Part shown: positions 1 through 64,000 of the stretch, piece by piece
Numbering within the stretch: position 1 is the stretch's first letter
How the letters are laid out: each line of letters opens with the position of its first letter
Assembly (NCBI RefSeq): GCF_036365525.1
Contig: NC_090380.1
Coordinates: forward strand, 96,743,942 to 96,807,941
DNA length: 64,000 bases
Reading direction: 5' to 3'
DNA from: Heterodontus francisci
Lineage: Eukaryota
The notes under the pieces: model-generated
Database searches by the model: none
Told to the model about the DNA's origin: nothing
The model's input: only the letters and a program-made list of their open reading frames with translations
Made by a program: the position numbers and the translations under genes

Positions 1-938
1 GGATGAGGAAGTGGAAGGCTGGGTTAGCAAGTTTGCCAATGACACGAAGGTTGCTGGAGTTGTGGATAGTGTGGAAGGCTGTTGTAGGTTGCAACGGGAC
101 ATTGACAGGATGCAGAGCTGGGCTGAGAAGTGGCAGATGGAGTTCAACCTGGAAAAGTGTGAAGTGATTCATTTTGGAAGGTCGAATTTGAATGCAGAAT
201 ACAGGCTTAAAGACAGGATTCTTGGTAGTGTGGAGGAACAGGGGGATCTTGGGGTGCATGTCCATAGATCGCTCAAAGTTGCCACCCAAGTTGATAGGGT
301 TGTTAAGAAGGCGTATGGTGTATTGGCTTTCATTAACAGGGGGATTGAGTTTAAGAGCCGCGAGGTTATGCTGCAGCTCTCAGGCCCTGGTTCAACCACA
401 CTTGGAATATTGTGTTCAGTTCTGGTCGCCTCATTATAGGAAGGATGTGGAAGCTTTAGAGAGGGTGCAGAGGCGATTTACCAGGATGCTGCCTGGACTG
501 GAGGGCATGTCTTACGAAGAAAGATTGAGGGAGCTAGGGCTTTTCTCATTGGAGCGAAGAAGGATGAGAGGTGACTTGATAGAGGGGTACAAGATGATGA
601 GAGGCATAGATAGAATGGATAGCCAGAGACTTTTTCCCAGGGTGGAAAGGGCTATCACCAGGGGGCATAATTTTAAGGTGATTGGAGGAAGGTTTCGGGG
701 AGATGTCAGAGGTAGGTTCTTTACACAGAGAGTGGTGGGTGCGTGGAATGCGCTGCCAGCGGTGGTAGTAGAAGCAGATACATTAGGGACATTTAAGCGA
801 CTCTTGGATAGGTACATGGATGATAGTAGAATGAAGGGTAGGTAGTTAGTTTGATCTGAGAGTAGGTTAAAGGTTCGGCACAACATCGTGGGCCGAAGGG
901 CCTGTACTGTGCTGTACTGTTCTATGTTCTATGTTCTA
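1..938 (+). mobile_element. CR1-clade (HER1-like) LINE, 3' part: RT C-terminus, 3' UTR and microsatellite tail
   Basis: ORFs 11-439 and 192-845 give SKFANDTK (FADD motif decayed), WAEKWQMEFN, HLEYCVQFW and FFTQRVVGAWNALP, with one frameshift; ends in (TTCTATG)n at ~920-938. Confidence 0.95.
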
Positions 939-1852
939 GTTGACTAGGTCAATAAGAATCACATGATGGAGTAAGTTAACATTAAGGGAGTGCACCCAGT
1001 TCTGTACCACTGTAACCTCTATCAAAGCAAAGCATACAACAAAGCCAACATACTTATTCCAAATGTTGTACTTTTCCTTGGATAGTCAAATGTACCTTTC
1101 TTTCTCCTGAAGACTGGTTGGCTGATCATGTTCAGCAAAAGACTCATGGATCTGAAGTGGTTTGTGAAAGCTTGCTCCTGGGAGGAAGCTGCAACTTTGG
1201 ACGCTCGTTCCTGGGAAGTCTGGGGTCTCTCCCTACATGCTACCGGTGACGCATTGAGCAAGAAAGCCAGAGGCCTGTCAATTGCTGCTTTCCTGAGAGA
1301 CGGCAGCCTCAGGTAGGTTGCCTCCAACTGTTTCCCTCCCAGTAGGCCCTGGAACTTTGTGCCCATTGATCAATGGGCTGGCTGCTCCAATGGCAGCTAT
1401 CAAGAGACAGCAGCATGCATCATGACCTACAGGACATGGAAGGTAGTAGGCAGGGTACTGTTTAACCTGTCCGCAAATGTCACCAGAACAACAGTCTGTA
1501 CTTCCACGTAGATGGGGGCATCGTTTGGTCCCTGGCCATTTCTTAGGTGGGTGTCTGCTACAGGTTCCCATGCAATGGCCACACATTCTGTTGATATTGC
1601 TGCAAATGAGAACTGCAGACACAAGAATCACACCTGTCAGTTGTTGGACATGAAACACTTAACATACATGTAGTCAAATATTGCCATGTTATAATACTTT
1701 AAAGGCTATCGTTCGGGGGAATACCCCTGTGATTCAGTTACCTGCCCTGTTGTTCATGTGAATATAATCTTCCCTTTGCTGACTTAGTAAGATCACTAAA
1801 CTTCTTCTGATGCTGCAAGGAGGTTCTTGGGGTTGTGAAGTCCCACTCACAG

Positions 1853-2004
1853 AGGGCCATTTCAACCTAACCTGTCCAGAGTCAGATCTGTCCTCCTGTT
1901 TACACCCTGCTCAAGTATAAAATTCCATTGACTTCAATAGTAAAATGAGTGGCCGAGTTGATCCCATAAATTTCCCACCAGTCAAGTTATGTCAAAATTA
2001 CCCC
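1853..2004. mobile_element. Short degenerate MITE-like palindromic element
   Basis: Ends GGGCCATTTCAACC and GTCAAAATTACCCC are loose inverted termini; no coding capacity. Confidence 0.3.
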
Positions 2005-4028
2005 AACACTTGCAGCCACCTCCTTTCCTATTAGCCCATGAAGGCATGACTGCATGTGAAGACTTCTTCCCTGATACTCCAATCAATCTGTCCTCCTTTC
2101 TCTAATTTGGGGCAGGAGTCCTTCCATGTCAACCTTATCAAAGTTCGATACTTGCATTTTTCTTTCTTTAGCTCCAGTCATTTTAGTCCCTCGCTTAAAA
2201 CTCCACTCAGTCAATTATCTGGATGAAGTCCTTTAAATCAAGATCTTGCACTCTTGCTGCACCTTCCCCAATCTTCTGGGCTTCCCTGGCATGTCTAACC
2301 CCATCTGGCAAGTCTCCTGCCCTTGTCCAAACAGCATTACTTAGGTTAGCTGACCCCAATATTTGAAACTGGACCGACCTCCTCAGATTTCAGTGGGCAT
2401 GATTCCCACTCCACCACACTTATCCTATATTAATGGGGATTCAGGAATTACCAGGCCATTGTGTCTGCCTCTGGTGGGTTAAGGAGATGGCTTCATAATC
2501 TAAATTGTGATCCTCATGAACCTACAGTCTAAATTTACTGGTAAGTACACATCCATAGAGGTGATACAATCGACCTCAGTGCTCCTGGGTTAGGAAGACG
2601 GAAAATCTGACATGTTTCCTGCTCCTGATCATTTATCAGTGACACCAACCCCCTCCCCCACCAGGTGTAAAGTGCATGCTTGGATTTTAGGCTTGGTTGA
2701 GGCAATGCTTGCTTAGCAGTCATGCAGATTGGGGAATCAGTTTGCCATGCTCGGCTATGACATATATTCCTAATTTTAAGATATGAGCTTAATTCAATGT
2801 GGACTCTTTGAAATTGTCTCACCACTCTGAACTGGCTTCCCCATGGTGGGGGAAGGAAAGAAACCGATCCATAAAGAATAGGTACAACAATACTTTAAAG
2901 TTCTGGGGATGGGGTGGGGGCGGGGGTGGTTGGTGGAGGAATCATTTAAGCGAACAGGACATTTTCACACAAATTCCCAGCGGGAGTCAGGAATTATTGA
3001 AGCCACAAACTGTCACAACAAAACAACGTGCTCTCCAAATCACTAAGGGAGGAATTTGTATCAATTGGCAGGTGGTCCTATCTTCACATGACATCCAACC
3101 TCCCTGGCCGATCCCCAGTGCACAGAATCAAGAGAAACTCAGAAGCTAAAGCGAGAGCTGAGGTCACAGCAGCCGATCTCAGTCCGTACTTTATCACTTG
3201 GAAAATGATCTCGCCTGGCAGCTGATTAGGCAGCACCTCGGGAGACCAATTATTCTATTCAACCCAATACAAACTGTAGCAGTCTGCTGCCAGTACCCAG
3301 GGGGAGACACTCTTCTGGGCATTAACTAAAAGGAGCTAGACACCCCCACTCCACAATTTGCTCTCATATCACTGCTGCAATAATTACAAAATTAACTCAT
3401 GATTTTCTTTGAATATCTCCTAATTAAATGAGCAATTTTCTAAAGCCCAGGCATGGGCAAATTATCTTTGTCACTATTAAAACAGTGAAAGCACAAATAC
3501 AGGAGGTAAAATCTCACCATAGCAGGTTCTGTCGCCTACTTAATTAAATGGAGAGAGCAGCTCAGTTCCCTGGGGCACATCATCTGACAACATGGGAGCT
3601 ATCAGTGCATTTTCTGCTCATGATAATTCCAGTGAAACAACCTGTAAAGATATCTACTTTAGCAATTTAAGCTGGTCTAAGGAACCTGGATTTTTTTTTT
3701 CCGTGGGTGGTATTGTGACCACCCAGTTTTTGCAATGGAATTGCCAGGCAAATACCATCTTGCTTCTCACACAAGTGATAATCCTTCACAGCCTAGCTGT
3801 CAGAGGGATGCAACTGGGAGTCAGCTGTTGGCATTGTATCTATTGTGATCCTCGGCGATGATGAGGGCAGAAAATAAAAGTGAATAGGTTTTATTGCTCT
3901 GTTGCTTGATTTTGTCATCTTTTAAAACAATGTTCTCCTCTTGCACTGTACTTGTGGAATCAGCCACCAACAGTTTCACACCAATTGTGAGGCTAGGCTT
4001 TCATAATGCTTGAACTGTGTACCTGAGC

Positions 4029-4663
4029 TGTAGTGTTTGATTGATCTGGGTTTGATTGTGTTAGTCTGTCCACTTATCCATGTTCACTGTGCTTGATTGC
4101 TTAAGCCTATGGGTGGAGCTTAGGAGTTTGAAACTGAAACTAAACCAGCAGGACCAGAATGTTCTACTAGAGACAGAATGTTCTGAGAAGACATTGTACT
4201 GAGATCTTCTAAGTGCTGAGTGCACCAAGGCTCCTTAGACAGCACCTTCCAAACCCACGACCTCTACCACCTAGAAGGACAAGGGCAGCAAATGCATGGG
4301 AACACTATGACCTGCAAGTTCCCCTCCAAGCCACAGACCATCCTGACTTGGAATTATATCACCTTTCCTTCACAGTTGTTGGGTCAAAATCCTGGAACTC
4401 CCTTCCTAGCAGCACTTTGGGTGTACCTACCCCATATGGACTACAGCGGTTCAAAAAGGCAGCTCACCCCCACCTTTTCAAGGGCAATTAGGGATGGGCA
4501 ATAAATGCTGGCCTAGCCAGCGATGTCCACATCCCATGAATGAATAAAAAAAATTCAAGTGCTACAAATAAAATAGTTGGTGATTTAATACAAGTGTGAT
4601 ATCTGCATTGCTCTGAGATCAATCAGATATATAAATAGCCAGCAACCCAGCGTAAACATAACA
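4029..4663 (+). repeat. 5' LTR, interrupted at ~4220-4556 by a LINE 3' fragment
   Basis: Aligns with 6752-7053 except for the inserted block. Confidence 0.88.
4220..4556 (+). mobile_element. 3' fragment of the tRNA-headed LINE family (see 25630-28903)
   Basis: ORF 4213-4491 (APRLLRQHLPNPRPLPPRRTRAANAWEH...KGN*) matches ORF 25688-26110; same tail GGGCAATTAGGGATGGGCAATAAATGCTGG...CCCATGAATGAATAAAA. Confidence 0.92.
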
Positions 4664-4679
4664 AAAACATGGCAATGAG

Positions 4680-5025
4680 GATGATTCAAAAAAATGTAAT
4701 TGTATCCACTCCAGAACCATTTCCTTCAATGCCAGGAAATCCTCCCTTGTCCTGGGAGTGATGGATTTTGGGGTTCAAGGCCTACTTGTTCGCTATGAGG
4801 AAGGACAGCCCCGATGTAGTAGTGAATTGCAAGAAAGTGATACTTGTACATTGTCTTGGAGCAAAAGACCAGAGTTTATTCAAGCAGCTCACAGAAGATA
4901 CGACTACATTGGAAACGGCGGTCAGTGCTCTTGCAAAACCCTTCAGGCCAAAGAAAGGTGTGATGATACAGCGATACACATTCTGCCAGAGATCTGCATG
5001 CAAAGCACAATTTGATGCTAAATAA
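4680..5025 (+). pseudogene. Gypsy gag N-terminal remnant
   Basis: FKAYLFAM...KKVILVHCLGAKDQSLF...AVSALAKPFRPKKGVMIQRYTFCQR resembles Gypsy gag N-termini; lies directly after the LTR/PBS. Confidence 0.7.
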
Positions 5026-5088
5026 GGCACCCAAGATTGACTTTCTAGATTACAGAGTTTCAGCAGCTGGAGTAAGCCTACACACTTA

Positions 5089-5457
5089 GGAGATGGTGGC
5101 ATAGTGGTAATGTCACTAGTCCAGCCATCCAGCTGCCTAGGCTAATACACAGGGGACATGTTTTCAAATCCCACGACAGCAACTGGAGAAATTTAAATTC
5201 AATCCATAAATCTGGAATTAAAAACTAGTTTAATGGTGACCATGGAAGCATTGCCAATTATTATAAAAACTCATCTGGTTCACTAATGTCTTTTAGGGAA
5301 AGAAATCTGCCATCCTTACCTGGTCTGGCCTACATGTGACTCCAAACCCACAGCAATGTGGTTGACTCTTAACTGCCTTCAGTGGGCAATTAGGGATGGG
5401 CAATAAACGCTGGTCTAGCCAGTGTTGCCCACATCCCATGAATGAATTTCAAAAAAA
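5089..5457 (+). mobile_element. tRNA-derived SINE made of the head and tail of the LINE at 25630-28903
   Basis: A box TGGCATAGTGG at ~5097-5107 and degenerate B box TTTTCAAATCCC; 5089-5380 matches the reverse complement of ~28610-28903 and 5384-5450 matches the LINE tail. Confidence 0.9.
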
Positions 5458-5639
5458 CACTCTCTAACCAGAAAGACACCAGCCAAACTTATGATAGACT
5501 GTAACTTTTGCATACCACTGACTATTCTTAAGCCATCATTACCAGTGAATGAGAATGTCAGAGCGAAAGCAGATGAAACTGCAGTGACAAGATAAAACAA
5601 AAGCATACTTTGACAAATGTACAGGCGTAAGGGAGCCAT

Positions 5640-5990
5640 AATTTAAAGTTGGAGGTTGGGTTTGAATCAAATGGCCAAATCGTGACCGCAAACCTGCTTC
5701 ATCAGTATCAGGTCCAAAGCAGATTAAATGTTTGTTAGCTACCAATGCTTATCTGTTGGATGACAACACCAAGTGGAATGCGAGACATTTGATAGGGAGC
5801 AGACCAGGATATTTTGAGGATAGTGGTTATGAGGATACATTTCCTTTTCCTATGAGTGATATTGATAATCCACTTCATCATGCTGATCAATCAGATCCAC
5901 AACATCAAATTCGTAAATCTAATCACAGACCTAAGAGACCTTCTTATCTCAAAGACTATTTCTGTACTTGGAGAAAACAGACAAGGTGAA
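5640..5990 (+). pseudogene. Gypsy pol (integrase C-terminal) remnant
   Basis: FKVGGWV...GPKQIK...YLLDDNTKWNARHL...RKSNHRPKRPSYLKDY; the terminal RxSxRxxKxPxYLKDY-like motif is typical of Gypsy pol ends. Confidence 0.6.
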
Positions 5991-6052
5991 CACTGAGAAA
6001 TAAAATGATGTACCTTTGTTTGCTGTTTAGAATAATTTTATTCATAAATAAT

Positions 6053-6719
6053 GGGCTGGATTTTACACCCCCCCCCCCACTGATGTCAGGTGTGATGACG
6101 GGAGGTGGGGGGAGGTGGGGGGGGGGTGGGGGTGGTCTCAATATTGGGAAGGCCTGGCCTGATATTGCCGGTGATAGCAAGGTTTCATGGCAGCCTCCAC
6201 ACCGCCACCCCCCCTGCCGCTTGCGACGGGACCAAAATTTGCATAGGTAAATTTATTTAAATAAATGAATGAAGTAATTACCCACTCCCACCATCCGTTC
6301 CGGGGTGATATTGGTGCCGGTGTCCGGCACTCCCATGCCTTTGGATACCTGTCCGGATATCTGAGGCAGAACACTGGTGGGGAAGGGGAAGCAGGTAAGT
6401 TTTTCAGTGCGGGAGGTGGGGCAGCAGAGTCAGATTAATTTTATTGGTCTGGGGGTGATGGGAGGGGATAAAGTTTAAAGTTGATGAAATTTGGAGGGGG
6501 AAGGTCGGCAGCACGAGGGAAGTGTTTTCTGGTGGGGAGGGAAGGCAGGTAATTACTTCTATGCTTATTGGGGGGGTGGGAGAGGGTAAGGATCACTGTT
6601 TAACATGAGCTGCTGCTTTCAATATTATGGCGGCTCCATGACGTGCGGTCTGCATGGGCAGACCGCCATTTTTGAAGCTCGCTGCCAATCTTGGTGGGCG
6701 AGCTTATAAAATCCAGCCC
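6053..6719. mobile_element. GC-rich non-autonomous TIR element (PIF/Harbinger-type MITE)
   Basis: TIR GGGCTGGATTTTA ... TAAAATCCAGCCC; 3-bp TSD AAT on both sides. Confidence 0.8.
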
Positions 6720-6751
6720 AATGTGGCTGTTTTAGTTAAGAGGGGGGAAAA

Positions 6752-7053
6752 TGTAGTATTCGATTGACCTGGGTTTGATTGTATTAGTCTGTTCACTTAT
6801 CTGTGCTCACTGTGCTTAATTGCTTAAGCCTATGGGTGGAGCTTCAGAGTTTGAAACTGAAACTAAAAGAGCAGGACTAGAATGTTCTGCTAGACACAGA
6901 TTGTTCTGAGAAGACGTTGTACTGAGATCTTGTGAGTGCTGATATATTTTAAAGTGCTGTAAATAAACCAATTGGTGATTTAATACAAGTTTGATATATG
7001 TTTTGAGATAAATCAGATATATAAATATCCAGCAACCCAGTGTAAACATAATA
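6752..7053 (+). repeat. 3' LTR
   Basis: Direct repeat of 4029-4663; preceded by the PPT, contains AATAAA, followed by TSD TGAGC. Confidence 0.9.
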
Positions 7054-7272
7054 TGAGCCACACAGATTAGTAGGTTTCCAAGTCCAATTACCAGGTCTGA
7101 TAGGGATGCTGAATTTGGCAACCCTGGGCTGAGGAGGGAAGACAGGGTTCCCACTGCTGAGCCTGCTGTGAAAAGTATATATAACATTGAGGGGGAACAG
7201 GATCAGGTTTGCTGTGATTTCATCCCAAAGCTACCAACATCAATCACCACATCGCCAACTGCCAATCATTCA

Positions 7273-7709
7273 GGTCCTGATTTTAAGGGAGGATAGGTAC
7301 GGTGCACATAAGCCCCAAAGCGGGCAGCACATATTGGGGGGCTGGGCTGGGCCTCATTTAAATTAGTGTTCCTGGAATCCTGCATGAACCCGACCAGATC
7401 CACTCCTTGACTGGAAGGCAGGCCAGATTTCGGTAGCTGATCGGTAGCGGACAGGGGGGAAGAATGTGAAGGAAGCTCTGGAGGCAATGGGGGATGGGTT
7501 CATTGATGTCATCAGGCCCTGATCTGCATATTTAAAGAGGAGCCCACTGCCTTCCTGTGGGTCCACACTCATTTGCTGAAAAGTGCAGGTTAAGATTGGG
7601 GTACGGTATGAAGGCAGCGGGATCAGAGGGTGGGAGTGACTGGCCTCATTTATAACTGCCCCTCTCACCATTCGGTTTCAACCAGGCAGGGGGAGTTAAA
7701 ATTGGTACC
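7273..7709. mobile_element. Degenerate MITE
   Basis: Termini GGTCCTGATTTTAA and TTAAAATTGGTACC; internal CATTTAAA motifs as in the other MITEs. Confidence 0.45.
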
Positions 7710-7944
7710 TTCACTGTCTAGGACCACACCTTAGGAATAGCCACTTGGGTGAGATATCAGAGGGCAGAAGACACTTGTTGAGTAGTTTAACAGTGGAAGT
7801 CAGTGTGTTCTCGAGAGGGAGGGAGAAACTGGAGAGAGAAAAAATGCTTTGTATTTTTGTTTCACATTTGATTTGCATTTGGGACAGATCTCCTTTAATC
7901 CTTTGTTCACTGCCATTTCAGTGGTTAAAATCATCAAAATGTTG

Positions 7945-8095
7945 CCTCTTACTCTTCTAAATTCCAGCGTATACAAGCCTAGCCTGTCCGATCTTTCCTC
8001 ATAAGACAGCCCGCCCATTCCAGGTATTAGTCTAGTGAACCTTCTCTGTACTGCTTCCAATGCATTTACATCCTTCCTTAAATAAGGAGACCAGT
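7945..8095 (-). mobile_element. CR1 LINE fragment
   Basis: WSPYLRKDVNALEAVQRRFTRLIPGMGGLSYEER in ORF 7800-8099. Confidence 0.85.
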
Positions 8096-8179
8096 TCAAC
8101 CCAAGTGGTTTGTTTTTGTCTGTAATAGAGCTCTAAAAACAAAAATCCCATTATTTTTCCAGTTAACCAGTGCATGTAT

Positions 8180-8961
8180 TGGCTGAATTTTATTCAGGCC
8201 TTGCGCTGCATGGCGGCGCCCTTTAAACTCAGAGGGGTGCCCGCATTCAATGGCTGCCAAGGAGCCCCCATGATATTTTGTGCGGGAGCTCATTTAAATA
8301 GTGGAGGTGGAGTGCCCGCCCCTGATGATGATGTGTTGGGGCAGCTGCCGTGTCCCTGGCAACGGCATCCAGTGCTTCCATGGACACCGGCACCATTTTT
8401 AAAGGGCTTTAAGCCTTTACAAATAATTACAGTTTTTAAAGGGAAAATATGATTAGTTTTTATTAAATATAAAAATAAGTGATGGAGGCCCTTCCCCAAC
8501 ACCCCCTATGGTCATTTCATTGCCTGAAATGACCATGAATTGATATTTCAAATCTCCAAACTTCCCCCCCACAACCTTTAATCTTTTGCCCTCAACCCCT
8601 TCCCGCCATCCCCACTTCCAATAAAAATTAATTTCCCCACTCCTCCTCCCCTCTCCCCGCCAGGTTCTCACCTCAGAATTCCGTGCGGAGTTCCGAAGGC
8701 GCGTGAAGTCCGAACGGAGGCTGTAAAATCGGCGTGGGACAGCAGGTAAAGTTATTTTGCATACACTTATTGGCAATCTGCATATTGGGATGAAGGGCCC
8801 GATGCCAGGCGGTCGGGGGGCCGCACTGAGGTCCCCCTGCCGCTGGTAATATGTGGCGGGCCCTTCTTGTTGTCTTTGGTCGAGGTGGGCCTCTCCCTGC
8901 AGAATTTTACTGGCTTCCGCACCGTGACCCGTGGCGTCGAGAGGCTGGTAAAATTCAGCCC
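8180..8961. mobile_element. PIF/Harbinger-type MITE
   Basis: TIR TGGCTGAATTTTA ... TAAAATTCAGCCC; 3-bp TSD TAT. Confidence 0.72.
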
Positions 8962-9504
8962 TATGTGTGTGAGTGTGAGGCTCAGGTAAAAAGGGAACTT
9001 TAATATTTCAATCTGTTTATGCTTTACTTCATTACTGGTTAAGACTTTTTTTTACAATAAACTGATAACTTTCTTGAAGGCCATGTGTTGATTGGCTGGT
9101 GAGTATTGTAACTTTATTTCTTTTTCTCCTAAGTTAGAAAGTTTGTCTAAGGAGCTGGGAAATTAAAAATTTCATTAAAAAAAAACCAAATAAGGTTAAA
9201 GTAAAACAATCCATTAATTCCAGGTTGCATCTAATGAGAGCCGGAATCAATTTCCTTGCAGGGCGATTTTCTAGTGCTGTTGAGGAGGGTTTAAGTTAAC
9301 TTGGCAGGGGTGTGAGCAGCAAGATGTGACACTAGAGAGGAATACCAAGCTGCACAAAATACTGGGAGAGACAGATAGCACTAGAGTAGGAAATAATAAG
9401 TTATTAGGTGAGTTCAGAGTATGGGGAAAAGTAATATATTCTAAATTAGATTTACTGTGCATGTATGTGAATGCATGGAGTATGGTAAATAAGATTGGTG
9501 AGTT

Positions 9505-11210
9505 CTTTTTTCTTTTCTTTCTTTTTGGGCCTCCTTATCTCGAGAGACAATGGATACGCGCCTGGAGGTGGTCAGTGGTTTGTGAAGCAGCGCCTGGAGT
9601 GGCTATAAAGGCCAATTCTGGAGTGACAGGCTCTTCCACAGGTGCTGCAGAGAAATTTGTTTGTTGGGGCTGTTGCACAGTTGGCTCTCCCCTTGCGCCT
9701 CTGTCTTTTTTCCTGCCAACTACTAAGTCTCTTCGACTCGCCACAATTTAGCCCTGTCTTTATGGCTGCCCGCCAGCTCTGGCGAATGCTGGCAACTGAC
9801 TCCCACGACTTGTGATCAATGTCACACGATTTCATGTCGCGTTTGCAGACGTCTTTATAACGGAGACATGGACGGCCGGTGGGTCTGATACCAGTGGCGA
9901 GCTCGCTGTACAATGTGTCTTTGGGGATCCTGCCATCTTCCATGCGGCTCACATGGTCAAGCCATCTCAAGCGCCGCTGACTCAGTAGTGTGTATAAGCT
10001 GGGGATGTTGGCCGCTTCAAGGACTTCTGTGTTGGAGATATAGTCCTGCCACCTGATGCCAAGTATTCTCCGAAGGCAGCGAAGATGGAATGAATTGAGA
10101 CGTCGCTCTTGGCTGGCATACGTTGTCCAGGCCTCGCTGCCGTAGAGCAAGGTACTGAGGACACAGGCCTGATACACTCGGACTTTTGTGTTCCGTGTCA
10201 GTGCGCCATTTTCCCACACTCTCTTGGCCAGTCTGAACATAGCAGTGGAAGCCTTACCCATGCGCTTGTTGATTTCTGCATCTAGAGACAGGTTACTGGT
10301 GATAGTTGAGCCTAGGTAGGTGAACTCTTGAACCACTTCCAGAGCGTGGTCGCCAATATTGATGGATGGAGCATTTCTGACATCCTGCCCCATGATGTTC
10401 GTTTTCTTGAGGCTGATGGTTAGGCCAAATTCATTGCAGGCAGACGCAAACCTGTCGATGAGACTCTGCAGGCATTCTTCAGTGTGAGATGTTAAAGCAG
10501 CATCGTCAGCAAAGAGGAGTTCTCTGATGAGGACTTTCCGTACTTTGGACTTCGCTCTTAGACGGGCAAGGTTGAACAACCTGCCCCCTGATCTTGTGTG
10601 GAGGAAAATTCCTTCTTCAGAGGATTTGAACGCATGTGAAAGCAGCAGGGAGAAGAAAATCCCAAAAAGTGTGGGTGCGAGAACACAGCCCTGTTTCACA
10701 CCACTCAGGATAGGAAAGGGCTCTGATGAGGAGCCACCATGTTGAATTGTGCCTTTCATATTGTCATGGAATGAGGTGATGATACTTAGTAGCTTTGGTG
10801 GACATCCGATCTTTTCTAGTAGTCTGAAGAGACCACGTCTGCTGACGAGGTCAAAGGCTTTGGTGAGATCAATGAAAGCAATGTAGAGGGGCATCTGTTG
10901 TTCACGGCATTTCTCCTGTATCTGACGAAGGGAGAACAGCATGTCAATAGTCGATCTCTCTGCACGAAAGCCACACTGTGCCTCAGGGTAGACGCGCTCG
11001 GCCAACTTCTGGAGCCTGTTCAGAGCGACTCGAGCAAAGACTTTCCCCACTTTGCTGAGCAGGGAGATTCCACGGTAGTTGTTGCAGTCACCGCGGTCAC
11101 CTTTGTTTTTATAGAGGGTGATGATGTTGGCATCGCGCATGTCCTGGGGTACTGCTCCCTCGTCCCAGCACAGGCATAGCAGTTCATGTAGTGCTGAGAG
11201 TATAGCAGGC
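9505..11210 (-). mobile_element. RTE-clade LINE, 5'-truncated, young
   Basis: 10-bp TSD TTGGTGAGTT (9495-9504 and 11211-11220); A/G-rich tail; intact RT ORF. Confidence 0.95.
9572..11140 (-). CDS. RTE retrotransposon reverse transcriptase with C-terminal Zn-finger-like motif; endonuclease lost by truncation
   Basis: Uninterrupted 522 aa: NYRGISLLS, QCGFR, FIDLTKAFDLV, GVKQGCVLAP, LFADD, FTYLGS, LLYGSEAW, CSTCGRACHSRIGLYSH. Confidence 0.9.
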   Translation of the reverse strand: MRDANIITLYKNKGDRGDCNNYRGISLLSKVGKVFARVALNRLQKLAERVYPEAQCGFRAERSTIDMLFSLRQIQEKCREQQMPLYIAFIDLTKAFDLVSRRGLFRLLEKIGCPPKLLSIITSFHDNMKGTIQHGGSSSEPFPILSGVKQGCVLAPTLFGIFFSLLLSHAFKSSEEGIFLHTRSGGRLFNLARLRAKSKVRKVLIRELLFADDAALTSHTEECLQSLIDRFASACNEFGLTISLKKTNIMGQDVRNAPSINIGDHALEVVQEFTYLGSTITSNLSLDAEINKRMGKASTAMFRLAKRVWENGALTRNTKVRVYQACVLSTLLYGSEAWTTYASQERRLNSFHLRCLRRILGIRWQDYISNTEVLEAANIPSLYTLLSQRRLRWLDHVSRMEDGRIPKDTLYSELATGIRPTGRPCLRYKDVCKRDMKSCDIDHKSWESVASIRQSWRAAIKTGLNCGESKRLSSWQEKRQRRKGRANCATAPTNKFLCSTCGRACHSRIGLYSHSRRCFTNH

Positions 11211-11912
11211 TTGGTGAGTTACTGGCACAAATAGCATGGAAATATGGTGTTGTGCCTATAACAGATACCTGGCTCAAAGAAGGCAGGACTGGGTATTAAA
11301 TATTCCTGGATACAAGATGTTCAGGAAAGATAGGAAAGGAAGGAAAGGGGAAGGAGTGGTGGTATTGATTAAGGAGAGCATTGCAGTGATGGAGAGAGAG
11401 GATATCCCTGAGGGTTCAAGAGCAGAATCTATTTGGCTACAGCTGAGGAACAAAAAAGGTGCAATTACATGGTAGTCTATAGGCCCCCAGCTAGTGGAAA
11501 GGATGAGGAGGAACAAATTTGCAAGGAAATTACAGAGAGGTCTAAGAATTATAGAGCAGTTATAATGGGGGACTTTAATTTCTGAATATAGACTGGGATA
11601 GTAGTAATGTAAAGGGCAGAGAGGGGCAAGAGTTCCTAGAGTGTATTCAGGAAAACTTTCTACAGCAGTATGTTTCCAGTCCAATGAGAAAGGAGGCACT
11701 GCTAGACCTGTTTTTGGGAATAAGGTGGACAAAGTGGATCAAGTGTCAGGGTCAGTGATGATCGTATCATAAGGTTCAGATTAACTATGGAAAAGGACAA
11801 GGAACAAGTAAGAATAATTAACCGAGGGAAAGCCAACTTCAGTGGGGTAAGAATGGATCTGATTCAGATAAATTGGAATGGAAGGTTGGCAGGCAAAATG
11901 GTAACTGAACAA

Positions 11913-12266
11913 TAGTCATAGAGTCATACAGCACAGAAACAGGCCCTTCGGCCCACCAAGTCTGTGCCGACCATCAACCACCCATTTATACTAATCCTAC
12001 ACTAATCCCATATTCCTACCACATCCCCACCTGTCCCAATATTTCCCTACCACCTACCTACACTAGGGGTAATTTATAATGGCCAATTTACCTATCAACC
12101 TGCAAGTCTTTGGCATGTGGGAGGAAACCAGAGCACCCGGAGGAAACCCACGCAGACGCAGACACAGGGAGAACTTGCAAACTCCACACAGGCAGTACCC
12201 AGAATTGAACCCGGGTCGCTGGAGCTGTGAGGCTGCGGTGCTAACCACTGCGCCACTGTGCCGCCC
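11913..12266 (-). mobile_element. HE1-like (V-SINE) tRNA-derived SINE
   Basis: Head GGCGGCACAGTGGCGCAGTGGTTAGCACC, B box GGTTCAATTCT, core TGCGTGGGTTTCCTCCGGGTGCTCTGGTTTCCTCCCAC, CR1-type tail GGGCCGAAGGGCCTGTT. Confidence 0.88.
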
Positions 12267-12388
12267 CATTTTCCAGCACTTGGCCCATAGCCTTGTATGC
12301 TATGGCGCTTCAAGTGCTCATCTAAATACTTCTTAAATGTTGTAATGGTTCCTGCCTCTACCACCTCTTCAGGCCTCTACCACCTCTT
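12267..12388 (-). mobile_element. CR1 3' fragment abutting the HE1 head
   Basis: VEAGTITTFKKYLDEHL...IQGYGPSAGKW. Confidence 0.75.
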
Positions 12389-12530
12389 AATAAGAAGAGA
12401 TAGTTCAGGCACAGTCAAGGTATATTCGCATGAAGGGGAAAGGTAGGGCAAACAAATCCACAGCTTCAGAGATAGAGATTAAGATGAAGAAGGAAAAGTG
12501 TGTTTATGAAAAATGGCAGGTGGATAATAC

Positions 12531-13058
12531 AAGAAATAAAAACAAGAAATGCTGGAAATACTCAGCACGTCTGGCAGCATCTGTGGAGAGAGAAGCAGAG
12601 TTAATGTTTCGGGTCAGTGACCCTTCTTCAGAACTGGCAAATATTAGAAATGTCAAAGGTTATAAGCAAGTAAAGCGGGGGTGGGGCAAGAGATAACAAA
12701 GGAGAAGGTGTAGATTGGACAAGGCCACAGATTAGCTGACCAGAAGGTCATGGAGCAAAGGTAAACAATATGTTAATGGTGTGTTGAAAGACAAAGCATT
12801 AGTACAGGTAGGGTGTTAACAGACTGAAGATTGAACAGCAGCAAGTACAAACATGAAAAAAACAGTGGGTAAGCAAACTGAACAAACTAAGATGAAATAA
12901 AATAAACATAAAAGAAAAATGTAAAAATGTAAAAAACAAAAAATAACTAAAAATAAAAGTAAAATGGGGGGCCGTCATGCTCTGAAATTATTGAACTCAG
13001 TGTTCAGTCCGGCAGGCTGTAATGTGCCTAATCGGAAAAAGAGATGCTGTTCCTCAAG
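12531..13058 (-). mobile_element. Penelope-like element 3' fragment (pLTR with decayed hammerhead)
   Basis: Closely similar to 14761-15330; encodes the GIY-YIG end (LNTEFNNFRA*). Confidence 0.8.
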
Positions 13059-13827
13059 ATCCTGGCTGAATATAGAAAGTTCAGTGGAAAATTGAAAAAG
13101 CAAATAAGAGAAACAAAGGGTGAATATGAGAAGAGACTAGCAGCTAGCATAAAAGGGAATCCATAACTTGTCTATAGACATATAAATAGTAAAAAGGTGA
13201 TAAAAGGAGGAGTGGGGCTGATTCGGGACCAAAAAAGGGATTTACATATGGAGGCAGGGGGCATGGCTGTGGTATTAAATGTATACTTTGCATCTGTCTT
13301 TACCAAAGATAAAAATGCTACACAGGTCATGCAGAAAGAGGAGGTAGTTCAGACACTTGAGGGGTTTAAAATTTATAAGGAGGAGATATTGGATAGGTTG
13401 GCTGTACTTAAAGTTGATAAGGAACCAAGACCAGATGAGATGCATTCATGGATACTGAGGGAACAGAGGGAGGAAATTGCAGAGGCACAGGCCATAATTT
13501 TCCTACGGGGTGGTGCCAGAGGACTGGAGAATTGCAAATGCAACTGCCTTGTTCAAAAAAGGGTGTAAAGATAAGCCCAGAAACTACAGACCAGTCAATT
13601 TAACCTCAGTGGTGGGGAAGCTTCTAGAAATGATAATTTGGGACACTTGGATAAATGCAGGTTAATTAAGGAAAGCTAGCACAGATTTGTGAAGGGCAAA
13701 TCATGTTTAACTAACTTGTTTGAATGTTTAATGATGTAAGAGAGTGGGTTGATGAGGATAATGCCGTTGATGTGGTGTACATGGACTTCCAAAAAGCATT
13801 TGATAAAGTGCCACACAATAGACTGAA

Positions 13828-14320
13828 GGTCATAAAGTCATTTACAGCAAATAAGGAGGCTACTCGGCCCATCGAGTCCATGCCGATTCTGCACAGCTCG
13901 AACCCCTTTTCCCTAAAAGTCTATTTCTCTCAGGTGGCCATCCAACTTCCTCTTGAAGTCATTGATTGTCTCCGCTTCCACCACCCTTGTGGGCAGTGAG
14001 TTTCAGGTCATTACCACCTGCTGTGTATAAAGTGCTTCCTCGTATTTCCCCTCCAGCTTTTGCCGAAAACTTTCAATCTGTGTCCCTTAGTCCTTGTACC
14101 ATTTGTTAATGGGAACAGTTTTTTTCTTGTCTAACTTATCTAAGCCTGTCATAATTTTGTACACTTCTATTAAATTTCCCCTCAACCTTCTTTGTTCTAA
14201 GGAGAACAAACCCAGCTTTTGCAACCTAACCTTGTAAATAAAATCCTCCATCCCTGAAACTGTTCTGCTAAATCTCCTCTAAACCCTCTCAAGGACCTTC
14301 ACATCCTTCCGAAAATGTGG
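13828..14320 (-). mobile_element. CR1 3' fragment
   Basis: Reverse strand reads FVLLRTKKVEG/RGNLIEVYK-like and ends in a CR1-type tail. Confidence 0.8.
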
Positions 14321-14760
14321 TTGCACGAAGAAATATAAAAACGGAGATCTTCCATTTTCCAGTAGCAGTAAAGATATGTGAACTGTTGCCTTGTCACTTT
14401 TGTCCATTATTCAATAGAGAAATGTGCTGAGTAAGAATATAAATGGAAACGGGAGCAGTGCAACCTAATGCAGGGAAATTAGTATAATGTTATTCTCTCA
14501 TAATTGGAGCTGGATAGAAAATGTAGTTTTAAACCAAGAAGGATGGTGCAAGTGAAGGATTCAAAAAGGGGAACAATATATGCACTGCCATTAGCAGGTA
14601 AACAGCTTGTGTTTCACATTTCCATCTGCACAACCTAAAAGATGGCTCATCTACTGTATAGTTACCTGAAGTCACAAGGAAAAGGGAATAATAATCTTGC
14701 AGATATCACAGACTTAAAGAAAATTAAAAGTATGGACCCACAGAACCCAGATTTTTAATT

Positions 14761-15522
14761 AATATAAAAGCAAAATACTGCAGATTCTGGAAATCTGAAA
14801 TAAAAACAAGAAATGCTGGAAATACTCAGCAGGTCTGTGCAGAGAGAAGCAGAGTTAACGTTTCAGGTCAGTGACCCTTCTTCAGAACTGGTAAATATTA
14901 GAAACGTAAAAGATTTTTAGCAAGTAAGCGGGGGGTGGGGCAAGAGATAACAAAGGTGAAGGTGTTGATAGGACAAGGTCACAGAGAATAACTAACCAGA
15001 AAGTCATGGAACAAAGGCGAACGGTATGTTAATAGTGTGGTGAAAGACAAAGCGTTAGTACAGAGAGGGTGTGAATGACTGTAAAGCAGAGAGCACTTCA
15101 AGCACAACATAAAAAACACATTAAAAAAACAAAACAGTGGGTAAGCACAGTGGAAACAAACTAAACAAATTGAAAAATCTAAAATAAAATAACCAAATAA
15201 AAAAAGGGAAACGAAAAAAAGAAAAAATAACTAAGCATAAAAAGGGGACCCGTCATGCTCTGAAATTATTGATCTCAATGTTCAGTCCGGCAGGTTGTAG
15301 TGTGCCTAATCGGTAAATGAGATGCTGTTCCTCGAGCTTGCGTTGATGTTCATTGGAACACTGCAACAATCCCAGGACAGAGATGTGAGCGTGAGAGCGG
15401 GAGGGAGGGGGGGGGGGGTGGGTGTTGAAATGGCCAGCAACTGGAGGCTTGGGGTCATGCTTATGGACTGAGCAGAGGTGTTCCGCAAAGCGGTCACCCA
15501 ATCTGCGTTTGGTCTCCCCAAT
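14761..15522 (-). mobile_element. Penelope-like element 3' part (GIY-YIG C-terminus plus pLTR)
   Basis: GDRFAEHL...PVAGHFN...RKLEEQHLIYRLGTLQPAGLN; TSD GATTTTTAATT at 14750-14760 and 15523-15533. Confidence 0.88.
14853..14889 (-). ncRNA. Minimal type I hammerhead ribozyme (PLE-associated)
   Basis: Reverse strand AGTT-CTGAAGA-AGGGTCACTGACCT-GAA-ACGT-T-AACT: CUGANGA and GAAA cores, stem I AGTT/AACT, stem II GGTCA/TGACC, palindromic stem III. Confidence 0.75.
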
Positions 15523-16699
15523 GATTTTTAATTTCTTGGCAGTCTTGATCTACATCATACATGACTTGTGAGCAAAGTTAGAGCTCATGGAATAAAAGGG
15601 ACAGTAGCAAAATGGATACAAAATTGGCTGAGTGACAGGAAATAGCAGCCGTTAATGACAGTTTTTCAGGTTGGAGGAAGGTTTATAGTGGGGTTCCCCA
15701 TGGGTCAGTGTTGAGTGCCCTGTTCTTCCTGATATATATTAATGACCTAGACCTTGGTGTACAGGGCACAATTTCAAAATCTGAGGACCATACAAAACTT
15801 GGAAGTATTGTGAACTGTGAGGAGGATAGTGTAGAACTGCAAAAGGACATGGACAGTTTGGTGGAATGGGCGGACAAGTGGCAGATGAAATTTAATGCAG
15901 AGAAGTGTTAAGTGATTCATTTTGATAGAAAGAACACAGAGAGACAAAATAAAATAAAGGGTAGAATTCTAAAAGGGGTGCAGGAGCAGAGGGACCAGGC
16001 TGTATATGTGCATAAATCATTGAAGGTGACAGGACACGTTGAGAGCGCGCTTAATAAAGCATACAGCATCCTAGGCTTTCTTAATATAAGGGCATAGAGT
16101 ACAAAGCAAGGAAGTTATGTTAAACTTGTGTAAACCATTGGTTTGGTCTCAAGTGGAATATTGTGTCCAGTTCTGGACACCACACTTCAGGAAGGATGTG
16201 AAGGCATTAGAGAGGGTGCATAAAAGATTCACAAGAATGGTTCCAGGGATGAAGAACTTCGGTTATGCAGACAGATTGGAGAAGTTGGGACTGTTTTCCT
16301 TGGAGAAAAGAAGGTTGAGAGGAGATTTCATAGAGATATTTAAAATCATGAGGGGTCTGGACAGAGGAGATAGGGAGAAACTGTTCCCATTGGTGGAAGG
16401 ATTAAGAACCAGAGGGCACAGATGTAAGGTAATTGGCAAAAGAAGCAATGGCAACATGGGGAAAATCTTCATCACACAGCAAGTTGTTAGGATCTGGAAT
16501 GCACTGCCTGAGAGTGTGGTAGAGGAAGATTCAATCAAGGCATTCAAGAGGGAATCAGATTGTTATCTGAAAAGGAATAATGTGCAGGTCTACGGGAAGA
16601 AGGCGGGGGAGTGGTACTCGGTAAATTGCTCCTTTGGAGAGCCAGCACAGTCACAATGGGCCAAATGGCCTCCTTTTGTGATATAACCATTCTATGATT

Positions 16700-19105
16700 C
16701 TTTGACCATGACAGGAGACTGTCTGGCAGGCCTGCCAATGCACCCAGCATCTCGGTGTGCACCCTCAGCAGCTTTCTCTTGTAGGCCACCCCAACACAGT
16801 TCTCATCTGAGTCCCCTGCAGCAGAACTTGTATGCGACCTTAACCTCCAGAGAACTGACATATAAACTATTCTTTTCCCCTGGCTTTTTCCCTGTCCTGG
16901 CTGCAGCCCACTCATGCCTGGTGACTCACCACATGCAGATCCTAACTCTGTGCTACCCTCGAAACTACATGCAATGCCAGCATCTGAAGTGGTGGCTGCA
17001 AGTGTGAGATCAAATGACGGGACCTCTGTCAGTAGTGTGGTGTTGCTTTCTCTCCTCCTCCTGGGAACACTGTGGCTGGGCAGTCTGAAAGCAAGGTTAG
17101 AAAACACGGACACATGATCAGCAACTTGCATATCATACCTTCTTTTTTCTTCTTTGGCCTCCTTATTTCGAGAGACAATGGGTAAGCACCTGGAGGTGGT
17201 CAGTGGTGTGTGGAGCAGCGCCTGGAGTAGCTATAAAGGCCAATTCTAGAGTGACAGGCTCTTCCACAGGTGCTGCATAAAAATTTGTTTGTCGGGGCTA
17301 TTTCACAGTTGGCTCTCCCCTTGCGCTTCTATCTTTTTTCCTGCCAACTGCTAAGTCTCTTCGACTCGCCACACTTTAGCCCTGCCTTTATGGCTGCCCG
17401 CCAGCTCTGGCGAATGCTGGCAACTGACTCCCACGACTTGTGATCAATGTCACAGGACTTCATGTCGCGTTTGCAGACGTCTTTAAAGCGGAGACATGGA
17501 CGGCCGGTGGGTCTGATACCAGTGGCGAGCTCGCTGTACAATGTGTCTTTGGGAATCCTGCCATCTTCCATGCGGCTCACATGGCCAAGCCATCTCAAGC
17601 GCCACTGACTCAGTAGTGTGTATAAGCTGGGGATGTTGGCCGCCTCAAGGACTTCTGTGTTGGAGATACGGTCCTGCCACCTGATGCCAAGTATTCTCCG
17701 GAGGCAGCTAAGATGGAATGAATTGAGACGTCGCTCTTGGCTGACATACGTTGTCCAGGCCTCGCTGCTGTAGAGCAAGGTACTGAGGACACAGGCTTGA
17801 TACACTCGGACTTTTGTGTTCCGTGTCAGTGCGCCATTTTCCCACACTCTCTTGGCCAGTCTGGACATAGCAGTGGAAGCCTTTCCCATGCGCTTGTTGA
17901 TTTCTGCATCCAGAGACAGGTTACTGGTGATAGTTGAGCCTAGGTAGGTGAACACTTGAATCACTTCCAGAGCGTGGTCGCCAATATTGATGGATGGAGC
18001 ATTTCTGACGTCCTGTCCCATGATGTTCATTTTCTTGAGGCTGATGGTTGGGCCAAATTCGTTGCAGGCAGCCGCAAACCTGTCGATGAGACTCTGCCGA
18101 CACTCTTCAGTGTGAGATGTTAAAGCAGCATTGTCAGCAAAGAGGAGTTCCCTGATGAGGACTTACCATACTTTGGACTTCGCTCTTAGATGGGCAAGGT
18201 TGAACAACCTGCCCCCAGATCTTGTGTGGAGGAAAATTCCTTCTTCTGAAGACTTGAACGCATGTGAGAGCAGCAGGGAGAAAAAAATCCCAAAAAGTGT
18301 GGGTGCGAGAACACAGCCCTGTTTCACGCCACTCAGGGTCGGAAAGGGGTCTGATGAGGTGCCGATATGTTGAATTGTGCCTTTCATATTGTCATGGTAT
18401 GAGGTGATGATACTTAGTAGCTTTGGTGGACATCCAATCTTTTCTAGTAGTCTGAAGAGACCACGTCTGCTGACGAGGTCAAAGGCTTTGGTGAGATCTA
18501 TGAAAGCAATGTAGAGGGGCATCTGGTGTTCGCGGCATTTCTCCTGTATCTGACAAAGGGAGAACAGCATGTCAATGGTCGATCTCTCTGCTCGAAAGCC
18601 ACACTGTGCCTCAGGGTAGATGCGCTCGGCCAGCTTCTGGAGCCTGTTTAAAGAGACTCGAGCAAAGACTTTCCCCACTATGCTGAGCAGGGAGATTCCA
18701 CGGTAGTTGTTGCAGTCACCGCGGTCACCTTTGTTTTTATAGAGGGTGATGATATTGGCATCGCGCATGTCCTGAGGTACTGCTCCCTCATCCCAGCACA
18801 GGCATAGCAGTTCATGTGGTACTGAGAGTCTGAAAGCAAGGTTAGAAAACATGGACACATGATCAGCAACTTGCATATCATACATGTATCAGGATAAGGG
18901 TGAGCTGGAAGTTGAGAAAGGGCATAAGGGGCATACTGTTATCTTCAACGTTCTCAGGGATGCCGGATGCCATGGGCTCTGTCGCAGCTGGCCCTAGGAT
19001 GTGGAGAACTATCTCCTCTGTAGGGCTCAGGAGATGCGGGCATCTTTGTCCCCCATCAGTTCAGCTCTACTCCCAGTGATTATGGGCCACCTTCTGCCAT
19101 AGCTG
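16700..19105 (-). pseudogene. Harbinger-associated Myb/SANT-like gene, downstream exons (decayed; RTE inserted in an intron)
   Basis: KVAHN...LSPTEEIVLHILGPAATEPMASG (~19093-18937, then GTATG donor) and TTGCTTTCAG acceptor before a low-complexity exon (~17085-16700); assignment by recall of shark Harbinger ORFs. Confidence 0.5.
17139..18826 (-). mobile_element. RTE-clade LINE, 5'-truncated, disrupted; same family as 9505-11210
   Basis: ORFs 18163-18885 and 17329-18030 match the 522-aa ORF with frameshifts and stops; 57-bp TSD at 17082-17138 and 18827-18883. Confidence 0.95.
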
Positions 19106-19359
19106 TTGGATACTGTGCGGTAAAAATTCGTTAAGGCCTATTTTCGGGCATGGGGGTCATGATTCATGACCAGCCCATGCCCAGTCCTGTTGAAGCAGAC
19201 AGCACACAAGGGGCTGGGCAGCATGCACTAATATCACATGGTGCAAATAGCCTGCTCCTCTGAAAGGCAGCCTGCGCCTCTTTAAGGGGAGCCGCACTCT
19301 GTGGAAGAGAGCTGTTGCTGAATGCCTACTGTCACTCGCTGTAAGTAGGAGCTGCACAA

Positions 19360-19599
19360 ATGGAGCATATGGAAACAGAGAGGGCTCTTAGGTTCACAGA
19401 AGCTGCTCTGGAGGCTTTAGTGGCAGAGATGGACAGGAGAAGAGAGGTCGTGTATTCTTAGGAGCCCTGGAGTCCCTCAAGGCAAACCCTGAAAAGAAAG
19501 CGGGAACCAGTAGCCAGGAGGTCAACGCCCAGAGTTTGGCCCCAGAGGATCTGGCAGCAATGCCGCAAGAAGTTCAATGACCTAACGTGGGCGGTCAAG
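19360..19599 (+). pseudogene. Harbinger Myb/SANT-like DNA-binding domain exon (decayed)
   Basis: ERALRFTEAALEALVAEMDRRREV* ... EVNA ... RIWQQCRKKFNDL, followed by donor AAG/GTCAGT; matches the NAIF1-like Myb pattern of Harbinger ORF2. Confidence 0.7.
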
Positions 19600-20029
19600 G
19601 TCAGTGAATGCATCTTCATATGACATCTCCTAGTCCCACACCACCAACCGCTCACATTGCTTAATGCACCCCCATCACTCAACCTTCAGCAGTCCTTAGC
19701 AGTCAGGATTTAGCCCTAAGATCCAGATACTTCACCTCACCCCCACACACTTGCTAATGATGCCAGCCTCACACCAAGTTGCACCTACATACCTCCACCT
19801 ATTCAGCTATGGCAGACATATTATCGAAACGCAGTGCTACACAATCACTGACAGTCTTTCTACTCTCGTGCAAAACATATGCCGAAAGCAAACTAAAAAG
19901 GGGCAATGAAGAAAGGTATTGTTATATTGTCATAAATAATTACAATACTTTGAATATCAATACCTTAGCACCTGGAAACTCATCAAACTTTGCATACAAA
20001 CAAAGCCAATAAGCCAAATTAGCCTTTTG

Positions 20030-20365
20030 TTTCAAGATACAGCACTGAAACAGACCCTTCGGCCCACCGAGTCTGTGCCAACCATCAACCACCCATTTAT
20101 ACTAATCCTACACTAATCTCATATTCCTACCACATCCCCACCTGTTCCTATATTCCCCTACCACCTACCTATACTAGGGGCAATTTATAATGGCCAATTT
20201 ACCTACCAACCTGCAAGTCTTTTGGCTTGTGGGAGGAAACCGGAACACCCGGAGGAAACCCACGCAGACACAGGGAGAACTTGCAAACTCCACACAGGCA
20301 GTACCCAGAATTGAACTTGGGTCGCTAGAGCTGTGAGGCTGCAGTGCTAACCACTGCGCCACTGT
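20030..20365 (-). mobile_element. HE1-like (V-SINE) SINE
   Basis: Near-identical to 11913-12266. Confidence 0.88.
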
Positions 20366-20499
20366 AACTTTCTGAATTATTAGCTGTGTTTGCCATTGTA
20401 ATTAAACATGGAGAAACGAAGTTAACATTTCAGGTTGAAGACCTTCCGTCAGAAGGTTTCTCTCGCCACAATTGCTGCTGCTGAGCATTTGCAGCATTT

Positions 20500-21351
20500 T
20501 CAGTATTTATATGGCACCCTGTACATCAAAATACCTCAAAGTATGTGTGAAGTTCTTTCAAAGTGCTTCATGCAAGGAATTCGATTATGCAGTACCCTGG
20601 TTAGTGCGATGTTGACAAACATGGCAACTAATCGACACAATGCCCTATAACTGAATGACCAGTCAATATGCTCTTAAATTGCAATTGGTTAAGGGAGTCA
20701 TATTGGCTAGGACAACAACAACAATAATCTGTATTTCTTGAGTGCCTTTAACATAGTGAAATGTCCCATGGCACATCACAGGAGCATTATGAAACATTGA
20801 GCCACATAAGAAGATATTAGGCCAGATTGCCTAAAGCTTGTTCTAAGAGGTAGATTTTAAGGAGCATCTTAAAGGAGAGAGAGGTAGAAAGGTTTAAGGA
20901 GGGAATTCCAGAGTTTAGGGCCTTGGCAACAGAAGGCTGATGATTGAAGTCTCCAATGATGGAGCAATTAAAATAGGGATGCCCAAGATGCCAGAATTGC
21001 AGGAGCGCAGATTTCTCGGAGAGTTGTAGGGCTGGAGAAGATTACAGGGATAGGGAGGACCAAGGCCATGGAGGAATTTGAATACAAGCATGACAATTTT
21101 AAAATTCTGGAGAACTCACTTCTCTTCTTTGAATAGTGCCATGGGAACATCAAGATTCACTTAAATCACCTGAACAGATAGGCAGGACTTGGTTTTATGA
21201 CAACCAAAGGATAGCACCTTTGAATATGTAGCGTATTCTAAGTGCAGCACTGAAGTGTCAGTCTAGATTGCAAACTTAAGCTTTGTTGTGGAGCTTCAAA
21301 TACAACCTTCTGATCCAACGGTTAGCATATGTCAGCAGAGTGAAACTGATA
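20500..21351 (-). mobile_element. SacSINE1/DeuSINE-like ancient SINE, split by an L2 fragment
   Basis: ...TATTGGCTAGGACA (to ~20714) resumes as CTGGAGAACTC...AATAGTGCCATGGG (from ~21107); homologous to 39863-40230. Confidence 0.65.
20715..21106 (-). mobile_element. L2-clade LINE 3' fragment
   Basis: (TTG)n tail; GGAATTCCCTCCTTAAACC (WNSLP-like) and NFKIVML-type C-terminal motifs on the - strand. Confidence 0.65.
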
Positions 21352-21381
21352 CAGGCATTTTCCCTCAATGATCCTTCCTTG

Positions 21382-24300
21382 TAGAATCATAGAATGGTTA
21401 CAGCAGAGAAGGAGGCCATCCAAGCCATCATTTCCATGCCAGCTCTCTGCAAAAGCAACTCAGCTAATCCCTCTTCCCTGCCCTTTCCCCGTAGTCTTGC
21501 AATTTCTTTTTCTCTTCAGGTGTTTATCCAATTCCATTTTGAAAGCCCTGTTTGTACCTGTCTGCACCACACTCTCAGGCAATGCATTCCAGGTCGTAAC
21601 CACTCGCTGCATACAAAAGTTTTTTCTCATGTTGCTGGTGCTTCTTTTGCCACTCACCTGAAAGCTGTGTCCTCTGGTTCTTGACTCTTCTGCCAATGGG
21701 ATCATTTCTCTCTAGCTATTCTGTCCTGACCCTTCATGATTCTGAACACTTCTATCAAATTTCCTCTCAACCTTCTTTTCTCTAAGGAGAACAACTCCAG
21801 CTTCTCCAATCTATCCATGTTACCTGGAACCATTCTCGTAAATCTTTTCTGCACCCTCTCTAATGCCTTCACATTCTTCCTAAAGTGCGGTGCCCAGAAT
21901 TGGACATAATACTCCAGTTGAGGCTGAACCAGAGTTTTATAAAGGTTCATTACAACTTCCTTGTTTTTGTACTCTATGTCTCTATTCATAAAGCCCGGGA
22001 TCCTATATGCCTTTTTAACTGCTTTCTCAATCTGCCCTGCCATCTTCAACGATTTGTATACATATACTGCCAGGTCTTTCTCCTTTGCACCCCATTTAGA
22101 ATTGTGACCTTTATTTTATATTGCCTCTCCCCGTTCTTCCTATCAAAATGAATCACTTCACCCTCTTCTCTGCATTAAATTTCGTCTGCCATCTTTCTGC
22201 CCATTCCACCAGCTTGTCTATGTCCCCTTGAAGTTTATCACTGTACTCCTCACAGTTCACAATAGTTCCACGTTTTGTGTCTTCTGCAAATTTTGAAATC
22301 GTGCCCTGTACACCCAAATCTAGGTCATTAATATATATCAAGAAAAGCAATAGTCCTAGTCCGACAACTAGGGAAACACACTGTGTACCTTCCTCCAGTC
22401 TGAGAAACAATTGTTCACCAGTACTTTATTTCCTGTCACTCAGCTAACTTCGTATCCATGCTCCCACTGTCCCTTTTATTCCAAGGGCTTCAACTTTGCG
22501 CAAGTCCATTATGTGGCACTTAATTAAATGCCTTTTGGAAGTCCATACACACATCAACCACATCACCCTCATCAACCCTCTCTGTTAACTCATCATAAAA
22601 CTCAATCGAGTTAGTTAAACACGATTTGCCTTCAGCAAATCCATGCTGGCTTTACCTATTTGATTCAAACTTGTCGAAGTGAATGTTAATTTTGCCCCGA
22701 TAATCTTCTTTAAAAGCTTTCTCACCGTTGATGTTAAACTGAATGGCCTACAGTTGCTGGGTTAATCCTTACACCCTTTTTTGAACAAGGGTGTAATATT
22801 TGCTTTTCTCCAGCCCTCTTACACCACTCCCATATCTAAGGAAGATTGGAAGATTATATCCAGTACCTCTGCAATTTCCACCCTTACTTCCCTCAGCATT
22901 CTTGGATGCATCCCATCCGATCCTGATGACTTATCTACTTTAAGTACTGCCAGCCTTTCTAATGCCTCCTATTTATCAATTTTTAGCCCATCCAGTATCT
23001 TAACTGCCTCCTCTTTCACTGTGACTTTGGCAGCATCTTCTTCCTCGGTAAAGACTGGTGCAAAGTTTTTATTTAGTACCTCAGGCATGCTCTTTGCCTC
23101 CATGCATAAATCCCCTTTTTGTGCCCTAATCAGCCCCACCTTGTCTCTTTCTACCCTTTTACTATTTATATGCATATGGAAGACATTTGGATTCACAGGA
23201 ACAGAGGAAATAGGAACAGGAGTAGGCCATTCGGCCCCTCGAGCCTGCTCTGCTATTCAACTAGATTATGGCTGATTTTCTACCTCAACACGACGGAGGT
23301 GGAGGGGCGACATGATAGAGATTTACAAAGTTATGAGCGGCATGGACAGAGTGGATAGTCAAAAGAACAAAAAAGAACAAAGAACAGTACAGCACAGGAA
23401 CAGGCCATTCGGCCCTCCAAGCCTGCGCCGATCTTGATGCCTGCCTAAACTAACACCTTCTGCACTTCCGGGGCCCATATCCCTCTATTCCCTTCCTATT
23501 CATATATTTGTCAAGATGTCGCTTATGCGTCGCTATCGTATCTGCTTCCACCACCACCCCTGGCAGCAGGTTCCAGGCACTCACCACCCTCTGTGTAAAA
23601 AACTTGCCTCGCACATCCCCTCTAAACTTTGCCCCTCGCACCTTAAACCTATGTCCCCTAGTAACTGACTCTTCCACCCTGGGAAAAGCTTCTGACTATC
23701 CACTCTGTCCATGCCGCTCATAACTTTGTAAACCTCTATCATGTCGCCCCTCCACCTCCGTCGTTCCAGTGAAAACAATCTGAGTTCTTCCAACCTCTCC
23801 TCATAGCTAATGCCCTCCAGACCAGGCAACATCCTGGTAAACCTCCTCTGTACCCTCTCCAAAGCCTCCACGTCCTTCTGGTAGTGTGGCGACCAGAATT
23901 GCACGCAATATTCTAAATGTGGCCTAACTAATTTCTCCGCCCAAGTCTCCAACCGATCTATATCCTGCTGTACCCTCTGACACTCCTCGTCATTATCCGC
24001 AACTCCACCAACCTTTGTGTCGTCCGCAAACTTACTAATCAGACCAGCTACATTTTCCTCCAAATCATTTATATATACTACAAACAGCAAAGGTCCCAGC
24101 ACTGCTCCCTGCGGAACACCACTAGTCACATCCCTCCATTCAGAAAAATACCCATCCACTGTTACCCTTTGTCTTCTATGACCGAGCCAGTTCTCCATCC
24201 ATCTTGTCAGCTCACCTCTGATCCCGTGTGACTTCACCTTTTGCACCAGTCTGCCATGCAGGACCTTGTCAAAGGCTTTACTAAAGTCCATATAGACAAC

Positions 24301-25615
24301 ATCCACCGCCCTTCCCTCATCAATCATCTTCGTCACTTCCTCAAAAAACTCAGTCAAATTAGTAAGACACAACCTCCCCTTCACAAAACCATGCTGTCTC
24401 TCGCTAATAAGTTTGTTTGTTTCCAAATGGGAGTAAATCCTGTCCCAAATAATCCTCTCTAATAGTTTCCCTACCACTGACGTAAGGCTCACCGGCCTAT
24501 AATTTCCTGGATTATCCTTGCCACCCTTCTTAAACAAAGGCACAACATTGGCTATTCTCCAGTCCTCTGGGACCTCACCTGTAGCCAATGAGGATGCAAA
24601 GATTTCTGTCAAGGCCCCAGCAATTTCTTCCCTTGCCTCCCTCAGTATTCTAGGGTAGATCCCATCAGGCCCTGGGGACTTATCTACCTTAATGCTTTGC
24701 AAGACACCCAACACCTCCTCCTTTTTGATAATGAGATGACTGAGACTATGTGCACTCCCTTCCCTAGGCTCATCATCCACCAAGTCCTTCTCTTTGGTGA
24801 CTACTGATGCAAAGTACTCATTTAGTACCTCACCCATTTCCTCTGGCTCCTCACATAGTTTCCCATCTCTGTCCTTGAGTGGGCCAACCCTTTCCCTGGT
24901 TACCCTCTTGCTCTTTATGTATGTATAAAAAGCCTTGGCATTTTCCTTAATCCTGTTTGCCAATGACTTTTCATTACCCCTTTTAGCCCTCCTAACTCCT
25001 TGCTACTTATAGAATCTTTTACAGTCCGTTTTTATGTTTCTCACTAGTTTACTTTCATATTCTATTTTCTCTTTCTTTGTCAGTTTCTTGGTCCTCCTTT
25101 GCTGAATTCTAAAATGCTCCCAGTTCTGAGGCTTATCACTTTTTTGGCAACTTTATAAGCCTCTTCCTTTGATCTAATATAATGTTTAACTTCGCTTGTT
25201 AGCTGTCGTTGGATCAAATTTCCTGTTGGGCTTTTGTTCCTCAAATGAATGCAAATTTGTTGTAAACATCCTTTATCTATGTCTTTTTATCTTTTATCTT
25301 AGTTGCCAGTCTTTTCACATACTCGCTCTTTGTCTCTCTTCCCCTCTGAATTTTCTATATTCTGCCTGGTTCTCACTTGTATTGTCAAGCTGACATCTGC
25401 CATTTGCCCCCTTTTTCTGTTTCATCTAACTCTCTATCTCTCTTGTCATCCAGGGACCTGTGGCTTTGGGTGGCCGACCTTCACTCCTCATGGGAATGTA
25501 CCTCGACTGTTACCAAAATATCTCCCTTTTAAAGGCAGCCCATTGTTTGGTTACAGTTTTCCTGGCCAATCTTCGATTCCAATTTACCTGGGACAGATCC
25601 CTTCTCACCCCACTT
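21382..25615 (-). mobile_element. Nest of three CR1 LINEs (outer 21382-23195 plus ~25300-25615; middle ~23195-23290 plus ~25005-25290; inner 23362-25004)
   Basis: CR1 ORF2 pieces in ORFs 21460-21705, 21702-22049, 22153-22410, 22969-23196 and 23581-24963; three distinct CR1 tails. Confidence 0.85.
23581..24963 (-). pseudogene. CR1 ORF2 reverse transcriptase, 460 aa open, with an in-frame internal deletion
   Basis: KSPGPDG, NYRPVSL, QHGF, DFSKAFDKV, GVPQGAVLGP, KFADD; WAEK joins directly to LVRPHLEY at ~23931. Confidence 0.9.
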
Positions 25616-25687
25616 AAATTTTTAAAAAATATTATTCATTCATGGGATGTGGGCATCGCTGGCCAGGCCAGCATTTATTGCCCATTC

Positions 25688-28586
25688 CTAATTGCCCTTG
25701 AGAAGGTGGTGGTGAGCTGCCTTCTTGAACCGCTGCAGTCCATTTTGGGTAGGTATACCCACAGTGCTGTTAGGAAGGGAGTTCCAGGACTTTGACCCAG
25801 CAACAGTGAAGGAATGACGATATAGTTCCAAGTCAGGATGGTGTGTGACTTGGAGGGGAACTTGCAGGTGGTGGTGTTCCCATGTATTTGCTGCCCTTGT
25901 CCTTCTAGTTGGTAGAGGTCGCGGGTTTGGAAGGTGCTGTCTAAGGAGCCTTGGTGCATTGCTGCAGTGCATCTTGTAGATGGTACACACTGCTGCCACT
26001 GTGCGTTGGTGGTGGAGGGAGTAAATGTTTGTAGATGGGGTGCCAATCAGGTGGGCTGCTTTGTCTTGGATGGTGTTGAGCTTCTTGAGTGTTGTTGGAG
26101 CTGCACCCATTCAGGCAAGTGGAGAGTATTTCAGCACACTCCTGACTTGTGCCTTGCAGATGGTGGACAGGCTTTGGGGAGTCAGGAGGTGAGTTACTCG
26201 CCTCAGGATTCCTAGTCTCTGACCTGCTCTTGTAGCCACGGTATTTATATGGCTAGTCCAGTTCAGTTTCTGGTCAATGGTAGCCCCTAGGATGTTGATA
26301 GTGGGGGATTCAGCGATGGTAATGCCATTGTATGTCAAGGGAAGATGGTTAGATTCTCTCTTGTTGGAGATGGTCATTGCCTGGCACTTGTGTGGCGCAA
26401 ATGTTACTTGCCACTTATCAGCCCAAGCCTGGATATTGTCAGGTCTTGCTGCATTTCTACATGGACTGCTTCAGTATCTGAGGAGTCACGAATGGTGCTG
26501 AACATTGTGCAATCATCAGTGATCATCCCCACTTCTGACCTTATGATTGAAGGAAGGTCATTGATGAAGCAGCTGAAGATGGTTGGGCCTAGGACACTAC
26601 CCTGAGGAACTCCTGCAGTGATGTTCTGGAGCTCAGATGATTGACCTCCAACAACCACAACCATCTTCCTTTGTGCTAGGTATGCCTCCAGCCAGCGGAG
26701 GGTTTTCCCCCTGATTTCCATTGACTCCAGTTTTGCTAGGGCTCCTTGATGCCATACTCGGTCAAATGCTGCCTTGATGTCAAGGGCAGTCACTCTCACC
26801 GCACCTCTTGAGTTCAGCTCTTTTGTCCATGTTTGAACCAAGGCTGTAATGAGGTCAGGAGCTGAGTGGCCCTGGCGGAACCCAAACTGAGCGTCACTGA
26901 GCAGGTTATTGCTAAGCAAGTGTCGCTTGATGGCACTGTTGATGACACCTTCCATCACTTTACTGATGATTGAGAGTAGGCTGATGGGGCGGTAATTGGG
27001 GGGGTTGGACTTGTCCTGCTTTCTGTGTACAGGACATACCTGGGCAATTTTCCACATTGCAGGGTAGATGCTAATGTTCTGGCTGTACTGGAACAGCTTG
27101 GCTTGGGGCGTGGCAAGTTCTGGAGCACAGGTCTTCAGTACTATTGCTGGAATATTGTCAGAGCCCATAGCTTTTGCGGTATCCAGTGCCTTCAGTCGTT
27201 TCTTGATATCACGCGGAGTGAATCGAATTGGCTGAAGTCTGGCATTTGTAATGCTGGGGACTTCAGGAGGAGGCCGAGATGGATCATCAACTCGGCATTT
27301 CTGGCTGAAGATTGTTGCAAATGCTTCAGCCTTATCTTTCGCACTTATGTGCTGGGCTCTCCCATCATTGAGGATGGGGATATTTGTGGAGCCACCTCCT
27401 CCAGTTAGTTGTTTAATTGTCCACCACCATTCATGGCTGGATGTGGCAGGACTGCAGAGCTTAGATCTGATCCGTTGGTTATGGGATCGCTTAGCTCTGT
27501 CTATCGCATGCTGCTTACGCAGTTTGGCACGCAGATAGTCCTGTGTTGTAGTTTCATCAGGTTGACACCTCATTTTGAGGTATGCCTGGTGCTGCTCCTG
27601 GCATGCCCTCCTGCACTCTTCATTGAACCAGGGTTGGTCTCCTGGCTTGATGGTAATGGTAGAGTGTGGGATATGCCGGGCCATAAGGTTACAGATTGTG
27701 GTTGAGTACAATTCTGCTTCTGCTAATGGCCCACAGCGCCTCATGGATGCCCAGTTTTGCATTGCGAGATCTGTTTGAAATCTATCCCATTTAGCACGGT
27801 GACAGTGCCACACAACATGGTGGACGGTATCCTCAATGTGAAGGTGGGACTTCGCCTCTACAAGGACTGTGCGGTGGTCACTCCTACCAATACTATCATG
27901 GACAGATGCATCTGCGGCAGGCAGATTGGTGAGGACGAGGTCAAGTATGTTTTCCCCTCTTGTTGGTTCCCCCACCACCTGCCGCATACCCAGTCTAGCA
28001 GATAGGCCCTTTAGGACTCAGCCAGCTTGGTCAGTAGTGGTGCTACCGAGCCACTCTTGGTGATGGACATTGAAGTTCCCCCACCCAGAGTACATTTTGT
28101 GTCCTCGCCATCCTCAGTGCTTCCTCCAAGTGCTGTTCAACATGGAGGAGTACTGAGTCATCAGCTGAGGGAGGGCGGTAGGTGGTAATCAGCAGGAGGT
28201 TTCCTTGTCCATGTTTGATCTGATGCCATGAGACTTCATGGAGTCCGGAGTCAATGTTGAGGACTCCCAAGGCAACTCCCTCCCTACTGTATACCACTGT
28301 GCCACCACCTCTGGTGGTCTGTTCAGTGGGACAGGACATACCCGGGGATGGTGATGGTAGTGTCTGGGACATTGTCTGTAGGATATGATTCCGTGAGTAT
28401 GACTATGTCAGGCTGTTGCTTGACTAGTCTGTGGGACAGCTCTCCCAATTTTGGCACAAGCCCCCAGGTGTTAGTAAGGAGGACTTTGCAGGGTCGACAG
28501 GGCTGAGTTTGCCGTTGTCGTTTCCAGTGCCGGGTGGTCCGTCCGGTTTCATTCCTTTTTATTGACTTTGTTGTGGTTAGATACAA
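25688..28586 (-). pseudogene. APE endonuclease-reverse transcriptase ORF, broken by a few frameshifts and stops
   Basis: Collinear ORFs 28323-28586, 28043-28372, 26404-27987, 26111-26377 and 25688-26110; FADD changed to ITDD. Confidence 0.9.
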
Positions 28587-28819
28587 CTGAGTGGCTTGCT
28601 AGGCCATTTCAGAGGGCATGTAAGAGTCAACCACATGGCTGTGGGTCTGGAGTCACATGTAGGCCAGACCAGGTAAGGACAGCAGATTTCCTTCCCTATA
28701 GGACATTAGTGAACCAGATGGGTTTTTGCAACAATCGACAATGGTTTCATAGCCATCATTAGACTAGCTTTTAATTCCAGATTTATTAATTGAATTCAAA
28801 TTCCACCTTCAGCTGTGGT

Positions 28820-28895
28820 GGAATTTGAACCCATGTCCCCGGAGCAATACCCTGGGTTTCTGGGTTTCTAGTCCATTGACAATACCACTATGCCT
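28820..28895 (-). promoter_or_regulatory. Type 2 Pol III internal promoter (A box and B box)
   Basis: AGGCATAGTGG at 28895-28885 (TGGCATAGTGG in the SINE copy) and GGTTCAAATTCC at 28831-28820. Confidence 0.75.
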
Positions 28896-28914
28896 CCTCC
28901 TCCCCCTCCTCCTC

Positions 28915-29150
28915 TGTTGTGTGATCGCCTTAAGAGTGATGTCCCTTTATGAACTTAGTATGTTAATGAGTTAAGCATCAGGATGTAGTCATGTAACTAC
29001 AAGCCATCATCACTCTGCAACTGTAACATCCAGATGAAGGTTCTGTAAATAGTTTGCTCTGTACTGTACATACGAGTTTAGCTGTTAATAAACCTGTTAG
29101 AGATCTTCAATGACCTGGACTCCAAGCATCTCATTTATGTTGCATCAGAC
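28915..29150 (+). mobile_element. Probable solo LTR fragment
   Basis: Starts TGTTGTG, has AATAAA at ~29087, LTR-like composition; 3' CA end and TSD not clear. Confidence 0.35.
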
Positions 29151-29344
29151 TGCTGCTTGTCTTTTTCCATGGCTAACCTAAACATTATGATGCTGTGTAG
29201 ATTTCAGTGGGAATCAAATAGTTACCAACATTGCTATGAAGTCCAACTTGGAGACGTAGATGGCACTGATTGGGAAGGATGGTCAGTGCCAAACAGCTAA
29301 CCCAAATTAGCCATCAGCAGTGACAGAATTTGGCACCATTACAA

Positions 29345-29770
29345 AAATATCAGGGAAATTGAAAAGGCTGAGGCTTTTTTCTCTAGGAAAGAGAAGACAA
29401 GGAGGAGACCTGATAAATGTTTTTAAAATTATAAAAGGATTCAATCGAATGGATGTTGAGAAATTATTTCTACTTTTGTGTGAATCCAGAACAAGGGGAC
29501 ACAGATATAAGATGAGCAGTAACAGATCAAATAAGAGAATTTTGCAAGAAAGTCTTTGCATAGTACGAATTTGGAACTTGCTGCCACATGGAATGACTGA
29601 AGCAGATAGCCCAAATAATTTAATGGGAGGCTTGATGCATACATGAGGGAAATAGAGGGATACTGTGACAAGGTGGGAAGAGGTCATTAGAGTGGAAGGA
29701 GGCTTGTGTAGAGTATAAACACTGGCATGTATTAGTTGAGCATATAATATTTCTGTGCTGTGCATTCTCT
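29345..29770 (+). mobile_element. Old CR1 3' fragment
   Basis: LKRLRLFSLGKRRQGGDLINVFKII...RTRGH...WNLLP. Confidence 0.8.
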
Positions 29771-30496
29771 GCAATTATAGTTACAGTTTTGCCCTGAGAC
29801 CAGAAGATATTAAAGATACTCATCCCAGTCCTCCAACTTCTTTCCTGAAGTCCAACTAATAGAATGGGTTTACTGTCAGCAGGAAGCTGTAGATTATGAA
29901 TGGTTTAGGTGTGGTGTGTGAAATTGAATAATTAAGACTGAGCATTGGTACGCAATGTATAACAAACATGCAAAATATATGCAGAAGATAAAACTGGTAT
30001 CAATGGCAAAGCACACCATGATGTCGTTATGTAATATTCTACTACTTTGAATATAAATCACTTGAGCTGCCTTAACTGAAATCCTATCATTATTTTTGTA
30101 TAGTAACAAACAAAGAAAGTCAGCAGTCAATAGCTTCTGTATACTTGTCCCTACCTTCCTTACCCTGGAATTGAAAAATAAGAAAATTAAAAATAACATT
30201 TTATTTTTTCTCTTCTAGTTTCTTCTGCCTGGGATTGGCCTTATTCTCCTGTGATATTTACAGCTCTGTCCTTTCCCACTGCTTGGCTGTTTCCTGCAAC
30301 CTATGGGCCTGGTCTCAGACTGGCAGAAGAACCATGCGTATACAGTTACTGCCAGACTTTGACATCTCCTACTCACCTAGAGTCGGACTATTCAGTTTAA
30401 AATTGAAATTCCTTCTAATGCATGCCGACCTAAAACATAAATACTATGATTCCATGTTGAAATGGAGCATGAATTCCTAAAGGCGTCTGTGCCACG

Positions 30497-31464
30497 TGTG
30501 ACGGAAACCACACCTGCCAGATGGAATTATATTAATTTAATCATATGGAACATTATTTGACTGGATATTGAACATAATTTGTTTTCAAAAGACCACAGAA
30601 CAGTGGCTGAAAATATGACTGCACATTTGCACTCTAAAAGGTAGTGGCATGGAGAGACAATGGGAGTACTCCCAGATTCAATTAGCCAGGTGGGTTTTGT
30701 CAATAGTGATGATTAAAAGACATTGAGGCTCATTGACTGTGTAAGAACCAGCATTCTGCACCTCACCCGCCCCACCCCACGACACACACACATCCCCACT
30801 GAGAGTGTCTGGTAAGCTTGAAGGCATCCACAAACCTCACAGGAGAGGTTGGTTCAAACAGGGAGCTAGTCACCTGCTGGCCAATCGAGAGTTAATTGAA
30901 TTGTGCTCACAGAACAGTTGTTGGAAGAGACTACAATAGAACTTTAAGAGGAGAGCACTCCCTCTCTCTGTCTCTCTCTCTCACGCAAAGTTCCAGGGAC
31001 CCACGGAAGTTAATTAAGCCTCAAGACAGAAGACCAGCGAAACAAGTTTGAAAGTGTGCACTGGGTCCCAGTGAGAACTACGAGACTTAACTGCAATCAA
31101 AGACTTTACATACAACCCAAAACCAGTAGCTGAATTCCATCTACTACTTCAAACCTTCACCCTTTAATTCTTTCTTCTCCTCTGTATCTATTTGTGTGTG
31201 TGTTTATCACTTATGCATGCTGGGGTGGTCGCATCTTGTATTTTTTTTAGTAGTTTTAACTGAGTTAAAGTTTTAAGGTTAATAAACTTACACCTTTCTT
31301 GTTTAAACCTAAGAAAGCCTGTTTGGTTGATTCCTTTACAATTACAATTAGAGAGCAGTGAACAAGGACTCACTGGGGGGAAGCTAAAACACTGTGTTTT
31401 AAAAGTTAAACCAGGAAAAGGTCGAAAGGAGAGCCCTGAACCCCTTCCTCACCTGGTCTTAACA
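30497..31464 (+). mobile_element. Solo LTR (~970 bp)
   Basis: TGTGACGG ... GGTCTTAACA termini; AATAAA at 31281; partial second copy nearby; TSD not evident. Confidence 0.65.
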
Positions 31465-31773
31465 TGTGATAGAGAAATACACCTCACAATTCCAGAAATA
31501 GGGCAGATCTGTCACCTACAGCATGAGTCCCTACCACACTGCTCTACCCATAGCTATAAAGATGTCAACCGCCCTCAAAATTTATGGCACAGTGTCATTT
31601 CAGGCAGTCATGGCGGAAACAGTCAAAATGCAGTGCAGGAAAGCTGGGGGAATTCATACAATTTGACATAGCAGCAGGGCAGCATGGCCATCCTGACTCA
31701 TGGGATTGCTGGTTTTCCTGAGGTCCAGGGGTATAATACATAACACCCAACTTGCTTTGTGAGTTCCTACAGC

Positions 31774-32216
31774 CAAACCAGGAAAAGGCTGAAAGGGGAG
31801 CCCTAGACCCCTCCCTGGTCGTAACACACTCATTGGGGCCCAGTGCACACGTCCAAACTTGTTTCGCTGGTCTTCTGTCTTGAGGATTAAATTACTTCCG
31901 TGGGTCCCTGGAACTTTGCGTGAGAGAGAGAGACAGAGAGAGGGAGTGCTCTCTTCTTGAAGTTCTATTGCAGTCTCTTCCAACAACTGTTCTGTGAGCA
32001 CAATTCAATTAACGCTTGATTGGCCAGCAGGTGACTAGCTCCTTGTTTGAACCAGCCTCTCCTGTGAGGTTTGTGGATGCCTCCAAGCTTACCAGACACT
32101 CTCAGTGGGGCTGTGGGGTCGGCGGGGTGCGGGGTGGGGTGATGGAATGTTGGTTCTTACACAGTCAATGAGTCTCAATCTCTCTTGATCATCACTATTG
32201 ACAAAACCCACCTGGC
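31774..32216. mobile_element. Rearranged second copy of the same LTR
   Basis: 31774-31826 repeats the LTR 3' end directly; 31829-32216 is the reverse complement of 30685-31074. Confidence 0.8.
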
Positions 32217-32694
32217 ATTTTTTGATTAAATGAAGTTGACCTCTCTTGCTTTTACTGGGGTCTCACCGCAAAAAGCAGCAGCTACCCCTTCTGCTATTGC
32301 CATGCTTTGTTATTAATCGGGCCTTATTCCAAATAACTTATAATCATTAATTCAATTCGCAACCTGCTTTTTTTGTTATGAACAACGAAGTAAGACTTCC
32401 AGTTATCTCAGCAGGGAGAGAGATGGTACAATCAATTGATATTGGAAGAGAATTACAGTAGGAAAAGGAGTATTTGTCAAAAGACAGGTTTCCAATGGTG
32501 GAAGACAGTGAAATGAAGGGTACAGATTAGAATACATAGCATATGAACTCTTGTTTCTGAATCAGAAAGTCATAGGTACAAGCTCCACTCCTGGGACTTG
32601 ACTACATAATTTAGACTGACAGCTCAGTGCAGTGGTACTGTGGCCAAACTTTTTGCTAAAGCATCATTGCCAAAATCAGTCATTTATTTCTTTT

Positions 32695-32850
32695 TAAAAT
32701 TTGTTTCATGGGATGTGGGCATCGCTGGCAAGGCCAACATTTATTGCCCATCCATAATTGCCCTTGAGAAGGTGATGGTGAGCTGCTTCTTGAACCGCTG
32801 CAGTTCATGAGATGTAGGTACACCCACAGTGCTGTTAGGGAGGGAGTACC
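32695..32850 (-). mobile_element. 3' tail fragment of the tRNA-headed LINE family
   Basis: Matches 25636-25785. Confidence 0.85.
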
Positions 32851-33124
32851 TGGTAAAGAAACAAGCAGATTGGGTTCTGGACCCTGAAGAAAATAAGGGA
32901 GTTGTGGCCCTGAAATATCAGTCAGAGGGGCATGCACATGTGGCTACTGTAGCAGGAGGTGACTGAATCAGCAGACAGACAACCAAAGCAAAATATCATG
33001 AAAGCAAGTCAGTTTAGTAACTGAATAGTGTTGATTTATTTATTTCACTTGATTGGGCTAGTGTCCCCCAAATGAGGTTACCAGCACTTACCATTTGACT
33101 AAATAAATATTCCAGGAATACAAT

Positions 33125-33370
33125 AGAGCTGGACACCATGAGGGCCGAAATGTCCCAGGTATGATCGCCAGTCTGTGCTGAGTTAGCTGATCTTAGCTGG
33201 CTCGGCTGTTGGGGAAAAGTCGCAGGCCTCGGTACTCCTGAACTACGGAGAGGAGCAAACGTCAGGCAGAATTCCTATTCTGATTGTTGCCAGTGATAAT
33301 TGCGAGGAAGGAAGTTGAATGAGAGCAAGATTGAGATCAGTTGCAGCTTGCTCCTCCCATGGTCAAATCA
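33125..33370 (+). mobile_element. Ancient tRNA-derived SINE remnant (AmnSINE2-like by recall); weaker copies at ~37480-37660 and ~57290-57440
   Basis: GTCCCAGGTATGATC (B-box-like) followed by GTCTGTGCTGAGTTAGCTGATCTTAGCTGG. Confidence 0.45.
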
Positions 33371-34539
33371 CCTTCCTACACTCTGTGCCCAGGTTTCTAT
33401 GCGAAGAGCAGCAAACTTGAGTGATGGACCAGGGGACTAAGGGTGCCCTAGGACCATATCGTAACATAGAGTCAGTGCCTTCAGGAGAGAAGACAAGTGT
33501 TGGCAGGCGTGGTGGGGGGATTTGGGGGAAGGGAGGAAATGACAGAAAGAAATAAAAAGAATAGTAAAATGTATCCCGATTCCTCATGATTGGTTTTTGG
33601 AAATGTTGCAGCTGACTGAAGTGTCCCGCTAAACAACTGTATTATGAGATTGTGTTTACTTTCACACAATCACTTTTGAGAGAAGGAATCTTAAAAAGCT
33701 CAAGAAGGCACACCGGCCTTTTCAAATTATTTCCACAATGAAGCTGTGGTTCTGAAACCAAGACCGCAATTAGAAAGTTTATATATAGGACCATGAGGTG
33801 TGACACTGGTTAGGGACAGGATGTGGGCAGCTAACAGTCCCAGTTGACTGCCCAGGGAAACAAACGGCTCCCAATGATTATAATTAATATTCTTGAAATG
33901 ACAGTTTCTCGAAAAAAAAAGAATGTTAACAAGAAGGAAAAAACAGCTATCAGTATATTCCTGAGCTTGAGTTTAGTCAAGAAGAAACTGTTTTATTTGA
34001 ATCACTCTCATTTAACATGGAAGGGGCCTGCCCGGAGATTTAAGTCGGTTTCAGTTGCGATGTAAAAATAGTTGGAGCTTCATTCTTCAAAAAAAAATGT
34101 ACGTGCTGCCGATTGCCACTGTGTTTGAAGTGTTAGCATGCAGCTGGCCTAACAGAAGCAGCAACTCCTTTATCAAATGTGGTTTCATTTTGATGCTTGA
34201 GCCTAAGTCTTCCTCGGCGAGGAATCTGGCCCACCACTGCGCCCATCAGAAAATCTCAGGCACATTGCAATCTTCTGATATGGGCGGTCAGGTGAAGGAA
34301 AATGTAAGGCCTGAAGCTGCTTTTTTTTTTTACAAGCTGCTCGGTAAATCTGACAGGGCGCCACTGATGACTGAAATGTTAATCTGAAAGTATTGGTTAC
34401 AGTGGGGTAGATTTCTATCTCTGGCAGCTCTAAAGGCCCAATGAGGTTAATGTTCTGGATGTTATCAGCAATGCAGAATTTACTTCCTGAATGATATTGA
34501 TTGCTGAGAATGGAACACTATCAAGGTACTGGCCTGTTC

Positions 34540-34730
34540 ATAGAATCCTAGAATTATACAGCACAGACCATTTGGCCCATCGTGCTTGTGTCAGCTCTCT
34601 GAAAGCCCCACCCAATTAGTCCCACTCCCCTGCTCCTTTCCCACAGCCCAGCAACTTTTTATTTTTGAAGTATACATCCAATTCCCTTTCGAAAATCACC
34701 TCCCTTTTAGACAGTGCATTCCAGATCATT
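34540..34730 (-). mobile_element. CR1 3' tail fragment
   Basis: ATAGAATCCTAGAAT tail and GCATTCCAGATC (IWNA) motif. Confidence 0.7.
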
Positions 34731-36305
34731 TTTACCCGACATTTCCAGACATTTTCCCTGAGCAATCTAGCTTTCATCAATGGAATCAAAAATTTGAATC
34801 ACTCTAAATGCTTAATATCCTTACAAAGAAATCCTTTCGAGGAACGTACAGGCAGAACCAGTCAATAATTCCTCTGTAACAGCCAAAACAGGGGAAGCTA
34901 GGCGGTGTACTACTGAGCAAGGCTGCTAAACCAACACCCTTTTCCCCTCACAGACAGATGTAAACGATCCCGTGGCACTATTCAAGGTAAAGCCAGGATG
35001 TCCTCCTGGTCTCCTAGCCAATAATGATTCAGAACATATGAGGAACAGAAAAAGACCTAACAAGCGCTACCTACCCGCCTTCAGCCTACTTATTTTTCTT
35101 CTCGCCATGTTTTACAACCTGTTATGTCTCCAGCTCAGCAATATAATCACTTCTTCAACAACCTATTTACCTCACATATACATATGCAAGTACATGGGCA
35201 AATAAGGTGACCCCAACCCCCAAATTCCACCCAAAAACCTGAAGAATTCCATGATTCTCTTTTAAGATGAGGATCAACATTGCAAAACTTATATATACTA
35301 AAACACCTACTTTCCTGTTGACTGGTATCCACAGATACATTTTTACTCTGTTCTTTAGGGAAAGTTGTTGTTTAAGTTTCACAGCGCTAAGGAAGTAGAG
35401 CACAAGCTGACAACTAAAGCTGATAGAAATGCATCGGTTCAGAGCTGCTGGGTCCACCATCTGTCAAGAGAGAAATCAGTGGGAGGATATGACTTGAGTA
35501 TGAGACAACTACACTCTTCTTTTAACCCAAAGCAAATATTCTTATAAGCAAGTCGATACGACCTACTCTAGGCATCAGTGATGACTAATTTCACATCTCC
35601 ATTACCCTTTGGGCAAAGAAGTTCCACTCAGTATCCTGGGAGATTAACCTCTACAGGTTGGAGTCACTGCAAGGAGGCATTTTCACTTATCCATTCCACT
35701 ACGCCAGCACTGCCCGCACCCACCCCCCCCCCACCCCCCACCTTCTTCAGCTCTGACCCATGTTCACAGGTGGGCCGGGGCAGGGATCATGGAGTAGGGG
35801 TTGGTGGTGGGGGTGGTGGTTAAGTATGCACTGCAGGCTCCTGGCAGGATTCTGGATGTAAAGAGGGAACCCACCAGTGTAAGGGTGGAAAATACCAGCA
35901 ACATTTCCAGAGACACCGTGGCAGGGAGGGATCCTAAAGAGGCAGACAAGTCACAAAGATTGGATTCAGGGCTCTCACTAAAGACCTTAGCTGACAGTAA
36001 GGACTTCAGTGGGTAAGTCTCTGAGTCGACAGCAGAGAGAGAGAGAGAGGAGGCTGCTACAAGGAACTCATCCTTCATTAGAAGAACTTTACTACTACTG
36101 CCCTTGGCCTATGCCAACTAACATATAAAGGTCCTGGGAAGAAGTGGTAAGGGGGCATAGAAGTAAGGAAAATCAACAGTGGACAAGGGCCATGCCAATC
36201 CCCCACCGCTCCCTACCATTTGCTTTCAGCCAGCAAAGAAGGAGTAGGGGAACTCCTGGCTGGGACAGTGAGGCAGATGTAGAGAAGGCATCAGATGGAG
36301 ACAAT

Positions 36306-36649
36306 GGGCTGGATTTCATGCAGGAGGCGGGGCTGAGCTGAAAAGTTGGGGGGAGCCCCACCTCTGCATTTTTTCAGATCCTTGGAGTGATCCTCCGGTC
36401 TTTTGGGGTAAGATGCCAGCAGTGGTGGGAAGAGGGCCTTATCTGGCCTCTGGGTGGAAGGTTGTCATCGGCCTATCCAGCCCCCGGGAGAATTGTAACC
36501 AGGAATCCCGGTGTCGGGTTCCATGGCAGGCAATTCTGCCCAGATTCTTCAGCCCCACCCCTACCTGACCCCCCCCCCCACCCCCCTCACTGGCCCCACC
36601 TGGCCCCCGCCACGAAAGCTGCTGTCGGGACGAGAACAAAATCCGGTCA
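36306..36649. mobile_element. PIF/Harbinger-type MITE, short derivative
   Basis: GGGCTGGATTT ... AAATCCGGTC; body shared with 51731-52418. Confidence 0.65.
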
Positions 36650-36692
36650 ATGTGTTTCCTCCAAACAAGCTTGAGGAATCAGAGACTGGGGC

Positions 36693-36790
36693 AAAAACAA
36701 GAAATGCTGGAACCACTCAGCAGGTCTGGCAGCATCTGTGAAAAGAGAAGCAGAGTTAACGTTTCGGGTCAGTGACCCTTCATCCTGACT
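36693..36790 (-). mobile_element. Penelope pLTR fragment with mutated hammerhead core
   Basis: Matches 14803-14889. Confidence 0.75.
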
Positions 36791-37703
36791 CCCTTTCATG
36801 CACATCCAGCTGATAAGAGACACTGGCAACAGCCTAGGAGAAAACCTTCTGCCTGCCTTCGTGATGAGATGAAATACATTACACAGGGATACTGAAGGAA
36901 AAGAACATAAAACTGGAAATAATGTCAAGTTTACTGGAAAAAGAGATCTAAACTGCCATCTCTGAAAAGATCAACTTATGCATGGTTCTAAAAGCACCCT
37001 CTGTGTTTTTGTCCTCCTGAAGCTCTTTTCGACATGACTTTAAATTGACAAAATTCTTCCACTTATGCTGAGAAGTGGAGCAATCATAAGATTTCTCGTT
37101 ATGAATGGATGTTTTGTTCTGAGAGTTGGAGGTCTGTCTCCCTGTGAATGGGCATCACTGTGGTCATCTGTTCACTCGTCTGTTTTCAGTGAAAAGTGGC
37201 AGCAGTCTCACTGACGTGGGGTGGCTTCAGTCTCAAGTCTCGCCTCCATACCACATTAACATTCAATTTGTTTACTTTCCCATAAGAATCTGTTTATCTA
37301 CAATCCAGCCACATCATCGTTTTGACATTTATTTTTAAATTAACTCTTTAAGCGCTGATTCTTTTTGCTAACTTTCATTTTTATACCACTTATTAAATCT
37401 AATGATTACATCGTGTAAGAAGCTGGAGAAGGTGATACTCAATGGCATGGTATCTCCATTGATCCCCCCTCAGAGTGGAACTGAACCATTCAGACCAGTG
37501 GCTGCTACACTTGATCCCCATGTCCATGTTGAATTATCTGATATTAGCTGGCCTGGCTATCCCTAAGCTATTGAGGGCCAGCGTTTCCCATTTGAATTGC
37601 TTCTACAGTGGCCTCTGGCTGGAAAGTGCACATGTTTGGCTATCAGGATGTGTCTGTGAATGCTACTCTTGGCAAATAGTCTGCCAGCAATAATGATCTA
37701 GGC

Positions 37704-38242
37704 CAATGGCTCTCAAACTGTGGTCCGCGGATCTGAGGGTCCTTGAGATGGTCCACGGACTGATCCAAAATGTAAGTCACTGACACACAAGGCCATGGCC
37801 GAGGCCATACAAGAGAACAGGCCAGAAACCTCATCCCCACCACACATGTGATGTCACACCACACCAGAACTAGACCGGCTCACGCGTGCACGGCACGAGT
37901 CGTCATAAGCGTAAACAACAACAACGCAGTCTTATAATCAAAATTTATGTTACTGTTACAACATACAACTGCAAGATTGGATTTTCAACACTAGTGGGGC
38001 TGAAAACAAAGAGGAGCCGGCTGAACATGGAGCCTGACTTAAAACTGAAGCTCTCCATCTTGGAACCAGACGTCACCTCATTGGTGTCTCATCAAAAGCA
38101 GCGCCATTCCTCCCATTAATTCTGATGAGTTTTTTTTTTTGCATTGGCAAACGAAAGTGGGTGTGGGAGGACTGCGAGGTGGTCCGCAGGGTCTTTTGCT
38201 CCGCCTAAGTAGTCTGCGGGCAAAAACGTTTGAGAACCACTG
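37704..38242. mobile_element. Non-autonomous hAT (Charlie-like) DNA transposon
   Basis: TIR CAATGGCTCTCAAAC / GTTTGAGAACCACTG; 8-bp TSD ATCTAGGC / ATCTAGAC (NTCTAGAN type). Confidence 0.85.
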
Positions 38243-39089
38243 ATCTAGACTCATGCGTATAGAATGATGCATGGAAAAGCAGATGGCACCTGTGGAGCCT
38301 AATCCAAGAATAAGGTGGGGGGTCTTTTTAACTTTGGGTGATTGCGTAAAATAGAAGATATCAATTCAGCCAAAGCAAAGCTCCAGATGAATGGGAGTGA
38401 TGGATGAACTGATATCTCCCTTTTTACATTTCCAATGTCAGGCTTACCCCCAGTGTTTTCCTTTACTGCTATGATTTAAAATATACTTGTGCAGTACTTT
38501 AGTGGCACTGATGTGAGAGTGAACTGCTTGTTTTCATCTTGTCTATAACCTGGAGCTACATTAGGAGTTTTATTTCTCTCTGTTAGCACACTATCAACAC
38601 GTTCAGATAAAATTCTTTCACCTGCTACTTTTACGCAGATGTTAATCCACTTGATACGAATAGATGTTAGCATAAAATAATATGGAGTCCTACATGAATA
38701 CCAGTGCACAACAAAAGAAAACTGAACCGCTAAAGAGCAATGAAGTTAACCCGGTAATTTTGTTTCCCAGACTGTCAATGCTCTTATTTACAACAGATAC
38801 ATGTGCAGAACACTTGGATGAGTCTTTTTCCTGTACATTCTGTCAGCTGGAATTACTAAAATTCATAATACTCTGTAAAAATATATTTTTAAAAATGGGC
38901 TGATGGAAGTAAATTAAGGATACTTGGTGCTGAATTCCTACTGCCAAGTGATCTGGTGCTAGCTTCTATTGGCAAGCTGTCAGTGTGTCTTCTGCTCTGT
39001 GAGTGCAACCGAGTTGTTGGTAGCTGTGGGAGACACATATTGGAAATGTGACGAGTTGATTCATTAGATTTAATGAAATGTAGAAAGAA

Positions 39090-39345
39090 AACCCTGACTT
39101 CACAATTGACCTTTTTAAAGGCTTGATTTATTAGTGCTCGTACTTTCTGAACCTCTAGGTCTCTCTGTTCATCAACACCCATCAGCATCTTTTCTTCGAA
39201 TGCATGTTCTCATTACCTTGTTTTTGCTCCCAAAATGTATCAGCTGATACCTCTCCACACTAAATTGCCTCTGCCAGCCATTTGTCTATCCCATTAACCT
39301 GTCACTATCTTTCTGAAATCTTTTACAGTTCTCTTTGCTGTTTCC
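39090..39345 (-). mobile_element. Old CR1 fragment
   Basis: LMGVDEQRDLEV motif. Confidence 0.6.
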
Positions 39346-39862
39346 AAATTGTGCTTCTTTTGGTCAAGTGAAAATCATCTACGCACTTTTTAAAATTAAT
39401 GCAGGTTAATAAGTGAACAAACAACACCATTCCATGAGAACAGAAGATTCCTTAAACGTTCTTCAGCAGCCAAAATGAAGAGGGGAAAGGCTTACCGTGA
39501 TTAACATGGTCAGAAGCCAATCAAGAAGAACGAAAGAATTTACAGATGATGATCACTAATAAAGCCCAAACCAATCATTCAAGTTGCAACAGAAAGCTTC
39601 AATTGAACTCAGATGCATGACATAGAAGTTGCTCTCCCAGGTGTTTTCCAATGATCTTTGAATTCCACAATTCAGCCAATTCTTTGCGTGAGAATAAGCA
39701 TTTCAATTTAAATTATTTTTAAAATTGAAGGGTTTCGTCTGTTACAAATTTTTATTTTATCTGTAAACTGCCAGCTGGTAGACAATCCAAGCAATAGGTT
39801 CAATCCAATGTCATAAACATCTTGTGGCAATCCAAATGAAACAGCATTTTTCTTTGCTTGAA

Positions 39863-40230
39863 GTATCAGCTGTGGCTCAGTGGTAGCCGTCTTACCTCTG
39901 AGTCAGATGGTTGTGAGTTCAAGGCTTGCTTCAGTGACCTGAATACATAATCTAAACTGACACATTAGTGCAGTACTGAGAAAGTGTTGTCTCTTAGGTG
40001 AATGTAAAAGATTGCATGACATTATTTGAAGAGCAGGGGAGTTCTCCCTGGTGTCCTGGCCAATATTTGTCCTTCAACTGACATCACTAAAACTGATTAT
40101 CTGGTCATTATCAAATTACTGTTTGTGGGACCTTGCTGTGTGCAAATTGGCTGCTATGATTGTATTTCATTGGTTGTAAAATGCTTTGGGTCATGCTGAG
40201 GTTGTCAAAGGTGTCAAAGGTCTTTTTTCT
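39863..40230 (+). mobile_element. SacSINE1/DeuSINE-like SINE
   Basis: A box TGGCTCAGTGG, B box AGTTCAAG, Deu-like core GAAGAGCAGGGGAGTTCTCCCTGGTGTCCTGGCCAATATTT...GATTATCTGGTCATTATC. Confidence 0.75.
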
Positions 40231-40999
40231 CGATTAGCCCTCGTGCTCAAATTGTTATTTTCATTATCTCCTTAGAGTTCCTCATTGGAACCTTATTCAT
40301 CTGCTTCCCTCATTTGTTTCACATCTTCCCTACCTCATCAGTTATTGTTGTTTTATGAATACATACTTTGAGTCACAGATGTGCAAGTGTAACATCGATA
40401 TTGTGGTGTGCCACATCAAAGGTGCGGTGCTTTGGAAGATAGAAACATACCATACACAACAGTTTATAAACACAGATATATTGGAGGATGCCACCAGTCC
40501 AGTTTCAGTCAAATAGTCCATTTCTTCAGCAGAAGGTTTTTTTTAATGTAAACTGGGCAGAAAAAGTCCAGTTGTGGTGCTTGTGGCCTATTCTTTTTGT
40601 GGCAATGCATCACAGCATATCTCTTGCTCCTAAGTCCAAGAATTTTTAAAACTGAGAGACCAAGCCCAGTTTCCAATAGGATTCTTAAATTGTTGTGCAT
40701 GTACTTTGGCAGGTCTATTTTTGCACATGCACAGGATACAAAAAAATTCCTATCAGTATTGCCAACTGTTTTAAGGATTCGCATAAAGACCATCCATTTA
40801 GAATGCATGTTAGTAATTTATGGCCATTGGTCAGATGGGTCAAAGCCCAGCTTTACCCATGAGTAGCTGGAAGCAGAAATGTGACAGTCACTGATCAAAC
40901 CCTTGTGTGCCGAGAAAACAACTAAAAAAAACCTAGAGCTAACTAGTAACCGGAACTAACCAGCAAATAGCTTTGGGTAGCTTAAAAAGGACATCTGTG

Positions 41000-42145
41000 G
41001 CATAGAAATCATAGAAAGTTTAAGGCACAGAAAGAGGCCACTTGGCCCATCATGTCTGTGCCGGCTGAAAAACGATCCATCTATTCTAATCCCACCTTCC
41101 AGCATTTGGTCTGTAGCCCTGCAGATTACGGCACTTGAGGTGCATATCCAGATATCTTTTAAATGAGTTGAGGGTTTCTACCTCAACTACCCTTTCAGGC
41201 AGTGAGTTCCAGACCCCCACCACCCTCTGGGCAAAAAAAGTTTTTCCTCATCTCCCCTCTAATTTTTCTACCAATCACTTTAAATCTATACCCCCTCGTC
41301 ATTGACCTCTCTGTAAGGTGAATAGGCCCTTCACTTCCACTCTATCCAGGCCCCTCACAATTTTGTACACCTCAATTAAGTCGCCCCTTGGCCTCCTCTG
41401 TTCTAAGGAAAACAACCCTAGCCGATCCAATCTTTCCTCATGGCAGCAACTTTCAAGCCCTGGCAACATTCTTGTAAATCTCCTCTGGACTCTCTCCAGA
41501 GAAATTATGTCCTTCCTGTAATGTGGTGACCAGAGCTGTTTGCAATAGTCCAGTTGAGGCCTAACCAGTATGTTATACAGTTTCAGCATTACATCCCTGC
41601 TTTTGTCTTCTATACTTCAGCCAATAACGGAAAGCATTCCATATGCCTTCTTCACCACTCTGTGTACCTGTCCTGCCACCTTCGGGGACCTGTGGACATG
41701 CACTCCAAGGTCTCTCACTTCTTCTACCCCTCTCAATAGCCTCCCGTTTATTGTGTATTCTCTTGCTTTGTTTGCCCTCCCCAAATGCATTACCTCACAG
41801 TTCTCTGGATTGAATTCCATTTGCCACTTTTCCACTCACTCAACAAAACCATTGATATCATTCTGGAGTCTGCAGCTATCCTCTTCACTATCAACTACAC
41901 GGCCAATTTTTGTGTCATCTGCAAATTTCCCAATCATGCCTCCCACATTTAAGTACAAATCATTAATATATACCATAAACAGCAAGGGACCAAACACTGA
42001 GCCCTGTGGAACGGCACTGGAAACTGCTTTCCATTTGCAAAAACATCCGTCAACCACTACCCTTTGTTTCCTGCCCCTGAGCCAATTTTGGATTCAACTT
42101 GTCACTTTCCCCTGTATCCAATGGGCTTTTATTTTTCTGACCAGT
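41000..42145 (-). mobile_element. CR1 LINE 3' 1.1 kb
   Basis: VPQGSVFGP, KFADDTK, EKWQMEFN, LERVQRRFTRM; tail at ~41000. Confidence 0.92.
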
Positions 42146-42934
42146 CATCTTCACCATTCTAACTGGAAGTCCATTTCGAATGTTGATCACTTACTATGTG
42201 AAAGGATTCCTGATAGTCCTAAAAGTACCTTCTACTAGTTTGAACGTATTTCCACTGTTTATTTTAAAGTAGCATTGCAGATTAACTCATCCCCGGCTAT
42301 TTACTATCTTATATACCACTGTAGATCAAGCTGAAAAGCCCAGACCTTTCTCATTTTCCTCATAATTCAGATCACCAACAATACATTTCGGCCTCATGGC
42401 TCTTTTCCACACTGAATCCAATACTGACTATCTCCTTTATTTCTTGATGATCAATACTGGTTGCAGTACTCAAGTTATGCTTCGACCAGACCACTGTATA
42501 GTTTGAACATGCCTTTCCCTAGTTTGCATTCTACTGTTTGATTATGTAGTTCCATATTCTTTTAGCTTCGTTGATTGCTCTTATGCTTTGGTTGGACATG
42601 TGGCACCCCAAAAAAACTAAAATTACCTGAAACCCACCGATTCCACTGCCGTCACACAAGTTGCAATTTTAACCTGTTCTTATGGGCAGTTGAGCATAAC
42701 ATCTTTAAATATACAACTCAGGCTCTGATGACATCATTGGGGTCCGACTGCAATTTTAAGGCAAGGCTTGCGTGGGGAAATTGTTGCAGTTACTTAGTCA
42801 GGCCAAATAGGTGGCAAGTCGATGCGGGGCCAGAGGCAGTCCACAAAGGTAAGTCAGTTTTTTTTTGTTTTAGTTCATTTCTTTGTGGGCCAGGAAGAGC
42901 AGGAGTGCTGCTCGTGACCCCACAAGGAAATTCT

Positions 42935-43860
42935 AAGATTCTCAAAGGACTGAGAAGTGGAGAGGAACAGAGGGACTTTGGAGTGTATGTCCGCAGAGCC
43001 CTGAGGTAGCAGGGCAGGTAGCTAGGTGGTTAAGAGTGTATGCGGGATACTTTCCTTTATGAGCTGAGGCATAGAACGTAAGAGCAGGAATGTTATGCTC
43101 GAAATGTATAAAACACTAGTTAGGCCACAGCTAGTGTACTGCTTGTAGTTCTGGTCACTGCATTACAGGAAGGATGTGATCTCACTAGACAGAGGAGATT
43201 TACGAGGATGTTGCCAGGAATAGAGAATTTTAGCTGTGAGGAAAGATTGGATAGGCTGGGGTTGTTTTCTTTGGAACGGAGGAAGCTGAGGGGAGATTTA
43301 ATTGTGGTGTATAAAATTAAGAGGGGGGTTGATTACCTCAGTTGGCTTAACGGCTAGTGTGTGATGCAAAAATAATGCCAACACCTCGGGTTCAATCCCC
43401 ATACAAGATGTGGTAGTTCATGGAGGCCTGCATACTCGCCTTGTCCCATGCATGTGGAGTGGTGACCCTCAAAGCTATACATCACCAACTGTCTCTCTCA
43501 AATGGGAGAGATGCCTATGGTCCTTTGAGATTATGGCTACAACAATAAAATTATGAGGTCTAGATGGAGTGGAGAGGAAGAACCTATTTCCTTTAGCAGA
43601 GAGTTCAATAACCAAGGGACATTTAAAGTAATTGGTAGAAAGATTAGAGGGGAGTTGAGGAGAAATTGTTTTGAGGGTGTTGGGAGTCTGAGACTCACTG
43701 CCTGAAATATTTGGATATGCACCTGAAGTGCTGTAACAGGGCTATGAACCAAGAGCTGGAAAGTGGGATTAGGCTGGATAGTTCTTTCTCGACCAGCACG
43801 GACACAATGGGCCGAATGGCCTTCTTCTATGCCATAGATTTTCTATGTTTCTATGTTTTG
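42935..43860 (+). mobile_element. CR1 3' fragment with a SINE inserted
   Basis: CR1 C-terminal motifs and TTCTATGTTTCTATG tail. Confidence 0.85.
43325..43545 (+). mobile_element. tRNA-derived SINE, third family
   Basis: TACCTCAGTTGG A box and GGTTCAATCCC B box; flanked by ATAAAATTAAGAGG / ATAAAATTATGAGG TSD. Confidence 0.7.
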
Positions 43861-44589
43861 CTCCAACGGGCTCCTTTCACCACCTCCAGACTCCCCTCCC
43901 TATCCCTGGACTCCCCTCCCCATCTCCAGACTCCCCAATCCATCTCCCAACTGTGGGGCCCTCCTGATCATACCCTGCATCCCCCCACCGACCCCCCCCC
44001 CCCACCACCCAAGCACTTAACTGATTGCCAAGGACTGTTCTTTTCGGGTCCTGGCAACAAATATTGTACTGTCCACTTACATATTTTGTCCAACTCAAAT
44101 CAGTAATTTCTGGGCTGCCTCTTTCAGTTCAATTGCGTCAGCTAATTTTGTATCATCTGCAAATGATACCAATTTGCAATTGGTTTCTGAATCCAGGTCC
44201 TTGCTGCAAATTGGAATCAGTAGACACTGAGGCACTCCACTCTACTTCCCTCCACCTTAGCATTACTCCTGTCACCAGCACCCATAGTTATCTGACCTTC
44301 ACCCAATTCCATAACTCTGCCTAGGTATTGCCCTAAATCCTCACAGTTTCTCATGTGTAATTTAATCAAATGATTTTTGGAAGTCTATGTGTACCATGTT
44401 GTAGGGTTTACCACAGTCTACTTAGGTTATCATTTCCCCAAAAACATGAATGAAGTTGACCAAGCTCCATGTAAAGCTACTTTGACAGTGGTTTACTAGG
44501 TTGTAAGTGTACAGATAATCCTAAAGTTCATTCTGACAAATAATTCCATAATTTTACATAGAACTGGATTAACATTAATCGATCATTGC

Positions 44590-45240
44590 TGAAAAAAGAG
44601 ACATGTTGTTGAAGCTTTTCGTCTTGCACTCATCAGGGCATATGCAAGAATGCCAAATTTCAAAGGGAGCAACAATTTAAACTGCATGAGAAAAGGGTGC
44701 TGATTGGTTGGCAAGTGGAATCTGATTGGTAGAGGCGTTGCCATGGAGAATGCACCAGGGAACTATTGTCCCCACATTTTCGTTTAATTAAAAAAAGATG
44801 CAAAGCCTGGATATGTTCCTTTTGCCTGCAGAGGACAGGTCCCTGTGTATGAATATATGTAGCTTCTAGCAAGTGTAAGTGAGCCACATTGCAAGCCTGA
44901 CTGATAATCTGAAATTGGTTGTTTGTGTAATTCTTAGCACACTCGGAATTGTTCAGTTAGTGCTGTTCAATCGCGGAATCACATCTAACATTAGACACTG
45001 TGTTCTGAGTTTTGCAAGCACGGGTTGGTTGAGTACGGTCAGTATTCTGCCTATTGTGAACAGCTGAAGGGATGTGCTGTTTAATACAATCCACCAGTTG
45101 CAGTGATGTGCGACCTAGGTACCTGGCATTGCACTGGCACTGGAATACCGAAAGTGGCAGACTTAGGCCCACCCATGGGTGTCCGCGATACATGACGAGC
45201 AATGATTTGATCGGGGTAGCCATTATCCCGCAGGATATCT
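44590..45240 (-). mobile_element. Penelope-like element (second family): GIY-YIG remnant plus pLTR
   Basis: VFQCQCNARYLGRTS...IKQHIP and LHLLEATYIHTQGPVLCRQKE. Confidence 0.8.
44607..44640 (-). ncRNA. Minimal hammerhead ribozyme (stem I decayed)
   Basis: Reverse strand CTGATGA-GTGCAAGAC-GAAA-AGCT-TC with palindromic AAGCTT stem III. Confidence 0.6.
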
Positions 45241-45299
45241 TTGATGCACCCTAATTTGGCATCAAGCCAAATAGATCAGTAGTTAATAGATCAGTAAAC

Positions 45300-45545
45300 T
45301 CCACAGATGCTGCCAGACCTGCTGAGTATTCCCAGCATTTCTTGTTTTTATTTCAGATTTCCAGCATCTGCAGTATCTTGCTTTTATTTTAGTGTTTAAT
45401 TCACTGCCACTTCTCTTCCAGGAATGCCTACCTTGAAGAAGTTCTGCTAAATCCACAGATACTGCCAGACCTGCCGAGTATTTCCAGCATTTCTTGTTTT
45501 TATTTCAGATTTCCAGCATCTCCAGTAATTTGCTTTTATTTTATA
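45300..45545 (+). mobile_element. Partial tandem of Penelope pLTR
   Basis: TCCACAGATGCTGCCAGACCTGC...TTGCTTTTATTTTA occurs twice (45300-45391 and 45452-45543). Confidence 0.8.
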
Positions 45546-46024
45546 TATATTATGTTATAATAGATCAGTAGTTGCTTGTGCTTGTTTTTGAATTATGGTA
45601 TCACATTACTTTTCATCTGCTGGTACCTCCTCATGCTTATTGACTCTCTCATACTGATTGTCCATGTCATACAAATCTGCTTGCTAGTCTCTCTCAAAAC
45701 TCAGAAATACCATCTAATTCAGTGGATTCATTTGTTTTAAGGCCTTTCCACATTTCTAGGACTTCTATCTCATTGGTACTCTTCATATGGGGAAGGCATG
45801 TTTTTCATTTCTTTCTTGTGAATGTTTTGTGAACTAAACTTTTCAGAACATTTACTATTTCATGCTCATCCTCCGTTTCAAGACCGCTTGCACTTTTTAA
45901 TATTCTCACCTCTTTTCTGACAGACCTCTTGCTATTGAAAGAATTTATTCCTTACATGTTTTGCTTCTGCAACTCTGCTTATTTCTAGGTCTGTGTTTGC
46001 TTCTCTGATCATTCTTTGGATGTA

Positions 46025-46320
46025 ATGAAAGAAAGAAAGACTTGCATTTAGATGGTGCCTTTCACAAATTCTGGGTATCCCAAAATGCTTTACAGTCGAT
46101 GAAGTTCTTTAGAGGTGTATGTCGCACAGCATCTAATTTGTACACAGACATGTCCCACAAATAATAATGTGATAATGACAGCACCTCTGACGGTGTAGCA
46201 CTCTCTTGGTACTGCAGTGAGTGTCAGCCTGTATTATGCGTTCAAGTCTCTGGAGTGGGTCTTGAACCTACTACCTCTTGAGTCAGAGGTGAGAATGCTA
46301 CAACTTGGTCACAGCTGGCA
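46025..46320 (-). mobile_element. SacSINE1/DeuSINE-like SINE, internally deleted
   Basis: (GAAA)n-GACTTGCATTTA tail; head homologous to 39863. Confidence 0.7.
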
Positions 46321-46410
46321 CAATACCATATTTAGAAGCTTCGTTCTACTAGTGATTTTATGTATCATTAATGATAGACCCTATATAACAATGTTTTTTT
46401 TTGTAACTAT

Positions 46411-46981
46411 GGCTTGGATTTAGTGGAGCTGGCGGGAAAACCCACCTTGGCCATTCGAAGCCCCCTGGCTGTATTTAACGGCACCCAGGCAATTATCAGC
46501 CCAGTGTTGGGATCCCCATCCCTTTAAAGACGGAGATCCTGCCTCCCAGAGCTGCTGGGCAATCAGAGCGCCAGCAGCTCAGTAGCATCAGCAGCGCCAG
46601 CGGGAGTGGGAGTCACTGGTGGAACTACAAGAGGCCTTGGAACCAGGCCCAGCGTTGGAAACCCAGACTAAAGGTAAGTGAGGCGGGATCAACAGGGTCA
46701 ATGGGGTCAGTCCGATTGGCCCCAATGATGAGGGGAGGGAGGGTGGGCACTGAGTGCAGGTGGAGGGGTTGTTCAGGGAGGTGATATCTTTTCTGCCGGG
46801 GCACACTGAGGAGATCTCTGAAGTGCCTCATTGGTCTATGGGCGGGACGGACATCGCAGCCTAACCAGCCCCCACTTAATTGCAGTCCTACAGGCCGTCC
46901 TACCCGCACCCCCCACCGTCGCAATTCTATGGGCCCCCCACCTCCTCGCCCATCTCTGGGGCAGCACATTAAATCTGGCCC
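46411..46981. mobile_element. PIF/Harbinger-type MITE
   Basis: GGCTTGGATTTA ... TAAATCTGGCCC; body homologous to 54949-55664. Confidence 0.65.
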
Positions 46982-47149
46982 ACTGTGTGATGTCTTCACT
47001 GCTGCCAGCATATGGACTTGATGAAGAAGAAAAAAAGCTTCCACGAGTGTGCAGAATCTATCTTTCAGAGAGTTACTCTGGATTTCCTGTAATTCTGGAC
47101 TCGGTTAGACTCTTAACTCCCTTTTGTGGCTTCTTTTACTTTGGCTTTG

Positions 47150-48352
47150 CAAAGAATAGGTCATGCTTGGCATACCTGATGGAATTTTTTGAGGAGGTGA
47201 CTAAAGTAATGGACAGATAAACCTCTATGTATGTTATTTTTATGGACTTCTGGTGGCATTTGATAAAGCCCATCAGAAAAGACTGTTACCTAAAGTTGAA
47301 GGCTGTAGAAATGAAGGCTAATTATTGACATGATTAGGAAATTGGCTGAGTGGCAGCAGACAGAGAGTAGGGATAATGGACAAGAACTCTAACTGGCAGG
47401 CTGTGACTGGAGGTGTCCCACAAGAATCTGCATTGGGGCCTCTACTATTCACCATTTTATTGCGATTTAGATGATGGGATAGAAAGCCATACATCCAAGT
47501 TTGTCAATGACTCAAGCATTTTAAGCAGTGTAGATAGAAGCATAAAATAAAAAATGTGAGATAATCCAGTCTGGATAGAAAAAGGATAGATCAAATTACT
47601 TTCTCAATGGTGAAAATCTAGAAATAGCGGAGGTCCAAAGAGACAGACAGGAGGTTGGGAGGATGGTGCTCCATGCACGTAGATCATTAAAATGCCTTGG
47701 ACAGGTACAGAAAATCAAAAAGAGAAATGGAATACTGTCCTTAATAACTAGAGGACTACAAGGGGAATAATGTTATTTTACTGCTATACAAGGCCTTGGT
47801 TAGACCAGACCTGGAGCACTGTCAGCAGTTCTGGGCACCACACCTTATGAAGGATATATTAGCCTTGGCGGGAGTGCAGCACACAGTTGTACCAGAATAA
47901 TACATGGACTCCAAGGTATCTCCAAGGAGAGATTACACAAACTAGGTTGTACTTCCATGAGTTTAGATTAAGAGGTGATTTGGTCGATGATTTCAAGATA
48001 TTAAGGGGAATAGATAGGTTAGACAAAGAGAAACTGTTTCCATTGGTTGGGGAATGTAGGAATGGGGGAATAGTCTAAAAATTAGAGCCTGACCTTTCAG
48101 GAGTTTAATTAGGAAAACCATCTACACGCAAAGGGTGGTAGAAATTTAGAACTCGCTTCCGCAAACAGCAATTGATGCTAGACCAATTGTTAATTTGAAA
48201 TCTGACATTGATAGATTTTTATTAACCAGAGGTATTAAGGGATATGGGGCAAAGGTGGGCTAATGGATTTAGGTCACAGACCAGTCATTATCTAACTCAA
48301 TGGTAGAACAAGCTTGAGGGGCTAAATTGCCCATTGCTGTTCCTTTGTTCCT
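47150..48352 (+). mobile_element. Decayed CR1 RT and 3' end
   Basis: RSCLAYLMEFFEEVTK, LRGDLVDDFKIL and a CR1 tail. Confidence 0.85.
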
Positions 48353-48489
48353 ACCTCACAGCTGCCAATGTCAGGGCTGTTGTTGTTGGCAGCTGTCTAG
48401 AGTAAATGAGGTGGTGCTACTCCAGCTACCTAACAAAAGGGTTGCCAGTACTTAAGAGTCTGCAGCCTCCCTGACAGAGATTCACTATG

Positions 48490-49170
48490 GGGGTGCAGGA
48501 ACTGAGGGACCTGGGGAGCGTACATACAGAAAAGATGGCAGATAAATTGATAAGGCTGTTAAAAAAAATGGGATCCTTGGCTTTATTAATAGAGGAATAG
48601 AGTACAATACCAAGGACAGTATGCTAAATCTTATAAAACACTGTTTAGGCCTCAGCTGTAATAAAGCTCTGAGCACCGTACTTTAGGAAAGATATCAAGG
48701 TCTTGCAGAAAAGATTTATTAGAATGGTACCAGGGATGAGGGACTTCAGTAATATGGAGAGAGTGGCGAAGCTGGGATTGTTCTCCTTCGGGCAGAGAAG
48801 GTTAAGAGGAGATTTGATAGAGGAGTTCAGAATCATGAATGGTTTTGATGGAGCAAATAAAGAGAAACTGCTTCCATTGGCAGAAGGGCCGCGTCAGAGG
48901 TCCCAGAATTAAGGTGATTGACAAAAGAATCACAGGAGACATGAGGCAGCATTCTTTTACAAGCCAGAAGCTGTGATCTGGAATGCATTGCCTGAAAGGC
49001 TGGTGGAAACAGATTCAACTGTCAAAAGAGAATTGGATAAACACTTGAAGGGGGAAAATAATTACACAGCTATGGGGAAAGAGCAGGGGCATGGGATTTG
49101 TTGGTTTGCTCTACCAAAAAACCAGCACTGGCATGAGTGGCCACCTTCTATGCTGTATCATTCTCTAATT
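48490..49170 (+). mobile_element. CR1 3' fragment
   Basis: QKRFIRMVPGM...RRLRGDLIE, IWNALPE. Confidence 0.85.
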
Positions 49171-50009
49171 AGAAAGAGAAGAGCCTGGTTTTCTGGCCAT
49201 GGGCAATTTGGGCTATCTGTATTGACCAGTGCTGTGACGTACCCAGCATTGCCCTGTATATATCTTCCCCAGCCAATGGAAAAGTTCTGACGGCCAGAAA
49301 CGAAGTCTTGACTCATGATTTTCAAATGATTGTGTACTGTACCGTTGGTTTTCAGGTGCAGTAGAATGGGAAAGCTTTTACAGCGAGATTACTGCAGAAT
49401 TGCTTCTTCTTGAAGTATTTTTTTTTAGTGCAAGGAAGGCATCAGCTACAGAGTTTGAGTAGCATGCTGGACTCAGTGGCAATCATGCCTGCTGGTGTGC
49501 TGGCAATCTGATCCCACTGGAGATTCTTGGCTCGGCTCCTGTGCCAGTATGGGCGCAGCTCTACCAGCTTAACAGGAGGCCTGTTTTCTACGTGACATCT
49601 TCTGGACTGGACACCAATTTTGTGCTGGTGGCCAGTTTGTTTAAATGCAAGGCTTCCAGGGAGTGGATACAAATTTACTTACCCCCTGTCCCTGTAGGAA
49701 ACTCCCACAGCCTGTGCCTTCATGGTAAATACACAGCAGAATAAGGTTCCGGCCAACTTTCCACTCCCCCTGTTAACAGTGGTGGAACACAGTATATATT
49801 AACAGCTTGTTTCCACACAGCTGTACGTGGTACTCCTACGTTACAGAAGCTGCACATCACTATAGCTATGGTAATGATGCACAAGATCAGGCCTAAACAC
49901 TGATGTCCCAGGTATCAAATCATGACGTCCGTTTAATACCTGGTAACCTGCATACAATGAGAATGCCAAATAAAAGTTAGGTGAGGAACAGTGAGCCTTT
50001 CCTCAGAAT

Positions 50010-50280
50010 ACTGTCTGCCATCCACAGGCCAGGTTGGACACAGCGAGCGAGGGTGATCACTTTGGCCGCCTGCCTCTCTCCTGCAGCTATGTCCACGCCC
50101 AGGCGGCCCTGAAGAAGGAGCCCACGATGTCAGCCGGTGCATTTGAGGTCTTCTGCAAATGGTGGACACTGCAGGAACTGGAGTGCATGATTGACGCTTA
50201 AATAATATTTAATTTAAGCTTCCTTTCTCTTTTGTATAATTTGGGTGTTTATAATGTGCGCTGCTCTAAAAAAAGCCTTT
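50010..50280 (+). mobile_element. Tx1-like (L1 group) LINE 3' fragment
   Basis: Decayed CL...YVHAQAALKKE...AGAFEVFCKWWTLQELECMID C-terminus followed by a T-rich UTR; family by recall. Confidence 0.5.
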
Positions 50281-51149
50281 TGTTAGATTCCTTTTATTTG
50301 TGTTGATGACCTGAGCAACCTAGTGGCATCCTAATTGTTTCAGTTAAAAATATAGAATGCTGTCTGCAGCTGCAAATCAGTTATTGTCAGGACAACCCCT
50401 GCAATATTGGCCATCACCAGTTAATTGTTCCAAACTCTATTGTCATGGTAACAGCAGGACGTAGGCCCAGGTCGAAGGGAGTCTTGCAGGTGGAGCAGTA
50501 CTGAGCTTAATGTGAAGATTATTGCCATTCCAACCTCTGGCATCGCCCTTCAACATATTTAGCGCCTCAATGAGTCTCCCGTTTTCAGGAGCTTATGCTG
50601 AGAATGGTCTTTAAAGATATTACATTTCCTTTGCTTTTTCACACCCTGGCAGGCTCGTTTTTGTATTTGTGAGATCTCTTTGTACCTTTAATATGTTGTA
50701 CTATTTTCATGTAGCTGGTGCAGGAAAGGTCAGAGCTCACAAAAAGGGGAACTGAAAAGACTGTGACAAATTTAGGCTGAAGCATTGACCGAAATCACTA
50801 CAGGTTTTACGTAGTGTTACTGTTTCAAAAAGATTTCTCGTTTTATGTGTGGGCAGAACAGGTTGGAAGCGAGACAAAAAATGGAGGTGGATACTGATGG
50901 CACGCAACATTAAGGGGTGTATCTGATGGAGATCAATAGAGAGCCTGCATTGATGGCTTTCTAAGAAAAATCTGGTTTAATTTAATGAGGTTTGAAAACT
51001 CACCCTGTTCTCCTTCAAATTATGTCTTTTTTTGTACATTTCAGTCTCCCTCTGTGGGACAGGACTGGGGGTTTGCTGTAAGTTAACTGAAATGAAAAAA
51101 GATTTGGAAGGTTAGCTGCAGTTGCATTCCAGTGTGATGATCTTAATAA

Positions 51150-51402
51150 GACAGTGTGACCAAGAGTTTCATTGGAACACTGCAGCAGGCCAAGGACAGG
51201 AAGGTGGGAGTAAAGTGCAGAAGTAAAATGACAGGCAGCTGGAAGCTCGGGGTCATGATTGTGGACTGAACGGAGGCATTCCATAAAGCAGTCCACCCAG
51301 TCTGCACTTGGTCTCCTGAATATTGAAGAGACCTCATCATGAGCAGTATAAGTATAGTAAATTGACGGAAGCACAAGTAAATCGCTGTTTCACTTGGAAG
51401 GA
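51150..51402 (-). mobile_element. Penelope GIY-YIG fragment
   Basis: ECLRSVHNHDPELPAACHF...VLGLLQCSNE. Confidence 0.75.
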
Positions 51403-51730
51403 GACTTGCAGAACTATGGCGATCGAGCAGGGCAATGGGACTGACTGGATTACTCTACAGAAAGATGGCCTGGACTTGATGGGCTGAATGGTCTCGTTCT
51501 ACACCGTAATGACTCTATGACTCTAAGTGCTCTGTGTTTCAGGAGAAGCAGAACCTGTACCACGCCTTAGTGATCTCAACATTAATTGAACTTAATCAAC
51601 TAAAAGCAGTTCAACACATTGTTACTGTTAGGCTCACAAAGCCAACAATACCTGTATTGCAGTAAAAACAGACAATTCAGGAAACACTCAGCGGTCTGGC
51701 AGCATCTATATTAAGAGAAAAACAGTTAAC

Positions 51731-52418
51731 GGGCTAGATTTTGTGCAGGAGGCAGGGCTCCTGGCACCGGCTCAAAAAGGTGGGGGAACCCGCCTCTGTC
51801 TTTTTGCACCAACCCGTCCCCAGAGCAATCTAAGTTTCACGAGCTAGGATCCCCATCCTTTTAAAGATCACGGGGCCTGCAATTCAGCAGTATCAGCAGC
51901 TCCACTGGGAGCAGTGGCCACCGCCAGAAACCTCGGAATCCAGGCCAAGCACTGGAACCCAGACCTCAGGTAAGTGAGGCAGGGTCGCCGAAGCCTGTCC
52001 AAAAGGCCCTGGCGGGGGATGGTCATGCAGTTCAGGAGGAGGAGGATCCCGGGGGGGTAAGGTTGTTCCCAGCAGGGGTCCTCCGTGGGCCACTAATTGC
52101 CCACGAAGGAGAGACACCCCCAAGACCATAGAAAGGGTGACTCATTTTACATGGCACCCTGCCTGTGTGGTGGCGACACCTCCCCCGCCGCTGGTAAGAT
52201 CCCAGTGGCAACAGGAAGAGGCCCTTACTTAGCTGTTAATAGGCTACTTAATGGCCTCAATTGGCCTCTGGGTGGGAAGGATGTCGTCGGGGTCTATCTC
52301 GCCCCTGGGAAAATCGCTTGGCGATGGGCTCTCCGCTCCCCCCCCCCCACCGCCCCCGCCACCTATCGCAATTCTATGGGCCACCCCCACCTCAGGGGGG
52401 GGCCATAAAATCCAGCCG
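51731..52418. mobile_element. PIF/Harbinger-type MITE inserted into a Penelope pLTR
   Basis: GGGCTAGATTTT ... AAAATCCAGCCG; flanks AAC / ATC. Confidence 0.72.
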
Positions 52419-52556
52419 ATCGTTGCAAGCCCTGTGACCTTTTATCAGAACTCATCTGAACTTTCAGAACTCATCATCAGCTACAAGCAAGCATTAAAAC
52501 ATGTTCAAGGGTACCAGGAGATTTCAGAAAGAAAAATAAGAAGTTTACAGCGTGTC

Positions 52557-52692
52557 AGTTCTGATGAGAAGCCATCGACCTGAAACGTTAACTCTGTTTC
52601 TCTCTCCACAGATGCTGCCAGATGTGCTGAGTATTTCCAGCATTTTCTGTTTATATTGCGGATTTCCAGCATCTGCAGTATTTTGCTTTTGT
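52557..52692 (+). mobile_element. Penelope pLTR with hammerhead core at 52557-52593
   Basis: AGTT-CTGATGA-...-GAAACGTT-AACT; stem II imperfect. Confidence 0.75.
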
Positions 52693-53319
52693 AATACTTG
52701 TGTTGCTTCTCCCTGCAGGCCTGCCTCAGCTCTGAAACACTGGGTTTTATAACCTCCTTGCTGGCTTCAAATGCTGTTGTGAGAGTCTAACTGGCTGGCA
52801 CCATCCATTCCCTATGGTCCTAGTGCCCGAAAATAATGGAAGTGAATTTACACCATAAATGTACTTAGTAACCAGTACCTTGACCCTTAGCAACTGGTCT
52901 CTTGGCCCTTAAGAAGTGAATATATCATCACGATAATATTATAAAGATAATTTCAGGCAGAATAAGACCATCATTCTACCGAGGAAAGCCATCTGATTAT
53001 CATCATTTCTAAATATTTCTGGCTTCAGGCAGTTAAATATGAAAATAAATATTAAAATAAAATTGGTTACATGCCTGGGTCACTTGTTGATAGACAGTAG
53101 TTGTTGTGCATTGCATTATAGTTTATCTTACAGCTGTTTACCTTTAAAGGAATAATGCTGTAGCATGCAGGACAAATAGATACCTAAGATCTGCAAGCTC
53201 AGACTAAATAAATATGAAGCTAACTCAATTAACAAGCAAATTAAAAGTTAAATAAATAACTTGTACAAAAGGAGAAAAGGTTAGAGTTTCACTTGAACAA
53301 ATAAAGGGCCAAGGAGCTT

Positions 53320-53595
53320 TCGTAAGAGTGGTTAAACTAAGGCCCTATCTGTCCTCTCTGATGGACATAGAAGATCCCATGGCATTATTCCAAAGTAGAG
53401 CAATGGAGATCTCCCAGTGTCCTGGCCAATATTCACCCCTCAACCAACTTCAGCAAAATAGGTGATCTGGTCATTTATCAGATTGCTGATGATAGGAATG
53501 TACCACATTTCCATACATTACAACAATGGCTACACTTCAAAAGCACTTTGGGACTTCTGAGGTTGTAAAAGGCACTTTGTAAATTCAATTCATTA
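53320..53595 (+). mobile_element. SacSINE1/DeuSINE-like 3' half
   Basis: AGATCCCATGGCATTATT...GTGTCCTGGCCAATATT...CTGGTCATT. Confidence 0.7.
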
Positions 53596-53949
53596 TCTCA
53601 TAGCTCTGTAGGCATTGCTTTCTTAAAAATTCAACTGAGTCTTCAATTGTTGTGCCTGTAGATGCTGTTTGTTAAAAATTTGGGGAATCGCAAGACAGTT
53701 ATCCTTCCCTACCTTGGCTCAGATCTCTGAAATGAGATGATGTTACCTGATCCATATGAAATAAAATCATGTGATTCTGCCAAGCCAGTATAGGATCTGC
53801 CAAAAAGGATTTCAAGATAGACACTAGTTCAAAGGCCTATTGTGAAGCTTCAGAGGTTAGGAAAAAATGATGCTGTTGAAAATAACAAAATAGTCACCAT
53901 CTTTAATGGGAAATTTATGTTCATATGATCAATCATAAGCTCCTTTCTT

Positions 53950-54890
53950 AATTGCTAAGGCTGATAAAATCTTTTTTCCACTGGTGAGGGAGTCTAGGAA
54001 AAGGGGACTTAACCAAGAAATCACAGCCAGGCTATTCAGGAGAGAAGTTAGGAAACATTTCCTTACACAAAGGATGGTAGAAGTGTGGAATTCTCTCCCA
54101 CAAAAAGCAGCAGATGGTAGCTCAAATAATAATTTAAAATCTGAAACCAATTTTTGCCATCCGACGGAATAAAAGTATATGAAATGAAGGCAGGTGGGTG
54201 GGTGGACGTTACCAAAGTCAAGGGATGGATTACCCAGCACACCAGATGAATAAATGAATTTCAAAAGAATTTAAAAATCGCTTTCTATTCATGAAACAGA
54301 TAGAAGGCATATTCTATCATAAGGGCATATTATCAATAATGCCCAACAATCCTGGAATGACACAGTGCAGAAGGAGGCCATTCAGCCAATCATGCCTGTG
54401 CTGCCTCTTTGAAAGAGCTATCCAATTACTCCCAGTCCCCTGCTCTTTCCCCATAGCACTGCAAATTTTTCCCCTTCAAGTATTTCTCCAATTCCCTTTA
54501 GAAAGTTACTATTAAACCCATAGCCACCACCCTTTCAAGCAGTGCATTCCAGATCATAACAACTTACTGAGTAAAAAATTGTTGCTTCATGTTGCCTCTG
54601 GTTCTTTTGCTAATTACCTTAGATCTGTGTCACCTGGTTATTGACCCTTCTACCACTGCAAACAGCTTCTCCTTACTTACTCTATCAAAAACCTTTATGA
54701 TTTTGAACACTTCTACCAAATCGCCCTTAACCTTCTCTGCTGTCGTCTCTCAAAATAACTAAACTCCCTGATCTTTGGTGACAATCTAGTAAATCTTCTC
54801 TGTACCCTCTTTAGGGCATTGACATGCTTCCTAAAGTGTGATGCCCAGAACTGGCCACAATACTCCCCCTGGGCCTAACCGGTGTTTATA
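53950..54890. mobile_element. Two CR1 3' fragments (+ 53950-54190; - 54355-54890)
   Basis: HFLTQRMVEVWNSLP; reverse-strand IWNAL and CR1 tail. Confidence 0.8.
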
Positions 54891-54948
54891 AAGCAGTGCA
54901 TTTGCGTCATTGACTATTTCTTCACTGTGACTGGATATGTTATATGTT

Positions 54949-55664
54949 GGGCTGGATTTAGTGGTGCCAGTGAAAAGGTGGTGAGAAACTCACCTCGGCC
55001 ATTCGGTGTAGCACCGCATCGGCTCTATTTAACGTCGCCGAGGTAATTAACTGCCTGGCACTGGGATCCCCGTCCCTATAAAGACCTGCCAGCCAATTAG
55101 AGGGCCAACAGCTCAGTAGTATCAGCAGCGCCACCGGGAGCAGTGGCCATTGCCGTTACTACAGGAGGTCTTGAAACCAGGTCCATCGCTGGAGATTCGG
55201 ACCCCAGTTAAGTGAGGCGGGGTCATCAGGGCCCATCCAGCAGGCCCCAGCGATGGGGGTGAGGGAGAGTGGGCATTGAGTGTAGCAGGAGGGAGGTTCA
55301 GGAAGGTGGGTTGTTTTCCACCGGGGGCTGTCTTTGGGCCTCAGATTGCCCACAGAGTAGGCCCCACCCCCAAACCCACAAGGAGGTTGTCTTGTTTTAT
55401 TGGCAACCTCCCTGCATAGCATTGCCCCCGCTCCCCCACTCCAGTGCTGGCTTAATACCAGTGGCAGGGGGAAGAGGCCCTTAAATGGCTCATAATAGGC
55501 CTCTTAAGGGCCTCAATTGGCCTCTGGGAGGGAAGGCAGTTGCCGACGTATTTGCGATGCGAGGGGAAGACAATGGGCCCTCCACCCCTCGCCTCCCATC
55601 GCAATTCTGTGGGGTCCCCCTGCCTCCTAGCCCATTTCCGGGGGGATCATTAAATGCCAGGTTT
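54949..55664. mobile_element. PIF/Harbinger-type MITE
   Basis: Starts GGGCTGGATTTAGTGG; right TIR decayed; body matches 46411 and 51731 copies. Confidence 0.65.
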
Positions 55665-56484
55665 GCTAACATCTCTAGATCTTTTGACTTCATCACTAAC
55701 TTCTTAAATATCATTCCTAGCATGTCACTTTTTCCTTCCAGTGTCAACACATTATTTTTTGTTCTTATAACTTTTAAACAAAATCTATTACAATTGGACA
55801 ACATAGGTAAAGGTATCAAGTCAAAGTGACACAGGTAGAGACCATCTGACCATATGAAGATTTAAACAATGCTAATTTTATATTAGTATCATCCTGCACA
55901 TCTGGTATATGTATATTCAGGAATTTAGCAAGTTTCCAAATGTGTGCACTCTGAGAAACTTTCACTTCCAGTACTGACAAAGAATACACTTTCAGTTATG
56001 TTTTAAAAGAATATTAAAGAAGTGTATTTATTTTGTATATGAGCTCATAAAAAGCCAAAAATTATAAAAGGCGGAAACGTTGGGCATAACATTAAGTACA
56101 AACTGTTCTTTCATCTGAATACATTGAGAAATCACCTCCTTCCTGATAGGAGATAACAGGGCAGATTTTGAACTGATGCTTTTCTTGTAGGAGTAATTAA
56201 TGTATTAAATTTCACTCTGGGCCAAATTAATATAGACCTTAGGCCAGTTACCTTAAATAGCCAAACACAAACCACTTTCCAGTCATCATCCTCTACTGTG
56301 AAATCAATGTTTCCAAATTGCTTCACACCACAAACAAAATCTCACAAAGTTGGTGTCACGTTTTAATTGTATCTTCTCTTTATTTTCAGAGAAATTAGTT
56401 GTTGAACCAAGAATGGTCAGTTTTAGTTCATTTCACATATAAGAATTTTTAGGAACAGGTAAAACTCATTCGGCCCCACACCCA

Positions 56485-56770
56485 GATGAGGGCGTTGTTA
56501 GGACTGAAATGAGGAGAAATTTCTTCACTCAGAAAGTTGTGAATCTTTGGAATTTTCTACCCCAGAGGGTTGTGGATGCTCTATCGTTGAATATATTTCA
56601 GGCTGAGATAGAAAGACCTTTGATCTCTCAGGGATTCAAGAGATTTGAGGAGTGAGCGGGCGGGAAAGTGAAGTTGAGGCAGAAGATTAGCCATGATTGT
56701 ATTGAATTGCGAAGCAGGCTCGAGGGGCCTTATGGTCTACTCTTGCTTCTATTTCTTATGTTTTTATGTT
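56485..56770 (+). mobile_element. CR1 3' fragment
   Basis: RTEMRRNFFTQKVVNLWNFLP plus tail. Confidence 0.85.
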
Positions 56771-58739
56771 CCGTTTTTCAAAATAATGGACACATTTAAG
56801 GTTAGGATTAGGTTTTGTTGGCTTGGATTTGCTCTTATTGCCGATTAGCACATGAAATTCTTCACTCACATCCCTAAGACCATATGTGGCAGTTCTTAGG
56901 CAATATCCAAAGTGAAAAGAGGAACTCAATATGGAAAATATAAACCATTTCCGTTGCATGCCATTTATTGAATAACAGATTACTTGGTGTCGATAAAATA
57001 CAAGAACTGATGCTCCAGTCTTGTTACTGGTTCTGAAACAAAACTTCCTTCATCCACTGAAACTATGTACTCGAAGATAGTACATTTTTAATGGGAGTGA
57101 TGAACATGAATATTCTTCTGCTCAGGTTTTTCTTTTGTACAGTTGATCATCTAGGCAGGAATTCTCAGGATAATTCAGAAGGTCTTTCAGTGGCATAGCA
57201 GACAAGTAGAGGTTCGATACAGGGAATTACAATGAAACCTTTCAAGGCACAAGTGCAACTCCATCAAGAGCTTAGAGTGTAAATGGGCTCCATGTTGTGA
57301 TATTAAAGGCCAAGAAGGTGCAATCCCCAGTTTGTACTGCGTTAGCTGACTTCAGCGCTGAAACCACAATTGTTAGTGTCCCTCGGCTTAGAAGAGAGTA
57401 AAAATGATCTAGGATGCAATTTGCTCGTTCCTTGCCTGAAAAATGGGTTGACACCCCATTTGACACACAAGGTTTTCCTGACTCAATTTTCAGACCTGAC
57501 AAAATAGACAAGCAGCCCAATCCAACCCACCTGAAACAGGTGGGAGGCTACTTACTAAGTCGGGGTCCAACTCCAGCTATACCTTGATTGCCATACAGTG
57601 GGGTGTCAGTGAGGCACCAGCAACCGTTCAGTGACATGTTAATGAGTCCTGAGCCTCAGAATGTCTCAGGGCCTCACACCGTCACCAACAGGGCAGGCGG
57701 AGGAGCCATTCTGCCCACTTGCATCCATTCTGGGTGGATGTCAGTGATTGCCCCCTCAGGGTTCTCATCCCTGACTGCTTTGGCAGATGATTGGCAACAA
57801 ACCCTGAGGATATTTCATGCCTCGGTGTAGAAGGGGCAAAGAGAATGTGGGGAAAGCTGGAAGAATAAAGGTTATCTATCACTGCTGGAGGTGCACATTC
57901 TTAGAAGTCTGATGGGATACCCGCCAGGACCAGCAGTTTGTGGAAACTTAAGGACTGATTAATCCCTCACCACCATGGAGTGAGTGAGTGAGTGAGTACA
58001 GGTGTGGTGGGGGGATGGTGGGGCGGGGGTTCGTGTCGCATTCACAATATATTCCCGCTCCCCACCAATTTTACGCACCTGAATTCAGGAACAGGAAGGC
58101 TACCCATTCCAAAGGAGTGGGGGCCTCATTTAAAGTGTAATGTCACATCCCAATGATGTCACTGGGATGCGGGTGCCATTTTAACTGTGGGCCCAACTAC
58201 AGTCCATACCATCTCTTGCTCACCAACGATGACAGCTAGGATCCAGGCCCAGGCGAAGTGGTTTTTCTTTTTGTATATTTTTAAACATTTCTGATGCTCC
58301 CCCAGCCCCACAAAGGTACCTTAGGTCTCCCCTGCCTAGCGTTTCCCAGCCCACCCAGCCTAAGCCTAGATTTGTCGACCCTTCCGCAATCTGTATTTAT
58401 TCTGTTGGGGAGCATTTCCGTGGGTCCAGGGTGACTGCCTGACTGCTCCCCCACAAATTTTGACTCCAGCGGTGATGCCATTTCCACCAGCTTTAGGCAG
58501 GACTCAATCGAAACTCCAAAGGGGAAGGTGGATTGTTTTCTGCCCACTTGGGCTGCCAGACCCAGATTCACACTCTGAGCTAAAATCAACTCTGGACCAA
58601 CAGCTGAAAATAGCCACTGGGGAGAAGTACAGGAAGACTATTGATCGGAGTGGAATCGTGGTACTCCTGCATGAGTTAGCCTTGAGGTACAGAAGGGGAG
58701 AAATTGAAGATGTGAAGAATATAAAGAGAATATTAACAC

Positions 58740-58985
58740 TGTCCAGAGGGGCTATGGAACAATGTTTTTAAGCAGTGAGTTGGTATTTTCTGGAAAGGCG
58801 GCAGATTCAATAGTAACATTCTAAAGGAAATTGGATAAATAATTCAGAAGGAAAGGTTTTCACGGTGACAGGGAAAGAACGGGGTTGAGGAGGATGGTGG
58901 GACTAAATGGATAACTCTTTCAAAGAGACGACACAGGCATGATGGGTCAAATGGCCTCCTTCTGTGCTGTATGATTCTGTGAAGT
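58740..58985 (+). mobile_element. CR1 3' tail fragment
   Basis: ATGGCCTCCTTCTGTGCTGTATGATTCT terminus. Confidence 0.7.
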
Positions 58986-59324
58986 TAACAGTCTCTTTTC
59001 AAAGCAAAGATGCAGGTTTCCTTCAGTATTGGGCTTCCCATGTTCTTAGTATGGTATCAAGGAGTAGCAATATAAAACAGTTTTATTGATTTTAGCAATT
59101 AAATTATTAAGATTTAGTTGGCTGGAAAACTGGACCAGTTAAATTGTACTCTGAGATAGCACCAGGTTAGGAAATGGCCTCATTGAAAAGGGAACAAGTG
59201 TCCAGTTTTATCACTTGAATGATAATAGTGTCCCTAGGAAGGAAATAGGCTTCAAAAAAACACTATGAATCTATAATTGTGTGACATGGCCTCCTTCTTA
59301 GCAGGAAATGTCTATCCATTGAAT

Positions 59325-60112
59325 TTTTTTATTCTTTCATGGGATGTGGGCAACACTGGCAAGCCTAGTATTTGTTGCCCATCCCTAATTGCCCTTGAGA
59401 AGGTGGTGGTGAGCTGCCTTCTTGAACCGCTGCAGAACCGATACTCCCACAGTACTGTTAGGAAGGGAGTTCCAGGATTTAGATCCAGCGACAATGAAGG
59501 AATGGCGATGTAGTTCCAAGTCAGGATGGCATGTGACTTGGAGGGGAACTTGCAGCAGGTGGTGTTCCCATGCATCTGCTGGCCTAGTCCTTCGAGGTGG
59601 AAAAGGTTGCAGGTTTGGAAGGTGCTGTCAAAAGAGGTAAGGTGAGTTGCTGCAGTGCATCTTGTATATGGTACACACTGCTGCATTGTGAGTGAATGTT
59701 GAAGGTGGTGGATGGGATGCCGATCAAGCGGGCTGCTTTGACCTGGACGATATCGAGCTGCCTGAGTGTTGTTGGAGTCACATTCATCCAGGCAAGTAGA
59801 GAGTATTCCATCACACTCCCGATTTGTGCCTTGTAGATGGTGGACAGGCTTTGGGGAGACAGGAGGTGAGTTACTCGCCGCAGAATTCCTAGCCTCTGAC
59901 CTGTTCTTGTAGCCATGGTATTTATGTGGCTGGTCCAGTTCAGTTTCTGGTCAATATTAACCTCCAGGATGTTGATAGCAGGGGATTCAGTGATGGTAAT
60001 GCTGTTGAATGTCAAGAGGAGATGGTTAGTTCTCTCTTATTGGCGGTCATTGCCTGGCACTGTGTGACGTGAATGTTACTTGCCAGTTATCAGCCCAAGT
60101 CTGAATGTTGTC
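59325..60112 (-). mobile_element. Older 5'-truncated copy of the tRNA-headed LINE family
   Basis: ORF 59584-60015 matches ORF 26111-26377; same tail. Confidence 0.9.
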
Positions 60113-60405
60113 CAGCCCCATTTGGGGGCATTTTGCTATGGTGCTGGTATTTTCCTGCTGTTGAACTGGCCCTCCTGCCATGTGCAGAGGCCTGACAGTG
60201 ATTGAAGGTGGCCTCTTGGCAGCAGGACGAATGGCCAGCAGAGCTGGAAACTCCGTGCCCCAGTGACAGGGTCACGGGGCTTAAAGGCTGCAACCTTCTC
60301 CATGACTATTCCTCAAGGAGGGGTTTCCCCTCTACATTAATAGCCTACTGGTTTCAGACCTCTTTATTTGTTGACTTCTCTGCAGGCAACCAAGGGTGCC
60401 TTCAT

Positions 60406-60620
60406 AATAAAAACAGAAAGCGCTGGAAATACACAGCAGGTCTGGCAGCATCTGTGGAGAGAGAGAAACAGTCAACGTTTCAGATCTATGACCTTCCAGT
60501 TCTGATAACAGGTCACAGACCAGAAACATTAACATTTTCTCTCTCCACAGATGCTACCAGACCTGCTGAGTATTTCCAGTGCTTTCTGTTTTTATTTCAG
60601 ATTTCCAGTATTTTGCTTTT
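60406..60620. repeat. Inverted pair of Penelope pLTR fragments (hairpin)
   Basis: 60406-~60495 is the approximate reverse complement of ~60510-60596. Confidence 0.8.
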
Positions 60621-60919
60621 ATGATCAAAGGGTGCCTCCATGTTGAGGTGCCCTTGTGCTCGGCTGCCTACCTCAGCAGAATCCACCTTTTCTGGTGAGG
60701 CTGCCGGTCTGACATCACTGCGGACCCTCTGACTGGGCCTCCCTACTTCCCTGGTCGGCCCATCAACCTTAATTGCATGGGGCTCCTTGAGGCTGCTTCT
60801 CAATTGGCGGACTCCAGGAAGATCATGAATGACATCGCACCAGGGCCATTTCCAGGTTCCCGACGAGGAATTGAGGCTGACATCAAGATTGCAACCGACT
60901 TGGAAAATCAAGTCCAAAT

Positions 60920-62092
60920 GTTTCAAGTCAGCGACATTTTGTCAGAACAGAAAGATGTCAGGGATGTAACGGGTTTGAAGCGAATATAAAGGCAGAGTAA
61001 AGCGGGGAGGAAAAAGAACAAAAGGGAAGGTCTGTGATAGGGTAGCAGACAGGAGAGATTAAATGACAAAAGGGCTGATGGTGCAAGGCAAAAGGAGGTG
61101 GTAAAGGGACAAGTAAAGAAACAAAAGATGGGTTTAGAGGAGCTATAAATGGTAATAGCAATATTATTACCAGTAGCTGCTCTCTGAAAAAATGGGAGCA
61201 GTGGTTATGATCTGTTGAGACCAGTAGGCTGTAAAGTGCCTAATCAAAAGACTGTTCCTCGAGCTTACGTTGAGCTTCATTGGAACAGAGTAGGAGGCTG
61301 AGGACAGCAAGTTCAGAGTGGAGTGGGGCGGAGAATTAAAATGACAAGCGACTGGAAGCTCAGGATCACACTTGCAAACTGAGTGGAGGTGCTCCGCTAA
61401 GCGGTCATCCAGTCTGTGTTTGGTCTCCCCAGTGTAGAGTAGTGAATACATTATACTAAATTGAAAGAAGTACAAGTAAGTTGCTGTTTCACCTGGAAGG
61501 AGTGTTTGGGGCTCTGGACGGTGGGAAAGGAGGCGGAGAAGTGTCAGATGTTGCATCTCCTGCGCTTGCATGGGAAGGTGCTGTGGGAAAGGAAGTGGCG
61601 GTGATTGAGGAGTAGACTAGGGTGTCACAGAGGGAATGATCTCTTCGCAATGCTGAAAGAGGAGGGGAGGGGAAGATGGGTTTGGTGGTGGCATCATGCT
61701 GGAGGGAGTGGAAATGGCGGAGGATGATCTGTTGAATATGAAGGTTGATGAATGGAAGGTGAGGATAAGTGGAACCCTATCATGGTTCTGGGAGGAAGGG
61801 GAAGGGGCTGACAGCAGAAGTGCAGGAAGTGGGATGGACATGGTCAAGGGCCCTGTCAACCCAGGTGGAGGCGAAACCTCAGTTGAGGATAAAAGAAGAC
61901 ATATCAAAGCATTGGTTTGGAAGGTGGCATCATCAGAACAGATATAAACGAGGTGCAGAAACTTGGAGAATGGAATAGAGTCCTTACAGGAAGCGGGGTT
62001 TGAACTGGTATAATTAAGGTACCTGTGGAAGTCAGTTGACTTACAATGAATATTGGTTGACAGCCTATTCCAAGAAAGGGAGATAGAGAAGC
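60920..62092 (-). mobile_element. Penelope-like element 3' 1.2 kb (RT thumb region plus GIY-YIG)
   Basis: LLYTGETKHRLDDRLAEHL...PELPVACHFN; DRVPLILTFH. Confidence 0.85.
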
Positions 62093-62689
62093 CTGAGACA
62101 TGTGTGGGTTACAGCCCCCTCACTCTTGACTTCCTGTGCACTTCCCTACACAGTCTGCCTTACATATAACTCTAGTCTATGTGATGAATGACTTGTAGGG
62201 GCTGAACTTCTTCGGAGGAAATTCTGGATCATAACATCCTTTGACAGTAGCCCAGCAATTACAAAAAAGGTTCACCATCACTAACTTCTCAAGACACCTA
62301 AAGATGTAACATTCTCCACATCCTGAAACAACAATTATATCCCATCAGTGCATGTCACAAAACAAACATTTTTTAATTTTTACCCCTCCCCCCAAAAATC
62401 CCATCATTTTCACTTTAATTTTTAGCTTTCTTTCTTTTAGCATTTTCTTCAGTTGAGATTTCTGTTCTGCCCACTCTGAATCTCTTCTCCATTCTGACAG
62501 CAACTGAACACCTTAAGTTCTGGCTCATTGTCTCTTCCTGTGGTCTCATGCCCAACTCATATCTGCCCCACACTTTGAAAAGGGGAAATTAGATACAAAG
62601 AGTGAATTTAAATAACAAATTAGAAGTTGATTTACAAGAAAATGCAGAGAGTCATAGGAGAAAAAGATCAGAAGCCTTAAAAATGACAA

Positions 62690-62955
62690 AACAAATTAAA
62701 AAGGTCAAAAACGTAAGAGCGAAGAATGAAGACAGTGGGTCAAGCATACAGACTGGCAGGCAAGAAAGGTGAGAAGGAGGCAGAGAGACAGAGAGAGAGA
62801 TACAAGAGACAGACAGAGAGAGATACAGGGATGGACACAAACTGTAGGACAAGCATACACAGAAGGCAGGGGACATACATAAGAGAGGCAAAGAGAGGGA
62901 AAGGAGATGGAAAGAATGAGCAGGATTTGCAGGTAGATCCAGGGACAGCAAGAAA
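62690..62955 (+). repeat. GA/GACA-rich low-complexity tract
   Basis: AGAGACAGAGAGAGA-type degenerate repeats. Confidence 0.7.
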
Positions 62956-62957
62956 AA

Positions 62958-63811
62958 GAGCTGGATTCTGGAAGCTTGCCATCGAAAAATGGCAGCCTGC
63001 ACGGCAAAGAGCCTCCAAAATCTTAAGCGCGACAGCTCATTTAAATAGCTGGGGCAGCATGCACCCACCACCCCCCCCAATCATGTGGAGGGAGCGGGCT
63101 GTCCATCCCAGGCAATGGCATCAGCTACCTGTGCGCAGGCGCTGATGCTGTTTTTAAAGGGCTGTCAGCCCTACTGGCATATTTAAATTTTTGAAGACAT
63201 ATCCCCCCAGAATTACATAAATAAAGTTCCAACGCCCCTTTCGCACCCCCCCCCCCCCCCCATAACAATTGCATGAATTATTTGCCCTTCCCCTGCAAAA
63301 ACACTTACCTTTAACATCTGATCTTCCCCCTCCAAATCTGTACAAGTTTAAAGTACAACCCTTTCCACCATCCCCTACACCCATAACGTTTATTTGACAC
63401 TGTTCCCCCCCCCACTCTGCGCTGATAAACTTCCCTCCTCCCCCATTCCCACCAGTGTCATGCCTCGATTCCCCAGATGGGGATCTGAAGGCGCAGGAGT
63501 GCCGGCCGCCACGCTGAAGATCGCGGCAGGCCCTCAAGATCGCAGGTGAGTAAATACAAATTAATTATTTTTATTGATTTAAATATTCAAATTGTGGTCC
63601 CGTCGCCTATCGGCTGGGGGGGTGGGGGTGGGGGTGGGGGTGGGAGGGGGCTTGTGGGGGTCACCGAACCTCGCTGCTGGTAGGAAGATCGGGACAGTCC
63701 CTGCCAGCATCGAGGTCCATGGTGGGCCTCATCTGAAGCCACCTTCAGGCACCCCCTCCCCCCACCACCAGCAAAGGATCATGACGTCGGGGGCTGTTTA
63801 AAATCCAGCCC
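62958..63811. mobile_element. PIF/Harbinger-type MITE, opposite-orientation relative of 6053-6719
   Basis: GAGCTGGATT ... AAAATCCAGCCC; 3-bp TSD AAA; terminal regions homologous to the reverse complement of the 6053 element. Confidence 0.7.
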
Positions 63812-64000
63812 AAAGTATCTCAGCTCTACAGAAAGATTAGACAGTTGCATGAGTGAGACAAAGAATGAAGAAATGGCAAACAAGCAGGGAGACAGATACT
63901 TGGAGAGATGTGCAATTTTTATTTGTCTCTGCCTGTGAGCAACATTAGAGAATATATGTGTACATGATGGCAACCCATCAATAAGAGACCGTGGAGTGGT

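Follow-up and report, generated by a model that had tools for sequence, protein, structure and literature searches.

The 64,000-nucleotide window of Heterodontus francisci contig NC_090380.1 analyzed here contains a Zenon LINE that opens with a tRNA-like head bearing A and B boxes and that avoids T-runs on its sense strand. The head moves with the element and is a trait of its family, and the avoidance of T-runs is real and confined to the sense strand. From these sequence features, the tRNA-headed Zenon LINE is judged likely to be transcribed from end to end through RNA polymerase III (Pol III) as an autonomous element. The features of the window on which the analysis draws are the following.

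25620..28906, minus strand: full-length dead element of about 3.29 kb, a copy of the tRNA-headed Zenon (non-LTR retrotransposon, CR1 group) of elasmobranchs
28815..28906, minus strand: tRNA-like head with a long variable-arm hairpin; weak tRNA-clan match
28885..28895, minus strand: A box, with one mismatch in the window copy; family form TGGCGTAGTGG
28821..28831, minus strand: B box, decayed in the window copy; family form GGTTCGAATCC
28608..28814, minus strand: 5' body, common to the partner SINE, with many short upstream ORFs; not a Deu domain
28599..28607, minus strand: mini-ORF AUG-GCC-UAG, directly before the long frame and in frame with it
25688..28598, minus strand: single APE-RT frame, broken in the window copy by 5 indels and 2 stops
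27870..28460, minus strand: APE endonuclease region, approximate, from motif positions (PF03372 and PF14529 on copy L166)
26290..27030, minus strand: reverse transcriptase region, approximate (PF00078, E=1e-37 on copy L166)
25632..25687, minus strand: 3' UTR with AATAAA at 25679, common to the partner SINE
25619..25631, minus strand: short A-tail, partly decayed to T6 (25624-25629)
5089..5447, plus strand: copy of the partner SINE, in which this head and 5' body are followed immediately by the 3' tail of the LINE
4221..4552, plus strand: 5'-truncated copy of the Zenon LINE, 92%
59329..60112, minus strand: older 5'-truncated copy of the Zenon LINE, 83%
32705..32853, minus strand: 3' fragment of the Zenon LINE, 89%

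A tRNA-like head as a family trait of elasmobranch Zenon

The window element is a decayed copy of the elasmobranch Zenon LINE, a single-ORF APE-RT family, and differs by 3.5% from the majority sequence of 40 aligned copies. The first-pass annotation had called it dead, and rightly so: the indels fall at approximately 28531, 28326, 28317, 28077 and 26440, in-frame TGA codons occur at 28020 and 26113, and FADD has become ITDD at 26523-26512. It had also described a head running into the ORF with neither ORF1 nor target site duplication (TSD) in between. No ORF1 was found between the head and the APE-RT frame of this copy and no TSD was found at it, but roughly 210 nt of non-tRNA 5' body intervene between the tRNA-like part and the frame. 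The A box was confirmed at 28895-28885, and the B box was placed at 28831-28821.

In order to assess the family, the 6.0-Gb genome was searched with the junction between 5' body and frame, which returned 4142 candidates, 40 of which were scored. The 39 other scored loci, together with 20 of the 47 loci found with a distant protein, make up 59 fetched copies; neither query contained the tRNA part. The family numbers thousands of copies in this genome. The head is present in 48 of the 59 copies, 47 of them beginning within 20 nt of its first base, and in one of the 48 it is split by an insertion. The remaining 11 copies are 5'-truncated, starting at positions 118-436, and no alternative 5' end or common upstream sequence was seen among them. 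Full-length copies therefore do share the head, as the first-pass annotation had asked to be verified, and a one-off chimera is ruled out both by this family-wide presence and by the published consensuses considered below. Copies diverge mostly by 4-6% (first set) or 2-4% (second set) from a majority line of about 3.29 kb that holds one 975-codon frame, with no distinct older subfamily separable among the genomic copies and TSDs of at least 7 nt in only 5 of 42. In one natural copy, L166, the frame is intact over 972 codons and holds Pfam domains for APE and RT; some of its motifs have drifted. The element was also found in public sequencing runs of at least five organisms, and contigs join the 5' body to the frame in four public runs.

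The boxes were judged against the generally known A and B box consensus. The A box TGGCGTAGTGG is exact in 26 of 51 copies and the B box GGTTCGAATCC in 22, with 18 further copies carrying CpG-decay variants of the latter; most copies without exact boxes show CpG decay. The resemblance of the whole head to a tRNA is weaker. The head of L166 matches the Rfam tRNA clan through the tRNA-Sec model at 19.7 bits (E=0.23, below gathering), ARAGORN calls the head as a tRNA only at a relaxed threshold, and Rfam gave no credible tRNA match on the head of the window copy. Searching the genome for a parent tRNA gave eight distinct genes, all of them for Thr or Lys and not diagnostic.

The 5' body is possibly the original Zenon 5' UTR. 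An early assignment of body and head to SacSINE1/Deu is ruled out, the body being unlike the published Deu alignment (PMC7245038). Deu motifs match elsewhere in the window and not at this 5' body, and a Deu-like remnant at 53340-53580 has no similarity to the head, body or tail of the Zenon element. SacSINE1 and the other DeuSINEs of sharks (PMC5499810) are likewise tRNA-headed and occur in the same host group, but carry a Deu domain that the Zenon body, judged by the published alignment, lacks.

Zenon has been described in five elasmobranchs (PMC13343379, 2026) as a LINE without ORF1, with a poly-A tail and with more than 84% mutual identity, under the entries CarCar, HypSab, RhiTyp and ScyCan Zenon-1 and SquAca Zenon-1 to -3. 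The Zenon-1 entries measure 3244-3314 nt, the same length as the window family, which likewise combines APE and RT in one frame, lacks ORF1 and ends in a poly-A tail. Compared by eye over the first 400 nt, all seven published elasmobranch consensuses (five species) are near-identical to the window family and open with the same head. The A box fits in all seven and the B box in six, the stingray consensus having an imperfect B box; the spacer varies, and none of the seven holds a T4 in this interval. The three other published Zenons compared, two from hagfish and one from coelacanth, are all headless, with unrelated 5' ends and runs of at least four Ts in their first 400 nt. The window family and the elasmobranch Zenon of PMC13343379 are the same family.

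The LINE itself is thus already catalogued, and its head is unremarked in the literature searched. The main text of PMC13343379 has no mention of tRNA, promoter, Pol III, polymerase III or start codon, and its account of Zenon differs from the present one in leaving out the head, the T-run avoidance, the missing AUG and the partner SINE; a whale-shark preprint, in the text available, names only a CR1-Zenon-like LINE. Literature searches for a tRNA-headed or Pol III-driven autonomous LINE, with subscription journals, Repbase and Dfam outside their scope, found no description. The first-pass annotation named no described example, which these searches bear out for a headed or Pol III-driven LINE but not for the LINE as such.

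The closest long relatives are APE-RT proteins of about 950-1050 aa with at most 43% identity. In a quick tree, which includes no named Zenon protein, the family falls inside a 53-row clade (SH-aLRT 100) that is separate from CR1 and RTE of the same genome and also holds shrimp-linked, amphioxus and beetle proteins. One relative within this clade, L070, is headless and A-tailed, starts with AUG and contains 20 T4; Rfam found no match in its 5' region. Eighty metagenome loci showed no similarity to head or body, although ARAGORN at its relaxed threshold produced hits there too. The lepidopteran Zenon (PMC6740152) is likewise a single-ORF element of about 3.3 kb that yields non-autonomous derivatives joining its 5' and 3' parts, but the lepidopteran Persaeus SIDE, which carries a Zenon 5' UTR, is described there as lacking both homology to tRNA and a Pol III promoter.

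Depletion of T-runs and terminators on the sense strand

The counts of the first-pass annotation were reproduced: the sense strand from 28903 to 25630 contains 0 T4, 7 T3 and 14 A4 runs, the neighbouring CR1 (23450-24960) contains 7 T4, and the RTE frame of the window (9572-11218) contains 3 T4 in 1644 nt. The interval 29347-25629 is the longest T4-free stretch on either strand (3718 nt, the next being 1432 nt), against a background of about 6 T4 per kb. The absence of T4 has P=0.01 under a mononucleotide null, P=0.139 under a dinucleotide null, P=0.08-0.09 under a shuffle of the element's own codons and P=0.19 under a CpG-aware null. Zero T4 is not significant alone once composition or codon use is controlled.

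What does stand is a depletion of TTT and of TTTT and TVTTT combined. The CpG-aware null is a codon shuffle stratified for CpG decay and applied to the APE-RT frame, the stratification being used because CpG decay concentrates T-ending codons before G. Under this null, T3 is observed 4 times versus 10.5 expected (P=0.0008), TTTT+TVTTT 0 times versus 3.2 (P=0.014) and TT 76 times versus 89.7; A-runs are normal and the antisense strand has no deficit. The loss of TTT as a by-product of CpG decay is ruled out, since stratifying lowers the expectation from 12.7 to 10.5 and the deficit persists. Each of the frame's four TTT is an isolated Phe codon. Across codon junctions TTT occurs 0 times versus 9.9 expected (0 of 5000 unstratified shuffles), and A, C and G triplets at the junctions are normal.

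In vertebrates, TTTT and TVTTT are the shortest working Pol III terminators, TTT alone being minor and TT poor (PMC8466645). The window copy has neither TTTT nor TVTTT. The majority line has no TTTT, no TVTTT in the frame and a single TATTT in the head, which is also present in L166; save for this TATTT, its sense strand is free of internal terminators, as is expected of a Pol III unit. That TT and TTT are also depleted, though poor terminators, implies that another pressure against U-runs may act. After insertion, copies acquire T4: 179 kb of copies contain 20 such runs, six of which share a single spot, and 42 of 59 copies contain none. The frame is T-poor (19.7% T), and its Phe content, the lowest among 121 proteins, is suggestive, being only about 1.6 SD below the GC-adjusted expectation.

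This low T-run content is not common to the headless relatives seen, which had been proposed as a check. Natural long frames served as CR1 and RTE controls because the majority lines of these families are frameshifted. An RTE of the same genome with similar composition (L220; T 21.5%, GC 51%) carries 6 T4, 27 T3 and 9 terminators in 2895 nt, same-genome CR1 frames carry 14-15 terminators, and neither T3 nor terminators are depleted in either family. The RTE showed mild TT and 4-of-5-T deficits (P=0.016) in the unstratified test. Among 61 related ORFs, taken from the 80 metagenome loci with 19 omitted as having no clean frame of at least 300 codons, the observed/expected ratio for T3 is 1.03 +/- 0.10 with a minimum of 0.76, versus 0.38 in the Zenon frame; these headless controls are mostly AT-rich and more distant than the nearest relatives (about 42% identity), which are absent from the DNA comparison.

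Of the 72 3' ends examined, most carry an A-tail of about 8-11 nt, and some tails have decayed to T-runs. A T4 lies within 15 nt of the end in 15 of the 72, and on the star-like tree of copies these tails do not group together, from which it follows that the T6 of the window copy is decay of the A-tail; a similar replacement of As by Ts has been described for B2 tails (PMC8466645). The first-pass annotation had placed this T6 just past the tail, but it sits within the decayed tail and not in the flank. An inherited terminator is likewise ruled out, as T-runs replace As at near-constant tail length besides being scattered on the tree. The mark of T+ SINEs, an inherited TTTT or TVTTT between AATAAA and the tail, was not seen among the 72 ends, most of which have no T-run tail. 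Where a downstream T4 was found (62 ends), the median distance to the first one is 66 nt.

The AUG-less frame and the partner SINE

The first Met in the long frame comes no earlier than about codon 285-290 in the family, L166 having none before codon 285. The first 355 nt, ahead of the endonuclease, contain ten AUGs; all of them open short frames and none the long one, and the last upstream AUG is out of frame in 48 of 48 copies. We infer from this arrangement that the long frame would be translated non-canonically. Of 46 scorable genomic copies, 44 keep the mini-ORF in register, but, by eye, only three of the six published consensuses that retain it do so, which makes read-through from it doubtful and leaves re-initiation or internal entry as a guess. 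Translation is the weakest part of the proposal. RNA made by Pol III can be translated in reporters, where deleting a TTTT raised the output; in normal biology, Pol III is regarded as producing no coding RNA (PMC8223928).

In the partner SINE, the LINE's first 295 nt (93%) run straight into its last 72 nt (96%). The SINE family comprises 5123 candidates in the genome, 30 loci of which were examined, and like head-to-tail joints occur in contigs of other organisms. The same plan, a tRNA head followed by the 5' and 3' parts of a LINE, was described for bipartite tRNA SINEs (Kojima 2018, PMC5786205), the SINE-body donors reported there being only RTE and Vingi. The difference is that in those SINEs the head is confined to the deleted, non-coding form, whereas here the autonomous LINE itself is headed. 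In bivalves, Zenon has been reported as the tail partner of several SINEs (PMC11481361). Of the properties that define a SINE2, the Zenon element shows the tRNA-like head with A and B boxes but is not short, non-coding and non-autonomous, having 3.3 kb and a 975-codon frame that persists unbroken over 972 codons in L166. It is therefore predicted to be SINE-like at its promoter and yet not a SINE, but a member of Zenon.

Competing explanations and the proposed life cycle

The first-pass annotation regarded the lineage as selected for readability by Pol III; the fixed head and the depleted T-runs support this in part, and the T4 statistic alone is too weak to do so. RNA contigs cover the element; as assembled contigs they carry no start, strand or cap information and do not separate the explanations that follow. 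An ordinary Pol II LINE, transcribed from a promoter in the 5' body or by host read-through with the tRNA head as a passenger, would have to avoid U-runs for some other reason, for example innate sensing, the decay of RNA, cryptic splice acceptors or 3' processing that comes too early. Swapping of 5' ends is frequent among LINEs (10.1101/2022.11.04.512097), the element has both AATAAA and an A-tail, coding RNA is not a normal Pol III product (PMC8223928), and the depletion of TT and TTT exceeds what termination needs, all of which fit this explanation. The RTE and CR1 of the same genome, presumed Pol II elements, nevertheless show no depletion of T3 or terminators, the headless, A-tailed L070 from within the clade has its 20 T4, and neither box departs far from consensus in the sharks and the ray compared. 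We consider Pol II transcription unlikely, while taking it as a serious alternative.

Since the A and B boxes also form the D- and T-loops of a tRNA, their conservation could be structural, and the head might work as RNA, its tRNA-like fold setting the 5' end from a host co-transcript or recruiting ribosomes to the AUG-less frame. The ten upstream AUGs, the missing in-frame AUG and the extensive folding predicted for the 5' 320 nt agree with such a role. The consensus fold of the 5' region, however, contains no cloverleaf and has compensatory changes at 0 of 93 pairs (a comparison of eight close copies, with low power), and a structural role leaves the loss of sense-strand T-runs across 2.9 kb of coding sequence unexplained, so that we hold this explanation to be improbable. 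Slightly less probable again is that the head is a relic or hitch-hiker, kept by repeated recombination with the commoner SINE, with low T inherited as composition and under no present selection. The 93% identity of the SINE and LINE heads extends across about 294 nt, and the T-poor frame with its low Phe content would accord with inherited composition, but the depletion persists with the element's own codons and CpG decay held fixed, and individual copies acquire T4 after insertion where the majority line has none.

Under the Pol III reading, TFIIIC would bind the A and B boxes and Pol III would initiate some 11 nt upstream of the A box, read through 3.3 kb and terminate where it first meets a T-run, in the A-tail or in the flank. 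The uncapped RNA would then be translated by a non-scanning route, the likeliest being internal entry or re-initiation after AUG-GCC-UAG, and the protein would use target-primed reverse transcription, beginning at the templated A-tract, to copy its own RNA, and would also mobilize the SINE made of head and tail. The head was probably gained once, in the ancestor of sharks and rays, through template switching or recombination with a bipartite SINE. The fuller version of this proposal describes a natural Pol III coding gene that took over a tRNA promoter, was purged of terminators over 3.3 kb through choice of codons and codon pairs, is translated through 975 codons without AUG from uncapped RNA and is the parent of its own SINE; we regard this complete account as evenly balanced between being right and wrong.

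A further parallel is R2, which is co-transcribed by Pol I, is released by a ribozyme as uncapped RNA, lacks its own promoter and relies on a restriction-like endonuclease. Use of a non-Pol II polymerase, an uncapped RNA and the lack of a normal AUG would be common to both, as proposed for Zenon, which differs in having the head and an APE endonuclease. To our knowledge, the mobile elements with Pol III heads (SINEs, Cassandra, Helenus/Ajax) are all non-autonomous.

The standard division between LINEs and SINEs rests on polymerase and coding capacity, and this element, if the proposal is true, would break it. As a compact, self-promoting, single-ORF retrotransposon it may be of interest to builders of gene-insertion tools. 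It would also provide the direct LINE-to-SINE intermediate for the model of bipartite origin (PMC5786205) and, conserved as it is in both sharks and rays, a naturally occurring example in which Pol III makes a long transcript that is translated independently of cap and AUG.

Other repeats in the window

Besides the Zenon copies, the window contains the following elements.

9572-11218, minus strand: RTE family copy
17329-18888, minus strand: second copy of the same RTE family
23450-25002, minus strand: CR1 family copy
30766-31075 and 31829-32138: inverted repeat pair, 310 nt each, 92% complementary, gap of 753 nt
53340-53580, plus strand: degraded Deu-domain-like SINE remnant
20757, 21136 and 34961: weaker matches of the same Deu-domain-like kind

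The RTE family is young, its two copies here showing 96-97% identity to others in the genome, and its natural frame, as read in another copy from the same genome (L220), is 965 codons long. The CR1 copy, one among numerous CR1 fragments in the window, likewise belongs to a young family (96-97% to other copies in the genome). The inverted repeat pair is possibly a non-autonomous DNA transposon. Sequence comparison of the window's Deu-like remnants with the Zenon head revealed no relationship.

5' region of a headless relative and 3' ends of host tRNA genes

In L070, a headless relative from the same clade as the shark family, the 5' region carries a motif of about 35 nt twice in tandem (391-425 and 449-484), which by eye resembles part of the 5' end of the published hagfish consensus EptBur_Zenon-2 (PMC13343379), as visible in its first 400 nt. 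An Rfam search of this region, tandem motif included, returned no match. The motif may represent an RNA element conserved in the 5' regions of Zenons.

In the host genome, TGTTT, TATTT or TCTTT instead of T4 comes directly after high-scoring genes for tRNA-Thr(TGT) and some for tRNA-Lys(TTT) (L270-L299), hinting that TVTTT serves as a terminator there.

A nested copy and the possible repeated birth of SINEs from Zenon

One full-length young Zenon copy (L167, G000:C1:83081000-83085100) has inserted into an older Zenon copy, with a 7-nt duplication. Two copies (L040 and L048) have a deletion of head positions ~100-183, and head-to-tail junctions of several kinds occur, including joints in contigs, at positions ~295 and ~320. 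These head deletions and differing junctions suggest that SINEs have been born from the Zenon LINE repeatedly and independently.
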